Positions 1 through 63,181 of a DNA stretch of 63,181 bases are shown here, in pieces. Numbering within the stretch: position 1 is the first letter of the stretch; every line of letters starts with the position of its first letter. Made by a program: the position numbers and the translations under genes. Source of the DNA: a virus (lineage: Duplodnaviria > Caudoviricetes); the IMG/VR virus record IMGVR_UViG_3300020042_009799, positions 1 through 63,181 of that record; one strand, 5' to 3'. A model generated the notes under the pieces. The model did no database searches, had not been told where the DNA came from, and saw only the letters and a program-made list of their open reading frames with translations.

Positions 1-121
1 CCTTTCTTCGGATCCAACGATCGCGAGTGGAACTTCTACTCCATCAACTACTCCAAGCTCGCCGAGGCTTACGCCGACGCTATCGTTCTTTACAAAGATG
101 GCAACTGAAATCCCACGTTCC
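1..121. repeat. Terminal direct repeat (identical to 63061-63181); circular assembly overlap
   Basis: First 121 nt equal last 121 nt; the amidase ORF and the ORF at 98 run across the junction. Confidence 0.97.
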
Positions 122-424
122 CTGAGCCGGGATAGTGATTGCGGATTCGCGATTACTTTCTTGGATGACAACGGCGCTCCCGTAACCGGAGTTGATTTTA
201 CCTGTGCCGTTCGCCTGAAGTACAAGACTCCAATCGTCACGAGCTACGAAGTTGCCGAGGACGCCCCGGGCGTCTATACGTTCGTTCTTACTCGCGCGAA
301 GACGCGCCTCCTTTCACCCAACTTGACCTACACCTATGACGTCGCCTATAAGCGCGTCGGGGCTGTAACCCGCCCCATTTACGGGGACCTCACGGTGCTA
401 GGTGACATTTCCCCAATCGACTAA
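98..424 (+). CDS. Putative tail/fibre adaptor protein (BppU N-terminal-like)
   Basis: 108 aa, beta-rich, YTYDV motif, coupled to the tail fibre gene (TAATG). Confidence 0.5.
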   Translation: MATEIPRSLSRDSDCGFAITFLDDNGAPVTGVDFTCAVRLKYKTPIVTSYEVAEDAPGVYTFVLTRAKTRLLSPNLTYTYDVAYKRVGAVTRPIYGDLTVLGDISPID

Positions 425-2028
425 TGCCACTTCTTGTAGACAGCGTAGGAGACGATGTGACCCTTGTCCTTTCGGATGTGGGCGCTACTGGTCCGTCTGG
501 AACCCTCACAGTGGGTGCGACCACTACGCTCTCCCCCGGGACAAGCGCCACTGTAACCAACAGTGGAACGTCTACTGCGGCGATCTTCAACTTTGGAATT
601 CCTCGCGGGGCTACTGGCACAACCGGAGCCGCAGGGCCAAACACGGTTACGACCTCGACCACGACCAATATTACGGGTTTGCTAAAGGGTAGCGGCTCAA
701 CCGTGCTTGCCGCAACAGCTGGAACGGACTACCTGACACCATCGGGCGCAGCGACTCTTTATGCCGCCAGAGCCAACAACCTCTCCGATCTCGCCAGCGT
801 CTCCACGGCCCGGACGAACCTTGGGCTCGGCACACTTGCCACGCAAAACGGCACTTTCAGTGGCACCAGCAGCGGAACTAATACTGGCGACCAAGATATT
901 AGCGGGCTGATTCCACGCCTCTCAACAATCACTGTCACTGGCACTACGCCCGCGTTTCCGGGACCACTTGTTGAGTCAACAACGCTAAACAATGGGAGAA
1001 GGCAATGGTTTGGCCCCGGTAATGCTGAGTTAAGGGCTACTAGCACAGACAATTGGAACCTTAGTTTTGACGATGGGACAAATAGCTATTTAGCTTCCAA
1101 AATTAGCGAATCATACGAACCATGGAAACTTTTTGGGTGGGGCGGTCACACTGGTCCGGGTTCCGATCCAATATTTTCTATTGATCCTCCAGTTTTACTC
1201 CCGGTCAATGGAGCAAGTGGAACTGCTGCCATTGTTACAGACCCAGAAGGCCGAGTGTCCACCTCCGATATGATTGGCCTCGGAACCGGAGTGGCTACCG
1301 CCCTTGCGGTCAACGTCGGAAGCGCGGGTGCATTTGTCACGTTCAACGGCGCACTCGGAACACCATCAAGCGGGACGCTTACGAGCTGCACGGGACTCCC
1401 GATATCCACCGGGGTTTCGGGACTAGGAACCAACGTCGCCACGTTTCTTGCGACTCCGACAAGCGCGAACTTTGCTGCGGCTGTTACGGGTGAAACCGGA
1501 TCAGGCTCGCTTGTTTTTGCGACGAGTCCGACGCTGACGACGCCAATTCTCGGAACTCCGACTTCTGGGACACTGACAAACTGCACGGGCTACCCAGAAC
1601 TTTCTCTGGCAGGAGTGGTTCGGGCAGTTGCAACGACAGACTTAGTCCGGGCGGCTGGGGTATCTGGCGCAGATGGAGTTTTGAGTGTTCCGCTTGCTTC
1701 TGGAAAAGCCTACCGAATCAGGGGCATGGTGAAACTTGTAGGACAGCTTGGTGGGGTTTTAAGTTCAAATATTGGGGGTCCAAATTGCACATTTGAAAAC
1801 GTGCTGGCAATCCGTCCGGGCTTCACTTTCAACGCAGGGGCATCAAATCTTACGCCCTATACGTCACTTTCACTCCATAACGGGGTCGGTGCAACAACTC
1901 AACAAGTGATGTTTGACGGCGTCATCAATACATCAGCCGCTGGAAACTTTGTATTCGCTTGGGTAAGCACTGGAGCGTCCGCTACGCGAGCCGCAGGGTC
2001 TTACATCGAAGCCACTCCTTTGAATTAA
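424..2028 (+). CDS. Tail fibre protein 1
   Basis: Gly/Thr/Ser-rich; NFGIPRGATG collagen-flank motif, ANNLSDLAS..TARTNLGLG and LGTPSSGTLT repeats typical of phage fibres. Confidence 0.8.
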   Translation: MPLLVDSVGDDVTLVLSDVGATGPSGTLTVGATTTLSPGTSATVTNSGTSTAAIFNFGIPRGATGTTGAAGPNTVTTSTTTNITGLLKGSGSTVLAATAGTDYLTPSGAATLYAARANNLSDLASVSTARTNLGLGTLATQNGTFSGTSSGTNTGDQDISGLIPRLSTITVTGTTPAFPGPLVESTTLNNGRRQWFGPGNAELRATSTDNWNLSFDDGTNSYLASKISESYEPWKLFGWGGHTGPGSDPIFSIDPPVLLPVNGASGTAAIVTDPEGRVSTSDMIGLGTGVATALAVNVGSAGAFVTFNGALGTPSSGTLTSCTGLPISTGVSGLGTNVATFLATPTSANFAAAVTGETGSGSLVFATSPTLTTPILGTPTSGTLTNCTGYPELSLAGVVRAVATTDLVRAAGVSGADGVLSVPLASGKAYRIRGMVKLVGQLGGVLSSNIGGPNCTFENVLAIRPGFTFNAGASNLTPYTSLSLHNGVGATTQQVMFDGVINTSAAGNFVFAWVSTGASATRAAGSYIEATPLN

Positions 2029-2035
2029 CACCACT

Positions 2036-2401
2036 ATGATCGAACCCCTCACACCTATCGAGTTCAACCGCGAGCTTGCCTTGACCCAGACCAAGGCAGC
2101 ACGCCACTACGCGCTCACCCAGAACCAGTGCTACCATCAGTTCTGGAACCGTGATCCGCGGGTAATCGTGGACAGCCTGAACGCCAATACCCCCCTCTCG
2201 TTGGCTCGATTCATTGGCAACACTGAACTGGGTGCGGCCATCAACGCGCAGCTTGAGAAGACGGATTTCCCGGAACGCTGCATCGTGGTGATGCCTGATG
2301 GATACGCTTTCGACGGCACGGCGTTCAGCTACACCGCACCGCCGGAGCCAGAGCCCGAGCCAGAGCCGAACCACGAACCACTTATCACTTATGCCGATTG
2401 A
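2036..2401 (+). CDS. Hypothetical protein, possible tail fibre chaperone
   Basis: Lies between two fibre genes; PE-repeat C-terminus. Confidence 0.55.
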   Translation: MIEPLTPIEFNRELALTQTKAARHYALTQNQCYHQFWNRDPRVIVDSLNANTPLSLARFIGNTELGAAINAQLEKTDFPERCIVVMPDGYAFDGTAFSYTAPPEPEPEPEPNHEPLITYAD

Positions 2402-3431
2402 CCGAGTCACTCTCATTGTTTCCGATGTAGGAATTCCGGCTCCACACGCGGTTACCCATCAGTCTGGTGGCACGGATGTTCTTGCTCTTGCATTTGGTCA
2501 GATCGCCAGTGTTCCGACAGCGCGACTTCTCGGTCGTTACACCGCAGGAACTGGAGTCGCCCAGACCATCTCGCTCGGCAGCGGCCTCACTTTTTCGTCT
2601 GGTGTTCTGACCCTAGGCGCGGAAATACTCGCCGTATCAGGCGTGGCGACTACCGGATACCTGAAGCGCACTGGCGCGGCAACCTACACGAGCACGGCTA
2701 CAGTTCCCTACTCTGATCTCGCCTCAATCCCCGCCGCAATCGACGCTCTGGATGGGCTTACTCCTGCGGCCAATAGATTTCCATACTTCACGAGCAGCTC
2801 GGCAGCTGCTCTTGGTACCGTGTCTGCTTTCGGTCTCACACTCGTGGACGACGTGGATGCCATTGCTGCGCGCACTACTCTTGGCTTGGGTACACTCGCC
2901 ACCCAGAACGGAACCTTCAGCGGCACGTTCAATGGCTCGTTCAGTGGCACGTTCAGCGGCACGAGCTCTGGAACAAACACCGGGAACCAGACAATCATTC
3001 TCACAGGCGACGTGACCGGTTCGGGCACAGGATCTTTCGCCGCGACGATCGCCAACGACGCAGTGACCTACGCCAAGATGCAGAACGTCTCCGCGACGGA
3101 CACGATCCTTGGTAGGTCTACTGCTGGTGCGGGCAACGTGGAAGAGATCCCCTGCACTGCCGCGGGTCGCGCCCTTCTCGACGATGCCAATGCCGCCGCC
3201 CAACGAGTAACTTTGGGCTTCGCATCCGCCGCCCCTACCGCTGCGGGCCTAGCCCTTCTCGACGACGTTAGTGCTTCTGCCCAGCGCACTACTCTGGGCT
3301 TGGGAACCATAGCCGTGCTCAACGCTCCCGTTGGACCTTACAGCGGTGATGGCGATGCGGCCTCGAACGGAGTTCCAATCGGGGCTATCTATTACCACAG
3401 CTCGGGAGCCCTCCATGTCCGCCTAACCTAA
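2391..3431 (+). CDS. Tail fibre protein 2
   Basis: Start MPIDRV at 2391; AARTTLGLG / ALLDDA..AAQR.TLG repeats, LTGDVTGSG, AVTYAKMQNV motifs. Confidence 0.8.
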   Translation: MPIDRVTLIVSDVGIPAPHAVTHQSGGTDVLALAFGQIASVPTARLLGRYTAGTGVAQTISLGSGLTFSSGVLTLGAEILAVSGVATTGYLKRTGAATYTSTATVPYSDLASIPAAIDALDGLTPAANRFPYFTSSSAAALGTVSAFGLTLVDDVDAIAARTTLGLGTLATQNGTFSGTFNGSFSGTFSGTSSGTNTGNQTIILTGDVTGSGTGSFAATIANDAVTYAKMQNVSATDTILGRSTAGAGNVEEIPCTAAGRALLDDANAAAQRVTLGFASAAPTAAGLALLDDVSASAQRTTLGLGTIAVLNAPVGPYSGDGDAASNGVPIGAIYYHSSGALHVRLT

Positions 3432-4981
3432 TGTCTATCTCAATCTCAGACCTCTCGCCAGTACGGCAAAAGCTCAAGGCGTTCGTTACCCCGGACGTCG
3501 CGGACTACATCGTGTCTGAAACCGTGGATACTTCCAAACGGGAGATTCCAGAGTTCGGTACGCCACACCCGAATGACAAGAACTACCCGAACCACGTATT
3601 CTGTTTCGCCCAGCCGACGTCGGACGAGCAGGGACTTCTCTACCGGTTCTTCTACGCAGCGCCACGGGAGGATCAGGACGAGTACAACTGGGAGCACACA
3701 GTCGCCGACATCGGCGGAAACAAGTTCAGCGCGGTCACCCGCACCTACGTCAACCTTCGTGATGGCTACGTTCCGCTCACGCCGACCATGGGCACCGCGA
3801 TGCCCAACACTCCTACGGGCCTGTTCACCGAATCATTTATCCTTGCCACTCGCGAGGAAAAACGAATCGGGGATCGGGAACTCGATTCAGTATTCATTGT
3901 TGAGCAGCTGACTTACGTCAAGCGTGTTACGATTACTGAGATTGGAGTTCGCCAGAAAACCGGTAAGGGCGACATTGATACCACGACGCTGTATTACCGG
4001 GGGCAGATTTTCTATGGAAGTACCACGATTGAGCAGGCAGTAGCCAACGACGCTTGGAACGGGGGTTCCGACGGGGCCTATTCAAACGTCAATCAGCTTT
4101 CGGAGAACTGGTATGCGGTTACTGAGCGCACTTTCCTTGATGTGGATACCGTCTACCGGAGGACCTCTTCTAAGCTTCGCCCGTCGCAGTTTTTCTGCCC
4201 CCAAGCGACCAGCACGGATACCGTCACTACGGTAACGAGCACGGCTTCAACTCCATCAAGCCCAACTGTGGTTGACCAGCAGGAGGTCGTCGTTGAGAAG
4301 GTTGGACTGGTGCAAACAGTAGCTACCACCACCCAGTCAGGCATCCCCAGCACTCTGACAGGTACGGAGCTCGATGAGCGAACTGGAGCTACGTTCACTG
4401 TACTTCAGGATTCGGTACTCGCGGCTGCGGTCGCACCAGCCACGGTCACTTCCGATGGGCGGCTCATCACTTACCGAGCGGTGGATGCTTGCCAAGCCAT
4501 CAAGGAAACTCAAACTGTCGCCAGCACCGAGATCCGCGAGTGGTACACGATCGTCAACTACGAGTGGCCCCCTGTCCTTACGGACTTTACGTATACGTTT
4601 TGGGATTCAGTTCTAGGGCGGGATGTTGCAATCCCGGACTTCACATTCAAGCAGGGCTTCTCGGGACCTCAAGTCGCGCGTGTTCGTGAGTGGTGGCAGT
4701 TGGCTTCGCCGACCATCACATCGCCGAACCAAATGATTCCTGAAGGGGCGAAGTTCAACTCGCCGTTAATAAGCTGGAGCCTCCCCCCTTGCCTCCATGG
4801 CGCTATTGAAGGCCGCTGTATCATCGGATCCTTTGACCCCGAGTGGGGTCCCAAAACCTACATCAAACCTTTCCCAGCTACCAACTTCGTTGACTGGCCT
4901 GACGAAATTGTGTGGACTGAGTCCAGACCATACAAAGGCGGGTACATTGTTACCGAGTTCACCCTCCCTCGACCTGCATGA
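3431..4981 (+). CDS. Putative tail/structural protein
   Basis: 516 aa, Thr-rich, translationally coupled within the tail operon. Confidence 0.55.
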   Translation: MSISISDLSPVRQKLKAFVTPDVADYIVSETVDTSKREIPEFGTPHPNDKNYPNHVFCFAQPTSDEQGLLYRFFYAAPREDQDEYNWEHTVADIGGNKFSAVTRTYVNLRDGYVPLTPTMGTAMPNTPTGLFTESFILATREEKRIGDRELDSVFIVEQLTYVKRVTITEIGVRQKTGKGDIDTTTLYYRGQIFYGSTTIEQAVANDAWNGGSDGAYSNVNQLSENWYAVTERTFLDVDTVYRRTSSKLRPSQFFCPQATSTDTVTTVTSTASTPSSPTVVDQQEVVVEKVGLVQTVATTTQSGIPSTLTGTELDERTGATFTVLQDSVLAAAVAPATVTSDGRLITYRAVDACQAIKETQTVASTEIREWYTIVNYEWPPVLTDFTYTFWDSVLGRDVAIPDFTFKQGFSGPQVARVREWWQLASPTITSPNQMIPEGAKFNSPLISWSLPPCLHGAIEGRCIIGSFDPEWGPKTYIKPFPATNFVDWPDEIVWTESRPYKGGYIVTEFTLPRPA

Positions 4982-5550
4982 ACAACGGAGAACTACCCTA
5001 TCTCGGACAAGATCAAAGGTATCAGGCTCCGGCTCCTATGGACGGAACTTCGTGGCTCCGCCGGGAGTCAGGACTTCCGAACCCGGCGTTACCTGAAGTC
5101 GGGCGCATCCCCAAGTCTCCGTTTGATATCGAAGTTAGCGGGCTAGAGCAGACCAGAAAGCCCATCACCTACTACGACGACTTGCGGCCACACGCCTTCT
5201 ATGGCAAGCGCGTTGAGTCTGGGGTGCTGATCTATCCGGGGTTGCTTATCGCATACATCGAGAGTAGCCAAGGTGGCTCTGCTGTTCAGACATTTTATGA
5301 ACCCGCAGGGTTTACAGCAGGCCCGCAGGTGGTGTCTGCTGGAGATGGAGCCATCATCTGCCTCAAGTTTGACGTTGACGAATTCGCAATCACCAACGTC
5401 TCAGTCGGGATTGGCACACCGCAGCTTTTTCCCGCCACCGCGGGCGGTGCCTGCGCCGTGGAGATCGGCACCGTCACGAGCAATGGGTTCAACCAGAAGC
5501 TCCGCAGTGACTTCTTCTACACCAGTATCCTGCCGGATGATGCTCCATGA
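4978..5550 (+). CDS. Hypothetical structural-module protein
   Basis: ATGA overlaps at both ends. Confidence 0.6.
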   Translation: MNNGELPYLGQDQRYQAPAPMDGTSWLRRESGLPNPALPEVGRIPKSPFDIEVSGLEQTRKPITYYDDLRPHAFYGKRVESGVLIYPGLLIAYIESSQGGSAVQTFYEPAGFTAGPQVVSAGDGAIICLKFDVDEFAITNVSVGIGTPQLFPATAGGACAVEIGTVTSNGFNQKLRSDFFYTSILPDDAP

Positions 5551-6185
5551 TCGGGATTCTCGTCTTCACCTGCGCCAAGGATCGGTTGCTCACGCCGCTG
5601 TGCATCGAGGCGTTGCAGTGCGTCCCAGACGCAAGGATCATCGTCTGTGACGACGAGCAGTTTCCAGCCAACACCCAAGGCTACCCGGTCATCCCGTGGA
5701 GCATGCGTGGCGAAGGCGGCTGGGCAGGCGGCGTCACCCGAGCACTCGCCGAGGCGCACCGCAGGTTCCCGGAGTGTGACACCCTCGCCACGGTGGACGC
5801 CGACATCATGATCCTCGATCCGTCCTTCTTCGATCTGCCTGACGAAGGCTGCGCTGTTCGCGGGTGCCCTCGCCCACAGAATCGTGGCTGGTTCTCGTTG
5901 CGGGTGTTCTGGGCGGAGATGGTGCCACTGCTCCAAGGGCTTTCCGGGCAGGAGGAGGACAAGATCATTGGAGAGGCCCTGAAGCGGGAGAGCTGCGGTC
6001 GGTTCGTGGAGGATGGCATGCTTGTCGCCTCACAGGAGCTGAGCCCTTCGATGGCTGCGCTACAGCGGCTCAGAGCCCACGCGGTCCACGTTGGACAGTT
6101 CTATGGCGACCACGAAACCCGTGAGAAAGCCCTGATTCAAGCAGAAAACATTGTTCAAGCCCTGCGTAGCGAAGTCGCGCCTTGA
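5547..6185 (+). CDS. Putative GT-A fold glycosyltransferase
   Basis: N-terminal ILVFT..D strand, IIVCDD, and DxD motif (VDADIM). Confidence 0.6.
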   Translation: MIGILVFTCAKDRLLTPLCIEALQCVPDARIIVCDDEQFPANTQGYPVIPWSMRGEGGWAGGVTRALAEAHRRFPECDTLATVDADIMILDPSFFDLPDEGCAVRGCPRPQNRGWFSLRVFWAEMVPLLQGLSGQEEDKIIGEALKRESCGRFVEDGMLVASQELSPSMAALQRLRAHAVHVGQFYGDHETREKALIQAENIVQALRSEVAP

Positions 6186-6216
6186 ATCCCTTATCATTTA
6201 CCAGTATCCTTTCACC
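6182..6216 (+). promoter_or_regulatory. sigma70-like promoter, leaderless
   Basis: TTGAAT-17-TATCCT-6-ATG(6217). Confidence 0.6.
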
Positions 6217-7185
6217 ATGCCTGCACTCACTGCCGCACAGATTTCCCAGCAACTCGGCCAATACATCGAGCCGGGTGGGGACTTTCTTGCCGCCCTGAAC
6301 CAAGTACTGCCGAGAGTCTATTCGATGGGCTTCTGGCGTGATACCATGTACGAGATCCAGCTGGACGCTGGGGACGGTTACGTGAGCCTTCCAGAGGATA
6401 CCGAGTCGGTCCTGTCCGCGACTGTGGACAATATCCCTCGCCCAGTGCGCAACATGTGGCACGACATCCGCATGATCGGAAGACAGGAACAGGTTCCCGG
6501 TTTCTACGGTCTGATTGACTTGGGGTATTGCCCTCTTATGGTGGACTTCTACACTGCCTTGGATCTGGATTCTGAAACGGATATTACTAGCGCATCCTTT
6601 GATTCTCTGGAAGTGCTTCCGCGGGGAGGATCAACTGTTGTGACTTTGGACGAAACAGAAGGCACCTCAATAGTTGTTAAAGCTTTGGATGTGGCTTCCG
6701 GGACTGTTCTAACGGGCGTCCTATCCACAACAGAGGCAGGCACAATTAGTTTTGACGGGACTCCTATTCAGCGGCCACTATCTGTTACCTACGAGAATGC
6801 CCCGTTTGAATTGGACATTAGGATTGCTGGGAGTTCCATTGTCTTAGCGACTATTCCCCCCGGAAGCGGGGTCACCCAGTTCCGCCGATTCAAGGTCACT
6901 GACGCCCGCACCGATTCAGTAGTCACGCTTCTCGTAAAACGGAAAGCCCCATACCTGACTTCTGGTGATGGAATCGTGCATCTCGGAAACATCAACGCCC
7001 TCAAGCACGCCCTGCTTGGGCGGATCGCCGAGGACAACGCTGACGTTCAGCGCGCCAATTACCACTGGGGTGTATGCAAGCAAATGCTCGAAGAAGAGCT
7101 GGACGCTTCACGCGGTTCCGCCCGACCGATGATCCAACTATCCGGCTTCGGTGAAGGAGCCTCTCGCCCATTCAACCTCTACTAA
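6217..7185 (+). CDS. Putative head-tail adaptor / tail tubular protein
   Basis: Helical N- and C-termini flanking a beta core, LPED..SVL motif; start at 6217 supported by promoter. Confidence 0.55.
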   Translation: MPALTAAQISQQLGQYIEPGGDFLAALNQVLPRVYSMGFWRDTMYEIQLDAGDGYVSLPEDTESVLSATVDNIPRPVRNMWHDIRMIGRQEQVPGFYGLIDLGYCPLMVDFYTALDLDSETDITSASFDSLEVLPRGGSTVVTLDETEGTSIVVKALDVASGTVLTGVLSTTEAGTISFDGTPIQRPLSVTYENAPFELDIRIAGSSIVLATIPPGSGVTQFRRFKVTDARTDSVVTLLVKRKAPYLTSGDGIVHLGNINALKHALLGRIAEDNADVQRANYHWGVCKQMLEEELDASRGSARPMIQLSGFGEGASRPFNLY

Positions 7186-7186
7186 C

Positions 7187-7438
7187 ATGCTAGTCAAACA
7201 ACCCGCCCGATTCTACGGGGCCGTAACCGAAACAGGAACAACCGCAATCACGGGGCAGTTCTCCGAGATTCATTGCATCACCGCCACCACGTTCGCCACG
7301 TTGACCGATCTGACGCACAGCGGAGATGTCGCGACCGGGTTCGCCTATCCCGCAGGATTTATCCTGTACGGTAACTTCACGGCGTTCACCCTTACGAGTG
7401 GCTCCGTGCGCGCTTACGTCGCCGCGCCTCTTGGCTAA
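7187..7438 (+). CDS. Small virion-like protein
   Basis: 83 aa, start 1 nt after the upstream stop; YPAGFILYG...LTSGSVRAY. Confidence 0.6.
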   Translation: MLVKQPARFYGAVTETGTTAITGQFSEIHCITATTFATLTDLTHSGDVATGFAYPAGFILYGNFTAFTLTSGSVRAYVAAPLG

Positions 7439-7823
7439 GGCGAGCTTCCTTCTTCTCTATCAGCTCTCCGATCCTTTCGATCGTTGAGCTGAAGAAGTAT
7501 GCGTAGGCTTCGTCATTCGCCGGGTCAAACTTCTGCCCGCGCTCGGCGAGCAGGATATTGCAGGCGTGGAAGCATTCATGCGCCAGCGTACCCCAGCTGG
7601 AGGGATCGGACCTCCAAGCTCGCTGGTAGATCAGCACGTCCGCCCCACCGCGGGGTCCATCGAACTGAACGCATTGGCCTTCTGTCTCGGCCTCGTCCTC
7701 AAGGAAGGTCCCGTACTGCTGCTCCAGAAGCTTGACGAACTTCGGCAGGTCCAGCCCCCAGACCACGTCGATCGTGGCATTCCAGCAGGCGTCGAATACG
7801 CGGACCTTCCTTGAGTGTCTCAT
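7392..7823 (-). CDS. HExxH metallopeptidase-like protein
   Basis: LAHECFHA plus downstream DEAYAY. Confidence 0.65.
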   Translation of the reverse strand: MRHSRKVRVFDACWNATIDVVWGLDLPKFVKLLEQQYGTFLEDEAETEGQCVQFDGPRGGADVLIYQRAWRSDPSSWGTLAHECFHACNILLAERGQKFDPANDEAYAYFFSSTIERIGELIEKKEARLSQEARRRKRARSHS

Positions 7824-8086
7824 TGGTCGTAGAGTCCTTTCACAATCGCGTCACTGAGCTGAGTCGCGGAGCCCCCGAAGGATTCCGCTGCGTCCTTTGA
7901 CACTTGCTCGATCCACTCGCCAAGCACTCCTTCCGGGGGTTCTCCAGTGAGATTGGCGTTCATGTTTACGTCTCCAGTATTCGTGATCGAGACTTCCACG
8001 TAGGAACCCTCGAACGCGATGAAGTACAGCCGCACTTTTGGGGAACCCGGGAATGTGGCTTGCGAGATTCGTGGTTGGGTGAGCAT
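7820..8086 (-). CDS. Hypothetical protein
   Basis: Start MLTQ 1 nt after the primase stop; ATGA overlap with next gene. Confidence 0.6.
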   Translation of the reverse strand: MLTQPRISQATFPGSPKVRLYFIAFEGSYVEVSITNTGDVNMNANLTGEPPEGVLGEWIEQVSKDAAESFGGSATQLSDAIVKGLYDQ

Positions 8087-8087
8087 G

Positions 8088-10223
8088 TCAGTCCTCTTCA
8101 TCGTCGTATTTCTTATCGAGGTCAATCGTGTACCGCTTGCCCTTGCCGCGTGACTCGGAAGTCACGGGCCTAGCATTCGGCATGTCAGTATTGAAAGCTT
8201 CTTCAGCAGAAGCCAATCCGCGGGCGAGGGCATACTGGTCACGGCTGAAGCTGAGACCACTGAGGTCCGCGTAGTCGTTGAACAGCGAACGCAGCATGGT
8301 CGCAGTGCCTTTCCACTCGGAAGCTCCAGTCGCCTCGCGGTGGACACGGGCGAACATTTCGATCGCTTCGATCGCCGGGGCGCGGCTGCCGTTGTCACGC
8401 GCTGCGTTCATGATGAACGGGTGCATGTAGTGGCCCACACCGAAGCGGGCGCTGCCTGTGATCTGCTCAGGCACTTCCCAGTCTAGCAGGAACCGCGCAA
8501 AGTAGGGCATCTCATCGGAGATGATCTTCTCAAGCTCGTGGTTCGGTGGGAACTTCGGCTTGTGTTTGGTGCTGACTCGGAATCCGAGGAGCTTGTCGGC
8601 GTTGCTCACATCCAGCGAGGGGACGACAGCGAGCGACTGCACGTCCTCGTTGAGCGAGATGATGATTCGCCCCGCCCACGGAATCCGCACGCTGTCCTGA
8701 TACTTCGCCATGACGTCGATCATCGGATTGGCGATGCGCGCTTTGAGAAGCTCGGTGAACTTGCGATGGTCCGCAGCGTTGGTTGCCGAGGCGGTATCGT
8801 CGATTGACCACACCGGGTTCTCGGCCAGTTCCTTGTTGAACTGGGTCCGAGCTTGCAGGTAGTCACTGGCAGTCGCCGCGCCGCCCAGAAGGCCCGCGAG
8901 GATCTTGTTGCTGAAGAGGGTTTTGCCCATTCCGGTCGGCCCGACGAGGATCACAGCCTGCCCTTGGTAGAGATAGCCGTAGTGAAGCGACTCGTAGGCG
9001 CGCTTCATCCACGCGAACAGGTAATTAGCCGGGCTGGAGCCGTCAGGATCGTCCAGAAAGTTCTGGAAGAACCCCGAAAGGAACGGGAAGTCCTTTTCAG
9101 TGGCGGCTTCGGCGGGGATTACCGACTTGTTGCGGTTGCTGTTGAGCACAATCGAGCCGTTGACCTTCACGATCCTGTCTTTCTGGTGCAGGATCGGGGC
9201 GCACCCGTGGATTCGGTTGTGTGCTTGGATGTGGAGCAGGGCTTGCTCGACCTCCGACACCCGTTGACCCTTCTTTTTCTCCGAGGCGAGCCCGATTGAC
9301 CGCAAATCCATGGTCAGATCTTCCTTGGGGAAGTCAAAAAGCCCATTCGCCGTGAAGCGGTAGTACCTTTTGCCGTCGTACCAGATGTCGGAGACCGCCG
9401 TGTTGACCTTCTTCTGCTCGAACGCAGACACGAAGGCCCCGCCAAGGATCTCAGACCAGCTGACGAACCCTTTTCCGGCGCGATCGCTAAAGCAGATGAT
9501 ACCGTGGTCGCCCACCTGCCCACCCTCGCGTTCGATCCCGTCGTCAATCCAGAAAAGCGGGACGCGGGAACCCATCTTCAGGCCGTTCGGAAGCCTATGC
9601 GCCCAGCGCCGCACGCACTCCTCCTCGACTGAGTCGATCGGGATGTTGATGTCAGTGCCGATAGTCTTCTTGGAGGTGGTGCTGAACAGCGCCTTGGTGA
9701 TGAACTCAGGCGGGACGAACTCGCCCGTCTGAACCCAGTCGTACCCTACCTCGTAGTACTGCGAGGGATTCAAGGAACAGTTGTCGAAGCCCGCCGCGAG
9801 CGCCGGAGCGTTGATCGCCTTGGCGAACTCGGACAGGAAGGGCTTGATGTACTCCTCCGAGATGACCAGCGGCTCGGTGAACAACCAGACAAGGCGGAAG
9901 TTGCCGCTGCGCGTCCTGTGCGCGTAGGTCGGCATGAGCACCATGCGCGGATTGGTCTTCAAGCGAAGCTCGAAGTCGTCGTAGGCTGGGACGTCGTAGT
10001 CTCCGATAAACCCGGAGACACGAGCCACGGGATTATCGACCTTGATTCGGATGTTCGGGTTCACCCCCTCGCAGAGGGAGTAGAAAAGGTGGTTCGTGTC
10101 GGGGAGACCCTGCCATTTGCGCAGCTCCTCCTTGGTAGTAGCAGGGCAGTCGCCCTTGAAATTGTAAGGATCGGGAACGAGGTCAGCCCGATCGCTTCGG
10201 TGATTCTTGATGCAGCGGAACAT
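8088..10223 (-). CDS. Primase-helicase (primase/polymerase domain plus D5/DUF5906-like NTPase)
   Basis: GDYD and HRTRSGNFRLVW primase motifs; Walker A GPTGMGKT, Walker B SIDD. Confidence 0.85.
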   Translation of the reverse strand: MFRCIKNHRSDRADLVPDPYNFKGDCPATTKEELRKWQGLPDTNHLFYSLCEGVNPNIRIKVDNPVARVSGFIGDYDVPAYDDFELRLKTNPRMVLMPTYAHRTRSGNFRLVWLFTEPLVISEEYIKPFLSEFAKAINAPALAAGFDNCSLNPSQYYEVGYDWVQTGEFVPPEFITKALFSTTSKKTIGTDINIPIDSVEEECVRRWAHRLPNGLKMGSRVPLFWIDDGIEREGGQVGDHGIICFSDRAGKGFVSWSEILGGAFVSAFEQKKVNTAVSDIWYDGKRYYRFTANGLFDFPKEDLTMDLRSIGLASEKKKGQRVSEVEQALLHIQAHNRIHGCAPILHQKDRIVKVNGSIVLNSNRNKSVIPAEAATEKDFPFLSGFFQNFLDDPDGSSPANYLFAWMKRAYESLHYGYLYQGQAVILVGPTGMGKTLFSNKILAGLLGGAATASDYLQARTQFNKELAENPVWSIDDTASATNAADHRKFTELLKARIANPMIDVMAKYQDSVRIPWAGRIIISLNEDVQSLAVVPSLDVSNADKLLGFRVSTKHKPKFPPNHELEKIISDEMPYFARFLLDWEVPEQITGSARFGVGHYMHPFIMNAARDNGSRAPAIEAIEMFARVHREATGASEWKGTATMLRSLFNDYADLSGLSFSRDQYALARGLASAEEAFNTDMPNARPVTSESRGKGKRYTIDLDKKYDDEED

Positions 10224-10266
10224 TTAGTGTGCGGAAGTGTGTGGTGGTTTGGCGACGGGGTCAAGC

Positions 10267-12015
10267 TCACTTTTCGTAGCGGTCGAGGATTTTCCCCTCC
10301 GCGGACAGCGGGATGTCGGAAATCCACTTCGGCGGGGTGCTCATGATCTTCAAGCAATCGCTCAGGCATTGCTCGGCCTTGTCTTCGTCCACCTCGATTA
10401 CCACTTCGTCGTGGACGTGAAGGATAAGCGGATAGCCCGCCTCCTCGATCCGCCTCACACATGACATAAATATATCCCTAGCTAATGCTTGACATAAATT
10501 CTCCACCAAACTTCCGAACCATAGGCGAACAGTCATCGGGCTGCCGTTCTTGACCAGCGTGGCGGTTGTGGATCGTCCACCACTGGCTGCAACGTCGCGG
10601 TAGATGAGGCGGTTGCCGGATGGCAGGACAAACTCCAGCACTCCGTCCTTGCGGGCGGCAGTCAGGCTATTGTTGAGGTCCTTCCACAGGCGAACCACTG
10701 CCTTCATGTTCTTCTTGTAGAGGGCAGTGAAGGACTCCGCTTCCTTGAGTGACTGCCCGGAAATGGATGCGATCTTCGCCGCACTCGCCCCGTACTGGGT
10801 ACCTAACCCAATGGTTTTGAACGTGTTACGAAGAACAGGATCATGTTTCTTGAGCGATCCGCGGTCCTTGGACCACATCTTGAACATCACCGCAAAGGCT
10901 TCGTAGATGTCGTCAGGGGATTCCCGAATCAGGTCCATCGCCTTGTGATCCTGCGCCAGCCACAGGATGACGCGCACCTCGATCTGCGAAAGGTCCACCA
11001 CTACCAGCTTATTGCCGGGTGCGGCGGAGATCATTCCGCGAATGTTGGCTCCGTGAAGCGTGGTTCGGCTCAGGTTCTGGAGGTTTCCATTGGAGCCCCC
11101 ACCTGAGAAACGCTTCGTGTGCGCGCCACAGTACATCATCCCGCCGTAGTAGCGCCCGTCCAGCGTGCCGCGCTCGAAGCCTTCCAGCTTCTTGATCAGC
11201 GCGTTGACACTGCGCCAGCTGCGAACCGCGGTCGCCCACGGAAGCTTCTCACCATAAGTCTCGATCCAGCTATCCGCCTCTTCGCTGTCGATGGCGAGGC
11301 TGGCTGGTGGGTCGATGCCATACTTGCGGCACTCCTCGGCGAACGCCTTGGGCGAGAGGAGCGGCTTGTCGCCTGCCCACGGGATCATCGCCTCGGCGTC
11401 GAACAGGACCTGCTTCGTGTTGCGCAGGTTGTTGTGGAGCATGTCGAGGTCCATCGGCAAGCCGCGGCGCATCATCCGCCGGGTATGGCAGGAGATCCAT
11501 TTCTCCGGCTCAGGCCAGCTTTCAGAAAGCTCATCCCATACACGAAGGCAGTACCGGGAATCCTTGAGGGCGTATTCAGTGACCTCTGCCTTGAACTCGG
11601 GTGACATGAGTTCCCAGCGTCGGTTCTTCATGTTGTCGCGGGTGGTCTTCGGCATCTCCTCTTTCCAGATCCACTTGACCGCGCCTTTGAGCGAGCGGGG
11701 GATGTTGAAGTAGGCGCACAGGTCGGCGGTGCAATGCCATTCCGCGAAGGCCACTTCCGGGTACCAGTTCTGTTCGACTCCGAACAGGTAGAGGGTTTCG
11801 TCGAAGGCCGCGTTGTGGGAGATCACGCGCTGCCCTTCGAGCATCTTCCAGTCAAAAAGCTTGGGGTGCCCGCAGAACTCGTAGCCGTCGCTGCCGACGA
11901 CTGACACCATGTAGGCGTCGAAGTCCGGGTGAGAATAATAGCCTCGATTGCCGAGGACTCGGACAGAGCATTCGTCCGAGTAGAAAGTTTCAAAGTCTAC
12001 TGCGTAGGTAATCAT
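10267..12015 (-). CDS. polA: Family A DNA polymerase with 3'-5' exonuclease
   Basis: DFET and HNAAFD exonuclease motifs; NLQN; motif A DLSQIEVR; motif B R...K..LG..YG; motif C HVHDE. Confidence 0.95.
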   Translation of the reverse strand: MITYAVDFETFYSDECSVRVLGNRGYYSHPDFDAYMVSVVGSDGYEFCGHPKLFDWKMLEGQRVISHNAAFDETLYLFGVEQNWYPEVAFAEWHCTADLCAYFNIPRSLKGAVKWIWKEEMPKTTRDNMKNRRWELMSPEFKAEVTEYALKDSRYCLRVWDELSESWPEPEKWISCHTRRMMRRGLPMDLDMLHNNLRNTKQVLFDAEAMIPWAGDKPLLSPKAFAEECRKYGIDPPASLAIDSEEADSWIETYGEKLPWATAVRSWRSVNALIKKLEGFERGTLDGRYYGGMMYCGAHTKRFSGGGSNGNLQNLSRTTLHGANIRGMISAAPGNKLVVVDLSQIEVRVILWLAQDHKAMDLIRESPDDIYEAFAVMFKMWSKDRGSLKKHDPVLRNTFKTIGLGTQYGASAAKIASISGQSLKEAESFTALYKKNMKAVVRLWKDLNNSLTAARKDGVLEFVLPSGNRLIYRDVAASGGRSTTATLVKNGSPMTVRLWFGSLVENLCQALARDIFMSCVRRIEEAGYPLILHVHDEVVIEVDEDKAEQCLSDCLKIMSTPPKWISDIPLSAEGKILDRYEK

Positions 12016-12033
12016 AATTTGGGTGGTCTGTAG

Positions 12034-12072
12034 AAAGTAAAGCGGGTGGATAGCGACCTGCTACCCACCCGC
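12034..12072 (-). terminator. Putative intrinsic terminator/hairpin upstream of polA
   Basis: Minus strand GCGGGTGGGTAGC-loop-GCTATCCACCCGC-TTTACTTT. Confidence 0.5.
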
Positions 12073-12083
12073 CGTTATGTCGC

Positions 12084-12338
12084 TTAGTTGCTGCCGTGCT
12101 CGAACCGGACGATGTTGTCCGGTTCAGGGAACGGTAGCTCAAGCTGTTCCGGCTGTTCGCCTAGCCAGTTTTCCAGAATGCTCTTCGAGCAAAGCAGCCC
12201 GTGAAGGCGTGCCTGTGATGCGGCCAGCATCTGGTTGAGTTGGACGATTGTGCCGTCCATCTCCTCGATGTTTCCGTTGATCTCGTTGATGTATGCTTCA
12301 ACAAGCTCCTTCGGCGGCGGTGGGACGAAGGCACCCAT
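12084..12338 (-). CDS. Small coiled-coil protein
   Basis: Heptad pattern; C-terminal QLELPF. Confidence 0.65.
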   Translation of the reverse strand: MGAFVPPPPKELVEAYINEINGNIEEMDGTIVQLNQMLAASQARLHGLLCSKSILENWLGEQPEQLELPFPEPDNIVRFEHGSN

Positions 12339-13018
12339 TACTGAGCACCTCCCGAGAGGCGGCTGGCGAAAGCCGCGGTTTCAGGTCCGACGATTCCCTT
12401 GGTTGGGGACAGCGAAGGAACATACCACTTGTAGGCACCCTTGGTCACGAGATCGCTGGAGAGGTTCCAGACGACATCGCTGACGGGCTTGCCGGGGTTG
12501 AACGCCTCGAAGGTAGCGAGACGCTTGAACGTGGTGTCGTACGACTTCTTCTGGGCGAAGAACTTGCCGATTGCCCACTGTTCGCCATCGAGGTCGAATG
12601 GGAACGCATCTGCGTCCTCAGTGTCCGACGTCTTCTGGATGAGGAGGGAGATGTAGGCGCAAGTGATGAACTTGAACTCGTTGTCCTCCTCGCTGCAATG
12701 ACGGTCTGCTTCTTCCTGCGAGTGCAGGAACACAGGTTGCTGGTCGCTGTCGAACGGGATGTCCTGCTTCCAGTACTTCTGCGCAGCAATCACGATTGCC
12801 GGAACCTTGATTCCCGGACGGTAGAGGACGCTTTCCCGATTCAGGACGATCGAACCCACTGGGGCTTCGAAGTCGAGGTCGGTCATCTTCTGCACGAACT
12901 GGAGGCGCGGCAACTCAATGTCACTGGCTGCGTAGGCCGCAGCGGGGGCTGGGGCAGCGGCAAGCGCGGTGGTGGTTTCTTCTTCGGTGGTCGCAGGAGC
13001 GAATGATTTAGTAGCCAT
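12338..13018 (-). CDS. Putative ssDNA-binding/annealing protein
   Basis: DIELPRLQFVQK N-terminal motif and position between nuclease and polymerase. Confidence 0.55.
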   Translation of the reverse strand: MATKSFAPATTEEETTTALAAAPAPAAAYAASDIELPRLQFVQKMTDLDFEAPVGSIVLNRESVLYRPGIKVPAIVIAAQKYWKQDIPFDSDQQPVFLHSQEEADRHCSEEDNEFKFITCAYISLLIQKTSDTEDADAFPFDLDGEQWAIGKFFAQKKSYDTTFKRLATFEAFNPGKPVSDVVWNLSSDLVTKGAYKWYVPSLSPTKGIVGPETAAFASRLSGGAQ

Positions 13019-13099
13019 ATGTGTGTAACGGTTTGTGGGAGGGAGCTTTGCCGGGTGGCTTGGGTAGGACGTGCTCCGAGGACGCCCTGTCAGGGAAAG

Positions 13100-13396
13100 T
13101 TAGGAGTTCTTGATGCCCGCTTCAAGGAGAGCCGAAACTCGCCGAAACTCGCTTGCGGACACGACTGTTCCGATTTGGTCTGGGAATACACGATCTCGCA
13201 GAGATTGCATTCGGGAGCGTTCAGTGCACACTTCTTGAATAATCTTTGCTGCCTTAGTAGCTACAAAGACTCCAAACGCAAAGGGGACTAGCTCTTTGAT
13301 AAAGTCCAACGCAAGCCAGCCAATGCCGATCTGCTTCGCTCCTTCAGTGACTCCATCCACGGATTGGAGGACCAGTTTTAGTTGTTCGATGTCCAT
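13100..13396 (-). CDS. Hypothetical protein, possible membrane segment
   Basis: 98 aa ORF with hydrophobic centre. Confidence 0.6.
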   Translation of the reverse strand: MDIEQLKLVLQSVDGVTEGAKQIGIGWLALDFIKELVPFAFGVFVATKAAKIIQEVCTERSRMQSLRDRVFPDQIGTVVSASEFRRVSALLEAGIKNS

Positions 13397-13398
13397 GA

Positions 13399-14529
13399 TT
13401 ACTCTTTGGTGAGGGTGACTCGTTCAGACCCAATCTCAACAGCTCCGGAAGCGACCATCGCCTCCTCGAACTGCTCAGCGTAGGCGGTCTTCTGTCCTCG
13501 CTTGGCAGTAGAAGAATACAAATCGCGGACCTTGGCAACAGGAAAATCAGCGAGAGCCAAAATTTCTTTCGGGTCCATGCCGAGCTTCTCCGCCACGTTC
13601 AGGAAATCCGCAGGGCTGGTCACCTTGCGGGTGCAGCCCATCGACCGGATCTTAAAGCCAGTCGGAGGAATCCCGTCAAGGGCTGCAAGGACTCCCTTGC
13701 GCTTGATTCCCTCTGCCCACTTCTCGACGATCGAGGCGATGGTGTAGAGCTTGCCAAGCGTTTCCGGGTCTTCGACTTCGGAGGAACGGATCGGTCCTTC
13801 AGGCAACCACTCCGGTTCGTACTTCGCCGCGATCTCGAATGCGATGTGGCCGAGGGCGGGGCACCGATCAGCGAACACGCAGTAAGTGCATCCGTTGTTC
13901 GGGTTGAGTTCCTCAAGAGGCGGCTGACCCTTCTCCCAGCGGAGGCGGGTGATCTTGCCTTCGAGAATGACCGTGGCGACCTTGTCCTCCAGAGCTTCCA
14001 GCTGATCGCGGGTGAACGTGCCATGCAACTCCTGCCCGCGTTGCGGAATCAGGAATACGCTGTGGATGGTTCGGACTTCAGGCCACCGCTGGAAGACTCC
14101 GATGGCGTAGTTGAACGCCTGCCAGTTGTCCAGCACCTCGTCGATCTCGCCGATGCCGGTCTTGTGGTCAAGGTTGAGGCAGGTATCGCCTCCGATGACC
14201 ACAAGATCCGACGTGCCGAAGTTGCTGGACCCATAGGGGAGTTCCATGTCCAAGGCGACTTCCTTGTAGATCTCCACCGGGGCGTCACCAAAGACAGTTT
14301 GAATCCAGCGTTCTTCGCCTTCGATAAGCTGGTCGTAGATGGCGACTTCTGACTCATCGTGGAGCCCTGAGAAGTCGCGCATCTCTACTGCTTCGTGAAT
14401 CCGGGTTCCTTTTTCTGCGGCGGGGCTTGATCCGCCTCGCGACTTCCAGCCGCGGCATGATGCGATATATTTGAGGCTACTTGGACCCATTTCGTGGTGT
14501 CCGCGTGATGCGTGATCTACTTGGTTCAT
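13399..14529 (-). CDS. Cas4-like PD-(D/E)xK nuclease (DUF2800-like)
   Basis: GPSS...C, GTRIH, E..., GTSD..DHKTG, WQ...YA, CTYC.....C. Confidence 0.85.
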   Translation of the reverse strand: MNQVDHASRGHHEMGPSSLKYIASCRGWKSRGGSSPAAEKGTRIHEAVEMRDFSGLHDESEVAIYDQLIEGEERWIQTVFGDAPVEIYKEVALDMELPYGSSNFGTSDLVVIGGDTCLNLDHKTGIGEIDEVLDNWQAFNYAIGVFQRWPEVRTIHSVFLIPQRGQELHGTFTRDQLEALEDKVATVILEGKITRLRWEKGQPPLEELNPNNGCTYCVFADRCPALGHIAFEIAAKYEPEWLPEGPIRSSEVEDPETLGKLYTIASIVEKWAEGIKRKGVLAALDGIPPTGFKIRSMGCTRKVTSPADFLNVAEKLGMDPKEILALADFPVAKVRDLYSSTAKRGQKTAYAEQFEEAMVASGAVEIGSERVTLTKE

Positions 14530-15050
14530 GCGTGTAATGGTGAATAGTATTCAGATACCCAAGCCCGGAGTTCGTCAAGGTTGATCATCGGCCTGCCGAA
14601 CTTGGGATAGATGTTTTCAGGGCAGATGTTGAAATAGCGCGGGTCGCCTAGCGTGGCGCTGTGGACGTGCCCGTGGATGTTAGGCTTGCCCCGAAGTTCC
14701 TGATCGTGGATAGGCGGGTGGCTGAGCCACATGCCCTTGTACTTCAGCAGTCCGTGGATCTGCTTGTAGACTTCAAACTCAGCAGGCGAGTGAACGTCAT
14801 GGTTGCCCTTGATCAGGACCTTCCGCCCCGGCATTGCGTGGACAATGCCGAGGCTGCGCTCATTGAAGGCCATGTCGCCGAGGCAGAAGACAATGTCTGA
14901 TCTGTCCCCGGCGGTTTTCTTGCTAACGACGCTGGTCCAGCATTCAGTGATCCACCGCACGTTGTCGGCCTCCGAAACAATCGGGCGATCGGCAAAGTTT
15001 GCGATGTTCTCATGCCCAAAGTGGGCATCCGAAATAAACCAGCAGGACAT
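14526..15050 (-). CDS. Calcineurin-like metallophosphoesterase
   Basis: SDAHFGH, LGD, GNHD, SH.P, HGHVH. Confidence 0.92.
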   Translation of the reverse strand: MSCWFISDAHFGHENIANFADRPIVSEADNVRWITECWTSVVSKKTAGDRSDIVFCLGDMAFNERSLGIVHAMPGRKVLIKGNHDVHSPAEFEVYKQIHGLLKYKGMWLSHPPIHDQELRGKPNIHGHVHSATLGDPRYFNICPENIYPKFGRPMINLDELRAWVSEYYSPLHA

Positions 15051-15051
15051 G

Positions 15052-15450
15052 TTAGAGGATGTCGTTCAGTTCTCCGATGGCGTCGTACAGGAGAGGAGTT
15101 ACTTCGCTGTCCGGGTGAGCAAAGGCGAGTGCAGCCACCAGATTTTCACGAATCGAGAACAGCTTGGATTCCAAGCAATCGCACTCCTCGTCTTCGTCAG
15201 GCTCACACTCGTGGGTGAGGATCGCCTCAACCTGTTCGTCATTAAGTGACGTATGGGCGAAGACATTGGTATCACTAACGCGGCGGTATCCGAACGCATG
15301 GCGCAGCTGGTCGCTGGTAATTTCGTTGTCGCAAGCTTCTTGGGCTTCATCAGCGGAGATCGCTGTAAGGTGGTCAGCCGAATCAGGAATGCTGAGGGTA
15401 GATCCGTCGCGGGGGCCTCCGAGGAATAGGCAGTCAGTAGTGTCGTTCAT
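15052..15450 (-). CDS. Hypothetical acidic protein
   Basis: LFLGGPRDG N-terminal motif; in operon. Confidence 0.65.
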   Translation of the reverse strand: MNDTTDCLFLGGPRDGSTLSIPDSADHLTAISADEAQEACDNEITSDQLRHAFGYRRVSDTNVFAHTSLNDEQVEAILTHECEPDEDEECDCLESKLFSIRENLVAALAFAHPDSEVTPLLYDAIGELNDIL

Positions 15451-15467
15451 GGTAGGGTAGGGTAGGT

Positions 15468-17858
15468 TCAGGTTCCGTGTAGGGCTTCCAGATTGGAAAG
15501 CTTCTTGTGGATCGCTTTCAAGACGTACTCTTCAATCGTGCCGCTGGCAATCAAAATCTTTTGGAGCGCGTCACTTTTTGAATTTGCCCGGTGGATTCGA
15601 CCGAGCACCTGCTTGAAAGTCTTGGCGTTGAAGGAGAGGGAGATCAGCGAGACTCGCGGAAAAGTGCCGTGCGTGTCCTGCAATCCGTCGATGCCCGTGC
15701 CGCCTGCTTCAGAGTTCAGGACGATGACGCGGAGCTTGTCGTCGCGGAAGCGGTCCACGTAGTCCTGCCTCTCCTCGGCGTTCTGTCCGCCGTTGACGAA
15801 GCCGACTTCCATCTTGAGCGTAGCTTCTAGTGCAGGCACCAAGGCGTCCAGCGTCTCGCGGAAGTTCACGAAGATGACCACCGACTTGTGCTCCTCGATC
15901 ATGTCCTTGGTCATCTCGACGATGTCCGGGACTTTCAGGGCCTCAGTCAGCTGGCGGGCGCGGAGCATGCGGGTCAGCAGCATGGTCACCTTGGCGTCTT
16001 TGTCCCTCGCCTTGGCGCGATCCTCCTTGTCAAAGGTGTCCATGTGATCCATCAGCTCGTCGATCACCTCGGTGGTGACCCCCGCGTCCTCGTAGAACTT
16101 CTTGATCTTGGAGACCGCTCCGAACTCGATCGGGTCTTCAAGAACCCAGTTCTCGCGGAAGGCTTCCGGCAAGTCGCGTTCAGTGATCCTGACAGCGCGG
16201 TCCTTGTAGAGGCGATCGTGGAGAGGCAGGAGCTTCTTGACGGGTCCGGGCCTCCAGTTCTTCCACTGGTCTTGAAAGCAGCCGAAGGACTTCATCCACT
16301 TGTCCCAGTTGGGGAGCAGTTCGGTGCCACGGTTCAAGCCATGCAGTTCCAAGGCGTAGCCGATCGCCCGCATCTCGGTCGGGTCTTCCGCCGCAGTCGC
16401 GGACAGGAGCAGCGTGCGCACGCCCTGCATCTTCGCCGAGATCAGCAGCTGGCTGCTCTGGGTAAACGGCGACTTGCAGTTGTGAACCAATACACCATTG
16501 GCGTAGAAGCACTCCGCTTGCTTTACAGAAATGTCGTAGCAGTTGTGCTCTCCCGGTACCGGGGTTACTTGGAGAACTCTAGCACCCGTGAAACGCACGC
16601 GCTTAAATCTTCCGCCACTTCGGAATTCTTGATACGGAGTACTTTCCAACCCTCCTCGGCTAGAAGCCGGTCTTTTTTCAGATCCCTCTCCCTCGCTTTG
16701 AGCGTGTTGTGAGACAACCCGTCCACTTCTACAGCGATCTTCTTCTCTGGAAAAGCCAAGTCCACTAGCATGAGGGGCCATTCCGCGTGGTGCCCGCGGC
16801 CCCACACCACAAATTCTGGGACCCACGAAGAACCGAGAGCCTTCAGTAACTTCTCCTGTGGTACGGTCATGCCAGTCCCGTTCCCACCCGTCAGGTGCGG
16901 TCGGGAAACCCCAGTTAGTGCCTTGGATACCTTTTTCCGAGTCTCGGGAGACTTCATGGGGTTGCTGTCCCCATTCATCTTTGCGTACCGCGCGGCAAAC
17001 CCCGGGTGGGTTGCTGATAGGTGCTTCATGTTTTCGGACAGGCGCTTCTTCTCTTCCGGAGACGCCGCTGCGTGCATGGCTTTTGAGGCACATGAGCGGG
17101 AGCAGAAATTCCGAGTTCCCATTTTTGAAGGCTTCCCCCGAAAAGTTTTGCCACAGCATGGGCACTCCTTCGAGGCTACTCTGCGTCTGGTTTTTGCAGA
17201 GCACGGGCGGCATCGAGTGCTCCTTCCGCTCTGATCCTTTAGGGGCACCCCGCAATCCGTGCAGGCACAGGTAGTCTGTGTCCTTGAGCTTGCCTGCTTC
17301 AACCCATCCTCTTTGTGTGAACAACTTGTGGTCATGCGTGCATTCTACACTACCACCAGCAAAGGATACAAGGACAACGTGTTTAATCCCTGTGAACGCA
17401 CTAGACGTTACGCGCTTGGGGCCTAGTGGGGTAAGGACAAAATCGTCCGCCTTGACGTCCTCGATGGGCCTGAGACTCCCGTCAGACATGGTGACCAGTG
17501 CCCCTTCCTTGACGCAGCGTTGGCATTCGTCAAACACCACCAGCGTGTCTTCTGGCAGATCCCAGCGCATGATCTTTTTCGTCACCTTCTTGAGGTGCGC
17601 CGACCCGTTACGGATCTTCTCGTAGTTCGTCACGAACACCGGCTCAATGCCCCACTCGGCAAGTTCACGCTTCCACGAAGGGAGGGTGGCCTTGGGGGCG
17701 ATCACGGCGATCGGGCAGTGGAGCTTCCTCGCCACGGCGCACGCCATGACGGTCTTGCCCGAACCGGTACAGGACGAGTTCAACGCGCTTCCGCGCTCGA
17801 TGATCGAGGATACCAGAAGCTTGACTGCCTTCTCTTGGGCTGGGAATAGGGTCTTCAT
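15468..17858 (-). CDS. Superfamily 2 helicase precursor containing an intein
   Basis: Q motif, TGSGKT, FDECQR, LSAT, GGTGIDGL, QVLGRIHR; interrupted just after motif II. Confidence 0.92.
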   Translation of the reverse strand: MKTLFPAQEKAVKLLVSSIIERGSALNSSCTGSGKTVMACAVARKLHCPIAVIAPKATLPSWKRELAEWGIEPVFVTNYEKIRNGSAHLKKVTKKIMRWDLPEDTLVVFDECQRCVKEGALVTMSDGSLRPIEDVKADDFVLTPLGPKRVTSSAFTGIKHVVLVSFAGGSVECTHDHKLFTQRGWVEAGKLKDTDYLCLHGLRGAPKGSERKEHSMPPVLCKNQTQSSLEGVPMLWQNFSGEAFKNGNSEFLLPLMCLKSHARSGVSGREEAPVRKHEAPISNPPGVCRAVRKDEWGQQPHEVSRDSEKGIQGTNWGFPTAPDGWERDWHDRTTGEVTEGSRFFVGPRICGVGPRAPRGMAPHASGLGFSREEDRCRSGRVVSQHAQSEGEGSEKRPASSRGGLESTPYQEFRSGGRFKRVRFTGARVLQVTPVPGEHNCYDISVKQAECFYANGVLVHNCKSPFTQSSQLLISAKMQGVRTLLLSATAAEDPTEMRAIGYALELHGLNRGTELLPNWDKWMKSFGCFQDQWKNWRPGPVKKLLPLHDRLYKDRAVRITERDLPEAFRENWVLEDPIEFGAVSKIKKFYEDAGVTTEVIDELMDHMDTFDKEDRAKARDKDAKVTMLLTRMLRARQLTEALKVPDIVEMTKDMIEEHKSVVIFVNFRETLDALVPALEATLKMEVGFVNGGQNAEERQDYVDRFRDDKLRVIVLNSEAGGTGIDGLQDTHGTFPRVSLISLSFNAKTFKQVLGRIHRANSKSDALQKILIASGTIEEYVLKAIHKKLSNLEALHGT
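16479..17516 (-). mobile_element. Intein, 346 aa
   Basis: Begins CVKEGALVTMSDG..PIEDV, block B CTHDH, block F CYDISV, ends FYANGVLVHN followed by Cys+1; removal restores DECQR-CKS. Confidence 0.92.
16565..17335 (-). CDS. Zn-finger plus Vsr/DUF559-like endonuclease nested in the intein in a shifted frame
   Basis: CxxC pairs, CPCCGKTF..FCSRSC, NPMKSPETRKKVSKAL (NUMOD3-like), VDLAF..KIAVEVDG..H...D..KD..L...GWKVLRI. Confidence 0.85.
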   Translation of the reverse strand: MTTSCSHKEDGLKQASSRTQTTCACTDCGVPLKDQSGRSTRCRPCSAKTRRRVASKECPCCGKTFRGKPSKMGTRNFCSRSCASKAMHAAASPEEKKRLSENMKHLSATHPGFAARYAKMNGDSNPMKSPETRKKVSKALTGVSRPHLTGGNGTGMTVPQEKLLKALGSSWVPEFVVWGRGHHAEWPLMLVDLAFPEKKIAVEVDGLSHNTLKARERDLKKDRLLAEEGWKVLRIKNSEVAEDLSACVSRVLEFSK

Positions 17859-18136
17859 TCTACTTCAAGAATCCAGCGATCATTCGCATTGACGATCGCC
17901 GTGATTTTCTTCTTCGGTGCTTCACGGTTGAAGTCATCTAGATGATGGCTCACGCTGACAAAAGGCCCACCCGGAGGATCAATGAACCGATAGACTCGCC
18001 CTTCTGGCGTATCCTCGAAACCGCACCGAGAATACTCGCGACACTCTCCAACCAGCTCGACGAAGTAGGTTCCGTCTTCCTGTTCGTGGAAGGTCATGGA
18101 GTGGCCGTGGCGACCTCTGATTGGGTAGGAGTTCAT
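17855..18136 (-). CDS. Hypothetical protein
   Basis: ATGA-coupled; FIDPPGGPF motif. Confidence 0.7.
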   Translation of the reverse strand: MNSYPIRGRHGHSMTFHEQEDGTYFVELVGECREYSRCGFEDTPEGRVYRFIDPPGGPFVSVSHHLDDFNREAPKKKITAIVNANDRWILEVE

Positions 18137-18450
18137 AGTGTACTCCGCTCCTCCCTGAGCAACCCCTTCATGAGAATCGCATAGTTGACCAAGTCATCGC
18201 AAGCATCGTCCACGGATTCCCCATCCACGGCGCAGACTCCGTTCTTGATGAAGGCTCTTACGCGCTGGAGCTTGTCGGTCATTCGCAGGATAATTCCAGT
18301 GACCGGGTGAAGACCAAAGCATTCGGCAATCCGGAAGTTGGCAAAGGGGTCGCCGTCGCCTCCGGAGTAGTCCATGTTTTTCTGCCGCATGATCTCACGG
18401 CATCGGGTGGTGGTCTCTTCGTGGAGAGACAGAAGGTTGTCTAGGGTCAC
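18133..18450 (-). CDS. Nucleotide modification-associated domain protein (Nmad1/DUF1599-like)
   Basis: KNMDY, DPFANF, RMTDKLQR, ESVDD..DLVNY. Confidence 0.7.
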   Translation of the reverse strand: MTLDNLLSLHEETTTRCREIMRQKNMDYSGGDGDPFANFRIAECFGLHPVTGIILRMTDKLQRVRAFIKNGVCAVDGESVDDACDDLVNYAILMKGLLREERSTL

Positions 18451-18635
18451 TGCTTCTTGGGGTCAGGTAGTTGTCTCAAATACTCGCGCATGTCATCGCG
18501 CGCTTGGGGATCCTTGTAAAGATCAATGTTTCCGTTGCGGGTGAAATCCACCCACCTCGCCACCGGGCGCATGACTTGGATTCCGTAGAGCACGGTTCCG
18601 TCACGCTGGGGAAACTCCGTCGCTTTCGTTTTCAC
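18447..18635 (-). CDS. Hypothetical protein
   Basis: Short coupled ORF. Confidence 0.5.
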   Translation of the reverse strand: MKTKATEFPQRDGTVLYGIQVMRPVARWVDFTRNGNIDLYKDPQARDDMREYLRQLPDPKKQ

Positions 18636-18804
18636 GCTGGTTGGTTAGGTATTTCTGTTTCCGGTATTCCGGGTCCCGGGCAAGGAGCCACTTATGCAGG
18701 GCTCGGTCCACGTCTGAAAAGTTGTGGTCGTCTCCGCGAGCTGGCTCTCGGAATCCGACTATCGCTTTTGGGTGGCGGTATCGCCGTTTAGTAGGTCCAG
18801 CCAT
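18601..18804 (-). CDS. Hypothetical basic protein
   Basis: Probable start MAGPTK overlapping the resolvase end. Confidence 0.5.
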   Translation of the reverse strand: MAGPTKRRYRHPKAIVGFREPARGDDHNFSDVDRALHKWLLARDPEYRKQKYLTNQRENESDGVSPA

Positions 18805-19102
18805 TTTGAAGGATCTTTGCAAAGGAGTCCAGACGGATGACCACCACGGGGGTTCGGCGATCCTCCATGAGGACTGCTGCGTCTACGTGTTCAGTCAGCG
18901 CCGAGGTAATGATCGCGGGCAGCGCCTTGCGGGCCTTGACTTGGATGCGGCACCCGGCGGACTTCACGTCCACCTCTTCGTGCTCGCCCATCGCCCTGCC
19001 GTTGGAGCCCCAAGCGCGCTTGGCGTCAAGCCCTCGGGACTCCAAGAACTTGACCAGCTTGACTTCAGCGCGATTGCCTTTTGCTTTTGAGGGGCTTGCC
19101 AT
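18788..19102 (-). CDS. Holliday junction resolvase (Hjc-like PD-(D/E)xK)
   Basis: KAKGNRAE, VD, IQVK, DR motifs. Confidence 0.8.
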   Translation of the reverse strand: MASPSKAKGNRAEVKLVKFLESRGLDAKRAWGSNGRAMGEHEEVDVKSAGCRIQVKARKALPAIITSALTEHVDAAVLMEDRRTPVVVIRLDSFAKILQNGWTY

Positions 19103-19208
19103 TAGTAGTTGTGTACGTTGTCAGGACCCCCGAAGTTGTCGGAGTCGTCGCCGGGATCGTATAGAGCGATTACCAGCATCACAAGAAGAATTAACGCGAT
19201 TGCCGTGC

Positions 19209-19397
19209 TCATTTTTCGTAGGCGCTGATCAGGCGTTCGAGTTCGGAGACCGAGTGCTCGTCGGCCATTGGGTTCTGCACAATCAGCTTCAGGCGCTCGA
19301 TGATCGTCGTGCGCTTTTTGCGTTCGTCATTGACCATGTCCAGCAGCTTGTCGAATCGCTGGGTCACGGCGGGTGGGTAGGTGTATGTGGCGGTCAT
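19209..19397 (-). CDS. Hypothetical protein
   Basis: Probable start MTATYTY; the longer ORF is a shadow of the neighbouring gene. Confidence 0.55.
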   Translation of the reverse strand: MTATYTYPPAVTQRFDKLLDMVNDERKKRTTIIERLKLIVQNPMADEHSVSELERLISAYEK

Positions 19398-19410
19398 TGA
19401 GTTGTTCGGT

Positions 19411-20043
19411 TTAGTAAGCCCATTTCGCATCTCCGAGGATTTCGTCCGAGTCCGACCACCATTCGTCCCATTGAGCATTGGTCGCAACGTCCCAGTCCGG
19501 GATTGTCGCGGCGGCATCTTTGCCCGTGAGGGAGACAGGTAACCACTTGATCCGGTTGTTCGGGTAGATGGCGATCTGTCCATTGGTGAGTCGGATGACG
19601 TTTCCTTCTTTGTGCTCTTCGAGTAGCTCGGAGTCGCCGACATCGAAGATTCCTTGCGCCTGACCTTCCGGCAGGAAGTCGAGCGTGAACCAGTAGTGTC
19701 CACCGATAGGGGGGATGCCCTTGCCGAGGTTGACCAGCACGGGTACGTCGTTGAGCTGGTCCTTGCGCCACATCTCAATCGACCCAGACAAGCACTCCCA
19801 CATCTGAATCTTGTGGAGGGGTAGCGCGGTTTCGCCGTCTTCTGGCTCAAACCAGAACAAGCATTGCGGCGGGACTTTGTCGAAACAGGCCGCAAACTTA
19901 TCGACCCACACTTGGAAGCAGAGGGGTCGGTTCCGCATCGCCCTAACCGAGACGAGCCATGCTGGTTCGAAACGGTCGGCGGGACCCCCGAACGCATCGC
20001 AGCGGACGAAGACTCTTGTCTTAGGGCAGTTTACGTTTCTCAT
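19411..20043 (-). CDS. Conserved-looking hypothetical phage protein
   Basis: YWFTLD, EHKEGN, NGQIAIYPNNR. Confidence 0.75.
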   Translation of the reverse strand: MRNVNCPKTRVFVRCDAFGGPADRFEPAWLVSVRAMRNRPLCFQVWVDKFAACFDKVPPQCLFWFEPEDGETALPLHKIQMWECLSGSIEMWRKDQLNDVPVLVNLGKGIPPIGGHYWFTLDFLPEGQAQGIFDVGDSELLEEHKEGNVIRLTNGQIAIYPNNRIKWLPVSLTGKDAAATIPDWDVATNAQWDEWWSDSDEILGDAKWAY

Positions 20044-20079
20044 AAAATCAAAGGGCTAACGGGTTTCGAGAACCCCGAT

Positions 20080-20262
20080 TCAGGTATCAGGATCGCTGAT
20101 TACGGTTTCAAGTGATTCGTGGTTCGGGCAAGGGGGTTCAGGAGGGATGTCGAATGGCGAGAAAGGTTTCGCCTCGGGCTCCTTCTTCCTGAAGATTGAA
20201 TCGTAATTCGTGGCGAAGGCGTTCCGATCCTTGACCCGGTTCCAGCTTCCTTTGTGGCTCAT
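20080..20262 (-). CDS. Hypothetical protein
   Basis: KGS..R...F..NYDSIF motif. Confidence 0.55.
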   Translation of the reverse strand: MSHKGSWNRVKDRNAFATNYDSIFRKKEPEAKPFSPFDIPPEPPCPNHESLETVISDPDT

Positions 20263-20504
20263 GCTCTCCTCCAGATTCCTACTTTGTTTTCCGCCTCATC
20301 CAAGCGCACCGAGAACTTGCGCCCTGTATCACTTCCAACTCGCGCGGCGTGACGCCGCAGCGTGGACACATGGGCTGGCCCGGCGACTGGCATGACGACC
20401 GCTTGGCCGACTTCCAGTTTGCGGATGGCTGCGCCCAGTTCAGAGAAAGATCCCTTGCGGCGACCCGCTCGGGAAGGTGGTAGGGGTGTTGCTACGATTT
20501 GCAT
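20259..20504 (-). CDS. Small putative DNA-binding protein
   Basis: KLEVGQ...RKFSVR...IWR motif. Confidence 0.6.
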   Translation of the reverse strand: MQIVATPLPPSRAGRRKGSFSELGAAIRKLEVGQAVVMPVAGPAHVSTLRRHAARVGSDTGRKFSVRLDEAENKVGIWRRA

Positions 20505-20713
20505 GGTTCAGACGGTTTCGCGATAATCCAATAGTTGATCAAGTTCCTTACAGGTCAGGACATCGCCTTCTGCTAAGGCTTCCATGACCTCCTCAAAGGG
20601 TAGGTCCAACGCATCGGCGATGGACGCAATCCCGTTTGCGAGTAATTTCAGTTCGTCGTTGTTCATCACGAACAACGAATCCCATAAACCGGGACCGTCG
20701 TCAATTAAAATGT

Positions 20714-21268
20714 TCAGGGATTATCGTCATCCTCTGGATCAACGACTTCCGCCTCAATGGTTGCCCGGGCAGGCTGTGCTTGCAGGACCTTTAGGTCGAT
20801 GCTGATTCGTCCTCCGACTCCCGCACCACCCTTCTTGTTGTTCAGGCCAAGGCTATCCCGAATCATGCCGTCGAGCTTCTGGATGTCGCTGTAGGTCTTG
20901 GGAATCAGGACTCCGCTGTTCAGGGCTTGTTGGAGAATCTCGGTACCTTTCGCCGCGACAAAAGCGTTGTACTGGTCAGCGGGAGTCGCCGCAGCCTGAA
21001 CCGCTGTCGCCAGTGCGTGGTCCCGTTTCTCGGACTCTTGGATCTTCACCAGCGGGATCGACTCGTCGGTCTCGATCGGCAGGACGAACTGGGTGTCGTC
21101 CACCAGTTCCTCGGGCTTGTCCTTGCGGACTGCCTTGGCATCTCTCGCCCAGCGCGTGACGGTCTGGGTGGACACGCCGACCGCCTTGGCGATGGACACG
21201 GTCTTGTGTCCATCACGCCACAGCTTGAGGGCTTTCTTCTTTACTGCGGTGGGGTGGGCGATGGTCAT
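20714..21268 (-). CDS. HTH protein, putative terminase small subunit
   Basis: N-terminal HTH (SIAKAVGVSTQTVTRW), IRDSLGL, C-terminal IEAEVV; near TerL. Confidence 0.55.
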   Translation of the reverse strand: MTIAHPTAVKKKALKLWRDGHKTVSIAKAVGVSTQTVTRWARDAKAVRKDKPEELVDDTQFVLPIETDESIPLVKIQESEKRDHALATAVQAAATPADQYNAFVAAKGTEILQQALNSGVLIPKTYSDIQKLDGMIRDSLGLNNKKGGAGVGGRISIDLKVLQAQPARATIEAEVVDPEDDDNP

Positions 21269-21558
21269 AGGTCTCCTTGGAGTAGCTTACAGTTTTGAAT
21301 CATGCCGGGCATGTCGTCGATCCAGATGTCTACTTTAGGTCCACGCTGGGTTCTAAGCGACCACTCCTTGAGCTGCCCGTTTGTGTAGAAAATCCTCAGG
21401 CTTTCCGGCAAGTTGCCACGCTTCATATCGTCAGTCCACTGCTTTCGCCCGGTCACCATGATGACTTGGTGGCCCCGGGAAAGGAGCAGCTCGTAGACAG
21501 CGTTCCAAGTAGAGGGGTCAGCGGACCAAGTCCGGTCGTAGTCGATTGCGATGATCAC
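21265..21558 (-). CDS. HAD-superfamily hydrolase
   Basis: IAIDYDRT, VTGR, K, IWIDD. Confidence 0.85.
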   Translation of the reverse strand: MIIAIDYDRTWSADPSTWNAVYELLLSRGHQVIMVTGRKQWTDDMKRGNLPESLRIFYTNGQLKEWSLRTQRGPKVDIWIDDMPGMIQNCKLLQGDL

Positions 21559-21731
21559 AGCGGTTCGTATCCGTTGAAAAGGTATTCGTGAAGCAGCTCC
21601 TGCTGGGGCGAATCATCAGTCAGTCGCAGGCGGCGGTTGAGCTTGTCGAGGATTTCCTCGATGTCGGCGCGGGCCTCTTCAAGGTCGGACTGGTTCGCGA
21701 TGAACCATGTTAGGAAGCGTTCTTCGTTCAT
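21555..21731 (-). CDS. Hypothetical 58-aa protein (not in ORF track)
   Basis: MNEERFLTWF..., overlaps both neighbours by 4 nt. Confidence 0.6.
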   Translation of the reverse strand: MNEERFLTWFIANQSDLEEARADIEEILDKLNRRLRLTDDSPQQELLHEYLFNGYEPL

Positions 21732-21913
21732 GGGGTAATGATTTCTACTTGTGCGCCAGCCCCAAGAGACCTCCCTGAAATTACTGCCAGCTCTTCAAGA
21801 GTAGGCGCAACCTCTTCCGGTTTGTCGGACCACCGAAATTCCATGGTGCCTGTGTCTGGGTTTCGGCGTTGCTCCATGTGAGCAAAACGCAGTGGGGTGG
21901 GGGTTGGTTCCAT
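21728..21913 (-). CDS. Hypothetical protein
   Basis: Probable start MEPTPT, divergent from TerL. Confidence 0.5.
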   Translation of the reverse strand: MEPTPTPLRFAHMEQRRNPDTGTMEFRWSDKPEEVAPTLEELAVISGRSLGAGAQVEIITP

Positions 21914-21973
21914 ATAGTCTGGTATTGACAGCTCGAACCATGCACAATTCCCGGGTCCCTTGCAAGAAAAATT

Positions 21974-23728
21974 ATGACCCGCCTTCAACTTCAGGCAGAT
22001 GGCAGCTGGGAAATCAGCGAAATGACCATCCAGCCGTGCAATGTGCTGACCGCCTATCTCTACGCCTTCCGCCACCACGAACTACCCGGAGTCCGGGAAC
22101 ACTGCTTCTGGGAGATCGCTGACATCCTTTGGAACAACGATCAGGAGAAGCCGCTTTGCGTCAAGCACAAGTGGGCGGAGCAGACAGTCCGCGCCTGTGT
22201 CCGTGAGAAGTATCTCGCCCTCGGCGGGTCTGCTGGCTCCGGCAAGTCCTACACCCTCGCCGCCTACGCGATTGTGGAATGGCTCTGCGCGCCGTCCGAG
22301 ACGCTGGTGCTGGTCACCTCCACCACGCTTCAGGCATCACGAACCCGTATCTGGGGCGCGATTATCAAGCTTCTCGATGCCATTGACGGAATCCCGATCA
22401 AGGTTCGTGATTCGATCGGATCGGCAGCTTACGTCACGCCTGACGGGACCATCCTTGAAACGGCGGGGATTCGCCTGATCGCCGCTGAGAAGAAGCAGAC
22501 CCGGGATGCCGTGGGTAAGTTGATCGGGATGCACAACGAGCGCGTGGTCCTCATCGCAGACGAGCTTTCGGAACTGTCCGAGGCGATTGTGCAGGCGGGT
22601 CTATCCAACATGACGCAGAACCCCTACTTCAGACTGCGTGCTGCGTCCAACCCGAACTCGCGCTTCGATGCCTTCGGGATTTGGTCTGAGCCAGCAGGCG
22701 GCTGGGACAGCGTGGACCCACACGTCGCCATCAAGTGGCGAACCAAGTACGGCGGGTTGTTTCTGCGCTTCGACGCGGAGCAGTCGCCCAACCTCGACTT
22801 CGATGAACCTCCCTACCCGTACCTACCGACCCGCGAGGGTGTCGAAGTCAGCAAGGAACAGATGGGTCCGAACAGTCGCGGCTACATGCGCATGTATCGC
22901 GCCATCTTCTTCGACTCCGACGAGGCGGAAGGCATCTACACCGAGGCGGAGCTGAACCGGTCCAGCGCGTGTTCTTCGGAGCCGCTGACTGGCGTGGTGA
23001 AGATCGCCGCACTCGACCCGTCCTTCACCAACGGCGGGGACGACACGGTGCTGATGTTCGGCGAGCTGGGCTACGACAGCCTTGGGCAGTACTGCCTCCA
23101 GTTCAAGGAATACGTGAAGCTCTTTGACGACGCCAACAACAAGGCGGTACCGCGTACTTTCCAGATCGTGCAGCAGGTCAAGGCGCAGTGCGAGAAGCGC
23201 GGCATCCTGCCAGAGAACCTCGCCGTTGACGCCACCAGTGCAGGCAACCCGTTCTGCGACGTGCTGGCGACTGAGTGGTCGCCCCAGATTCTGCGGGTCA
23301 ACTTCCAAGGCGGAGCGTCAAGCAAGCGGGTCTCAATGAACGATCGCCGCGAGGCGAAGGAGCTTTATGTAAACCGCGTCAGCGAGCTTTGGTTTGTAGG
23401 CAAGGAGCTGATCCGCTGCCGTCAGCTGCGGGGTATCCCGAACGAGATGGCGAAGGACATGTGCGCCCGGAACTACGAAACCGTGAAGGGTGGATCGGGC
23501 CTGCGCATGAAGGTTGAGAGCAAGGCGGACTTCAAAAAGCGCATGGGCCACTCGCCTGACTTGGCGGATGCGGGCTTCATTATGCTCGAATTGGCCCGCG
23601 ATCGGTTCAGTTTTCTGGCTACCGAACCAATAAAAAACGAAGACGGACTGGCCCCGTTGAGGAGAAATTTTACATTCCGAAAATTGGATGCGATCAGTAA
23701 TTCACCGCACAGCATGCTGCTAGATTGA
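21974..23728 (+). CDS. terL: Terminase large subunit
   Basis: Walker A GSAGSGKS, Walker B LIADE, ASNP, nuclease ALDPS..GGDD, SPDLAD. Confidence 0.93.
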   Translation: MTRLQLQADGSWEISEMTIQPCNVLTAYLYAFRHHELPGVREHCFWEIADILWNNDQEKPLCVKHKWAEQTVRACVREKYLALGGSAGSGKSYTLAAYAIVEWLCAPSETLVLVTSTTLQASRTRIWGAIIKLLDAIDGIPIKVRDSIGSAAYVTPDGTILETAGIRLIAAEKKQTRDAVGKLIGMHNERVVLIADELSELSEAIVQAGLSNMTQNPYFRLRAASNPNSRFDAFGIWSEPAGGWDSVDPHVAIKWRTKYGGLFLRFDAEQSPNLDFDEPPYPYLPTREGVEVSKEQMGPNSRGYMRMYRAIFFDSDEAEGIYTEAELNRSSACSSEPLTGVVKIAALDPSFTNGGDDTVLMFGELGYDSLGQYCLQFKEYVKLFDDANNKAVPRTFQIVQQVKAQCEKRGILPENLAVDATSAGNPFCDVLATEWSPQILRVNFQGGASSKRVSMNDRREAKELYVNRVSELWFVGKELIRCRQLRGIPNEMAKDMCARNYETVKGGSGLRMKVESKADFKKRMGHSPDLADAGFIMLELARDRFSFLATEPIKNEDGLAPLRRNFTFRKLDAISNSPHSMLLD

Positions 23729-23886
23729 GCAGTCACTTATCATGTATCATTTATCCCTAGTCACTCAAAGCTGGCTATTATCCTCAGATTCCTGTCACCA
23801 ACAAGTGTTTCAATGGCTTGTACTACTCAATTTCTGAAGCGTGAAAAGTGAATCGTGGTAAGGGATTCGTGGTAAGTGAGTCGGAA

Positions 23887-23998
23887 ATTAGATTAGCTTC
23901 ACTACACGCTCTCTCCTTAAAAGAATAAGAGACTACGCACATGTATGCAGGGGAACGTATTCTTTTTCCTTCCTCTACTGTAGTGACGCTAATGTAAT
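23887..23998. repeat. Copy 1 of inverted-repeat-bounded element
   Basis: 20-bp arms (18/20 complementary) around a 72-bp core shared with 52052-52123. Confidence 0.85.
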
Positions 23999-24082
23999 GC
24001 TCAGTTTTCTTTTAGGCTTCGGCGGAACGGGGTCGCGATTTTTAGATTGACCTCGCCGCGGTTTTCGTGCGATAGTCCCGCC

Positions 24083-24505
24083 ATGTCAGCGACACGTTCC
24101 AAGTTTCTTCCTTCCCTCGGCGAAGACCTTCGCCTGTCTGACGTCCTCGCCCCCACCGCTTGCTTCCTCAGCTTTGCCTTTGGGTTCGCCGTGCGCTGCC
24201 TGCTCGCGCTGACTCTGGTCGCACTGCCTCTTTCCGCCGAGCCTCTTTCCAAGGCCAGCAAACGCTCCCTTGATGGACCTCCCGCGCCTCTGCCTGCATG
24301 CGTAATTCGGGAGGTGTTTCTACCCAAGTGCCCTGTTGTCGCCCCCGCCAAACCCCAAGGTCCGGTTGCGGAACGCCCTCCCATCGTAGACCGCAACTGG
24401 CCCGAGCGGCGAGTGGCCTACTCGCCTGATCTCCGCGACCCGAACAAGTGGGTGCGCGAGCAGGAGAAGCAGGCATGGCGGTTCGTGGAATCCATTGGCA
24501 AATGA
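24083..24505 (+). CDS. Hypothetical membrane/secreted protein
   Basis: Hydrophobic segments; preceded by TTGACC-18-GATAGT-6-ATG. Confidence 0.55.
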   Translation: MSATRSKFLPSLGEDLRLSDVLAPTACFLSFAFGFAVRCLLALTLVALPLSAEPLSKASKRSLDGPPAPLPACVIREVFLPKCPVVAPAKPQGPVAERPPIVDRNWPERRVAYSPDLRDPNKWVREQEKQAWRFVESIGK

Positions 24506-24665
24506 TTTCGCGCCTGATGCAAACGGTGTGGGCTTGGGCCTCAAACAACGACCACCGTGACCGCCCGAGAGTGGGCTCCAATGCCGAATCGTCCAACCCT
24601 AGGACCCCCAGACAGTACCGGGGAAATGTGGGTCTGAAATCCCACTTCGGCTCCTAACTTTCAAC

Positions 24666-24740
24666 TGCGGGGAGAGTGCTGGTTCTCCCGGGGTCTCATA
24701 AGCCACCGTGACGCGAGTTCGATTCTCGCCCCCGCTACCA
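24666..24740 (+). tRNA. tRNA with CAT anticodon (Met, possibly initiator)
   Basis: GCGGGG/CCCCGC acceptor with 1:72 mismatch, CTCATAA loop, GCGAG-TTCGATT-CTCGC T arm, encoded CCA. Confidence 0.85.
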
Positions 24741-24741
24741 A

Positions 24742-24801
24742 CTTTGAGTGCATGCTATGGACCGTATAGAGTAGGTGCCGTTCAAATCGGCAAGCAAACC
24801 A
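24742..24801 (+). ncRNA. Degenerate tRNA-like element
   Basis: Perfect T arm TGCCG-TTCAAAT-CGGCA, CTAT/ATAG stem, CCA end; poor acceptor pairing and no D arm. Confidence 0.4.
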
Positions 24802-24903
24802 GCGACGGCTGGAACACTCAACGTGAACAAGGTCCCGAAAGGGATGAGCCGCAAGCACGATAGGCTTGCTCCGGACGCGGTAACCGGTTACAATTTCCTC
24901 ACC

Positions 24904-25185
24904 ATGAGCAAAGATCCCCGCCTTGAACGTGCTGGAGTTTCCGGCTTCAACAAGCCGAAGCGCACGCCAAGCCACCCCACCAAGTCACATGTGGTGGTCG
25001 CCAAGGCGGGCGACGAAGTGAAAACAATCCGCTTCGGCCAGCAGGGCGTCTCTGGGTCTCCCTCCAAAGAAGGGGAGTCCCGAGCTTACCGCAAGCGCCG
25101 CGAGTCTTTCCGAGCTCGCCATGCAAAGAACATTGCCAAGGGCAAACTGAGCGCCGCATGGTGGGCCGACAAGGTCAAGTGGTGA
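24904..25185 (+). CDS. Small basic conserved phage protein
   Basis: NKPKRTP.HP.KSH, KTIRFGQQG, SFRARH, SAAWWA motifs. Confidence 0.75.
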   Translation: MSKDPRLERAGVSGFNKPKRTPSHPTKSHVVVAKAGDEVKTIRFGQQGVSGSPSKEGESRAYRKRRESFRARHAKNIAKGKLSAAWWADKVKW

Positions 25186-25266
25186 CAATAATTATGTGAC
25201 ATTTTATCTTTCCAAACGGGGTGCCTCTGGAGAATCCGGGGGAGGCCACACCCCACCACTTTCCTA

Positions 25267-25575
25267 ATGCCCTACCTCGATCCAGCGAAGCACCGCGAGT
25301 CCCGACGCAACTCGGCGCGGCGGAACAAGGACTGGTTCTTCGAGTACAAGAATACCTTGTCCTGCATTGACTGCGGTTTCTCTCATGGCGCAGCAATCCA
25401 CTTTCACCACCTGCGTGATAAGGTCGCTACCATCGCCACCATGGTGAACAAGGGCGTCAAGCGCGAGGCGATCATGGCCGAGATCGAGAAGTGCATCCCC
25501 CTCTGCGCCAACTGCCACGCCCTTCGCCACTACAACGAGGACTACCACGCCGCTAGAAACGCCCAGTTCAACTAA
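25267..25575 (+). CDS. HNH endonuclease
   Basis: CIDCG, FHH, KC..LCANCH..RH. Confidence 0.85.
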   Translation: MPYLDPAKHRESRRNSARRNKDWFFEYKNTLSCIDCGFSHGAAIHFHHLRDKVATIATMVNKGVKREAIMAEIEKCIPLCANCHALRHYNEDYHAARNAQFN

Positions 25576-25595
25576 GATTTAGATTGACTTGGGTA

Positions 25596-25630
25596 TTGAA
25601 TGAATCCCGAATCACGTATACTATTCCGGG
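25596..25630 (+). promoter_or_regulatory. sigma70-like promoter, leaderless
   Basis: TTGAAT-17-TACTAT-6-ATG(25631). Confidence 0.65.
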
Positions 25631-26890
25631 ATGGCAGTTACCCGCTCCCTTTCTTCTCCTTCTCAGGTTCTCAAACGTGAGGCGCGCCGCGCTCAGCGAG
25701 CAGGCTTTCGCGAAACCGCAGAAAAACTCTACGAAGAAGGTGTCGCTACCTCTCTTGAGGAGAAAGAAGCCCGCGGGTCGAACATCCGCTCCTACGAGGA
25801 AGAAAACAAGTCTCGGGCTTACCGCGAGCGCGCCAAAGACCTATCCAATGCCCAGCGAGCAGCCTTGCTACGTGGCGAAAACCCTCTGGATACTGCCGCA
25901 ACCTCCCAGCAGCCTACCCGTTCGACGAATGCCTCCCTGAACGAGGCACGCCCGGGCGAAACCGCCACGCAGTTCTACGCGAGGCAGCGCGAATCCCGGA
26001 TGGGTACTCCCAAGCCGAGCACTGCATCTACTTCAACCAGCATCCGGCAGCCCGTCCCAATCAGCACTCCGCAACCTGCTTTAACCAACCCTCCGCAGCT
26101 TGCTCCAGCCAGCATCCGGCGGCCCGACCTACCCAGCACTCCGCAACCTGCTCCAGCAACTAAGCCTGCCGCTTCGATCGACTACCTCGACACCAGCGGT
26201 TCGCCCATGGTCGAGCAGACTCGCGCGGAAAAGGACATGGTTCGCCGTGAGGCCCTTCAGAGTGCCTACGACAAGCTCACCAACCCAACAGGTGCCGCAG
26301 GCAGCATGGCGGAAGTGGGCGCGCAGCAAGCCAAGGCGTCTGCCGCACCCGCAGCGCCGACTACCCCAGCTGGACCTACCATGTCTGAGCTTGTCTCCGG
26401 TCTGCGCGAATCCTTTGATCGTAGCGATCGTGCTAAAAGAAAAGCGGAGATCGCCGCCCGCCCGGTTGTTATTGGCGGAGTGACCATGCCAGCTGGCTAT
26501 GGTGTTCCCGCTACCCAAGCGCAGAAGGACTTTGACGCGGAACAACAGCGCATCGCCCGTATCATGGATCAGGGACCACGAACCCCTGTTGAGGATTACG
26601 TTGAGCCCACTCCCCCGCCTGTGCAGCCAAAGACTTCTCCCGGAGCGGCTCGTTTTACGGGACGCCTGCTTCGTAAGGTGGGTCAGCTATCCGACGCAGC
26701 TAAAGTTGGAACCTCCATGGCCGTGGATAAAGCAGGTAAGCTTGCTACAAGTGACCCATTTGTAAATCCTTCTCCAGCTATGATGGCGGAAGCCGATCGC
26801 CGTAAGACTCTACAGCAAACGCTCGCCCCCGCTGCCAGAGCCCTTAAAGAGGCCCGCCGCGAATTTTCCCGAGGACTCCAAGGCCAATAA
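25631..26890 (+). CDS. Putative internal virion/ejection protein, Pro/Ala-rich
   Basis: Low-complexity protein, first of three genes ending with the giant protein. Confidence 0.55.
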   Translation: MAVTRSLSSPSQVLKREARRAQRAGFRETAEKLYEEGVATSLEEKEARGSNIRSYEEENKSRAYRERAKDLSNAQRAALLRGENPLDTAATSQQPTRSTNASLNEARPGETATQFYARQRESRMGTPKPSTASTSTSIRQPVPISTPQPALTNPPQLAPASIRRPDLPSTPQPAPATKPAASIDYLDTSGSPMVEQTRAEKDMVRREALQSAYDKLTNPTGAAGSMAEVGAQQAKASAAPAAPTTPAGPTMSELVSGLRESFDRSDRAKRKAEIAARPVVIGGVTMPAGYGVPATQAQKDFDAEQQRIARIMDQGPRTPVEDYVEPTPPPVQPKTSPGAARFTGRLLRKVGQLSDAAKVGTSMAVDKAGKLATSDPFVNPSPAMMAEADRRKTLQQTLAPAARALKEARREFSRGLQGQ

Positions 26891-26893
26891 ATT

Positions 26894-27742
26894 ATGCCAG
26901 CTTCAGACACCGCAGCCTTCACTTCAAATCTGTTTGGATCCATCCGATCCAACTCGGCTCTATCACCGCGGGCAAAATCCGCGCTCACGTCAAGCATCCT
27001 CGATCAACAAGAGAAGATCCAAGAGGAAGCCCTCAAGCGCAGGCAGCAAGCCCAGCAGATTGAACTTGGCAACATCCGTCTGGAGGGCGATCGCCTCGCC
27101 TTGGAAGAAGCCCGCCAATCCGCGCAGGTCAAGCGGGATGCCATCGCCCAAGCGCCTGCGGCCATGCAGACCTTCGAGAGCATCCTCGACGATCCGGCAC
27201 TTGACCCCAAGACCAAGCGTGCCCGCATCAACCGCGCCGCGATGGGCTTCGCCAGTTCGCTGACCTATTCGCCAGAGCTTCAGGCGAAGTATCGTTTTGC
27301 TGCGCAGGCGGCAGAACCTGAAATTTCTGACGGCGATGCTATGACCCCGTATCAGATCACGTCGCTCAGGAATCAGGATCTCGATAGGCAAGAGAAGGCG
27401 CAGGAGAAAGCCGAGAAGCTTTCCAAAGAGCAAAAGGAAGAACAAGAGAAAGCCAAGCAGGCCGACCTTGCGGTTCTCGACCGAATCAAGGACATCCAGA
27501 TCGGTACCGAGTTCGACCCCAACCAACAGGTCCCAAAATTCAAGACTCTCAACGACAAGGAGCTTGTATTGGACATCATTGATCGCTACGCTCCCGAAAC
27601 GTCTGAAGCCTACCGCGACAAATCAGACAGTGATATTTACTCCGCCGCCGCTCAGCTCCGGCGCAAAGCTTTCCGACAGATTGTTTCTCCCACTGCTGCC
27701 CCGGCAGCACCCAAAGTTGATGACCGATCCCGGTTTCGTTAA
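26894..27742 (+). CDS. Putative internal virion/ejection protein
   Basis: Helical Q/E/K/A-rich; position before the giant protein. Confidence 0.55.
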   Translation: MPASDTAAFTSNLFGSIRSNSALSPRAKSALTSSILDQQEKIQEEALKRRQQAQQIELGNIRLEGDRLALEEARQSAQVKRDAIAQAPAAMQTFESILDDPALDPKTKRARINRAAMGFASSLTYSPELQAKYRFAAQAAEPEISDGDAMTPYQITSLRNQDLDRQEKAQEKAEKLSKEQKEEQEKAKQADLAVLDRIKDIQIGTEFDPNQQVPKFKTLNDKELVLDIIDRYAPETSEAYRDKSDSDIYSAAAQLRRKAFRQIVSPTAAPAAPKVDDRSRFR

Positions 27743-27774
27743 GGCGAAACCCTAACCACCCAAGCTGCACCCCG

Positions 27775-30700
27775 ATGCCCGACACATACACCGACTGGTC
27801 CGCCAAGAATCCGATTACCGACCCAGTCGAATCGCTTCGTAGTTTCAACGATTACAGCCGCGCCGAATACCTCCGCGCAGGCCAGCTCACACCAGAGCTG
27901 AACGAAGAGATGGACAACAATGCGTTTCAGTTCGCAGTAGAGAAAGGGTTGATTCCCGCTCCTGCCGACGAAGCCGCTCTTCAGGAATCCTTAAAGTCCT
28001 TCGTCCTTCGCCCGCAGTCGGACAGCGTCCTCGCCCTTGCAGGCGATAAGCTTTCGGACGAAGGCAACAACGAAGGCGCACTCAAGGTCAGAGGCTACCT
28101 CGCTGCGAAGCGTCAGGCGGGCACCCCGACCGTTACCGATCAGGAAGAGTACGCAACCCGTCTCGAATCCCTCCGCAAGGAAGCGGAGCCTTTCTTGGAT
28201 GAGAACTCCCTGAACAACGCGAAGCGTTACGCAGTCACCACTGGCAAGGCGAAGTTCGCCACCGTGATCGAAGATGGTCGCTACCGCGTGATCGCCGACC
28301 CAGCCCTCGGAGAACTGGACGACGCCACGATCGCCGCGTACGCCTCGGCCAACCCGGACCTGATCGACAGCCGTGCACTGCCACAGATCCAGCAGTCCTT
28401 CCGCAAGATCCCCGGGCTTGACGTAACTCCTGCCCAGCTGGAGCGCAAAGGCGACATCAAGGCACAGATGCTGGCACTCGCCAACCGCGACCCGGATGCG
28501 ATGCGATATCTAGAGTCTGCGGTCAAGGGCTTCAAGTCGGACAACCGGACTACCGGCAAGAAAGTCACCAGCGGAGTCCTTGCAGTCCCGGCGTTTGCCG
28601 CTGCCGCAGTTGGGTCCGTGCTGTCCCCGTTACTTGGAGCCGGTTTGCAAGGTGAGAGCCTGTTGGACAAACTGTCCAACATCCCCTCTCAAATGGGCAA
28701 GAATCTGGATGCCCTTGGCGGAGACGGAGTGCTCCCAGAGTCTGTAGATGTAGTTGCGCACCGCTTGTCTGGTTCCGAGCTTGGAAAATTCGCCACCACA
28801 CCCGAGATCGCAGAAGCTGTCCGCGACTTTGCCATTACTCGTGGTGTGGACTCGGTTGAGTTCGATGAGAAGAATCCGACCTCTGCGGCCCGCCGCCTAT
28901 CCACCGGGATGTACGCGATCCCGAAGCGTATTCAGGTCAACAAGGATCTCTTCAACAAGACGCTCGAAGCCTTGCCTGTCACCAAGGATCAGAAAGCCCT
29001 GATGACTCAGGAGCGTGACGCCAACCTCGACGCCTACGCCAAGGAGCTTATCCCGCAACTGATCCAAGCAAAAGGAAGTCTCGCCGATGTGTACCAGACT
29101 GCAAAAGACGCAGGCAAGTCGGACGGTGAGATCGTTGAGCAGATCGCCGCAAGCGGAGATTACAACGGCGCAATTAACCGTCTGGAGAGTTTTGGTATCT
29201 CGGTAGGGCGAATTCTTACGGACCTTATTCCAGCTATCGGCGCGCTTACTCCCGGCTATCTTGGTAAAGGCATCAAAGATATAGGATACTCTCTCAGTCG
29301 AGATCTCAGTAGCGAGCAGGCTGCTAACTCCGCATTGGCTGGAGTCTTTGGAAAAGATTTCGGTTGGGGCCAACAGCTTGTCGAGCAGACGCCGCAGCTT
29401 GTCGCCAACATCTTAGTGTCTCGTGGTATGGGTAGCGCTGCTGGAGCTATTGGACGGGGTCTTTCCTCTGGCGGAAAGATCGCTGCCAGATCGTTGCTCG
29501 GAGCTGAAGCCGCAACTACTCTTGCAAACTTCACGCAACGCACAGCGGGCCGCGCTGTGTCTGTTGTCGGAAAGACTGTGGCAGATGACTTCGCCAAGGC
29601 GCTCAAGGCAGCCCCGAACGAGATCGGCTGGCTTACCTCGCAGGGTGCCAGCGTGTTTGGCTCCACATACTCCAGCACCCGCAGTTCGCTGGAAGCCCAG
29701 CGCGCGCCAGACGGCTCCAAGAAGTTTACCTCCGAGCAGGTGGAGAACATGTCCACCGAAGCGGCGGCTCTCTCTGCCTTTTGGTCGAATGTGATCACGC
29801 TTGGCATGAACCGCATCGGCGGCGGCAAGCTGGCTGGTGTGGAAACCCTCGCTACTGGCCGTGGCGTTAGTATGGGTAAGCTGAAGTCCTACTACGACGA
29901 CGTGGTGAAGGGCGTCGAGAAGCTCGCCCCCGAAGTCCGTTCGCAGATCAGCCTTGCTGACTTTGACACCTTCGCCCGCGATGTGGTGAAGACTGCCTTG
30001 TCCCCCGCAAAAGGAGCAATCTTCGGAGGACTTGGCGAAGGCGCAGAAGAGTTCATCCAGAACATTGCCAGCGACGTGGTTCAGTCCGCAGTCACCGGCA
30101 AGAACTTTGACCTGACCGACAGCGCCCGCGCTGCGGGCCTTGCCGCGTCCTTTGGCTTAGCCCTCGGCAGCGGCAGCAAGGGTGTGGAACTCCTCGAACA
30201 GAAGTACCGCACAGACCCTGCCTATCAGCAGGCCGAGTTCGAGGCGAGCTATCTGTCCCGCACAATCGACAACCTCAAGGCGAACGGTGCTCCGGCTACG
30301 GCGACCTTCCTTCAGCGTCAGCTTGACCTCGCCCAGCAGAACAAGGAGACCATCCGCACCCGCCTCACGCAGTTTGCTGCGGACGAGGAAGCCGCGGCAC
30401 AGGCACAAGTTGCTGCCGACGCGGAGGAGTTTGATGTGTTCGAACGACGCGCCGCTAGAGATGCAAAGCTTATCCCTGTTGTTGGTCCTGCGATTTTTAG
30501 AGCCAACGGGCAGTATGAGTTCCCGTTCATGTCCCGAGCTGTAAATCTCGGCACAAGCGAAGAGGCTACCCCACCCCCTCAAGAAGCCGCCAACTACGAG
30601 CAGGCTGAGCTAGGTTTTGGACCTCCTCAAAACTTGGTCTCTTCTGAAGGCCCCGCTGTCGAGCGCGCCAACGGGCAGTTTGAGTTCCCTTTCATGGCAC

Positions 30701-33700
30701 GTTGGCTGGACCTCGGGTTTACTCCGGGCACTTCGCCAGTACCCCAAGCCAACTATGTGCAGGCAGAGTTGCCACTCGGAGAAGAGCAACAGCCACCACT
30801 TATCAGGAATCACGAATCCGAGTCACTTATCCTGATTCAGGAATCCACTACTCCTGAACAGCGCACCGCTTTTGTCGAAGCCGCTCCCCGCGCCCGCCAG
30901 CAGCGGTTCGCCAACATCGGCGCTGAGGTCGAGAAGATTGACGCGCGCCTCGCTGCTCTGGATCGGGGATTGGCACAGCTCAAGGAGCAAGTGTCTGCGG
31001 AGACTGCAGCTACTGAGCAGGAACTGTTGGCCGAAAAGGTCGAACTCGAAACCGATAAGGCCGATCTGCTTGATCTCGCAGTAGGCGAGATCGTCGCCCC
31101 GCTCGCAAGCCCTGCTGAAGTTGAAGCGGTGATCGCCGCCGCCACGGTCGAAGTTCCCGCACCTGCGGCAACTGAGAAGCCTGAGACCACTGCCGCCAAG
31201 AAGAGAGTCTCAAGGGCTCGCGCCGTGCAAGCAGTCGTGGAAACTCTTGAGAACTCCGAGAATCCTGAAGCGTTGCTCGCCGCTGCCGAGGAAGCCGCTG
31301 CCGCGACTCCTGCTGACCCGGAGACCGCCCCAAAAACTTTCGTCTATCGCTCCACCCGCCGACGTGACAATGCGCCCACCCCAGAAAACATCCAACTCGA
31401 AGCTCCAGCAGCTACTGTCGAAGCCGCCCCCATCCCCGGAGTGGTTGAAGGAAATGCGGAAGCAAGTGTCGAAGAAAACGTCTCGCCCCGCTCGATCCTA
31501 GACGAAGTCATCGCCATGCAGGCCGCGGCCAAGGCGAACAAAAAGAAGCTGCGTCAAGCTGCTGCCGACAAGGTAGCCGAGGAATCCGCCAAGTTCACCA
31601 GAAAGGACGTCGCCCCGCTCCTTGATACGGCCAGCCCTAAAGTTGACCTCGGCCTCAATCAGACAACGCACTCCCGCTTGACGGACACGAACTCCGAGAG
31701 TGGATTTTTGACTCCTCAGGACTATACCCTGTTTCAGGATCTACTGGCGCGCGGCGTTGTTCCACGCTTAGATCAGGTAAGCACCATGCTAAAGAGCAAC
31801 GGTTCCTACGGTGACAACAGCTACGCACAGCCCTTCTATGGATCGCTGAAAGCACAAGTCGAAGCGGTCTACCCAGTGTACGAAGCTCCGGCGCAGCCAG
31901 AGAATTTGACGGTAGATCCAGAAATCCTGTACCCGCTCAACGTCCGCCTAAGCTCGATTGGTCAGCGCCTTCAAGCCACCAAGGAGATCCTCGAAGCGCG
32001 TATTGATTCTCTTGTTGCCGAGCGGAACTACAAAGAGAACCGGACGCGTCTCAAGCATCTACGTGATGCCGTCACCAGAATCGACTACCAAATCGCCGAC
32101 CGCATGAGTACTGGCGATTACCAGCTGATGCGGAAACCGGAATCCGGTGAGATCCGCAAGGCGAAGCGAGAACTTTCAGTGCGCGGTCGTCGCGGCGGAG
32201 GTGGTCCCAAGCAGATCAAGCTGGCTGTTAAGGTTAGCGATGAAGGAGAGGTAGTTGGTTTTCATACCAACGATCTATACATGACTGCGTGGCTCCTCAA
32301 TAACAACTTCTCTATCTTCGTCCCGAAGAACCAGCGCGCGGAGGTCAACCCAAATATTGACGTCAGCAAAAACGGTCATGTACAATCCGTCACTCTTCCT
32401 GATGGGCAAGTAGTAAACAAGGCAGGGGACTTGAACGGCCCTATCGGTAAATACTTGCCGGAAGAGCTGAAGAGCTATGACGTAGACGGTAGAACAGTGT
32501 ACCCGTACTTCGAGTTCACCAACGCACTCCCAGAGGTACCACGCAACCTGACCCGGTTGCTCGGCGCTACCCCACAAGGTAACAAGTCCTCAGGAAACAT
32601 CGCCCTCGCAGAGAGCGAGTGGATTACTGAAGCGCAGATTGTCCTATACAACAGCACGAAAGGCAGCGCCTTGGCCGGAGTAGAGGCTACTCTCGCTGCG
32701 GCACAAATAGACCCCAGTGATTTTGCTTTCGCTGTAGTAAACCGCTATCGCCGAAATCTAAGGGAGTTCACACTAGCCATCCGCATAGAAGAGAAGCTGT
32801 CCGCGGGCGAGGACTTCGTCAAATTCCTATCTAAAGAGATCGGAGATTTCGCTAAAGACGCCCTCGTAAAAGCGTACAGCCAAAAGGCGAAGACCAAGCT
32901 GAACGAGTACCAAGCCCTGAAAGCCTATGGCGAATCCTTGCTACGGGAACTTCGCGGCGAGGTGAAGGACGACGGAGGAAGTACGCGCTTCTTCAAGAAA
33001 GAAGGAGACGCTATGGTCCAAAAGCCAAACGCGCTAGACACGATCATCGCGCAGCTGGCCAGAAAGTACTCCCACGGAATCGGGATTCGGGATAGCTATG
33101 TGGACCCCACTGCCCGCATTGAAGACGCGGATACTCCGGAGTTGCTTTCGCAGGCAGACGCAGACGATCTCGCTGCTAGCATGTATAGCAGCCTTGGGGG
33201 CGCTACCTTGCTGGATATCGAAATCGCTCCAGAGGAAACTGAAGCTGAAGCTGCCCCGGAAACTGCCCAGTCGGTTCTTCGATCCGTCATCAGCAACGTG
33301 GACGCCAACCCGCAAACCCGCAAGGCATTCGAGAGAACAGCTGCTATGCGTGGTGTGACCAACGCTGAATCCCTCCCAACGGAAACGCTTATTGACTTAG
33401 TTCGCAATGAGGTATCCGAGGATATTGCTAAGGCTGTTGACAGAGCAATGTATATCCTACGTGGAGGTACGGATAAAGAACAGGCTGCGCTGCGCGCTAC
33501 CCAAAGCAGCGAAGACGGAGAAGAAGCGGTGGCGAAGTCCATTGCCATAGCGAACAGGATTAAAGAGAATAAGGCAGTAGCGGCTCTTCTAGAGAAACAG
33601 CGACTGGCTGGCGTATTCCTTGATACTGCAAAAAAAGACATACTCCGCATCCTATCGTCTAATCTACCATACGGAGCGCGAATGGAGACGAATACGTCCG

Positions 33701-36700
33701 CGGAAGCAGACGATAGTCAGAACGCTAGATTGGAAGCTTTATTTGAGCGCAACCCATTCGCCAAGTTGGTGCGCGAAGTCGGCGCATCAGCAGCTCTTGA
33801 AATAGTCGGACAAAGAGTTTCCACGCAAGCAACGCTAGCTGGTGCATTAACACGCGTTAACGCGCTGATAAACACGCCGGAAAAACGCGCTGCTTTTGAA
33901 CAAGCGCAGAAGTATCTTTTTACTTCGAGGGCTATAGCAGACCGCCGCGTGGTTAAGGCATCTCTCCAACCAATCGCCGACTTCGAAGCCTTCGTTCGTG
34001 AACAAGCCGCACAGGTTGGCCTTCAGCAGGACATCGCCTCCAAGCGTGCGGGCGACCGTGCAGCCAAGTCCCGTGAGCTTTCTCCTGAAACGGCAGAGCT
34101 ACTGAGGCTTGTCCTTCCGTCTACCCCGGGACCTAGTGGCACAGTAGTCTCCCGCCCGGTTCCTGATAGGCTATTTACTCCCGAGCAGCCGCAAGGCGTG
34201 GAGGCTATCCCGAGAGAAACCACGCGGGAATCAGGAGTCGCGCCAATCACGCTGGAATCTGGAACCCCCTTCACCCGTGAACAACTGGAAGCTGTTCTGA
34301 AAAGAACGCGAGATGCCCAGAACAGCGAAAGCTTTTCTGAGCAAAAGCGCGATCAGATGCGCCGATACGCGGACATGCTTGAGTCAAAGCTGTCCAACAA
34401 AAGGAGGCAAAACTTCAAGGTAGGTAAGGACATCGAGGCAGTCTTCAAGTCGATTGCAGTTCCGGGCGACCCGGCCACCAACCTCCGCAACAACCTGATC
34501 GACGCGGATACCCTTGGCCTGCGCGGCGGAAGCATTCTCTCTGCCATCGAAGCCCTCGACAAGGTACCAGTCCGCCTGCGGGAAGTCGCCGCACTCCTCA
34601 AGGAGTCGCGAGCGATCCTCGCCAAGGCGAACATCGAAATCGTCAACCTCCCCAACACCGGTTGGGCTGGCAAGTACTCACCTGAGTCCAACACGATCTT
34701 CCTCAACCTCGCCGCTTCCAACGGACGTGGGCTGGCTGACGTGCTGGTTCACGAGATGCTCCACGCGGTCACTGTCTCGGTGATCAAGAACCCGAACTCC
34801 GCTGCTGCCCGCGCACTGGTGACGAAACTCGACGCCCTGCGCGGACGCATCAAAGCGGCGTACAAGGGAGACTCGCAGCAGGTGCTAGAAGGTCTTGCTT
34901 CTCTTGAGGAGTTTGTCAGCTACGCTTTCACCTCCCCGGATTTCCAGAAGGCGATCTACGAAGCCGCCCCAGAGCGCAACTTCTTCCGCCGCTTCATCGA
35001 CTTCCTCACCCGCTTCCTGACCGGCAATCCGACCGACCAGCTCTCCAAGACGCTGAACGATCTGACCAAGCTGGTTGGCATGGCGAACATGCGCCCCTAC
35101 GGCACACGCATCAGCGAAGATGTGGCGATGTCCCGGGATCAGCAGCGGACCAAAGAGTTGTATTCCTTGGCTATCGAGACCGGAAGTCGCTCTGACGTCG
35201 CAGCCCAGCTGACCGAGCTTGACAAGAAGTATCTAACCGCCGTGGAGCGCGGCGACATGGAGGCGGCGCAGCGGATGGTCGATGAAGCTGCACGGGCTGC
35301 GGGGTATAGCGAGCAAGTTTACTATCACGGCACTAAGAGTGGGGAGTTCTTTGTATTCGACAACCAGTTCGCCGGATCGAACTACGGACCTGCTTACGAG
35401 ATCGGCAAGGGGTTTTACTTTGCGCCCGAATACACCACAAGCCGTACATACGCAGAGCAGGGCCAGCCATTCGGCGGTAGAGTTATCTCGGCTAAACTAA
35501 AGCTGGGAAATAATCTACAGCTAGATGGCTTGTCGCTCGAACAAGCACAACAAGTTCTGCGCGAGTTCAGCTCCGCAATGGGCGATAGCTTCACGCCTGA
35601 CAACGCGGCGAACCCAACGCGGTTGCAGGCAAATGTTAGGAACACATTTTCTCCCCGTATCAAGGAGCGTTCCGACGGAACCTATGGCGTGCAACTGAGT
35701 GTAAACAACACTCGGTTCAGCAACGCATTCGGGTATGGAATTGAAGAGGTATTCCGCCGCATGGGCTACGATTCGGTTAGTGACGGATGGCAGACAGTAG
35801 TGTTTGAACCCAGCCAAATCAAATCCGCAGACCCAGTCACCCGCGACGGCGCAGGCAACGTGATCCCGCTCTCACAGCGGTTCAACCCTGCCTCTGGAGA
35901 CATCCGCTACTCCCAATCCATTGAGGGTGGGGGCCTAGGAGATGCTTCATTGATGTCTTCCCTTCTCACCCAAGAATCCCCATCAGGAATCACGATTCGC
36001 TTCGACGAATCAGCAAGAGGGATGATGGTCGCCCGACCCGATACTCCTGATACGGTGTTCGTGAATCCGCAGCTGCTCGCCCGGGCGATCGAAGGACTCA
36101 GCGAGTTCAACGCTCGTCGCTTTGTGCGTGCCGCAGTCAACCACGAGATCGCCCACCTCGCCGCGTTCAGCGCGTTGTCGGAGGCAGACATCGACTACAT
36201 CGCCCTGAACCTGACGCCAAGCCAGCTGTGGGAAGTGGCAGATCGCTACTACTCGGCGACTGTCTCCGACGCAGCTGCTCGGTTCGAAAGAATCCGGGAA
36301 GACCGCGCCGCCGGAAAGCTCAGCATCCGCGAGCTGGCCGACGAGTTCGTCCGCATGGAACTTGAGAAGGCCCGCAGCGGCTTCATCAGCGAGAGCGACT
36401 ACTCCTTCTATCGCCGCAACCCCGGCATGCTTTCCCGCATGCTGCGCGCGCTCGAAGCGTTCATCGCCAAGCTGACCACCCGCATCCGCGGCATCGAAGA
36501 CAGCGAGATTGCTGCGTCGGTGCAGCGCGCCACCCGGGTCTACAACCAGATGGTATCCTCCGCTGAGCCGAACGGTTTCGAGGAGCAGCTCAACGTGCTT
36601 CGCCGTGACGATGTCACCGGACGCTTCAGCCTGCCGATCGAAAACTACGGCAAAAACTCCTACGACGTGGGAGGCAAGTTCAGCCGCCTGTTCAAGGGCG

Positions 36701-39700
36701 ATCTGCCAAGTGCCATCAGGGCGCTGGTCGGAACCCGTGACAACCAGCTGCGTCTGGTGGCCCGCATCTCGGAACAGTTCAACAACCAGATGCAGGCGTT
36801 CATCAAGTCCGGAGTCGTCAACGACGAGAACCTGACGCTGGTTCGCAACGCAATGGGCGACACCGGACTGGTGATCTCCAAGGCGCGCATGGCCCAGATC
36901 GAAGCGGTGCTGGATGGCGAGATCACGAACATCGAGAAGGCGTTCGAGGATTCCGCGAAGACTGAATCGGACAAACTGATTCATGATAAGGGGATTGCTG
37001 ATTCGGTTGCGCGCCATAAGGATCGCGTGGTCAAGGAATATCAGCTGGTCGCCGACAAGGCCCGCGCCGCAGCTGCCGAGGCGAAAGCCAAGCTGCCGCC
37101 GAAGGTGGTCAAGGTGATCGAGGACGCACGCGCCGCGATCGACAAGGCTTCCGGAAAGATCGCCGCCAACCCGTTCACGCCGGATGACATCCGCATCGTG
37201 ATCGACGCCAACATGGGGATCTACCTGACCCGCTCCTACTACGCCTTCACGCAGACTGGCTGGACCAAGCTGCTGAAGTCCGCTGGTATCGCGCAGGTCG
37301 GCAACGCCACGATCGACTTCCAGAAGATCCGCGACAACGCCCTGAAGCACTACACCAACAAGGCCAGCAAGAAACTGGAAGCCGAGATCAAGAAGGCGCA
37401 TCCGGAGTTCTCGCCAGCAGAGGTCAAAGCTGCGGTCCTGCGTGACACGCCCGCCCGGGCTCAGGTCATGTTCGATGAGTTCGTCGCCAGCATGGACAAG
37501 AACGCGGCGGATCTCGCTGCCGGGCAAGTCCTCGCAGTGGATGTCGAGAAAGCACTGTTCGAGGAAGGGTCCACGGAACCAGCAGTACGCACTGCCCGCA
37601 CCAATGAATTGCGTCAGGAGCTTAGCCGCTTCGCCGAGAAGAAGGAGCTGCCCGAGTGGCTGCGTCAGGCCCTCGGCGAAATCACCGACCCTATCGAAGC
37701 GGCAACCCGTTCGCTGATCAGCGTCTCCAAGCTCGCAGCCAATCAGGACCTGCTGACAAGCACGCTTGAAGCTGGACTTGATGGGGGCTGGATCACCAAG
37801 GACCCGGTCGTCGCCGACCAGAAGGGGTACATCAAACTCTCCGGGGCGAACCCGGCGTACGACGCTCCGCTCGACGGAGCCTATGGTCCGCCCGAGTTCA
37901 AGAAAGCGTTCGACACGATCTTCTCGAAAAGTTCCCCTGAGCTGGAAGATACTGCCGATCAGGCGGTGCGGAACGGCATCAAGATCCTGAGAGCAACCGC
38001 AGGCGGCGCAATGGCTTCAAAGACCCTGCTGTCTGTCGGCTTCTACCCCCGCAACGCGGCCTCAGACTTTGGGTTCTTCGCCCCACTGCAAGGCGTGCTG
38101 CTCAACCCATTCAACTTCAAGCGTTGGTTCCAGTCGAAGGGCGCGGCATTCGCCAAGAGCCCCGGTGAGCACGAGGCGTACATCCGCGAGCTGATCGAAC
38201 TCGGCGTGCTTGGCGATGACTCCGGCACGCAGGCGCTGCGCGATCAGATTGCTGGCCTCGCCACGGACGCGGAAGCCGCACTCAACAAGGTGGAGCGCAG
38301 CGCGCTCGCCGCACAGGGCGAAGCTTTCTGGAAGAAGGCGGGTGGAGTCCCATCCAAGATCCTGTCTCTTGGGGCGGACCTGAACAACACGATCTCGTCC
38401 AACCTCCGCATCGGCATGTTCGAGCACGAGCTTGCAGTTCTGCGCGAAGCCTACAAGGGCGACGAGACTTGGACGGAAGCACGCCTGAAAAAAGAAGCCG
38501 CCGCGAAAGTCCTGCGCACCACGCAGACCCACTCGCAGGTCTTCCCAGTGGTCACCAGCTTCACCAAGTCCGGTCTCGGTTCCCTGATCGCGCCGTTCGC
38601 CCGCTTCAAGGCGGAGGTCGCCCGCGTCATGATCGAGACAGTCAAGCTCGCCAGCGAGGAACGCGCCAGTGACAACGAGATCATCCGTAAGCGCGGCAAC
38701 CAGCGCCTTGCTGGTTTCCTGACCACTCTCACCCTGATGCCGCTTACTGTGGCAGGCGTAGTCAGCCTCGCTTACGCCGCTGCTTTCGGAGACGACGAGG
38801 ACGTCACAGCGGACAGCATCCTGAACTACTTCCTGCCGCGCAACGGCGATGAGCTTCGCCGCGACCAAGCCCTGCGCGAGGGCCTCGCCGATTGGCAGAA
38901 GGGCAACACGGTCTACTTCACACAGGTGGGCGACAAGATCCGCGCGTTGGACATGACCTTCATCAACCCGACCGCGGTCTACACTGACCTGATCATGCGG
39001 TCATATGAACTGATCCGCACTGGTAAGGAAGCGGAGATACCCGCGGTAGCCGCGAAATGGGTGACTGGCCAGCTGATCGGCGACCAGATCGCGATTGGTG
39101 CGGCGATGGAAGCGTTCAACAACAAGGACGAAAAAGGCAACCCGATCACCACGGGGGACACTCCTTTCCTTGAGGCACTGGTTGCCCGCACTACCTATGC
39201 GCTAAGCCAAGGCTACAAGCCACCCGTAGCCAACTTCGTGCAGAACTTGATGTCGGGCGAGAAGGGTTCCCGCAAGCCAGTGACCGAGGACGACAAGGCC
39301 AGCAACCGCCTTGAGATCTTTGCTGGAGAAATGTTCGGAGTTCGTCCCCGCGTTGACGATGTCAGCGTCTACCACAACCGGGCGATCCGCAGCGCGGCGC
39401 TGACCTACTCGCAGTCCCGCCGGGCAACCGGAATCCTGAAGTCCCGCTCACCGCTTGACGCGGATCAGATCACCGAATCAATTCAGAAAGCCAACCGCGC
39501 ACGGGTCGCCGCATTCGGCACCGCCGCTGAACTGATGCGGGCATACGAGAACATGGGCATGACCCGGGGTCAGCTGTTCAGCGCAAGCAATGAGGCCGGG
39601 CTCTCCAAGGATCGACTGAACAAGGCGCTGAACAATATCACCGACCGCTGGACTCCGTCTCGCGAGGACTCGAAGGAGATCTACGACGCAGGCCAGAAGG

Positions 39701-39783
39701 CGGATGGCAACGGCGCAGGTCGCCTGAAACAGGTAGTGACGGAGGCGTTGAAGTACCCGGCAGTCCAAGTGCTGAATCCGTGA
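27775..39783 (+). CDS. Giant 4002-aa polyvalent internal virion protein
   Basis: Ejection-protein-like N-terminus (GEGAEEFIQ), two HExxH motifs, ADP-ribosyltransferase-like domain (YHGT..GFYF..GYD..VVF..QIKS), helical C-terminus. Confidence 0.8.
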   Translation: MPDTYTDWSAKNPITDPVESLRSFNDYSRAEYLRAGQLTPELNEEMDNNAFQFAVEKGLIPAPADEAALQESLKSFVLRPQSDSVLALAGDKLSDEGNNEGALKVRGYLAAKRQAGTPTVTDQEEYATRLESLRKEAEPFLDENSLNNAKRYAVTTGKAKFATVIEDGRYRVIADPALGELDDATIAAYASANPDLIDSRALPQIQQSFRKIPGLDVTPAQLERKGDIKAQMLALANRDPDAMRYLESAVKGFKSDNRTTGKKVTSGVLAVPAFAAAAVGSVLSPLLGAGLQGESLLDKLSNIPSQMGKNLDALGGDGVLPESVDVVAHRLSGSELGKFATTPEIAEAVRDFAITRGVDSVEFDEKNPTSAARRLSTGMYAIPKRIQVNKDLFNKTLEALPVTKDQKALMTQERDANLDAYAKELIPQLIQAKGSLADVYQTAKDAGKSDGEIVEQIAASGDYNGAINRLESFGISVGRILTDLIPAIGALTPGYLGKGIKDIGYSLSRDLSSEQAANSALAGVFGKDFGWGQQLVEQTPQLVANILVSRGMGSAAGAIGRGLSSGGKIAARSLLGAEAATTLANFTQRTAGRAVSVVGKTVADDFAKALKAAPNEIGWLTSQGASVFGSTYSSTRSSLEAQRAPDGSKKFTSEQVENMSTEAAALSAFWSNVITLGMNRIGGGKLAGVETLATGRGVSMGKLKSYYDDVVKGVEKLAPEVRSQISLADFDTFARDVVKTALSPAKGAIFGGLGEGAEEFIQNIASDVVQSAVTGKNFDLTDSARAAGLAASFGLALGSGSKGVELLEQKYRTDPAYQQAEFEASYLSRTIDNLKANGAPATATFLQRQLDLAQQNKETIRTRLTQFAADEEAAAQAQVAADAEEFDVFERRAARDAKLIPVVGPAIFRANGQYEFPFMSRAVNLGTSEEATPPPQEAANYEQAELGFGPPQNLVSSEGPAVERANGQFEFPFMARWLDLGFTPGTSPVPQANYVQAELPLGEEQQPPLIRNHESESLILIQESTTPEQRTAFVEAAPRARQQRFANIGAEVEKIDARLAALDRGLAQLKEQVSAETAATEQELLAEKVELETDKADLLDLAVGEIVAPLASPAEVEAVIAAATVEVPAPAATEKPETTAAKKRVSRARAVQAVVETLENSENPEALLAAAEEAAAATPADPETAPKTFVYRSTRRRDNAPTPENIQLEAPAATVEAAPIPGVVEGNAEASVEENVSPRSILDEVIAMQAAAKANKKKLRQAAADKVAEESAKFTRKDVAPLLDTASPKVDLGLNQTTHSRLTDTNSESGFLTPQDYTLFQDLLARGVVPRLDQVSTMLKSNGSYGDNSYAQPFYGSLKAQVEAVYPVYEAPAQPENLTVDPEILYPLNVRLSSIGQRLQATKEILEARIDSLVAERNYKENRTRLKHLRDAVTRIDYQIADRMSTGDYQLMRKPESGEIRKAKRELSVRGRRGGGGPKQIKLAVKVSDEGEVVGFHTNDLYMTAWLLNNNFSIFVPKNQRAEVNPNIDVSKNGHVQSVTLPDGQVVNKAGDLNGPIGKYLPEELKSYDVDGRTVYPYFEFTNALPEVPRNLTRLLGATPQGNKSSGNIALAESEWITEAQIVLYNSTKGSALAGVEATLAAAQIDPSDFAFAVVNRYRRNLREFTLAIRIEEKLSAGEDFVKFLSKEIGDFAKDALVKAYSQKAKTKLNEYQALKAYGESLLRELRGEVKDDGGSTRFFKKEGDAMVQKPNALDTIIAQLARKYSHGIGIRDSYVDPTARIEDADTPELLSQADADDLAASMYSSLGGATLLDIEIAPEETEAEAAPETAQSVLRSVISNVDANPQTRKAFERTAAMRGVTNAESLPTETLIDLVRNEVSEDIAKAVDRAMYILRGGTDKEQAALRATQSSEDGEEAVAKSIAIANRIKENKAVAALLEKQRLAGVFLDTAKKDILRILSSNLPYGARMETNTSAEADDSQNARLEALFERNPFAKLVREVGASAALEIVGQRVSTQATLAGALTRVNALINTPEKRAAFEQAQKYLFTSRAIADRRVVKASLQPIADFEAFVREQAAQVGLQQDIASKRAGDRAAKSRELSPETAELLRLVLPSTPGPSGTVVSRPVPDRLFTPEQPQGVEAIPRETTRESGVAPITLESGTPFTREQLEAVLKRTRDAQNSESFSEQKRDQMRRYADMLESKLSNKRRQNFKVGKDIEAVFKSIAVPGDPATNLRNNLIDADTLGLRGGSILSAIEALDKVPVRLREVAALLKESRAILAKANIEIVNLPNTGWAGKYSPESNTIFLNLAASNGRGLADVLVHEMLHAVTVSVIKNPNSAAARALVTKLDALRGRIKAAYKGDSQQVLEGLASLEEFVSYAFTSPDFQKAIYEAAPERNFFRRFIDFLTRFLTGNPTDQLSKTLNDLTKLVGMANMRPYGTRISEDVAMSRDQQRTKELYSLAIETGSRSDVAAQLTELDKKYLTAVERGDMEAAQRMVDEAARAAGYSEQVYYHGTKSGEFFVFDNQFAGSNYGPAYEIGKGFYFAPEYTTSRTYAEQGQPFGGRVISAKLKLGNNLQLDGLSLEQAQQVLREFSSAMGDSFTPDNAANPTRLQANVRNTFSPRIKERSDGTYGVQLSVNNTRFSNAFGYGIEEVFRRMGYDSVSDGWQTVVFEPSQIKSADPVTRDGAGNVIPLSQRFNPASGDIRYSQSIEGGGLGDASLMSSLLTQESPSGITIRFDESARGMMVARPDTPDTVFVNPQLLARAIEGLSEFNARRFVRAAVNHEIAHLAAFSALSEADIDYIALNLTPSQLWEVADRYYSATVSDAAARFERIREDRAAGKLSIRELADEFVRMELEKARSGFISESDYSFYRRNPGMLSRMLRALEAFIAKLTTRIRGIEDSEIAASVQRATRVYNQMVSSAEPNGFEEQLNVLRRDDVTGRFSLPIENYGKNSYDVGGKFSRLFKGDLPSAIRALVGTRDNQLRLVARISEQFNNQMQAFIKSGVVNDENLTLVRNAMGDTGLVISKARMAQIEAVLDGEITNIEKAFEDSAKTESDKLIHDKGIADSVARHKDRVVKEYQLVADKARAAAAEAKAKLPPKVVKVIEDARAAIDKASGKIAANPFTPDDIRIVIDANMGIYLTRSYYAFTQTGWTKLLKSAGIAQVGNATIDFQKIRDNALKHYTNKASKKLEAEIKKAHPEFSPAEVKAAVLRDTPARAQVMFDEFVASMDKNAADLAAGQVLAVDVEKALFEEGSTEPAVRTARTNELRQELSRFAEKKELPEWLRQALGEITDPIEAATRSLISVSKLAANQDLLTSTLEAGLDGGWITKDPVVADQKGYIKLSGANPAYDAPLDGAYGPPEFKKAFDTIFSKSSPELEDTADQAVRNGIKILRATAGGAMASKTLLSVGFYPRNAASDFGFFAPLQGVLLNPFNFKRWFQSKGAAFAKSPGEHEAYIRELIELGVLGDDSGTQALRDQIAGLATDAEAALNKVERSALAAQGEAFWKKAGGVPSKILSLGADLNNTISSNLRIGMFEHELAVLREAYKGDETWTEARLKKEAAAKVLRTTQTHSQVFPVVTSFTKSGLGSLIAPFARFKAEVARVMIETVKLASEERASDNEIIRKRGNQRLAGFLTTLTLMPLTVAGVVSLAYAAAFGDDEDVTADSILNYFLPRNGDELRRDQALREGLADWQKGNTVYFTQVGDKIRALDMTFINPTAVYTDLIMRSYELIRTGKEAEIPAVAAKWVTGQLIGDQIAIGAAMEAFNNKDEKGNPITTGDTPFLEALVARTTYALSQGYKPPVANFVQNLMSGEKGSRKPVTEDDKASNRLEIFAGEMFGVRPRVDDVSVYHNRAIRSAALTYSQSRRATGILKSRSPLDADQITESIQKANRARVAAFGTAAELMRAYENMGMTRGQLFSASNEAGLSKDRLNKALNNITDRWTPSREDSKEIYDAGQKADGNGAGRLKQVVTEALKYPAVQVLNP

Positions 39784-39788
39784 ACGCA

Positions 39789-39833
39789 AAAAAGCGGCAC
39801 CCGCCGTGAAGCAGGTGCCGCTTTTCTGTTTGT
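39789..39833. terminator. Bidirectional intrinsic terminator
   Basis: AAAAGCGGCACC-loop-GGTGCCGCTTTT between convergent blocks. Confidence 0.85.
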
Positions 39834-39835
39834 TG

Positions 39836-40126
39836 TTAGCTCGGTAGTGGTCTGGTAGGATACCACTCGTCGAAGTGGTCTACGCTGTACAGCGTTCGGT
39901 CGCCGATGAACTGGCACCGGAGTGTCCCCGCGTAGTCCATGGATACTCCCGCATACTCCCACCCCTTCCACCCGCACACGAGCCACAGGCCCGGCCCGGT
40001 GGGGCGTTCGAGGCGGGCAGGCTGCAACGCAGCCCGCATCTCCTCATAGTCCTTGATGTCCACCTCCACGAACCCGAGCCCGGTAATCGCGGCTTGGGAT
40101 CGGTTGTATTTTTCCCAGTCGATCAT
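39836..40126 (-). CDS. Hypothetical protein
   Basis: Start MIDWEK with ATGA overlap; RPTGPGLW motif. Confidence 0.6.
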   Translation of the reverse strand: MIDWEKYNRSQAAITGLGFVEVDIKDYEEMRAALQPARLERPTGPGLWLVCGWKGWEYAGVSMDYAGTLRCQFIGDRTLYSVDHFDEWYPTRPLPS

Positions 40127-40368
40127 GGTTGGCCTCCCTTCACTGAAGCGAGCACAGCCCACAGCTCTTCGTCTACGAAGTCAGGGCGCATGGTCATCGT
40201 CTTCTGGTGTTTCTCGATAGCCGCCATAAGCACGTTTGCTTTGTGCTCTAGTCCTCTAGCAAAGTCGGGCCACGACGGTTGAAGCCTTGAGTGGCCCAGC
40301 CTAAACTGTTCCATCCTTGCGTCGGTGAGTGGAGTCCCGGTATCAGGGGTAAGTGATTCGGGGTTCAT
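40123..40368 (-). CDS. Hypothetical protein
   Basis: TPLTDA..FARGLE motif; coupled. Confidence 0.65.
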   Translation of the reverse strand: MNPESLTPDTGTPLTDARMEQFRLGHSRLQPSWPDFARGLEHKANVLMAAIEKHQKTMTMRPDFVDEELWAVLASVKGGQP

Positions 40369-40631
40369 GATTCCTCCTTTCTGTTCAGGGTGGCGAGAAC
40401 CCGCTCCGCATTAGCGAGGCTAGCGAGTTCCGCATTGCGTTGGTCTTCGATGTCGCAGTCTCCAGCAATACTCCTGAAGTGTGTCAGGACATCTTCTAGG
40501 GCGAGGGCTACACAAGTGCGCTGACGCTCAATGTAGCGGGATACCTCCGCGCTTACTACTTCTTCGCATCTACCAAACTCACTCGCAAGGTCAGCTGCAT
40601 CGTCCGTCTCTGGCGTTGGTCGGGCGCTCAC
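40365..40631 (-). CDS. Hypothetical protein
   Basis: TPETD...SRYIER motif, related to the neighbour. Confidence 0.65.
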   Translation of the reverse strand: MSARPTPETDDAADLASEFGRCEEVVSAEVSRYIERQRTCVALALEDVLTHFRSIAGDCDIEDQRNAELASLANAERVLATLNRKEES

Positions 40632-41353
40632 TTCGCCACCTCCTTCCCGACCGCGTAGTCCCGCTTGAACGAGAACCCATTCCGGCGACCGTAAAACACC
40701 ACGGTACCCGGCATCAGGTTCAACGAACCACTTATCATGTCCACCGAATCGCCTCGGCGCAACGCCGCGACGACCTGCTCATCGTTGTTGTTCTTCGGCC
40801 TCCCACCTTTGCCTGCCCGGTAGGTGTAAACCAGATCGGGGGTAAGCCCGGTGGCGTAGGCGATTCCCTCGGCGCTGATACCAAGACCTTGCAGCCTGCG
40901 GATCTCGCCTGCTACCTCCTGCTTGCGCCGGGTAGCCTCTTTAGGAATCGTGATTCCGTTGCGACTGCACACCTGATAGACGGTCTGTATCTTGATGCCA
41001 AGCTCGGAGGCGATCTCGGGGACAGACTTGCCTTGCTCCAGCAGCTGTCTCATGCGCTCGGGTTTCTTCGGCTCTTTGATACGGAGCCCGCTGTTCAGCT
41101 GGAGGGTACGGACCCGGGCCTCGGAGATGCCAAGAGTCTTGGCGATCTGCTCCTCGGTCTTGCCGTCAAGCATCAGCTTGGCGATCTTCATGGTCTTGTT
41201 CGCCGCATTGGATCGCGCCTGCGGTGGCATCTTGATGTTGTGGTGTCTCATGTGGGCTCGGATGTTTCCTTGGTTGGTGCCGAGATGTTCGGCGATCTCA
41301 TTCACTGTGCGTCCTGCGGATAGCAGGTTCCTGATTACTGATTCGTGTTTCAT
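40628..41353 (-). CDS. Tandem HTH repeat DNA-binding protein
   Basis: Five G.(T/S)..EIA..LG-type HTH units. Confidence 0.8.
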   Translation of the reverse strand: MKHESVIRNLLSAGRTVNEIAEHLGTNQGNIRAHMRHHNIKMPPQARSNAANKTMKIAKLMLDGKTEEQIAKTLGISEARVRTLQLNSGLRIKEPKKPERMRQLLEQGKSVPEIASELGIKIQTVYQVCSRNGITIPKEATRRKQEVAGEIRRLQGLGISAEGIAYATGLTPDLVYTYRAGKGGRPKNNNDEQVVAALRRGDSVDMISGSLNLMPGTVVFYGRRNGFSFKRDYAVGKEVAK

Positions 41354-41504
41354 GTTTCTTGTGTGTCGAGTGTTTTGATGTAGTCGCTGACGAGCTTGAT
41401 GTCGTCACTGTCAGATCCGCCTACCACCAGTCGGTGGGATGCGGCGCGGATTTCTGCGGGGCAGGCTATCGAGCCTCCCGCCAATCGGTATAGCAGTTGT
41501 TTGT

Positions 41505-41780
41505 TCATGGTTTGTATCTCCTCTTCAGTTCTTTCACCACAGCTCCTCCGGTTCCCGTGAGTCGGTAAACCGCAGAGTCGTCGCGAAGCCAGTTTGTTTT
41601 AGTCAACAGCCCGTCTGCCTCGGCCCGCTTCAATGCCGACTTGGCGAAGCGAGCCGGGACATCGAGCATCGGGGCAGCCTCTTTCGAGGACACCCCATCC
41701 GCCTCCGCCGCGACCAGCACGGCGAAGGTGGAACAACGTCTAGCACCCAGCGCAGCAAGTGCAAGTAGAAACGGTATCAT
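41505..41780 (-). CDS. MarR-like winged-helix protein
   Basis: ALKRAEADGLL...D..VYRLT..G. Confidence 0.6.
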   Translation of the reverse strand: MIPFLLALAALGARRCSTFAVLVAAEADGVSSKEAAPMLDVPARFAKSALKRAEADGLLTKTNWLRDDSAVYRLTGTGGAVVKELKRRYKP

Positions 41781-43807
41781 ACAGCGGAGGTCTTCCTGCG
41801 CGGGGCGCTGATAAACTCCTTGGAGACCAAGAAGTTGAACAGCACCGGGTAAGCCTTGCGTGACTTGGACACGAAGTCCAAGAACGTAGCGGCATTGCCG
41901 ATGCGGGTCAGGCTGGTAGTAGCTGGCCGGGTAAAGGCCAGCACCGCCTCGACGAACTCGATGTTGCGGACAAACCCGCCCGGGTCCAGCGTCCCCCGGA
42001 AAATCCGGAACTCGATGGTGCGCGAGCCGCTTGTGTTGACCGCTTCGTATCGGTCGCCGTCCTGCGACTTGCCACTGGTGAGGCGCTTGTCTTCGAACAC
42101 CGCGTAGCGGGATCTCTTGCGACCGGAAACCGCACCGACAAGGCGGGACATCTCCGGCGAGTTGACAGTCACCAGAATCCGTCCGATCCACAAGGCACTC
42201 AGCGGCGCGCGGCTGACATGGATGTGCATGCCGCAGAAACCGTTGCTCCAGCTGGACATGTGGCGCGCGACCTTCGGGTCATTGAGCGCCTTGGTCCAGA
42301 TGCGCTTGTGCACGGCAGGCGAATCCGGGCGAGTGACCACCTCGAAACCCCCGCACTCGATGCTGCTATCGTGCTTGAAGATTCCGTACTTGGCGAAGTC
42401 ATCCTTGTCCGACAGCGCATCGGCCATGACCTGTGTGCAGTCGTCCGTGTCGTAGCCCCTGTCAGTGCCCACCTCCAGCTCGATGCCGAACTTGAGGGCG
42501 ACATCCTCCTCGGGCTTCATGCCGCTGGCAGTGTCATTCGTGTAGTTGCGGATGCAGCTGCGCGAGCTACCGGAACACCGGTGACACTCGCCGTTCTCAA
42601 CAAGCTGGCCGAGATACCAGTAGTCACACTCACAGCAGTAAGTCGCCAACTCTTCCAGCTCGTGTGAGGGTACCCAAGAATACACATGCCCGATTCGTGG
42701 ATCGTAGCCGCTTCGGATCTGCGTGGCCCGGTGCCTCGGGACACGGTCACCACTCAATGTCGTGACAGCCAGCCCGGTGAAGCTCCACTCCCCTTCCACC
42801 AGTTCATAGGCTGGGTTGTTGGTTGGTGGCTCCAGAAGGTACTCGTACGGGTACGACGGGTCGGTGTGCCATATGGGGGTCAGCTCGGAAACCCAATAGT
42901 ACTTGCCGTCCCCCAGTAGAGCCCGGTCGTTGCGTCGGCGAACGAACTTCCCGGCATGTGATCCGCCAGTAATGGAGAACCCTTCGCCCTTCTTACCGAA
43001 TGCACCGTCAATGAACTCGATCAGGTCAGGGTGTCCTTCGGGATACCATGTTCCTGATACGGGGACCGCCTTGTCGCGGCGCAGGTACTTCTCTTCTTCG
43101 TGACACCACACTGCATCCTCGGCAGGGACGAGGAAGCGCCCTACCTTGATGCAGATGGTGCCGTCCTTACGGATGGTGCGGGGCAGGCCCAGCATGAGCT
43201 TGGGGCTCATGCTGGTGCGAATCTCCACGCCAAGGGCGAGGAGATCCTCGCTGCGGTTCAGCACACTGGAGTTGCGGTCTGCATCCTGCACGCAAAGCTC
43301 CAGCCGTTTGGTGTGGTCCTCGAACCAGTAGATGGTGCTCCCGTTTGGGAGCAGTGTGCCATCCAAGCTAGGCAGACGCTCCCCGGTGATGCGGTTGAAC
43401 AAACCCTTCTCCGGGATTTTCAAGACGGCGACTCCAAGCTTAGTCGCGAAACACCAGTCGCGGTACCCCCCGAACCGAGTGCCCTCGGGTAGGTCTCTAT
43501 CGACCCGGATCAGATCTTCGCTTAAGTCGCGGATGGTGTATTCCCCAACCCGTGATCCGATGGATACTGGTTGGCCTTCGTAGGTGTAGATATGTTTCAT
43601 TTGTGATATAGTTGATGTTGGTCGTGTTGTGCAGTTGTACCAGTTGAGGCGGCCGTTGAGTTGGACTGGCTGGATCTCCATCCACCCGTCAGGGCCGGGA
43701 GGGTGGAGGGTTGCCCTTTGGCCATGATGTGCTGCTGTGGAAACTAGCCTTTGGTAGACAGAGTCCAAGTATGCCTGCGTTAGGGGGGACGTAGGTTCTT
43801 CAGGCAT
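41777..43807 (-). CDS. Putative amidoligase 1 (COOH-NH2 ligase) with long N-terminal extension; alternative start at 43600
   Basis: FGIELEV, HDSSI, GFEVVT, CGMHIHVS, RYEAVN, TIEFRIFRG. Confidence 0.85.
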   Translation of the reverse strand: MPEEPTSPLTQAYLDSVYQRLVSTAAHHGQRATLHPPGPDGWMEIQPVQLNGRLNWYNCTTRPTSTISQMKHIYTYEGQPVSIGSRVGEYTIRDLSEDLIRVDRDLPEGTRFGGYRDWCFATKLGVAVLKIPEKGLFNRITGERLPSLDGTLLPNGSTIYWFEDHTKRLELCVQDADRNSSVLNRSEDLLALGVEIRTSMSPKLMLGLPRTIRKDGTICIKVGRFLVPAEDAVWCHEEEKYLRRDKAVPVSGTWYPEGHPDLIEFIDGAFGKKGEGFSITGGSHAGKFVRRRNDRALLGDGKYYWVSELTPIWHTDPSYPYEYLLEPPTNNPAYELVEGEWSFTGLAVTTLSGDRVPRHRATQIRSGYDPRIGHVYSWVPSHELEELATYCCECDYWYLGQLVENGECHRCSGSSRSCIRNYTNDTASGMKPEEDVALKFGIELEVGTDRGYDTDDCTQVMADALSDKDDFAKYGIFKHDSSIECGGFEVVTRPDSPAVHKRIWTKALNDPKVARHMSSWSNGFCGMHIHVSRAPLSALWIGRILVTVNSPEMSRLVGAVSGRKRSRYAVFEDKRLTSGKSQDGDRYEAVNTSGSRTIEFRIFRGTLDPGGFVRNIEFVEAVLAFTRPATTSLTRIGNAATFLDFVSKSRKAYPVLFNFLVSKEFISAPRRKTSAV

Positions 43808-44066
43808 CCCAGTTGCAATGGTGATTGGTGAATGTGTCGAGGTCATCCAACATCGAGCCGTCATCCCCGAGCATGCTAGTCATGGCGAGGTTGATGGACG
43901 ACGCCTTGCTGCTGTCGTGCGCCGCTTCGAATGAGGTGGTCTTCCCGAAGGGGAAGGACCACACAAGGGCGCGGTGCCCGGCTTGTGACTCGGTGAGTGA
44001 GAGTCGCAGGGACTCGCGCTTATCTGGCGTGGTGACGACAATCGCGTCTAGTGTTTCGTATTTCAT
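43800..44066 (-). CDS. Hypothetical protein
   Basis: Coupled ORF. Confidence 0.6.
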   Translation of the reverse strand: MKYETLDAIVVTTPDKRESLRLSLTESQAGHRALVWSFPFGKTTSFEAAHDSSKASSINLAMTSMLGDDGSMLDDLDTFTNHHCNWDA

Positions 44067-44263
44067 GGTTGTTGTTTGGTAATAGTCCAGCCCTTGCCCT
44101 CGATCGCCTTGCCGGTGCGCCGCTCCTCCGCCTCGCGACCATCGACCGAGTTATGGTCGTAGGTCACGGGGGGTTCGGAGGAGGACAGCTCTGGTTGGCA
44201 GAAGCAATCAGTAGTTGGCGTGTGTGGTTTGAGGTCGTTTAGTGGTATGATGTGGTAGGTCAT
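44063..44263 (-). CDS. Small His/Cys protein
   Basis: HIIPLNDLKPH..CFCQP..HNSVDGRE. Confidence 0.65.
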   Translation of the reverse strand: MTYHIIPLNDLKPHTPTTDCFCQPELSSSEPPVTYDHNSVDGREAEERRTGKAIEGKGWTITKQQP

Positions 44264-44382
44264 GCTCTTGATGCAATGATGATGGCGAGGGAAACCGCCG
44301 CCGGGGGTAGCGTCCTGACGTCCCCGGTGACGAGGAACAGCAGGACACAGATGACAAGCCAAGCGTATAGGATAACTCTCAT
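44260..44382 (-). CDS. Small membrane peptide
   Basis: 40 aa hydrophobic; ATGA overlap. Confidence 0.5.
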   Translation of the reverse strand: MRVILYAWLVICVLLFLVTGDVRTLPPAAVSLAIIIASRA

Positions 44383-44386
44383 GGTA

Positions 44387-45397
44387 TTAGACGTGGGTAA
44401 GGCGCTTGAGGGTTTCCTTGTTCGGGATAGCGACTCCGTAGATGAGCTGCAACTCATCGCGCAGAACCTCTACACTGTCCTTGCGGGAGGCCAGCATCTC
44501 CAGATCATAGAGCGTGTAGCCGCACTCGATAAGGTCGGTGACCATCCACTCGTTCTCCTCGCCGATCTCGGCGATGATCAGGGCATATGAATCGTCCTCG
44601 CTGAGTCCGTCGTCCATTGCCCAGCCGCCTTCGGCGACAGGCTCGGAACGGGCGGAGAGGTAGGCTTCCCAATCGTCTTCCTCCATGTCGTCTAGATCCT
44701 TCTCGGTCAGAGTCTTATTGACCGGAGCAGCAGCAACCGGGTGGTACGAAGTAGTGCCGTCCGGGTTCTTGGTAGTAGTCCAAGACTCCTTGGCCTTGGA
44801 CTTGTACGAGTAGCCACGCGGGTCGGCGCAACGCCAGTCCTCGTAGCTGCTGTTGGACCACCAGACTCCGTTCTTCCAGTGACCGTTCGCCTCGCCCCAG
44901 ATGGCGAAGTCGCCGTCCGCATTGAGGAACACCAGCTTGTTGCTGCGACCCACCATCATGTCGCCCATCGTGATGAACTCAGGACGCATGAAGTACTTGT
45001 GATCGTTGAGCCAGAACGGGTGCAGGATGTCGCGGCAGATGTGCCACGTATCGCTGAACGAGGGGTTGTCGCTGGCTGCGTCGTAGAACATACCGTTGTG
45101 GATCACAGCAGTCGGGCATCCACCTCCGTCACCGAAGGTCCGCAGATCGAACGGATGGCAGTTGTCGTGATTGACCTTGCCGTGCGTGGAGATGCGGAAG
45201 TGGATGAGCGCCGCGTAGTTGCCGAATGGTTCGAGCGCCTTCTTGAAATGCTCGAACTTGAAGAAGCCCTTCTCGACAATGAGCTGACCTTCAACCGCGA
45301 CAGCGAAGCCAGCGCCGTCACCGTTGTAGTTCATACCCGTTTCGAGGGCGGTCCAATCAGGGGCGATACCGGCAGGTTTGTATAGTGCAAGACACAT
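44387..45397 (-). CDS. Class II (Ntn) glutamine amidotransferase
   Basis: N-terminal MC, N.DGAG, HFRISTHG, NCHPF, HNG, SDT. Confidence 0.92.
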   Translation of the reverse strand: MCLALYKPAGIAPDWTALETGMNYNGDGAGFAVAVEGQLIVEKGFFKFEHFKKALEPFGNYAALIHFRISTHGKVNHDNCHPFDLRTFGDGGGCPTAVIHNGMFYDAASDNPSFSDTWHICRDILHPFWLNDHKYFMRPEFITMGDMMVGRSNKLVFLNADGDFAIWGEANGHWKNGVWWSNSSYEDWRCADPRGYSYKSKAKESWTTTKNPDGTTSYHPVAAAPVNKTLTEKDLDDMEEDDWEAYLSARSEPVAEGGWAMDDGLSEDDSYALIIAEIGEENEWMVTDLIECGYTLYDLEMLASRKDSVEVLRDELQLIYGVAIPNKETLKRLTHV

Positions 45398-45482
45398 AGT
45401 AGTAGTTTGTTTTTGTAGTAGTAGTTTTGGGTGTTTTCTGCTGCACCCGCAGCGTCTTATCCGTTATCCCGGATAGCCGGGT

Positions 45483-46568
45483 TTACTTGGTGAAGAAGTC
45501 TTTCTTCTTGAGGAAGGCGAACAACTCCTTGTATTTTTTACGATGGTTGGATACAAAGTCAAGGAACTTCTCGGGCTCCGCAATGTCGCGGTTGCTGGTA
45601 GTGGCGGGACTGGTGAAGGCCAGCACCGCCTCGACGAACTCGATGTACCGGATGAACGACTCACGAATCAGTGTGCCTCGGAACAATCGGAACTCGATCG
45701 TCTCGCGGGGCGAGTTGTTGACTGCTTCGTACTTGCGCTCGTATCCGGTCTTCTTGCCGTTGGTCAGCTTCTTGGACGTGATCCCTGCATAGGTGGTGTC
45801 GTACCGACCGGACACCTTGGAGACGATCGACCGCATGGAAGGCGAGTTGATCATGACAAGGATGCGCCCGATCCACAGCGTGCTGAGCGGCTTGCGACTG
45901 ACGTGGATATGGATACCACAGTTGCCGCTGTTCCAGCTGGTCAGGTTGCGCCGCACCTGCGGATCACTGAGGAACTTCGAGAAGATCCGCTTGTGAACCT
46001 CGGGGGCATCGGGACGGGTGACGATCTCGAAGCCGCCGTCGCTGAGCGAGCCGTCTTCCTTGTAGACCACATAGCCACTCGGGAAGATGGACTCACACAT
46101 CTCAACCCCTTCGTTTGCATCGCGCCCCTCCACCTCAAGCTCGATACCGAACTTGAGCGGCACGTCCTTCTCCGGGCGGAGGTCGGCGGCTGACTTGTCA
46201 CTGTAAGACCGGAGTCCCGATTGTTCCGACCTGCAGCTGTTGCAGTTGCCATCCTCGGCGTAGTCGTCGTTGCTATACCGGCAGTCACAGCAGTCGCAGA
46301 CGAACGTGTGATCGTTGAGCCAGTCCTCGCAGTACCATTCGCCGTCCCACGTATCCATCTCGTCGATGAAGAATGTATCGCCGCTGCCGTAGCAAGAGGC
46401 GACGATGTCGTGGCTCGCCCAGCAGTCGTAGTCCTCCATGTAGGTGTAGTCGTATTCCGGCTCCTCAGTTACCCACTCACCGCCGCTGCGGCGATCGCGG
46501 TAGTGGTCAACGAGGCGGAAGCAGTCGCTCTTCATGTGGGTCTCTCCGTCAATTTCAATGGTGTTCAT
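45483..46568 (-). CDS. Putative amidoligase 2 with acidic Cys-rich N-terminus
   Basis: FGIELEV, EDGSL, GFEIVT, CGIHIHVS, KYEAVN, TIEFRLFRG. Confidence 0.88.
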   Translation of the reverse strand: MNTIEIDGETHMKSDCFRLVDHYRDRRSGGEWVTEEPEYDYTYMEDYDCWASHDIVASCYGSGDTFFIDEMDTWDGEWYCEDWLNDHTFVCDCCDCRYSNDDYAEDGNCNSCRSEQSGLRSYSDKSAADLRPEKDVPLKFGIELEVEGRDANEGVEMCESIFPSGYVVYKEDGSLSDGGFEIVTRPDAPEVHKRIFSKFLSDPQVRRNLTSWNSGNCGIHIHVSRKPLSTLWIGRILVMINSPSMRSIVSKVSGRYDTTYAGITSKKLTNGKKTGYERKYEAVNNSPRETIEFRLFRGTLIRESFIRYIEFVEAVLAFTSPATTSNRDIAEPEKFLDFVSNHRKKYKELFAFLKKKDFFTK

Positions 46569-46604
46569 GATAGTAGTTTGTTTTTTTGTGTTTCAATTCA
46601 GGTA

Positions 46605-46787
46605 TCAGTTCCAGTCAGGGTGAATCTCTCCGCTCTCGGTGACGATCACGGATTGCTTGTCTGCCAGCAGAATCTCCGCATCGGGAGACAGCTGAGGTAT
46701 GCGGGGTTCGCTGACGCGGCGACCGGCGTGGTCGCGGACAGTGGTGATGCCGTCGTCGGCGCGGGTGATGTGGATGAATGGTTTCAT
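46605..46787 (-). CDS. Hypothetical protein
   Basis: ATG 5 nt downstream of the repeated palindrome. Confidence 0.55.
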   Translation of the reverse strand: MKPFIHITRADDGITTVRDHAGRRVSEPRIPQLSPDAEILLADKQSVIVTESGEIHPDWN

Positions 46788-46792
46788 TGTTC

Positions 46793-46829
46793 TATTCGTT
46801 TTATCGGATAAGCCTGCTTCTGCCGCAGG
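46793..46829. repeat. 37-bp direct repeat, copy 1 (copy 2 at 48419-48455)
   Basis: TATTCGTTTTATCGGATAAGCCTGCTTCTGCCGCAGG identical at both sites. Confidence 0.9.
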
Positions 46830-48176
46830 TCAGGCATCGTTGTGGATTTCGCGATCCTCGATGTGCATACGGAACTTGCGTGCCGGATCTGTCGCATAGA
46901 GGAACAACTTGTCCGCTTCTATCTCATCCTCCGCTTCGAGGAAGTAGTGTCGCACCTCAGTGATGCGGTACTTCAACTTCGGGGCAGGGGGTGGGGAAGG
47001 GGGTGGGGCTGGCGCAGGCGGAGGCATCGGCAACACCGGGCGAGCTGCCCGGGGTGTTGCGACAAACTGGGCGCGCCCTTCCTGTAGCAGGCGAGAGTGG
47101 ACGTCGCTCCAGTAATCGTGTCCCTCGGGAGACGAGCCCCAGCTGAAGCCACGACCCAGCGCATCCGTCGCGGAGGTCGCCGCGCCGTCACTTGGGTAGT
47201 GCCAGCTTTCGCGTTGGCTGGTCATGTGCCGAAGCGCCACCTCTGACTCAGGAATCGTGTGCAACCATTCCTCAATCGTGGTTGGCTGGATCTCTTCGAC
47301 CAGATCGAGGTCGAAGTTGTCCGGTGGATTCCACTCACCCCGCTCGGTGAATGTCCTCGTCGTCTCACCTATATCGGCTTCGAATCTGAACGTGCCTGTG
47401 TTGGCAGAGTCGCCGCTACAGCGCATGTATCCGGTTGTCTGCCCACCCCGAGTCAGGTATCGGTAACCCGGTCTGACGCGGAACTCGGTGGTAGGTGTCG
47501 GAGTAGCGGGCGCAGCTGGCGAGGTGAGCAGGTTGCCGTGTTCGTCGCAGAGGTCAGCTTCTCGATGCACCATGTCCGCCCGATCAAAACAGGAGGATCT
47601 CCAAGCGAGGTGGGGTTCCTCCCTCGTCTCACCGTTCCCCGATTCAGGCATCCGCCATACCCGATTCGTGACTCGGGATATGAAGTACAGGAACTCCGGG
47701 GGAGTGGTTACTGGTGCGGGTTCGGAAGCAGGTTCCGGGGTAAGTGATTCCTGAATCGTGGTGGGGAAGTACTCGGTGATACCATCCCGGCCCCAGCCAG
47801 ACTCGATCATGTCGTGGAGGTGCATGATCGAGTCCACCCATGTAATCCCACCATCGTCGGATCGCCAGCAATCGGTGCAGTCTTTCGGGTCCCCGGTTGC
47901 CCGAGTGCGGTAATGGATTCCGTTTCGGTGTCTGAAATATCGGTGGGAAGGGACCGGATCAGGTGTCGGCTCCTCGTCCGCGATCGGTGGGAGTTCGCCA
48001 AGTGACACGGCCCGCCAGAAGTCATGCCCCTCAGGGGAATCCTCCCAGACGAACCCGGAGACCAGCGAGTCGCGCAGGTCGGCGCATGTATTAACCAAGT
48101 CCCGGACTGAGCTGTTGTCGATCGCCCGCTCCGCGTAGGGAGCAGGTAGTGTTTCAAACCATTGTTGTCTTGTCAT
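46830..48176 (-). CDS. Mosaic multidomain hypothetical protein
   Basis: Probable start MTRQQW; two GF.W..SPEGHD(F/Y)W repeats; Pro-rich linkers. Confidence 0.7.
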   Translation of the reverse strand: MTRQQWFETLPAPYAERAIDNSSVRDLVNTCADLRDSLVSGFVWEDSPEGHDFWRAVSLGELPPIADEEPTPDPVPSHRYFRHRNGIHYRTRATGDPKDCTDCWRSDDGGITWVDSIMHLHDMIESGWGRDGITEYFPTTIQESLTPEPASEPAPVTTPPEFLYFISRVTNRVWRMPESGNGETREEPHLAWRSSCFDRADMVHREADLCDEHGNLLTSPAAPATPTPTTEFRVRPGYRYLTRGGQTTGYMRCSGDSANTGTFRFEADIGETTRTFTERGEWNPPDNFDLDLVEEIQPTTIEEWLHTIPESEVALRHMTSQRESWHYPSDGAATSATDALGRGFSWGSSPEGHDYWSDVHSRLLQEGRAQFVATPRAARPVLPMPPPAPAPPPSPPPAPKLKYRITEVRHYFLEAEDEIEADKLFLYATDPARKFRMHIEDREIHNDA

Positions 48177-48187
48177 TTTCGTAGGAG

Positions 48188-48418
48188 TTAGAGTTCGATG
48201 AGGGTGTGACGGGATTCGACAGGCGAGCCGCAAGCGGTGCCGTCTTGATTGTACCAAGCGTTGTTGTCGCCGAGGTAGGTGGTGATTCCACCGTAGCTGG
48301 ACGAGGTGACGATGGTTACCTGCTCGCCCTGACGGTTGCGATAGACGCGACCGAGGATGGGTGAGGCAGGGGTGGACTGGTCGAGTGTGACCGTTGCGAG
48401 TTGGCTGTTGGTTTTCAT
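48188..48418 (-). CDS. Hypothetical protein
   Basis: GRVYRNRQG..V.I motif; ATG abuts the palindrome. Confidence 0.65.
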   Translation of the reverse strand: MKTNSQLATVTLDQSTPASPILGRVYRNRQGEQVTIVTSSSYGGITTYLGDNNAWYNQDGTACGSPVESRHTLIEL

Positions 48419-48479
48419 TATTCGTTTTATCGGATAAGCCTGCTTCTGCCGCAGGCGAGGGCATCAGTCGATGGGAAGG

Positions 48480-48725
48480 TCAGGGTTCGGAATTAGCCAG
48501 CAAGGCGAGAGCCGCCCGGATGGCATTCACACCGGTCACGACGCGGGGTTCGTAGTCGTCAGGGTCCCCATCCAACTGAGTGAGTGCCTCGTTGGAGCTG
48601 TCATAGCCCGCCTCGTCAGTGGTGTGGCGGATATACTCGACCAGCCCGGAAATGATTTCCAGTGGGGTGAGGTTGCCTGCTTCTGCCGCAGGCGTGGCTT
48701 CTTTTGGTTTGCAGTGTTGGCACAT
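48480..48725 (-). CDS. Hypothetical protein
   Basis: Probable start MCQHCK. Confidence 0.55.
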   Translation of the reverse strand: MCQHCKPKEATPAAEAGNLTPLEIISGLVEYIRHTTDEAGYDSSNEALTQLDGDPDDYEPRVVTGVNAIRAALALLANSEP

Positions 48726-48909
48726 TGTCTTAGTGGATTGCGAGTAGAATATACAGGGTGACAAGCATCGCAAGGGCGAAGACCCCGGCGACCAGAGATT
48801 CCCGAATCCGGAATCCCGCTGCCATGAAAGCGGCAGGGGTTCCGAGAAGGGCGCAGGCGATTGCGGTTTCGATCATGTAGTTCACGTTATTCGTTTTTCC
48901 GGATAAGGG

Positions 48910-49197
48910 TTAATAGACGCGGGTGAGGTTTTCGGGACGCTCCCAGAGCTTGCCGTTGAGGTAGAGCTTGCCCTTCTCCTTGCGGACAAGGACTCCGGGG
49001 ATGGCGTTGAGACGGTTGCGCGTGGTCGCCGTGTTCCAGTTGCCCACCGTCACCAGCAGGCAGTTGGGTTTCTTCAAGGCGATGGTCGTGTCGTAGAGCA
49101 CGAGGCAAGTTCCGGATGGCAAGGCAAGCACTGAGGTCTTGCCTTGCTTGAATGGCCGCCCCTGCATGAGGGCGCTGGCGGCGAGTTGATCTATCAT
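48910..49197 (-). CDS. Conserved-looking hypothetical phage protein
   Basis: LYDTTIA, GNWNTATTRNRLNA. Confidence 0.7.
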   Translation of the reverse strand: MIDQLAASALMQGRPFKQGKTSVLALPSGTCLVLYDTTIALKKPNCLLVTVGNWNTATTRNRLNAIPGVLVRKEKGKLYLNGKLWERPENLTRVY

Positions 49198-49342
49198 GGT
49201 TTGATGATGGCTGGTTTGTAGAGAACCACATCCCGCCCGAGAACCGGGCAAGGTGTGGCGAGTTTGGGGAGAGCCTTGCGCGAGGCAAGGTAACGGATTG
49301 CGGCGTCAATGGACGCTTGTTGTGGGTTCATGGTTCAGGCTT

Positions 49343-49651
49343 TCAGTTACTGGGAACAACTTCTGCGAAAGGCAAGACTCGGATGTCCGCGCCCCTCCAC
49401 TTGGCGTCGTGCGTATACGTATCCGCCCGCCACCGCATGACTTCCGCTCGGGTATCGGCATGCTTTTTCTTCTTGAACACAGCAGCGCGGGCGATGTCCG
49501 GATGCACTACAATGGTTCCTCCGTAGGGTCGGAACTTGGTGCGTGTAATAAACCCGCCGTTGACGGCGATAACGTAGTTTTCTTCTGCCTCTAGGGGTAT
49601 CTTCTCGCCTGACTTTAGGCGTTCAATAAGTGTGGTGCTGTTTGTATTCAT
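49343..49651 (-). CDS. Hypothetical protein
   Basis: ORF with A/C-rich leader. Confidence 0.6.
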   Translation of the reverse strand: MNTNSTTLIERLKSGEKIPLEAEENYVIAVNGGFITRTKFRPYGGTIVVHPDIARAAVFKKKKHADTRAEVMRWRADTYTHDAKWRGADIRVLPFAEVVPSN

Positions 49652-49716
49652 TTCAGTGTTGGTTTGGTTTGGTTTGGTTATCCGGAAAAACGAATAAGGA
49701 TTCAGAGTTCGGTCCC

Positions 49717-50067
49717 CTAGCCTGCTTGGATGCCGTCGCCTGCTTTGATGCCGTAGCCTGCTTTGATGCCGTAGCCTGCTTCGATGCCCAAGCCTGCTTC
49801 AATGCCCCCGCCTGCTTCGATGCCGTAGCCTGCTTTGATGCCGTAGCCTGGTTGGATGCCGTAGCCTGCTTCGATGCCGTCGCCTGCTTTGATGCCGGAG
49901 CCTGCGTGAGCATGGATAAAGCCTTTCGCGGATAATGAACCCGCAAATCGGACGCCCCCTAGATCAGGGGCGATGTCGATGTTTCCGTCAAAGTTATCGA
50001 CGGGGGTTGCTCCGATGTAAAGGTTGTTGGAGTTAAGGTCTGCCTTGGTGATGAATAGTGTTTTCAT
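49717..50067 (-). CDS. Hexapeptide-repeat (xGIxAG) protein
   Basis: Ten 18-bp units encoding (S/D/Y/G/L)GI(K/E/Q)AG. Confidence 0.7.
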   Translation of the reverse strand: MKTLFITKADLNSNNLYIGATPVDNFDGNIDIAPDLGGVRFAGSLSAKGFIHAHAGSGIKAGDGIEAGYGIQPGYGIKAGYGIEAGGGIEAGLGIEAGYGIKAGYGIKAGDGIQAG

Positions 50068-50148
50068 TTGGATAAAGATACCCCGCGTTTCTGCTGCTAT
50101 GGGCGATGGCTTCTGTTAGTGAAAGTGGAATCCCTTATCCGTTTTGCC

Positions 50149-50204
50149 GGATAAGGGATCAGGGATAAGGGATAAGGGATAAGGGATAAGGGATAAGGGA
50201 TAAG
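50149..50204. repeat. Heptamer tandem array (GGATAAG)x8
   Basis: Seven perfect units plus one GGATCAG, intergenic. Confidence 0.95.
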
Positions 50205-50206
50205 GG

Positions 50207-50533
50207 TTACAGTTCGGCGAGGCGGGCGCGGAGTTTATTGATATCCGCGCGATAACTGGACAAGGCGCGCCGGGAATTGGCGATGCACTCCTTGGCGTTC
50301 GTGATGCCGCTCTTGTTACTTTCGATCTCGTCGCGGATAGCCTCCGCCTCCGTAAGAAACCACGAGTCTACGCCGCAGCGAATGCACCGGGTAGGCTTGA
50401 GGTCATCGCGGACAAGCCATGTCGGGGTGCTCGCGCCTTCGACTATGGACTCCTCGATGAAGGTTGCGGTTTGAAGTCCACCCCAGAAACGATAAAGTTT
50501 CTGGCCTTTGACTGGTGATGGTTTTGATTTCAT
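50207..50533 (-). CDS. Hypothetical protein with C-terminal coiled coil
   Basis: Probable start MKSKPS. Confidence 0.6.
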   Translation of the reverse strand: MKSKPSPVKGQKLYRFWGGLQTATFIEESIVEGASTPTWLVRDDLKPTRCIRCGVDSWFLTEAEAIRDEIESNKSGITNAKECIANSRRALSSYRADINKLRARLAEL

Positions 50534-50598
50534 GGTATTAGATAACGATTCAGGAATAAGAAAACCCTTATCCGTTTTACTGGATAAGGGATGAGGGT

Positions 50599-50799
50599 TC
50601 ATGGATACTGGATGATACCAGTGGCCGGGACATTGATTGAACGCTGGATCATACGCCATGAGGTGACGTCGCCAGCGGTGAAGTCTACACGCCAAGACCG
50701 GAACTTGCGATTCCGGGATATGCAGTTGGTAGGGGTGAGGGCGATCACGGTCGCCAAGCGGGAACCGTGGATGAATGTTTCGTTGAGTGCGTATTTCAT
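50599..50799 (-). CDS. Hypothetical protein
   Basis: Probable start MKYALN abutting a palindrome copy. Confidence 0.5.
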   Translation of the reverse strand: MKYALNETFIHGSRLATVIALTPTNCISRNRKFRSWRVDFTAGDVTSWRMIQRSINVPATGIIQYP

Positions 50800-50921
50800 A
50801 TTCGGTTTTCCGGATAAGGGATTCGGGGATAGGGATTCGGGATAAGTGATTCGGGAATCGTGATGCAGGAAAAGGGCAAGGCTTATTCGTTTTTCCGGAT
50901 AAGCCTTGCCTTGTTGAATCC

Positions 50922-51371
50922 TCACTTGCGAAGCGTGGCAATCATTACTTTCAAGGCATCGCGGGAAACATTATTGGCAAGCGCCACTTTCTCGATTGCT
51001 GCAAGATGTTCATCAGAGAACTTTATCTCCTTCTTTGTCCGCCCGGTTTTAGGCGCGCTCTTCCGAATGATGAAATCCTCAGAGACATGATGGCGAAGGA
51101 GGTCACTGATATAGCTACGGGAGTAACCACCCTGCTCCCCGGCAGCAAGGGCGGCATCCCGGAACTCGATCACGGCTTTACGCTTCACGCTACCATCCTC
51201 CGCGAAGTAAGACCAATGGTCTTCGCCGCCGTCCACAGATTCAAGGAATCCGTGCCACGCATTCTGCAAGGTAACGTATAACTTGTTCTCTTCGCGGTCA
51301 ATGATCGCGAGGCTTGTGTTCATGGCCTTTGCAAGTGTAGCGACAAGGGCGGAGTTCAATTCGTTTTTCAT
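50922..51371 (-). CDS. Hypothetical protein, first gene of the leftward block
   Basis: Probable start MKNELN after an A-rich leader. Confidence 0.65.
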   Translation of the reverse strand: MKNELNSALVATLAKAMNTSLAIIDREENKLYVTLQNAWHGFLESVDGGEDHWSYFAEDGSVKRKAVIEFRDAALAAGEQGGYSRSYISDLLRHHVSEDFIIRKSAPKTGRTKKEIKFSDEHLAAIEKVALANNVSRDALKVMIATLRK

Positions 51372-52027
51372 GGTCTTTGTTTTCTTTTGTTTATTTGTTA
51401 AATGGCAAGGCGTCGCCTTCCATATAGGAGGGAGGGACGGGGGGTATGTGAACCACGAATCACGATTCACTTATCCGGGAAAGCGGATAGCGTTGACCCT
51501 GATACGGGATACGTGATTCATGGTTCATGGTGAGGGGCGGCGGTGGGTAGTAGACTTTTTCTGCTGCGCTGTGTTGTGTTGTGTATATAGCTTGCAAAAA
51601 ATTTCTCTGAATTTGGCGGATAAATTTATGGGTATGATTTGCTCAATAACGCGGCAAAAATCTTGAGCGGCATCTGGCTCAGGCGAGGTCGGTAGGCGAG
51701 CATGAAAACGGGGCGAATTTGACCCCGAAACGGGGGTCCCGAGACGCGAAAAATGACCCGTTTTTGCGCCTGTTTTGACCCCTATTTCGCCGGTTTCTAT
51801 TGTCCTACGTGGGACATTTAGAATGTAGATATCTGTTAAATGGAAAGTTATTCGTGGTAAGTTATTCATGGCTAGTGTTGCGGAAATAATCGCGGACTCA
51901 GATATAAGTGCGCAACGGATTATTCGGCCAACACGCCTCTCTAACAGAAAAGGTATTTTTGTCACAGGCGAGAGGGTGCCCGAGGGCGGGTAAACCGCGC
52001 AACCCGTAGCAAAAGCAAAAGCTAGCA

Positions 52028-52147
52028 GAGCATTATTTTCCCGACACTACACGCTGTTCCCTAAAAAGAATAAGAGACTACGCACATGTGTACACGTACA
52101 TGTAATCTTTTTCCTTCCTCTATTGTAGTGTCGGGAAAATAATGCTC
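52028..52147. repeat. Copy 2 of inverted-repeat-bounded element
   Basis: Perfect 24-bp arms GAGCATTATTTTCCCGACACTACA / TGTAGTGTCGGGAAAATAATGCTC around a 72-bp core. Confidence 0.9.
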
Positions 52148-52161
52148 ACTTCACTTTCTTC

Positions 52162-52196
52162 TTGACGGCGGGGCGGTCTTCGGCTACCTTTCCGCC
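52162..52196 (+). promoter_or_regulatory. sigma70-like promoter, leaderless
   Basis: TTGACG-17-TACCTT-6-ATG(52197). Confidence 0.65.
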
Positions 52197-53090
52197 ATGT
52201 TCGAAATCGTAACCGCGCCAGCCGTCGCTCAGGGCACCCCGTCAGACCAGACCTTCGCCCTCCCCGAGTTCCCCGCCCACCGCTTCACCGAATCAGGAAT
52301 CCCGATTCGGGTTTCAGTTCCCAAGCGTGGGATTCGCCCACCCCTCGGTGAGGAGAAGCCCATCCGCGTCGAAGGCGACAAGGAGTGGTATCGCCTGCCC
52401 CACGTCAGCGGAGCCAGCCGCGTAGTCTCCCGGCACGGGATTCGTGAAAAGTTGTTCGGGTTCGGTAACGACTCCGAGTTCCTGTACGAGATCGCAGAGT
52501 TCCCCAACAACCTCTTCGACATCGGGGGCAGCGCCTACCGCCGCAGCAACCGAAAGCCGATCTCCTTCATCGAAACCCACCTCATGGGCGAGAAGCGATA
52601 TCGCCTGTGGGACGCGAAGCGCGGCAGGTACCGGGGCATCTCCAACGTCACCCTCGCCCGCTACCTCAAGGGCAAGTGCGCGTTGGACTATGCCTACCTT
52701 CCGGAGGACTACAAGGCCGTTGACCAGTTTCCGGGATACGGGTTTCATCCTTCTGGCGACTCCGTGGTGCGCTACTTCTCCTTCTCCCAAAACATCTCCG
52801 CCCCCCGCGAACTGAAGTTCAGCAACGACTGGAGCGTGGTCATCACCGACATCGACGGGCACAAGCATCGCCTCAACAAGCGCCAGATCGCCGAGCTTGC
52901 AGGCAACGAAAACAGCGACTACGCCCCGGAACCCGAGCCCATCTCCGTCTGCCCCGCCCAGTTCACTCGCTCCACCGATCCGCGTGATCTTCTCCTGCCC
53001 CAGCATGTCGCCCAGTATGACGCCGAGCAGGCCCGCAAAGCAGAGCAAAATTCCAGTGTCGCCCCAGTATGGCCTCCACACCTTCGCTGA
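52197..53090 (+). CDS. Hypothetical protein
   Basis: 297 aa; weak internal repeats (IAEFPN, VDQFPGY) reminiscent of NUMOD4-like units. Confidence 0.7.
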   Translation: MFEIVTAPAVAQGTPSDQTFALPEFPAHRFTESGIPIRVSVPKRGIRPPLGEEKPIRVEGDKEWYRLPHVSGASRVVSRHGIREKLFGFGNDSEFLYEIAEFPNNLFDIGGSAYRRSNRKPISFIETHLMGEKRYRLWDAKRGRYRGISNVTLARYLKGKCALDYAYLPEDYKAVDQFPGYGFHPSGDSVVRYFSFSQNISAPRELKFSNDWSVVITDIDGHKHRLNKRQIAELAGNENSDYAPEPEPISVCPAQFTRSTDPRDLLLPQHVAQYDAEQARKAEQNSSVAPVWPPHLR

Positions 53091-53179
53091 CCCCATTTTG
53101 GCACTATGTGCCACCCCACCCCCAAAAACGCGCTACAGACCCCTTCTAGGCCCAGCAAACGGCATCCCAGCAACTTACC

Positions 53180-53386
53180 ATGAACCCCGAATCACTTACC
53201 CCGTTCCACGACCTTGTTTCCCGATTCCCTTTCGGGACTCTCGTCTCCAAGAAAATCAACTCCCACACCAAGGGAATCGTCTATGGCTACTGCCTTCGCC
53301 AAACCGGGGCAATGCTGGAAATCTCTTGGAGCGATAACACCAGCCAGTACCACCACGACTTCGAACTCAAGAAACTCCCGAACTAA
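53180..53386 (+). CDS. Hypothetical protein
   Basis: SH3-like beta pattern; coupled to the next gene. Confidence 0.6.
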   Translation: MNPESLTPFHDLVSRFPFGTLVSKKINSHTKGIVYGYCLRQTGAMLEISWSDNTSQYHHDFELKKLPN

Positions 53387-53730
53387 TGGCCACCTACCAC
53401 CATCGCCGGTACCAAATCCGAATCGAAAAGCGATCTCTTTGGGAGACCTTCAAACGCTTCTGCTACTACGGCTCTTGGCAGCCCGAGGTCACGCACATCG
53501 ACGAGGTCCTGCCCGGAACCCCCGAGTACGACACAGCCGAACTTGAAGAGACTTTTGTGATGGCCCCGTACACCGGGAAAGTCGCTTGGATCAACCCGAT
53601 ACCCTTTATCCCGAACCATGAACCCCTACCTCTTCGCCCTACTTTTCCCGATCGCCCTGCAACTGGTGATCATCGCAGCCTTGGAAGTCCACCTTCTCTG
53701 GTCCACCCGTCCCTGAAAAATGATTCCTGA
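53386..53730 (+). CDS. Hypothetical protein
   Basis: TAATG coupling. Confidence 0.55.
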   Translation: MATYHHRRYQIRIEKRSLWETFKRFCYYGSWQPEVTHIDEVLPGTPEYDTAELEETFVMAPYTGKVAWINPIPFIPNHEPLPLRPTFPDRPATGDHRSLGSPPSLVHPSLKNDS

Positions 53731-53781
53731 TTCGTGATTCAGGCTTGCATTGAAGCGGCTTATCCCCCGATACTTCGCCCG

Positions 53782-56007
53782 ATGTCAATGACCGGCTTGA
53801 ACGAACTCGAACTCCTGAACCTCGACGAGAAGGGCAAGCCCCCTGTCGAGTCTCGCCTCAAGGATGCCGCGTCAGCTGTCGCCATTTACGGAACCCTCAA
53901 GAAAGCCGATGAGCGTTCCTCCATCAACCGGGCTCGCGTCCAAGCCGTCTTCGACGGAGCCCCGCCTTACGACCCCGGCCTTCTGCGCTCTACTGGCCAA
54001 GGACAGCGCACCAACCTGAACTTCGGCGAGGCTGGGCGCTACCTCGATGTCGCCGTCTCTGGCTACGTGGACCTGATCAACGCGGTCCAAACCCTCGTCA
54101 ACGTGACGAGCACCGTCGGCGAAGAAGCCGATAAGATGCACGACGAGACCGTGATCGCCGAGGAGATCAGCCGCTCGCTCCGCGACTGGCCCGAGTTCCA
54201 CACCAGCTACCTTCGCCTCGTCAACGAGTTCATCATGCACGGAGTGGGCATCACCTACTTCGAGAACACGCAGGACTGGCGCTTCCGCGTCTGCGGTTTC
54301 GGCGATTGCCTCATCCCCCGCCAAACCGTCGCCAGCGAGGCCAGCGTTGAAGTCGCCGTCTTCCGGCGCAACTACATGCTCCACGAGCTGTACGCCTTCA
54401 TCTCCGACGCGGCGAAGGCGACCACCCTTGGCTGGAACGTCGCCGAGGTCAAGCGCGCCATGCTCACCGCCTCGACAGGCAGCACGGTCGGAGACACCTT
54501 CGGCGAGTGGGAGCGCCTCGAATCGCAGCTCAAAAACAACGACCTCTACAACGGGATTCAAGCCACCTCGGTCCCAATCCTGCACGTCCTCGTCCGCGAG
54601 TTCAAGGGTACGGTCAGCCACTTCATCGTCACCGAAGTCTCGCCAAAGGACTTCATGTTCAAGGCGGTGGAACGCTTCGAAAGTCCGGAGCAAGCCTTCG
54701 TTTTCTTCACCAATGGAGTAGGCACCAACGGCACCTACCACAGCGTTCGCGGACTGGGCCAGAAGATTTTCCCTCACGTCCAAGTCAGCAACCGCCTCCG
54801 CAGCCAAGCCGTGGACGGGGCGATGCTCGCCTCCTCGGTGATGATCCAGCCCGACAGCCAGCGCGCTCTCGACGAGCTGAGCCTCACCTACTACGGCCCC
54901 TACACGGTCCTCTCGCCGAACATCCAGCTCGTCGAGAAGGCGATGCCGAACATCGGCCAAGCCGTCATCCCCGTCATCAACGATGTGGCGGAGCAGATGT
55001 CCCAAAACTTGGACTTCTTCACGACCCGTGGAGCAGCTTCGGGTTCCCCTTACCGCAGCAAGCTACAGGTCGAAGCCGAGCTGGAAGCAGCCACCCGCCT
55101 CACCGCGAGCAACCTGAACCTTTTCTATTCGAGCTGGAGACGCCTCCTTCGCGAGATCGTCAAGCGCCTGATCAACGGACCCAAGAGTGATGCCGCAGTG
55201 CGCGACTTCTTCGCCCGCTGCGAGACCCGCGGGGTCCCAGAGGGAGTCATCAAGGCGATCGACTTTGCATCTACCACCGCAGTTAAGGCAATCGGTTCCG
55301 GTAACGCCTCTGCGCGCTCAGCTGCCCTCAATGACCTTGAGCAGCTGATGCCACTTTTCGATGAGACTGGGCGGAAAAACCTTGTATTCGACAGGGTTGC
55401 GGCCCGTGTGGGTTATGACAGCGCCGCCCGCTATGCGAGCCCCGCAGAGGTCGCCCGCCCCAACAGCGAGACCAAGACCGCCGAACTGGAGAATGCCATC
55501 ATGGAGATGGGCCGGGCGATTACCGTCCAGCCTACCGAGATGCACGAGACCCATCTTCAGGTCCAGCTCCCGCTGCTCCAGCAGTTCATGGCTGCCCTCG
55601 AAGCCGGGCAAGCAGACCCAATGCAGGTGCTCCCCGTCATGCAGCTCCTCACCGACCACTGCGGCGCACACACCGAGTTCCTTTCCTCCGATCCTTCCGC
55701 CCAGTCCTTCGCCGCCGGAGCCCGCGAGGTCATGGCGAACGCAGGCATGGTCCTCAACAACCTCCTTCGCCAGCAGCAGAAGGAACAGCGCGAAGCCCCG
55801 GTGGCAGAAGGCGCAGCACCAGCTCAGGAGGACCCGAAGATCCAGCAGCAGCTTCTCAAGAATCAGGAACTCCAACTTCGCATGCAGCTCCTCCAGCAGC
55901 AGGCTGACTCCAAGGAACGCCGCGAGGAAATGAAGTTCCAACAGGCTCTCGCCCTCAAGGATGCCACTGCCGCAGCTGCGATGCAGAGCGGAAATTCTTC
56001 GCTTTAA
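53782..56007 (+). CDS. Portal protein
   Basis: About 740 aa preceding scaffold and capsid; HGVG, HSVRGLG, Q-rich helical barrel at C-terminus. Confidence 0.75.
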   Translation: MSMTGLNELELLNLDEKGKPPVESRLKDAASAVAIYGTLKKADERSSINRARVQAVFDGAPPYDPGLLRSTGQGQRTNLNFGEAGRYLDVAVSGYVDLINAVQTLVNVTSTVGEEADKMHDETVIAEEISRSLRDWPEFHTSYLRLVNEFIMHGVGITYFENTQDWRFRVCGFGDCLIPRQTVASEASVEVAVFRRNYMLHELYAFISDAAKATTLGWNVAEVKRAMLTASTGSTVGDTFGEWERLESQLKNNDLYNGIQATSVPILHVLVREFKGTVSHFIVTEVSPKDFMFKAVERFESPEQAFVFFTNGVGTNGTYHSVRGLGQKIFPHVQVSNRLRSQAVDGAMLASSVMIQPDSQRALDELSLTYYGPYTVLSPNIQLVEKAMPNIGQAVIPVINDVAEQMSQNLDFFTTRGAASGSPYRSKLQVEAELEAATRLTASNLNLFYSSWRRLLREIVKRLINGPKSDAAVRDFFARCETRGVPEGVIKAIDFASTTAVKAIGSGNASARSAALNDLEQLMPLFDETGRKNLVFDRVAARVGYDSAARYASPAEVARPNSETKTAELENAIMEMGRAITVQPTEMHETHLQVQLPLLQQFMAALEAGQADPMQVLPVMQLLTDHCGAHTEFLSSDPSAQSFAAGAREVMANAGMVLNNLLRQQQKEQREAPVAEGAAPAQEDPKIQQQLLKNQELQLRMQLLQQQADSKERREEMKFQQALALKDATAAAAMQSGNSSL

Positions 56008-56045
56008 CCTTGAATCTCTATGCCCTATTCGGGTAATGTCCATTC

Positions 56046-56399
56046 ATGGCAGCTCGCAAGACGACCGCAAAGAAAGCGGAAGCCCCACCATCCCGACTCC
56101 GTCGAGCCCCCTCGACCAACCAATGGTTCACGAACCTCGAAAACATTGAGCGCCTGCGAGGAATCCTCGAAGACCCAGTATTCATCGCCGCCTCCAACCT
56201 GTTGCTGAACGCTTCCCGCTTGAACACCGGAAACCTATTCAAGGTCCCGGCTCTTATCCCACTGAAAGCAGCCCAAGTCGCGGGCTACAACGATTTCTAC
56301 AACGATCTGGTTAGCCTCGCCAAGGCCCCTGAAACTTTCAATCCGACGCTGCCCGACGAGTGGTCGCATATCGGATCTGAGGAAGAACACGAAGCCTAA
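56046..56399 (+). CDS. Hypothetical head-module protein
   Basis: Between portal and scaffold; TTGAAT-18-TAATGT-6-ATG. Confidence 0.65.
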   Translation: MAARKTTAKKAEAPPSRLRRAPSTNQWFTNLENIERLRGILEDPVFIAASNLLLNASRLNTGNLFKVPALIPLKAAQVAGYNDFYNDLVSLAKAPETFNPTLPDEWSHIGSEEEHEA

Positions 56400-56404
56400 C
56401 AACT

Positions 56405-57532
56405 ATGCCTGAACAAGAATCCGGAGCCTTCGATAGCTCCTTTGAACAAGCCCTCGCCGCTGCGTTTGCGGATGTCCCTGAGACTCAGGAGCCAGAAACA
56501 ACCCCAGAGGAGACTACTCCTGAGATTGAGACTCCGGTAATCGAGGAGACCTTCGAAGAGAACGAGTCCGTAGTACTCCCCATCGACGACGAAGAAGAAG
56601 CCCAACCCGAAGAGGAGGAGCAGGTCGATACCAGCGGCATGACCAAGTCCGCCGGAATTCGCTTCAAGGAACTCCGCACAGAACTGAAAGCCGAGAAGCA
56701 GGCCCGCGTTGCCCTCGAACAGAAGGCAACTGCTGCGGAAGCCCGCCTCAAGGAGTTGGAAGGCACAGGCAACATCTCCGAGGAACTCAAGCAGAAGATC
56801 GCCTCCTACGAGTCCGAGCTTCAGCTGTCTCGCCTCGAAGCTACCGAAGCCTACCGCAACGCGGTCACCGAGCCGCTCAAGGAAGCCGCTTCGATCGCTG
56901 ACGCCATCGCCATCAAGTACGAGATCAACTCGGACGAGATCCTAGACGCCCTCGCGCTGACGGACCAGACCGAGCAGGACGAAGCTTTCGAGACGCTGCT
57001 TGCCGGTGTCAACGAACGCGACAAACTCAAGATTTACGCCCTCGCCGAGAAGCTCCCGGCGATCTTCGACCAGCGGCAAAAACTGCATGAAAATAAGGAG
57101 CAAGCTCTTGCAGAACTTGAAGCTCGCAAGGTCGAAGGCGAACAGGAAGCTGCCGCCCAGCGGGCCATCGCTCGCAAGGAAGCAACTGACCTTGTCACCC
57201 GCCGGGTGGAAGCGAAGTTACCCTTTCTCAAGACGGTCGCTGGCATGGATCTCAATGCGATCAAAGCACACATCGTTGAGACCGATCTTGAGTCCCTCGA
57301 CGTCGCCAACAAGACCTACAACGCCTTGTCTGGACGCGCCCTCCCCAAGCTCGCCGCCGCGTACAAGTCCGCTCTCGACGAGATCGAGCAGCTGACCAAT
57401 GACCTCGACAGCTACAAGAAGTCCACCCCCGGAGTCGGAGCACGTGGAACCCAGCAATCCGCTTCCACTTCCGCGGAACCCGGAGTCGCTTTTGCCGAAG
57501 CCGTTGAACGAGCCTTCGCCGGAATCAGGTAA
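56405..57532 (+). CDS. Capsid scaffolding protein
   Basis: Acidic N-terminus, long coiled coil, upstream of capsid gene. Confidence 0.7.
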   Translation: MPEQESGAFDSSFEQALAAAFADVPETQEPETTPEETTPEIETPVIEETFEENESVVLPIDDEEEAQPEEEEQVDTSGMTKSAGIRFKELRTELKAEKQARVALEQKATAAEARLKELEGTGNISEELKQKIASYESELQLSRLEATEAYRNAVTEPLKEAASIADAIAIKYEINSDEILDALALTDQTEQDEAFETLLAGVNERDKLKIYALAEKLPAIFDQRQKLHENKEQALAELEARKVEGEQEAAAQRAIARKEATDLVTRRVEAKLPFLKTVAGMDLNAIKAHIVETDLESLDVANKTYNALSGRALPKLAAAYKSALDEIEQLTNDLDSYKKSTPGVGARGTQQSASTSAEPGVAFAEAVERAFAGIR

Positions 57533-57551
57533 CACTTATCACGATCCCCCT

Positions 57552-57587
57552 AACCCTGACTCGTTTATCGCGGGTCAGGGTTTTTTT
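57552..57587 (+). terminator. Intrinsic terminator
   Basis: AACCCTGACTCG..CGGGTCAGGGTT followed by T run. Confidence 0.8.
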
Positions 57588-57611
57588 ATTTACCGGGCTC
57601 GCCTTTTGTTG

Positions 57612-57641
57612 TTGAATGTTTTACCCCTAGTCGGCTATTCT
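57612..57641 (+). promoter_or_regulatory. sigma70-like promoter for the capsid gene
   Basis: TTGAAT-18-TATTCT about 180 nt upstream of the ATG. Confidence 0.55.
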
Positions 57642-57820
57642 TTCCACAGCTGAACGACGAAACTCCTTCGCTGGGTAGGTAACCCTTCTATCAGTAGTCT
57701 TGAAGCAGAATCGGAGATAGGCGCTTGCGCCGCTGTTACCTTTGACTCCAGTAACAACCAACTGTGTGGCAGCGAGTGCTGTTACGATTCTGTTTACAAC
57801 CCCTCTACTTACCTACTACC

Positions 57821-59155
57821 ATGGCTGGCTCATTCCCACCCGCTTCTAGTTCTACGGCTGCAATCAACGAGATCCTCACGCAAGAGGCCAACCGCATTAG
57901 TCCTGACATCCATCGTCAGACCCTCGGCATGTCGCCTTGGATGGACCTTATCCGTAAAAGCGAATTCGCTGACGGCATGGGTTATCAGCGCAACGTGCTG
58001 ATCTATGACCGCGCGCTTCCGCTCAACGACGGAAACAACACTGGTACTTTCGATGTCCTCGGCCTTAACTGGGCGAACCTCGCCTCGTCCGCCCTCACCT
58101 CGGATAACTCGGCCCTCAACAGCGCCGCTCTTATCGCTGGTTCTTCGGTAGACAACGTCGGCCCATACAACAAGTCGGCCCGTATCGACTTTACCCGCAA
58201 ACTGAAGAGCTTCAACCTTCAGCGCGCCACGGTCCAGTCCCCACGCATCAACGTGGAAGACCTCCGCTTCGCCGCTTATCGCCAAGAGCAGCTCGGTGCG
58301 ATAATGGACATCCTCAAGGATTCCACTCAGCGCAGCTGGATTGAGCGTTATCGCGACGAGTATGAGCGTGTTGCCGCCAACCTCGTTCCTTGCCTTAGCA
58401 CCGCCACTCCGATCCTCACCACGGTCAACACCGACGGCGACTCGACTGCGGATGACCTCTTCGAAGGTGCTCAGGTTACCGATGTTCGGATCACCACTTC
58501 CGGTGCTTCCAACGCGGATGTCACTCCGACCGCCAACATCTCCAACAAGGTGCTGGACAAAATCTACTACGCCCTCGTTCGTCAAGGCGCTGGTTCCAAG
58601 GCTTACGGTCGTGAAAACGCCCGCCCAGTCTACGGTCTGGTCCTCAGCTCGGAAGCCAGCTACGCGCTGATGACCGAAGCAGGATTCCGGGATGACGTTC
58701 GCTACGACGCTTCCAAGGTCTCTGAACTCCTCGCCCCGCTCGGAATTGAGAAGTCCTTCCGTGGTTTCTACCACTTGGTTGATGACCTCTGCCCGCGGTA
58801 CACCCAGAGCGGCGCTTCCTTGCTTCGCGTTCGCCCGGAAATTTACTCCAGCGGCGTGCTGATCATGAACCCCGCGTACGACACGGCTGACTTCGAAGCT
58901 GCCTACGTCCTCCACGAGGAAGTCATGGAATCCCAGATTCCGAACCCAATCACCAGCGGCGGTGCCGGTGTTTCGTTCAACCCAACGGACTACAAGGGTA
59001 AGTTCACTTACCTCAACATCCTGAACGAAACCACCAACCCAGATGGTGTCATCGGCTTCTTCCGCGGCGTCCTCGCCTCGGCCACCAAGCCAATCAAGAC
59101 GAACTTCGGTTACGTCATCGTCTTCAAGCGCACCAGCTCCACCCCTGCTGCCTAA
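57821..59155 (+). CDS. Major capsid protein
   Basis: 444 aa after scaffold, own promoter and terminator, strongly biased codons; SPWMDLI...FADGMG. Confidence 0.8.
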   Translation: MAGSFPPASSSTAAINEILTQEANRISPDIHRQTLGMSPWMDLIRKSEFADGMGYQRNVLIYDRALPLNDGNNTGTFDVLGLNWANLASSALTSDNSALNSAALIAGSSVDNVGPYNKSARIDFTRKLKSFNLQRATVQSPRINVEDLRFAAYRQEQLGAIMDILKDSTQRSWIERYRDEYERVAANLVPCLSTATPILTTVNTDGDSTADDLFEGAQVTDVRITTSGASNADVTPTANISNKVLDKIYYALVRQGAGSKAYGRENARPVYGLVLSSEASYALMTEAGFRDDVRYDASKVSELLAPLGIEKSFRGFYHLVDDLCPRYTQSGASLLRVRPEIYSSGVLIMNPAYDTADFEAAYVLHEEVMESQIPNPITSGGAGVSFNPTDYKGKFTYLNILNETTNPDGVIGFFRGVLASATKPIKTNFGYVIVFKRTSSTPAA

Positions 59156-59161
59156 TCACCC

Positions 59162-59205
59162 GAGCCCGGTTCGCCCTAAACCAGCGGGCCGGGCTCTTTC
59201 CCTTT
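59162..59205 (+). terminator. Hairpin/terminator after the capsid gene
   Basis: GAGCCCGGTTCGC..GCGGGCCGGGCTC then TTTCCCTTT. Confidence 0.6.
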
Positions 59206-59212
59206 CCTTACC

Positions 59213-59656
59213 ATGCCCACTCTTGACGACGCGCCTACCGTGCGCACCCTCACCTCGCCAGCTGCCGGAGACCTGTTTCAGGTGTACGACATCTCGGAAC
59301 AGCCTACTGGGGCCAAGACTCTTGCTCTTGGTTCAATCCTAGGTCTTGGTCTCCTCGCTGCCGACGTTACCACGGTCTCGGCAACCTCGGCGACCGTCAG
59401 TACTCGGCTCACCGTATGCACTAGCACCGACGCCGGGAATGTCACACTTACTTTGCCTGCAGCATCGGGTGCCTTGCGTGATGTCACCGTCATGAAGGCA
59501 GCCGCCACCGCGACCGTCGCGATCAACCGCGCTGGCTCGGACCTCATTGTCTCTGGCGCGGTAGTCAATGCCACGTCCGTGACTTGCGGCGTCGGCCTCG
59601 TAGTCCGTCTCCTGTCCGACGGAACCAAGTGGTATCACGTCTCCAACGACGCCTGA
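59213..59656 (+). CDS. Putative capsid decoration/fibre protein
   Basis: VTLTLPAA..V.K....GSD.I....LLSDGTKW domain. Confidence 0.65.
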   Translation: MPTLDDAPTVRTLTSPAAGDLFQVYDISEQPTGAKTLALGSILGLGLLAADVTTVSATSATVSTRLTVCTSTDAGNVTLTLPAASGALRDVTVMKAAATATVAINRAGSDLIVSGAVVNATSVTCGVGLVVRLLSDGTKWYHVSNDA

Positions 59657-59797
59657 CCTCCTCCCTAATCCCCTTGCCCCGGAATTCCCTCTCCCACCCT
59701 TGTGGTGGTGAAGGTGCCGGGGCCATCTTAAAAACCACGAGCCTCGGACGCGCTACCTTACTGGGGCTCGTGGTTTTACACCTTTCCTTACACTATC

Positions 59798-60037
59798 ATG
59801 GCTGATCTGTACTTCCCTATCCCTGCTGGCATCGAAATGCCTGAACTCGCCGAGGGCGAAACCATCGACTTTATGACCACCTACACGGTGTCTGAAGGCA
59901 TGCTAGTGCCTCTCTCCATCGAGGGTGAGCCGATCACTGGAGCCGACGAAGAAGGTGAGCTAGAAGAAGAAGAAGAAGCAGAGCCCGTCGAAGACGGAGC
60001 CTCTTTCCAGAACGCTATTGAATCCCGCCTACGCTGA
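59798..60037 (+). CDS. Small acidic protein
   Basis: Glu-rich; coupled to the next gene. Confidence 0.65.
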   Translation: MADLYFPIPAGIEMPELAEGETIDFMTTYTVSEGMLVPLSIEGEPITGADEEGELEEEEEAEPVEDGASFQNAIESRLR

Positions 60038-61110
60038 TGCCTACAAAAGAACTTCTCTCAGAAAAAGATCTCAAGTTCCTCAAAGAGGATTTCTTACGCT
60101 TGAAGAGATACGGGGCTGATACTAAGTCAATTGAATCCATGCTCCGAGACAACGGAGTAGCTGACGACTTCTTTGGCTCTCCTAAGCAGGCTTACGCCAA
60201 GCCCGAAAACGCAGCTGACGACCTCCGTAATATGGGTCAGCCAGACATGGGCAAGATGGCAGAAGGAATGTTTGGAGCCAACCAAAAAGACTCTGAGCCT
60301 GTCTCTGGTAGGGGACCAGCTGCCAAAACGCAGACTGTGTCTACTCAAGAAGGCAAAGTGCCAGCAGCTCCTGCGCGCACAAAAGCAGAAGCTTACGCCA
60401 AGCCCAAAAATGCAGCTGACGACCTCCGTAATATGGGTCAGCCCGATATGGGTAAGATGGCAGAAGGAATGTTTGGAGCCAACCAAAAAGATTCCGAGCC
60501 TACCTCTGGTAGGGGCCCAGCTGTCAAAACGCAGACTGTGTCTACTCAAGAAGGCAAAGCCTACGCCCAGCCAGAAAACGCAGCTGACGACCTCCGTAAT
60601 ATGGGTCAGCCCGATTTCCTTAAAGCAGTCGAGGCCGCTTTTGGAGCCAACCAAAAAGATTCCGAGCCTACCTCTGGTAGGGGCCCAGCTGTCAAAACAC
60701 AGACTGTGTCCACTCAAGAAGGCAAAGCATCTGCGGCTCCTTCGCGCACAAAAGTAGAAGCATACGCTCAGCCGGAAAACGCAGCTGACGACCTTCGTAA
60801 TATGGGTCAGCCCGATTTCCTCAAAGCAGTTGAGGCTGCTTTTGGAGCCAACCAAAAAGACTCCGAGCCCGCTTCAGGTAAAGGCCCAGCTGTCGAAACG
60901 CAGACTGTGTCTACTCAAGAAGGCGAAGTACCTTCAGCTGCTTCGGACCCCATGGCGCTTTTTAAGGTGACCCACGGAACCAAATTTGATCCAAAGTCAC
61001 GAGTAGACAGAGCCAAGCTGGCGGTAATCAATTCTATGCTTGCGAAGAACCCAGAGCTTTCTAAGCTTTCCCCGAACCAGTTCGCCGCAAGGGTTTACCG
61101 CAACCGCTAA
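60037..61110 (+). CDS. Tandem-repeat protein (four 56-67 aa units)
   Basis: Units start at 60190, 60391, 60559 and 60760. Confidence 0.8.
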   Translation: MPTKELLSEKDLKFLKEDFLRLKRYGADTKSIESMLRDNGVADDFFGSPKQAYAKPENAADDLRNMGQPDMGKMAEGMFGANQKDSEPVSGRGPAAKTQTVSTQEGKVPAAPARTKAEAYAKPKNAADDLRNMGQPDMGKMAEGMFGANQKDSEPTSGRGPAVKTQTVSTQEGKAYAQPENAADDLRNMGQPDFLKAVEAAFGANQKDSEPTSGRGPAVKTQTVSTQEGKASAAPSRTKVEAYAQPENAADDLRNMGQPDFLKAVEAAFGANQKDSEPASGKGPAVETQTVSTQEGEVPSAASDPMALFKVTHGTKFDPKSRVDRAKLAVINSMLAKNPELSKLSPNQFAARVYRNR

Positions 61111-61247
61111 TGAAATACGTCGCCTGCATTCTAGTCGCCCTGATGCTCGCCTCTTGCGGGGCGACCATCGGGTTTGATGGACCTTACACGGGCCTCCACT
61201 ACGACGTCACGATCTCTGCACCCAAAGCGGTTCTCCCAGAAAAATGA
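61110..61247 (+). CDS. Small lipoprotein (not in ORF track), possible spanin component
   Basis: MKYVACILVALMLASC lipobox; overlaps both neighbours. Confidence 0.65.
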   Translation: MKYVACILVALMLASCGATIGFDGPYTGLHYDVTISAPKAVLPEK

Positions 61248-61585
61248 ATGACTGGCTCGTCAAGTCGATCGGATCTTTCGTACTCGCCGGAGCGTTCTAC
61301 GTCTCATCCGCTATCACGAGTCTGGCATCAGAGATCACGACTGGCGAACCACACTCGCTTATCACGAACGGCGGACAACTTACCGTCGTCGGGATTCTCG
61401 CCTTCGCAGTGGTGACATTGTGGAAAGGCGTTCAGGACCTCCAGAAAGAAGTCCGCACATCGCTCCAGAACCAGATCGTCAATCAGCAGGGCGAGCTTCA
61501 GAAGTCCCACGAGAGTCGTGAGGCGTACACGGAGGCTCTCAACAACCTCATCGCCGAGATCCGCACAAGCAGAATCGACAAGTAA
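61244..61585 (+). CDS. Holin- or spanin-like membrane protein
   Basis: Two hydrophobic segments plus coiled coil near the endolysin. Confidence 0.55.
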   Translation: MNDWLVKSIGSFVLAGAFYVSSAITSLASEITTGEPHSLITNGGQLTVVGILAFAVVTLWKGVQDLQKEVRTSLQNQIVNQQGELQKSHESREAYTEALNNLIAEIRTSRIDK

Positions 61586-61591
61586 TCCCCT

Positions 61592-61768
61592 ATGAAGACG
61601 AAAAGCACTGTCAACTCCGCTGGCAACTACACCAAGCCCACGATGCGCAAACGACTGTTTGAGAGCATCAAGAGCGGCAGCAAGGGTGGAGACGCTGGAG
61701 AATGGTCCGCACGAAAGGCCCAGCTTCTCGCCCGTGAGTATAAAGCCAATGGCGGCGGCTATAAGTGA
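61592..61768 (+). CDS. Small basic protein (DUF5872-like N-terminal half; not in ORF track)
   Basis: YTKP.MR...KGG..GEWSARKAQLLAREYK..GGGY. Confidence 0.75.
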   Translation: MKTKSTVNSAGNYTKPTMRKRLFESIKSGSKGGDAGEWSARKAQLLAREYKANGGGYK

Positions 61769-61799
61769 TCTGGTTGTTTCCCTCCAAGAGACTAGACAC

Positions 61800-62033
61800 A
61801 TGGAACCACAACAGGAATCTTTGAGCAGGTGGACAGCCCAGAAGTGGCGGACCAGTGATGGCAAGCCGTCTAAGGGCAAGAAGCGGTACCTGCCCGATGC
61901 TGCGTGGAAAGCTTTATCCCTAGCAGAGAAGGCAGCAACGAACCGGGCCAAGGCCGCTGGCAACAAGAGCGGTGAGCAGTTCGTCAAGCAGCCTAAGAAG
62001 ATTGCGGATAAGGTTCGGGCCTTCCGTAAGTGA
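61800..62033 (+). CDS. Small basic protein (DUF5872-like C-terminal half)
   Basis: Q.SL..WT.QKW.T, RYLP..AW..LS..EK.ATN.AK. Confidence 0.75.
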   Translation: MEPQQESLSRWTAQKWRTSDGKPSKGKKRYLPDAAWKALSLAEKAATNRAKAAGNKSGEQFVKQPKKIADKVRAFRK

Positions 62034-62081
62034 TAGCCAAAGGGCAGCACACAGAAGCCCTCAACCCAATCGCCTAGATCC

Positions 62082-62573
62082 GTGCTGGTAACATCAACAA
62101 GTAAGCTGAGCTACCGGGAACTCCCCGCCAAGTTCGGCAGCAAGTATCGCTTCGAGCTTCTCGAAGATTTTTCTATCTGCGTTGACCGCAAGCTCGGCAC
62201 GCACTCCTTCCGCGACAAACGCGGAGCCGAATGGTTGAGCTTCGACGGCGACACGATCACCGTTCGCCGGTTCTACAACTGGAACGGCTCCTCACCAAAG
62301 ATCGCGGTTGCAGGCAAGTGGATCGGTACCCCCGACACTGCCTCGAATCTCGCTGGCTCTGTCGTCCATGACGCCCTTTATCAGTACCTCGACGCACACT
62401 GCTTCCCGCTGGATCAGGCCGAGGCGAACGCCATTTTCTACGAGCTGATGAAGCGCGAGGGCTTCGCATTGTCAGGCGTCTACTTGGGCGCGGTCGCCAC
62501 GCTCGGATACCCGTGGAAGTTCTTTGGAGACTTATTCAAGAAGCCTCCAGAGTGCCATTATCACGGGGATTGA
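62082..62573 (+). CDS. DUF1353-like protein
   Basis: WNGSS, SVVHDALY, A..IF...M motifs. Confidence 0.7.
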   Translation: MLVTSTSKLSYRELPAKFGSKYRFELLEDFSICVDRKLGTHSFRDKRGAEWLSFDGDTITVRRFYNWNGSSPKIAVAGKWIGTPDTASNLAGSVVHDALYQYLDAHCFPLDQAEANAIFYELMKREGFALSGVYLGAVATLGYPWKFFGDLFKKPPECHYHGD

Positions 62574-62610
62574 GGTTGTATTGCTATGCCCTTTCAGGTA
62601 TCATTTGCCC

Positions 62611-63168
62611 ATGAAAGTCGCAATTTGCGTAGGTCACAGCCGCGATGGAGACGACGGAGCAGAATCCGTATCAGGAATCACGGAATGGGCGTACAATGAC
62701 ACGCTGGCTGGATTCCTGAAGGAGGCTCTTCGCCTGCGCGGAATCGAGTCCGAGATCATCGACCACTACAAGGGCAAAGGATACTCTGCCGCGATGCGGG
62801 ACGCTGCTGCTCAGGTCGCCAACTACGGAGCTGACATCGCCCTTGAGCTCCACTTCAACAGCGCGGACTCCAGCGCCAACGGCTTCGAGTATCTTTTCTG
62901 GCACAGCTCCAACAAAGGCGCTCGCCTTGCTGCCAGTCTGATCTCCACGCACGCCAAGAACTTCTCTGGTTTCAAGAACCGCGGACCCAAGCCAATCGAC
63001 GCCAACGACCGCGGCGGAAGTTTCCTTCGCCTGACGCCGTGCCCGGCTGTGATCTGCGAGCCTTTCTTCGGATCCAACGATCGCGAGTGGAACTTCTACT
63101 CCATCAACTACTCCAAGCTCGCCGAGGCTTACGCCGACGCTATCGTTCTTTACAAAGATGGCAACTGA
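62611..63168 (+). CDS. Endolysin, N-acetylmuramoyl-L-alanine amidase (Amidase_3)
   Basis: VGHS, E, ELHFNS, ICEPFF; promoter TTGTAT-17-TATCAT-6-ATG. Confidence 0.92.
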   Translation: MKVAICVGHSRDGDDGAESVSGITEWAYNDTLAGFLKEALRLRGIESEIIDHYKGKGYSAAMRDAAAQVANYGADIALELHFNSADSSANGFEYLFWHSSNKGARLAASLISTHAKNFSGFKNRGPKPIDANDRGGSFLRLTPCPAVICEPFFGSNDREWNFYSINYSKLAEAYADAIVLYKDGN

Positions 63169-63181
63169 AATCCCACGTTCC

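What the first reader, a model, noticed from the sequence alone, without database searches (positions are those of the whole stretch)
16479..17516. Intein whose endonuclease is a separate gene in a shifted frame (about 770 bp dual-coding)
Seen: the helicase carries a 346-aa intein with intact splicing blocks (C1, TxxH, block F, HN-C). Its in-frame middle of about 250 aa looks like low-information shadow sequence with no nuclease motif. The same DNA read one base out of phase (16565-17335) encodes a coherent Zn-finger/NUMOD3-like/Vsr-DUF559 endonuclease. Its ATG lies within the block B codons (an alternative TTG follows AGAGGA) and its stop falls just before block F. Established: intein homing endonucleases are normally in-frame between blocks B and F. 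Inference: this is a mobile intein that makes its nuclease as an independent protein by internal initiation or a frameshift, which decouples homing from splicing while both frames stay stop-free. Precedent may exist and needs a literature check.
Basis: partly seen in the sequence, partly recalled or inferred. Interest (0 to 1): 0.88.

Follow-up and report, generated by a model that had tools for sequence, protein, structure and literature searches.

The report
Helicase intein with overlapping endonuclease gene
A phage helicase gene carries a self-splicing protein insert (intein) whose middle also encodes, one base out of step, a complete DNA-cutting homing enzyme; this double coding is real, kept by selection and typical of a large family of phage inteins, though the general layout was first described in 2025-2026 preprints.

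Summary
The helicase gene (15468-17858, minus strand) holds a 346-aa class-1 intein (16479-17516) inserted at DECQR^CKS. Closely related phages and four metagenome runs carry the same gene lacking exactly these 1038 bases.

- **Second frame:** the +1 frame holds an ORF (16565-17335, or 17302 from a TTG preceded by AGAGGA). It encodes a Zn-finger plus Vsr-like/DUF559 (EDxHD-type) endonuclease. Its model is confident (pLDDT 86.9).
- **Helicase frame:** over the same DNA it has no predicted structure (pLDDT 34-53).
- **Not an assembly error:** the HE (homing endonuclease) ORF lies +1 to a continuous intein in 4 of 4 named phages examined. The same holds for 101 of 119 distinct IMG/VR loci and 25 of 51 genome-contig loci.
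- **Selection:** across 67 non-redundant loci the host frame has 0 stops where synonymous shuffles expect 574. Substitutions concentrate at the nuclease's third codon positions.
- **Own start:** a start codon, often with a Shine-Dalgarno, is conserved just before the first CxxC.

Best reading: a composite mobile element whose endonuclease is made by internal initiation. Expression and cleavage are inferred, not shown.

Out-of-frame intein endonucleases were reported by Gosselin et al. 2025 and Phillips et al. 2026, but with other nuclease families or the other strand. I rate this a new variant of a known kind. This scan has already noted the same layout on other DNA.

The parts
15468..17858 (-). 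SF2 helicase gene (796 aa precursor; 450 aa after splicing)
   Evidence: ORF. Pfam Helicase_C 8.3e-12 and ResIII 2.7e-4. PHROG phrog_62 DNA helicase 6.9e-47.
17517..17858 (-). N-extein, aa 1-114, ending in motif II DECQR
   Evidence: Colinear with the intein-less allele L006. 96% identical to P0002.
16479..17516 (-). Class-1 intein, 346 aa (helicase aa 115-460)
   Evidence: This is exactly the 1038 nt absent from L006/L007 and from contigs of runs X1, X2 and X4. C1, block-B His and the terminal Asn are invariant in 63 of 63.
17253..17516 (-). N-terminal splicing lobe (intein residues 1-88; blocks A and B, with TxxH at 17328-17339)
   Evidence: AlphaFold2 pLDDT 93-97 over residues 1-80. 68% identical to P0002.
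16587..17252 (-). Helicase-frame 'shadow' linker (intein residues 89-310): translated but unstructured
   Evidence: pLDDT 34-53. No Pfam nuclease or other domain. Only 35% identity to P0002, although the exteins are 93-96% identical.
16479..16586 (-). C-terminal splicing lobe (intein residues 311-346; blocks F and G, ending HN)
   Evidence: pLDDT 81-96. H459-N460 are conserved.
16476..16478 (-). +1 Cys codon (C461), first residue of the C-extein
   Evidence: Nearly invariant column C461. Junction shown.
16565..17335 (-). +1-frame ORF for the Zn-finger / NUMOD-like / Vsr-like (DUF559, EDxHD-type) homing endonuclease: 256 aa from ATG 17335, or 245 aa from TTG 17302; stop TAA at 16565-16567
   Evidence: ORF. 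Pfam DUF559 2.7e-10, above cut-off. The family profile hits PDB 3hrl at 3.6e-13 and 3r3p (I-Bth0305I) at 9.8e-5. AF2 pLDDT 86.9. Foldseek top hit is 3r3p_B. The invariant catalytic-core residues are present.
17300..17312 (-). Likely translation start of the endonuclease: AGAGGA (17307-17312), 4-5 nt spacer, TTG (17300-17302). It is encoded within the R-G-W-V codons at the end of block B.
   Evidence: An SD core 4-11 nt upstream of a start is found in 40 of 67 loci, against 17.6 expected.

Best explanation
The locus is a composite selfish element inside a phage replication helicase. It combines two parts.

**The intein.** A class-1 (Cys...TxxH...HN/Cys) intein is inserted at DECQR^CKS in helicase motif II. 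The helicase mRNA is translated straight through the intein in frame 0. Between the two splicing lobes this gives about 220 residues of unstructured 'shadow' peptide, which acts only as a linker. The intein then splices itself out and leaves a 450-aa helicase.

**The endonuclease.** An EDxHD/Vsr-like homing endonuclease gene is written over the intein's middle in the +1 frame of the same strand. Ribosomes starting internally make it as a separate protein of about 27-28 kDa. The likely start is TTG 17302 behind AGAGGA; the alternative is ATG 17335. The protein has an N-terminal Zn-finger and NUMOD-like DNA-binding modules plus a C-terminal Vsr-fold catalytic domain. It is expected to cut the intein-less helicase allele at or near DECQR^CKS during co-infection, so that repair copies the intein plus nuclease gene into that allele (homing).

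**Selection on the two frames.** Selection on helicase function keeps frame 0 free of stops. This needs only synonymous choices in the nuclease codons, namely avoiding NNT before AAN, AGN or GAN. Selection on mobility keeps the nuclease intact.

**What is shown:** the anatomy, the conservation of the layout, stop avoidance, frame-specific purifying selection, and the presence/absence polymorphism.

**What is inferred:** internal initiation, splicing, cleavage and homing.
For: **1. Layout.**
- One search gives the ORFs.
- One search shows the +1 ORF open for 259, 215, 263, 246 and 250 codons in the window and in phages phi673, K391, MR14 and Vibrio phage 24.
- In HMM-based typing of all fetched loci, both intein lobes lie in one ORF in frame HE+2 in 4 of 4 phage records. 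The same is true for 74 of 80 loci in the first IMG/VR scan, 46 of 62 in the second scan and 25 of 51 genome contigs.
- After removing duplicates this is 101 of 119 IMG/VR loci.

**2. Stop avoidance.** Over 67 non-redundant loci the host frame has 0 stops against 574.5 expected. The control frame has 1086 against 1003.9. The window has 0 against 7.04, and none of 1000 shuffles was stop-free.

**3. Natural controls.** Two split and two free-standing relatives carry 11-26 stops in that frame.

**4. Selection frame.** Differences per site at nuclease codon positions 1/2/3 are 0.131/0.109/0.308 in pairs at 80-90% nt identity. On the same nucleotides, amino-acid identity is 0.82 in the nuclease frame and 0.63 in the host frame. 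For the 70-80% bin the figures are 0.74 and 0.50.

**5. Nuclease identity.**
- DUF559 is above the Pfam cut-off.
- D181, D194, G195, H198, D207 and K210 are invariant in 63 sequences.
- PDB profile hits are 3hrl and 3r3p.
- The model has pLDDT 86.9, with 3r3p_B, 3hrl and 1vsr among the top 6 Foldseek hits.

**6. Frame-0 middle.** It is unstructured, with pLDDT 34-53, between lobes at 93-97 and 81-96.

**7. Own start.**
- An ATG is present in 22 of 22 loci that have 12 codons or fewer between the upstream stop and the first CxxC, against 6.2 expected.
- An SD is present in 40 of 67 loci against 17.6 expected.
- In 39 of 63 loci the nuclease frame has a stop downstream of block-B His.

**8. Mobility.**
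- Intein-less alleles: L006 and L007, and contigs of 4 of 4 runs laid.
- P0002 has exteins 96%/93% identical to the window's. Its intein lobes are only 68%/61% identical and the middle 35%.
- Nuclease and splicing-domain distances co-vary, with Mantel r = 0.635 and 0 of 2000 permutations reaching it.
Against: - No expression data: no RNA run holds the stretch, and no proteomics or ribosome profiling is available.
- No sigma-70-like promoter was found in 15300-18200, so an independent transcript is unsupported.
- An SD is absent in 27 of 67 loci. In the window the start codon with an SD is a TTG, and the ATG has none.
- The window's nuclease sits on a long branch (1.52 in the quick tree; best identity 42%), so it could be drifting.
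- One library protein (P0029, 496 aa) has the N-extein and N-lobe in frame with the nuclease. In-frame forms also exist in 5 of 119 IMG/VR loci. Separate translation is therefore not the only workable solution.
- DNA of the closest intein-bearing relatives (P0002, P0003) could not be fetched. Frame-specific selection is therefore shown for the family, not for this lineage.
- The Mantel correlation is partly expected from shared phage ancestry.
Confidence: 0.75

Rival explanations
1. Frameshift fusion. The nuclease is not initiated on its own. A +1 ribosomal frameshift inside the intein N-lobe would give an N-extein/N-lobe/endonuclease fusion that ends before the C-lobe.
For: One library representative (P0029) encodes exactly such a fusion in a single frame, so the fusion protein is tolerated somewhere. 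In the window only 3 codons separate the upstream +1-frame stop from the ATG, but 27 codons are open before the first CxxC.
Against: In 39 of 63 loci a stop in the nuclease frame lies after block-B His. In 22 loci only 5-12 codons are open before the first CxxC, and every one of them holds an ATG, against 6.2 expected. An SD is enriched before these starts, in 40 of 67 loci against 17.6 expected. The listed start regions show no shared slippery motif. Efficient +1 frameshifting is rare in phages (general knowledge).
Confidence: 0.1
2. Dead passenger. The +1 ORF in this window is a no-longer-expressed relic, and the intein persists by vertical descent as a mini-intein with a long junk linker.
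For: The window's nuclease is on a long branch. The favoured start is TTG. There is no expression evidence. Homing endonucleases commonly decay after fixation (homing-cycle model, discussed in bioRxiv 10.64898/2026.09.14.751524).
Against: The ORF is intact over 245-256 codons. All residues invariant across 63 family members are present, and the model is confident. Intein-less alleles are common in related phages, so targets are still available. The other alternative frame accumulates stops at the expected rate (16 against 15.3), so an unselected ORF of this length would not stay open.
Confidence: 0.07
3. Artefact. Two compensating indel errors or mutations have thrown a normal in-frame intein endonuclease out of frame in this assembly.
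For: In-frame relatives do exist, in 5 of 119 IMG/VR loci.
Against: The same +1 relation holds in 4 of 4 isolate phage genomes. It also holds in 101 of 119 distinct IMG/VR loci and 25 of 51 genome contigs from independent assemblies. The nuclease frame has its own stop upstream and its own start. The in-frame group is a distant subgroup, with HMM scores of 62-67. For comparison, three of the +1 or split relatives typed scored 134, 194 and 237.
Confidence: 0.01
4. True double function. The frame-0 linker peptide is itself functional, for example as a regulatory or nucleic-acid-binding tail of the precursor or of the excised intein, so both frames are under protein-level selection.
For: Frame 0 is always translated. 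A few columns in the linker are nearly invariant across 63 inteins (L138, L249, Q250, V290). In many relatives the nuclease ORF runs to within 3-8 codons of the intein end, so blocks F and G really are double-coded.
Against: The linker has pLDDT 34-53 and no Pfam match. Frame-0 identity is much lower than nuclease-frame identity on the same bases. It is 35% identical between two helicases whose exteins are 93-96% identical. The conserved linker columns are what conserved nuclease motifs would project into the other frame.
Confidence: 0.05

Closest known systems
Non-canonical actinobacteriophage inteins (Gosselin, Arsenault, Gogarten; bioRxiv 10.1101/2025.01.02.630785; abstract and sections 8 and 15 read, plus passages)
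   Same: These are contiguous inteins whose homing endonuclease is encoded outside the intein/extein frame, between the splicing blocks. The authors propose that a free-standing endonuclease gene invaded an intein. A Vsr-like (possibly EDxHD) nuclease is among their types.
   Different: Their Vsr-like nucleases are on the antisense strand. Their only same-strand out-of-frame case is an endonuclease VII-like enzyme in 'frame 3'. Their hosts are DNA polymerase, minor capsid, terminase and thymidylate synthase, not helicase. Here the Vsr-like gene is on the sense strand at +1, in SF2 helicase motif II, and this layout is the majority state of a large family. Their supplementary tables could not be seen and might list sense-strand cases.
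Cyanobacterial dnaX intein with an out-of-frame endonuclease (Phillips, DeSimone, Gogarten; bioRxiv 10.64898/2026.09.14.751524; abstract and passages read)
   Same: It has a same-strand overlapping ORF inside a contiguous intein. The in-frame middle is disordered while the shifted frame gives a confident model. A Shine-Dalgarno lies upstream, selection is frame-dependent, and intein-plus and intein-minus alleles coexist.
   Different: It is a LAGLIDADG nuclease in the +2 ORF of a cellular gene, and the authors call it a rarity. Here it is an EDxHD/Vsr-like nuclease at +1 in phage genes, found in over a hundred loci.
Fractured genes: split inteins with a Vsr-like endonuclease between the halves (Dassa et al. 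2009, PMC2677866; passages read)
   Same: It involves the same nuclease family with Zn-finger/NUMOD-type N-terminal modules. It occurs mainly in phage DNA-metabolism genes. The nuclease 3' end overlaps the downstream intein part. Five of 119 IMG/VR loci here are of this split type.
   Different: In fractured genes the host gene is two ORFs joined by trans-splicing. Here the host frame is continuous through the nuclease gene, so splicing is in cis.
I-Bth0305I, prototype of the EDxHD homing endonucleases (Taylor et al. 2011, PMC3239194; passages read; PDB 3R3P)
   Same: It has a Vsr-fold catalytic domain and is 266 aa long with N-terminal NUMOD-like modules. It cleaves the element-free allele next to the insertion site. 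The family profile here matches 3r3p at E = 9.8e-5, and 3r3p_B is the top Foldseek hit.
   Different: I-Bth0305I sits in a loop of a group I intron in recA, in non-coding context. It is not overprinted on a translated intein.
ShiLan insertion with a hidden out-of-frame HNH endonuclease in phage methylases (Arsenault et al. 2025, PMC11855218; abstract and section 4.3 read)
   Same: [quoted passage not shown]
   Different: It has no splicing domains, so the insert stays in the protein. The nuclease is HNH. No RBS was found, and the authors propose leaderless initiation.

Membership tests
Class-1 intein (Hint fold) | N-terminal Cys/Ser nucleophile (block A) | tested here: met
   C115 is the first intein residue. 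It is invariant in 63 of 63 aligned host ORFs.
Class-1 intein (Hint fold) | Block B TxxH | tested here: met
   T174-H-D-H177. H177 is invariant.
Class-1 intein (Hint fold) | C-terminal His-Asn followed by a Cys/Ser/Thr +1 residue | tested here: met
   H459-N460 then C461. N460 is invariant; H459 and C461 are conserved in at least 90%.
Class-1 intein (Hint fold) | Curated profile match (Pfam Intein_splicing / Hint) | tested here: inconclusive
   The window scores 34.6 bits against a 35.8-bit cut-off, with E = 2e-8. 59 of 63 related host ORFs match at E <= 1e-3. AF2 gives beta-rich lobes at pLDDT 93-97 and 81-96; the model was not compared with solved Hint structures.
Class-1 intein (Hint fold) | Precise in-frame insert in a conserved host motif, with insert-free alleles | tested here: met
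   Exactly 1038 nt are absent from L006 and L007 and from contigs of X1, X2 and X4. The site is in helicase motif II.
Class-1 intein (Hint fold) | Protein splicing activity | not testable with these tools
   Needs expression of the precursor.
EDxHD / Vsr-like homing endonuclease (DUF559 superfamily) | Vsr-type catalytic domain by sequence profile | tested here: met
   Pfam DUF559 scores 40.5 bits against a 20.6-bit cut-off. The family profile hits 3hrl at 3.6e-13 and 3r3p at 9.8e-5.
EDxHD / Vsr-like homing endonuclease (DUF559 superfamily) | Vsr-like fold | tested here: met
   The model has pLDDT 86.9. Foldseek hits are 3r3p_B (prob 1.00, TM-target 0.64), 3hrl (0.70) and 1vsr (0.45). The E-values are weak, 8e-3 to 7e-2, because the match covers only the C-terminal 100 residues or so.
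EDxHD / Vsr-like homing endonuclease (DUF559 superfamily) | Conserved acidic/His catalytic residues | tested here: met
   D181, D194, H198, D207 and K210 are invariant and E192 is conserved in at least 90% of 63 sequences. All are present in the window. Mapping them one-to-one onto E-D-x-H-D is my inference.
EDxHD / Vsr-like homing endonuclease (DUF559 superfamily) | N-terminal NUMOD-type or Zn-finger DNA-binding modules | tested here: inconclusive
   The CxxC...CSxxC and NPM..R.K motifs are conserved. Pfam NUMOD3 gives only E = 0.14, below the cut-off.
EDxHD / Vsr-like homing endonuclease (DUF559 superfamily) | Site-specific cleavage of the element-free allele | not testable with these tools
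   Needs an in vitro cleavage assay on the DECQR-CKS allele.
Intein with an out-of-frame (overlapping-ORF) homing endonuclease | Nuclease ORF between the splicing blocks in another frame, with the host frame open through it | tested here: met
Intein with an out-of-frame (overlapping-ORF) homing endonuclease | Purifying selection on the nuclease frame and relaxed selection on the host frame in the overlap | tested here: met
   Shown at family level. It was not tested in the window's own lineage, because DNA of P0002 and P0003 was unavailable.
Fractured gene / naturally split intein (Dassa 2009) | Host gene broken into two ORFs that carry separate intein halves | tested here: not met
   The window's host frame is continuous. 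Five of 119 IMG/VR relatives are split.

The most novel reading that the evidence does not exclude
The +1-overprinted layout is not a transitional oddity. It is the ancestral and dominant architecture of intein-associated EDxHD/Vsr-like endonucleases, seen in 101 of 119 sampled IMG/VR loci across helicase, SNF2, clamp-loader and terminase-like hosts.

On this reading, both other forms derive from it by small mutations. These are the natural split inteins of 'fractured genes' and the rarer canonical in-frame intein-endonucleases.

Three observations point this way:
- All five split loci keep both halves in the same frame (HE+2) as the contiguous form.
- One locus (L195) differs from a contiguous intein by a single stop in the shadow frame.
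- A distant subgroup is in frame.

The family would then document in living sequences how inteins gain endonucleases and how split inteins arise.
Probability: 0.35. Interest if true: 0.75.

Novelty: new variant of a known kind. Interest (0 to 1): 0.55.

Why it matters
**Annotation.** Inteins are textbook 'in-frame' elements, and the two preprints that describe out-of-frame endonucleases call them rare. For one whole nuclease family, out-of-frame coding on the sense strand is the rule here. These nucleases are invisible to standard gene callers, which keep the long host ORF. Many 'inteins with an unknown middle domain' are probably mis-annotated as a result, and a large pool of site-specific nucleases is hidden.

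**Overlapping genes.** The family is a clean natural experiment. One frame is under protein-level selection. The other is selected only to stay open and harmless.

**Split inteins.** The family links contiguous, split and in-frame intein forms. That bears on the origin of the split inteins used in protein engineering.

**This phage.** The practical point is modest: the helicase is intact after splicing, and the extra gene should be annotated.

Tried and rejected
- **DNA of the closest intein-bearing relatives.** Scans of viral contigs with P0002 and P0003 found no intein-plus DNA. Neither did scans of metagenome contigs with the helicase (nothing) or with alignment A4 (only distant helicases). 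Lineage-specific dN/dS in the two frames could therefore not be computed.
- **RNA.** No RNA holder was listed.
- **Runs laid.** All four are contigs of intein-less relatives, so they say nothing about the intein's own bases.
- **Internal promoter.** No sigma-70-like site was found in 15300-18200. This simple consensus scan is weak either way.
- **In-frame fusions.** The 'longer' word-index search found none, which is weak evidence. The exhaustive profile search listed 149 of its best 150 hits at 158-329 aa, plus one 496-aa fusion. A second IMG/VR scan then did find five in-frame loci, so I dropped an early idea that the family is never in frame.
- **Tree.** The careful search did not finish within the time limit, and only the quick tree was used. 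It is unrooted, and many forks are open. I draw no order of events from it.
- **Split loci as recent derivatives.** I rejected this for L033 and L045, which carry 15 and 26 host-frame stops, near expectation.
- **Typing by open frame alone.** One search gave 76 of 80. I replaced this with HMM typing of the intein lobes (74 contiguous plus 2 cut by contig ends).
- **Rows dropped before the shuffles.** The 4 loci without an open host frame were treated separately. The 2 loci with a stop near the nuclease N-terminus (L011, L056) were dropped. So were 12 near-duplicates above 90% identity. This took 81 items to 79 and then 67.

Full report
**What is at the coordinates.**

The window is a complete 63,181-bp virus record with direct terminal repeats. 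On the minus strand, 15468-17858 is a 796-aa ORF. It lies in a replication/recombination block next to an exonuclease, a phosphoesterase and a RusA-like resolvase.
- Pfam finds Helicase_C (8.3e-12) and ResIII.
- Intein_splicing scores 2e-8, at 34.6 bits, just under the 35.8-bit cut-off.
- PHROGs gives DNA helicase at 6.9e-47.

A second ORF of 256 aa (16565-17335) starts 523 nt after the helicase ATG, so it is in the +1 frame. It matches DUF559 above the cut-off (2.7e-10) and MTES_1575 below it. The NUMOD3 match is only weak (E = 0.14). It also matches PHROG families annotated as HNH or homing endonuclease.

**Intein boundaries and polymorphism.**

An IMG/VR phage (L006) encodes the same helicase at 97% amino-acid identity in 450 aa. 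Its sequence runs DECQR-CKSPF where the window has 346 extra residues beginning with Cys and ending His-Asn. A second intein-less allele is L007. Laying the Logan contigs of four metagenome runs on the gene gave three contigs, from three studies, that skip exactly 1038 nt (16475/16476 -> 17514/17515). A fourth skips 1170 nt with 132 other letters in between.

Two intein-bearing relatives exist as proteins (P0002, P0003). P0002's exteins are 96% and 93% identical to the window's. Its splicing lobes are only 68% and 61% identical, and the frame-0 middle 35%. The intein therefore has a history of its own.

**The same double coding elsewhere.**

A tblastn of the shifted ORF against 50,697 phage records found 40 records. 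All 30 listed rows lie under genes annotated as helicase, P-loop NTPase or 'coil containing protein'. I opened four of them: Corynebacterium phage phi673, Vibrio phages K391 and 24, and Pseudomonas phage MR14. In all four the match is at +1 to the annotated helicase. It forms an open stretch of 215-263 codons inside an intein.

A five-sequence nuclease alignment (A1) was used to scan IMG/VR. It gave 349 tblastn-confirmed stretches, of which the best 80 were fetched. A further scan used the nuclease of a split locus and fetched 62 loci. A genome-contig scan fetched 51. I built HMMs of the N-lobe, the C-lobe and the nuclease, and typed every locus by the frames in which these parts lie.

| Set | Loci | Contiguous intein in frame HE+2 (nuclease at +1) | Split, both halves in HE+2 | In-frame | No intein lobes | Cut by contig end |
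|---|---|---|---|---|---|---|
| Named phage records | 4 | 4 | 0 | 0 | 0 | 0 |
| First IMG/VR scan | 80 | 74 | 2 | 0 | 2 | 2 |
| Second IMG/VR scan | 62 | 46 | 5 | 5 | 2 | 4 |
| Genome contigs | 51 | 25 | 0 | 0 | 25 (most of them ORFs under 210 aa) | 1 |

After removing identical nuclease ORFs, the two IMG/VR scans hold 119 distinct loci:
- 101 are contiguous at +1.
- 5 are split.
- 5 are in-frame.
- 4 have no intein.
- 4 are cut by contig ends.

Host-frame ORFs of 63 non-redundant loci match Intein_splicing in 59, Helicase_C in 47, ResIII in 38, SNF2 in 12 and DNA_pol3_delta2 in 4. C1, block-B His and the terminal Asn are invariant in all 63. This excludes an assembly error and shows that the window is one member of a large family.

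**Is the open host frame more than chance?**

For each of 67 non-redundant loci I shuffled synonymous codons within the nuclease ORF 1000 times.
- The host frame has 0 stops in total against 574.5 expected.
- The third frame, used as a control, has 1086 against 1003.9.
- For the window the figures are 0 against 7.04, and none of 1000 shuffles was stop-free.
- In 66 of 67 loci fewer than 5% of shuffles were stop-free.

Natural controls agree. The two split and two free-standing relatives have 11-26 stops in that frame, against 18-31 expected. The host frame starts one base before the nuclease frame. A stop there therefore needs a nuclease codon ending in T followed by AAN, AGN or GAN, so it can be avoided by synonymous choice alone. 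This last point follows directly from the sequence.

**Which frame is under protein-level selection?**

On a codon alignment of the 67 nucleases, differences per site at nuclease positions 1/2/3 are 0.131/0.109/0.308 for pairs at 80-90% nt identity (6 pairs). They are 0.203/0.165/0.414 at 70-80% (12 pairs). On the same bases, amino-acid identity is 0.82 against 0.63, and 0.74 against 0.50, for the nuclease frame against the host frame. The alignment was built on the nuclease frame, which favours it, but that matters little at these identities.

- Ten columns are invariant in 63 nucleases, including D181, D194, G195, H198, D207 and K210.
- The nuclease profile hits PDB 3hrl (a DUF559 protein, 3.6e-13) and 3r3p (the I-Bth0305I catalytic domain, 9.8e-5).
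- The AlphaFold2 model of the window's 245-aa protein has mean pLDDT 86.9.
- Its best Foldseek hits include 3r3p_B, 3hrl and E. coli Vsr.
- The frame-0 intein modelled with 63 homologues has pLDDT 93-97 for residues 1-80 and 81-96 for residues 311-346. It has only 34-53 for residues 91-300.

**How is the nuclease made?**

- In 39 of 63 loci a stop in the nuclease frame lies downstream of block-B His.
- The stretch between that stop and the first CxxC is 5-73 codons long, with a median of 18.
- In the 22 loci where it is 12 codons or fewer, all 22 contain an ATG, against 6.2 expected (joint log10 probability about -12).
- A Shine-Dalgarno core 4-11 nt upstream of such a start occurs in 40 of 67 loci, against 17.6 expected.

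In the window, the ATG at 17335 lies within the TxxH codons and has no SD. The TTG at 17302 follows AGAGGA by 4-5 nt, and I favour it. These features point to independent initiation, not a +1 frameshift, but they are not proof. No sigma-70-like promoter was found nearby, and no RNA data exist. One library protein (P0029) fuses the N-extein and N-lobe in frame to the nuclease, so other solutions occur.

**Anatomy across the family.**

The nuclease ORF ends 3-29 codons before the intein's last residue, with a median of 8. The window, at about 29, is the most detached. In most members the nuclease C-terminus is therefore truly double-coded with blocks F and G. Nuclease distances and splicing-lobe distances co-vary (Mantel r = 0.635; 0 of 2000 permutations reach it). 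This fits co-transmission as one unit, although shared phage ancestry contributes.

**Split and in-frame relatives.**

Four split loci (L033, L045, L154, L190) form one established lineage in an SNF2-like gene. The N-half stops about 100 nt into the nuclease ORF, and the C-half starts shortly before the nuclease stop. This is the 'fractured gene' arrangement of Dassa et al. 2009. A fifth locus (L195) differs from a contiguous intein by one stop in the shadow frame. All five keep both halves in the frame used by the contiguous form. Five loci (L207-L209, L211, L212) carry a distant relative of the nuclease in frame within a canonical intein. The quick tree places the split pair and the free-standing pair among the +1 forms. 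It is unrooted and weakly supported, so the order of events remains open.

**What is known.**

Five full-text searches were made. They found:
- **Dassa et al. 2009** (PMC2677866, passages): Vsr-like endonucleases between split-intein halves.
- **Taylor et al. 2011** (PMC3239194, passages): I-Bth0305I, the EDxHD prototype. It is 266 aa with NUMOD-like N-terminal modules, forms a homodimer and cuts the intron-less allele.
- **Gosselin et al. 2025** (bioRxiv 10.1101/2025.01.02.630785; abstract, sections 8 and 15, passages): antisense LAGLIDADG, antisense VSR-like and 'frame 3' endonuclease VII-like nucleases in actinophage inteins. The hosts are DNA polymerase, minor capsid, terminase and thymidylate synthase.
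- **Arsenault et al. 2025** (PMC11855218; abstract, section 4.3): an out-of-frame HNH in a non-splicing methylase insert.
- **Phillips et al. 2026** (bioRxiv 10.64898/2026.09.14.751524; abstract, passages): the cyanobacterial dnaX intein with a LAGLIDADG nuclease in the +2 ORF, described as a rarity.

None of the texts I saw reports a sense-strand out-of-frame Vsr-like/EDxHD nuclease in a contiguous intein. None reports that this is the majority state of a family either. Supplementary tables were closed and could hold such cases. Gorbalenya 1998 is known to me only through these preprints' citations.

This scan itself has noted the same layout before on other DNA. 107 notes in at least 87 genomes hold the search words, and eight follow-ups that I read reached the same conclusion.

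**Verdict.**

The element works like a homing intein whose endonuclease is a separate, overprinted gene. It meets the tested defining features of a class-1 intein, apart from a curated Pfam score just under its cut-off, and it meets the tested catalytic-domain features of an EDxHD/Vsr-like endonuclease; the N-terminal DNA-binding modules are inconclusive. It is not a fractured gene. It is a new variant of a recently described kind. It matters mainly because it shows that the 'rare' architecture is common, stable and hidden from annotation. Expression, splicing, cleavage and homing remain to be shown.

Noticed in passing
L207:1921-3064, also L208, L209, L211, L212 (and L210, cut by its contig end): A distant subgroup carries a Zn-finger/NUMOD/Vsr-like endonuclease in frame within a canonical intein (host motif ...HPN^CFID...VVHN^CRC). 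In-frame, +1 and split arrangements of this nuclease superfamily therefore all exist.
   Followed up: partly
L195:1780-3318: The intein host frame is interrupted by a single stop codon (2740-2742) in the middle of the shadow region, while the +1 endonuclease ORF is intact. This could be a very recent fracture, a pseudogene or a sequencing error.
   Followed up: partly
P0029 (496 aa, protein library representative): The N-extein (helicase...LDE^CF) and the intein N-lobe are in the same frame as the endonuclease, and the protein ends at the nuclease stop. Its DNA could not be fetched.
   Followed up: no
P0004 (820 aa) and P0005 (1137 aa): These terminase-like proteins carry inteins whose C-terminal block is almost the same as the window's. 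Their middles look like shadow sequence. They may hide out-of-frame or antisense endonucleases; P0005 also has a LAGLIDADG intein.
   Followed up: no
L011:3369-4016 and L056:3462-4190: In these two contiguous +1 loci the endonuclease frame has a stop close to its N-terminus, which leaves 188- and 208-aa ORFs without the first Zn finger. This may be decay or an alternative start.
   Followed up: no
window 16415-17586 against run X3: One metagenome contig lacks the intein and also replaces 132 letters around the insertion site, so the homing-site region itself varies among intein-less alleles.
   Followed up: no
window 16476-16478 and 17520-17531, against L006: The intein-plus and intein-minus alleles differ by synonymous changes in the codons flanking the insertion site: both Cys codons are TGC against TGT, and Pro is CCG against CCA. 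This could reflect co-conversion or target-site immunity.
   Followed up: no
window 19411-20043 (-): A 210-aa ORF next to the replication block matches a PHROG family annotated as ferredoxin (auxiliary metabolic / host takeover class) at 2.1e-32.
   Followed up: no
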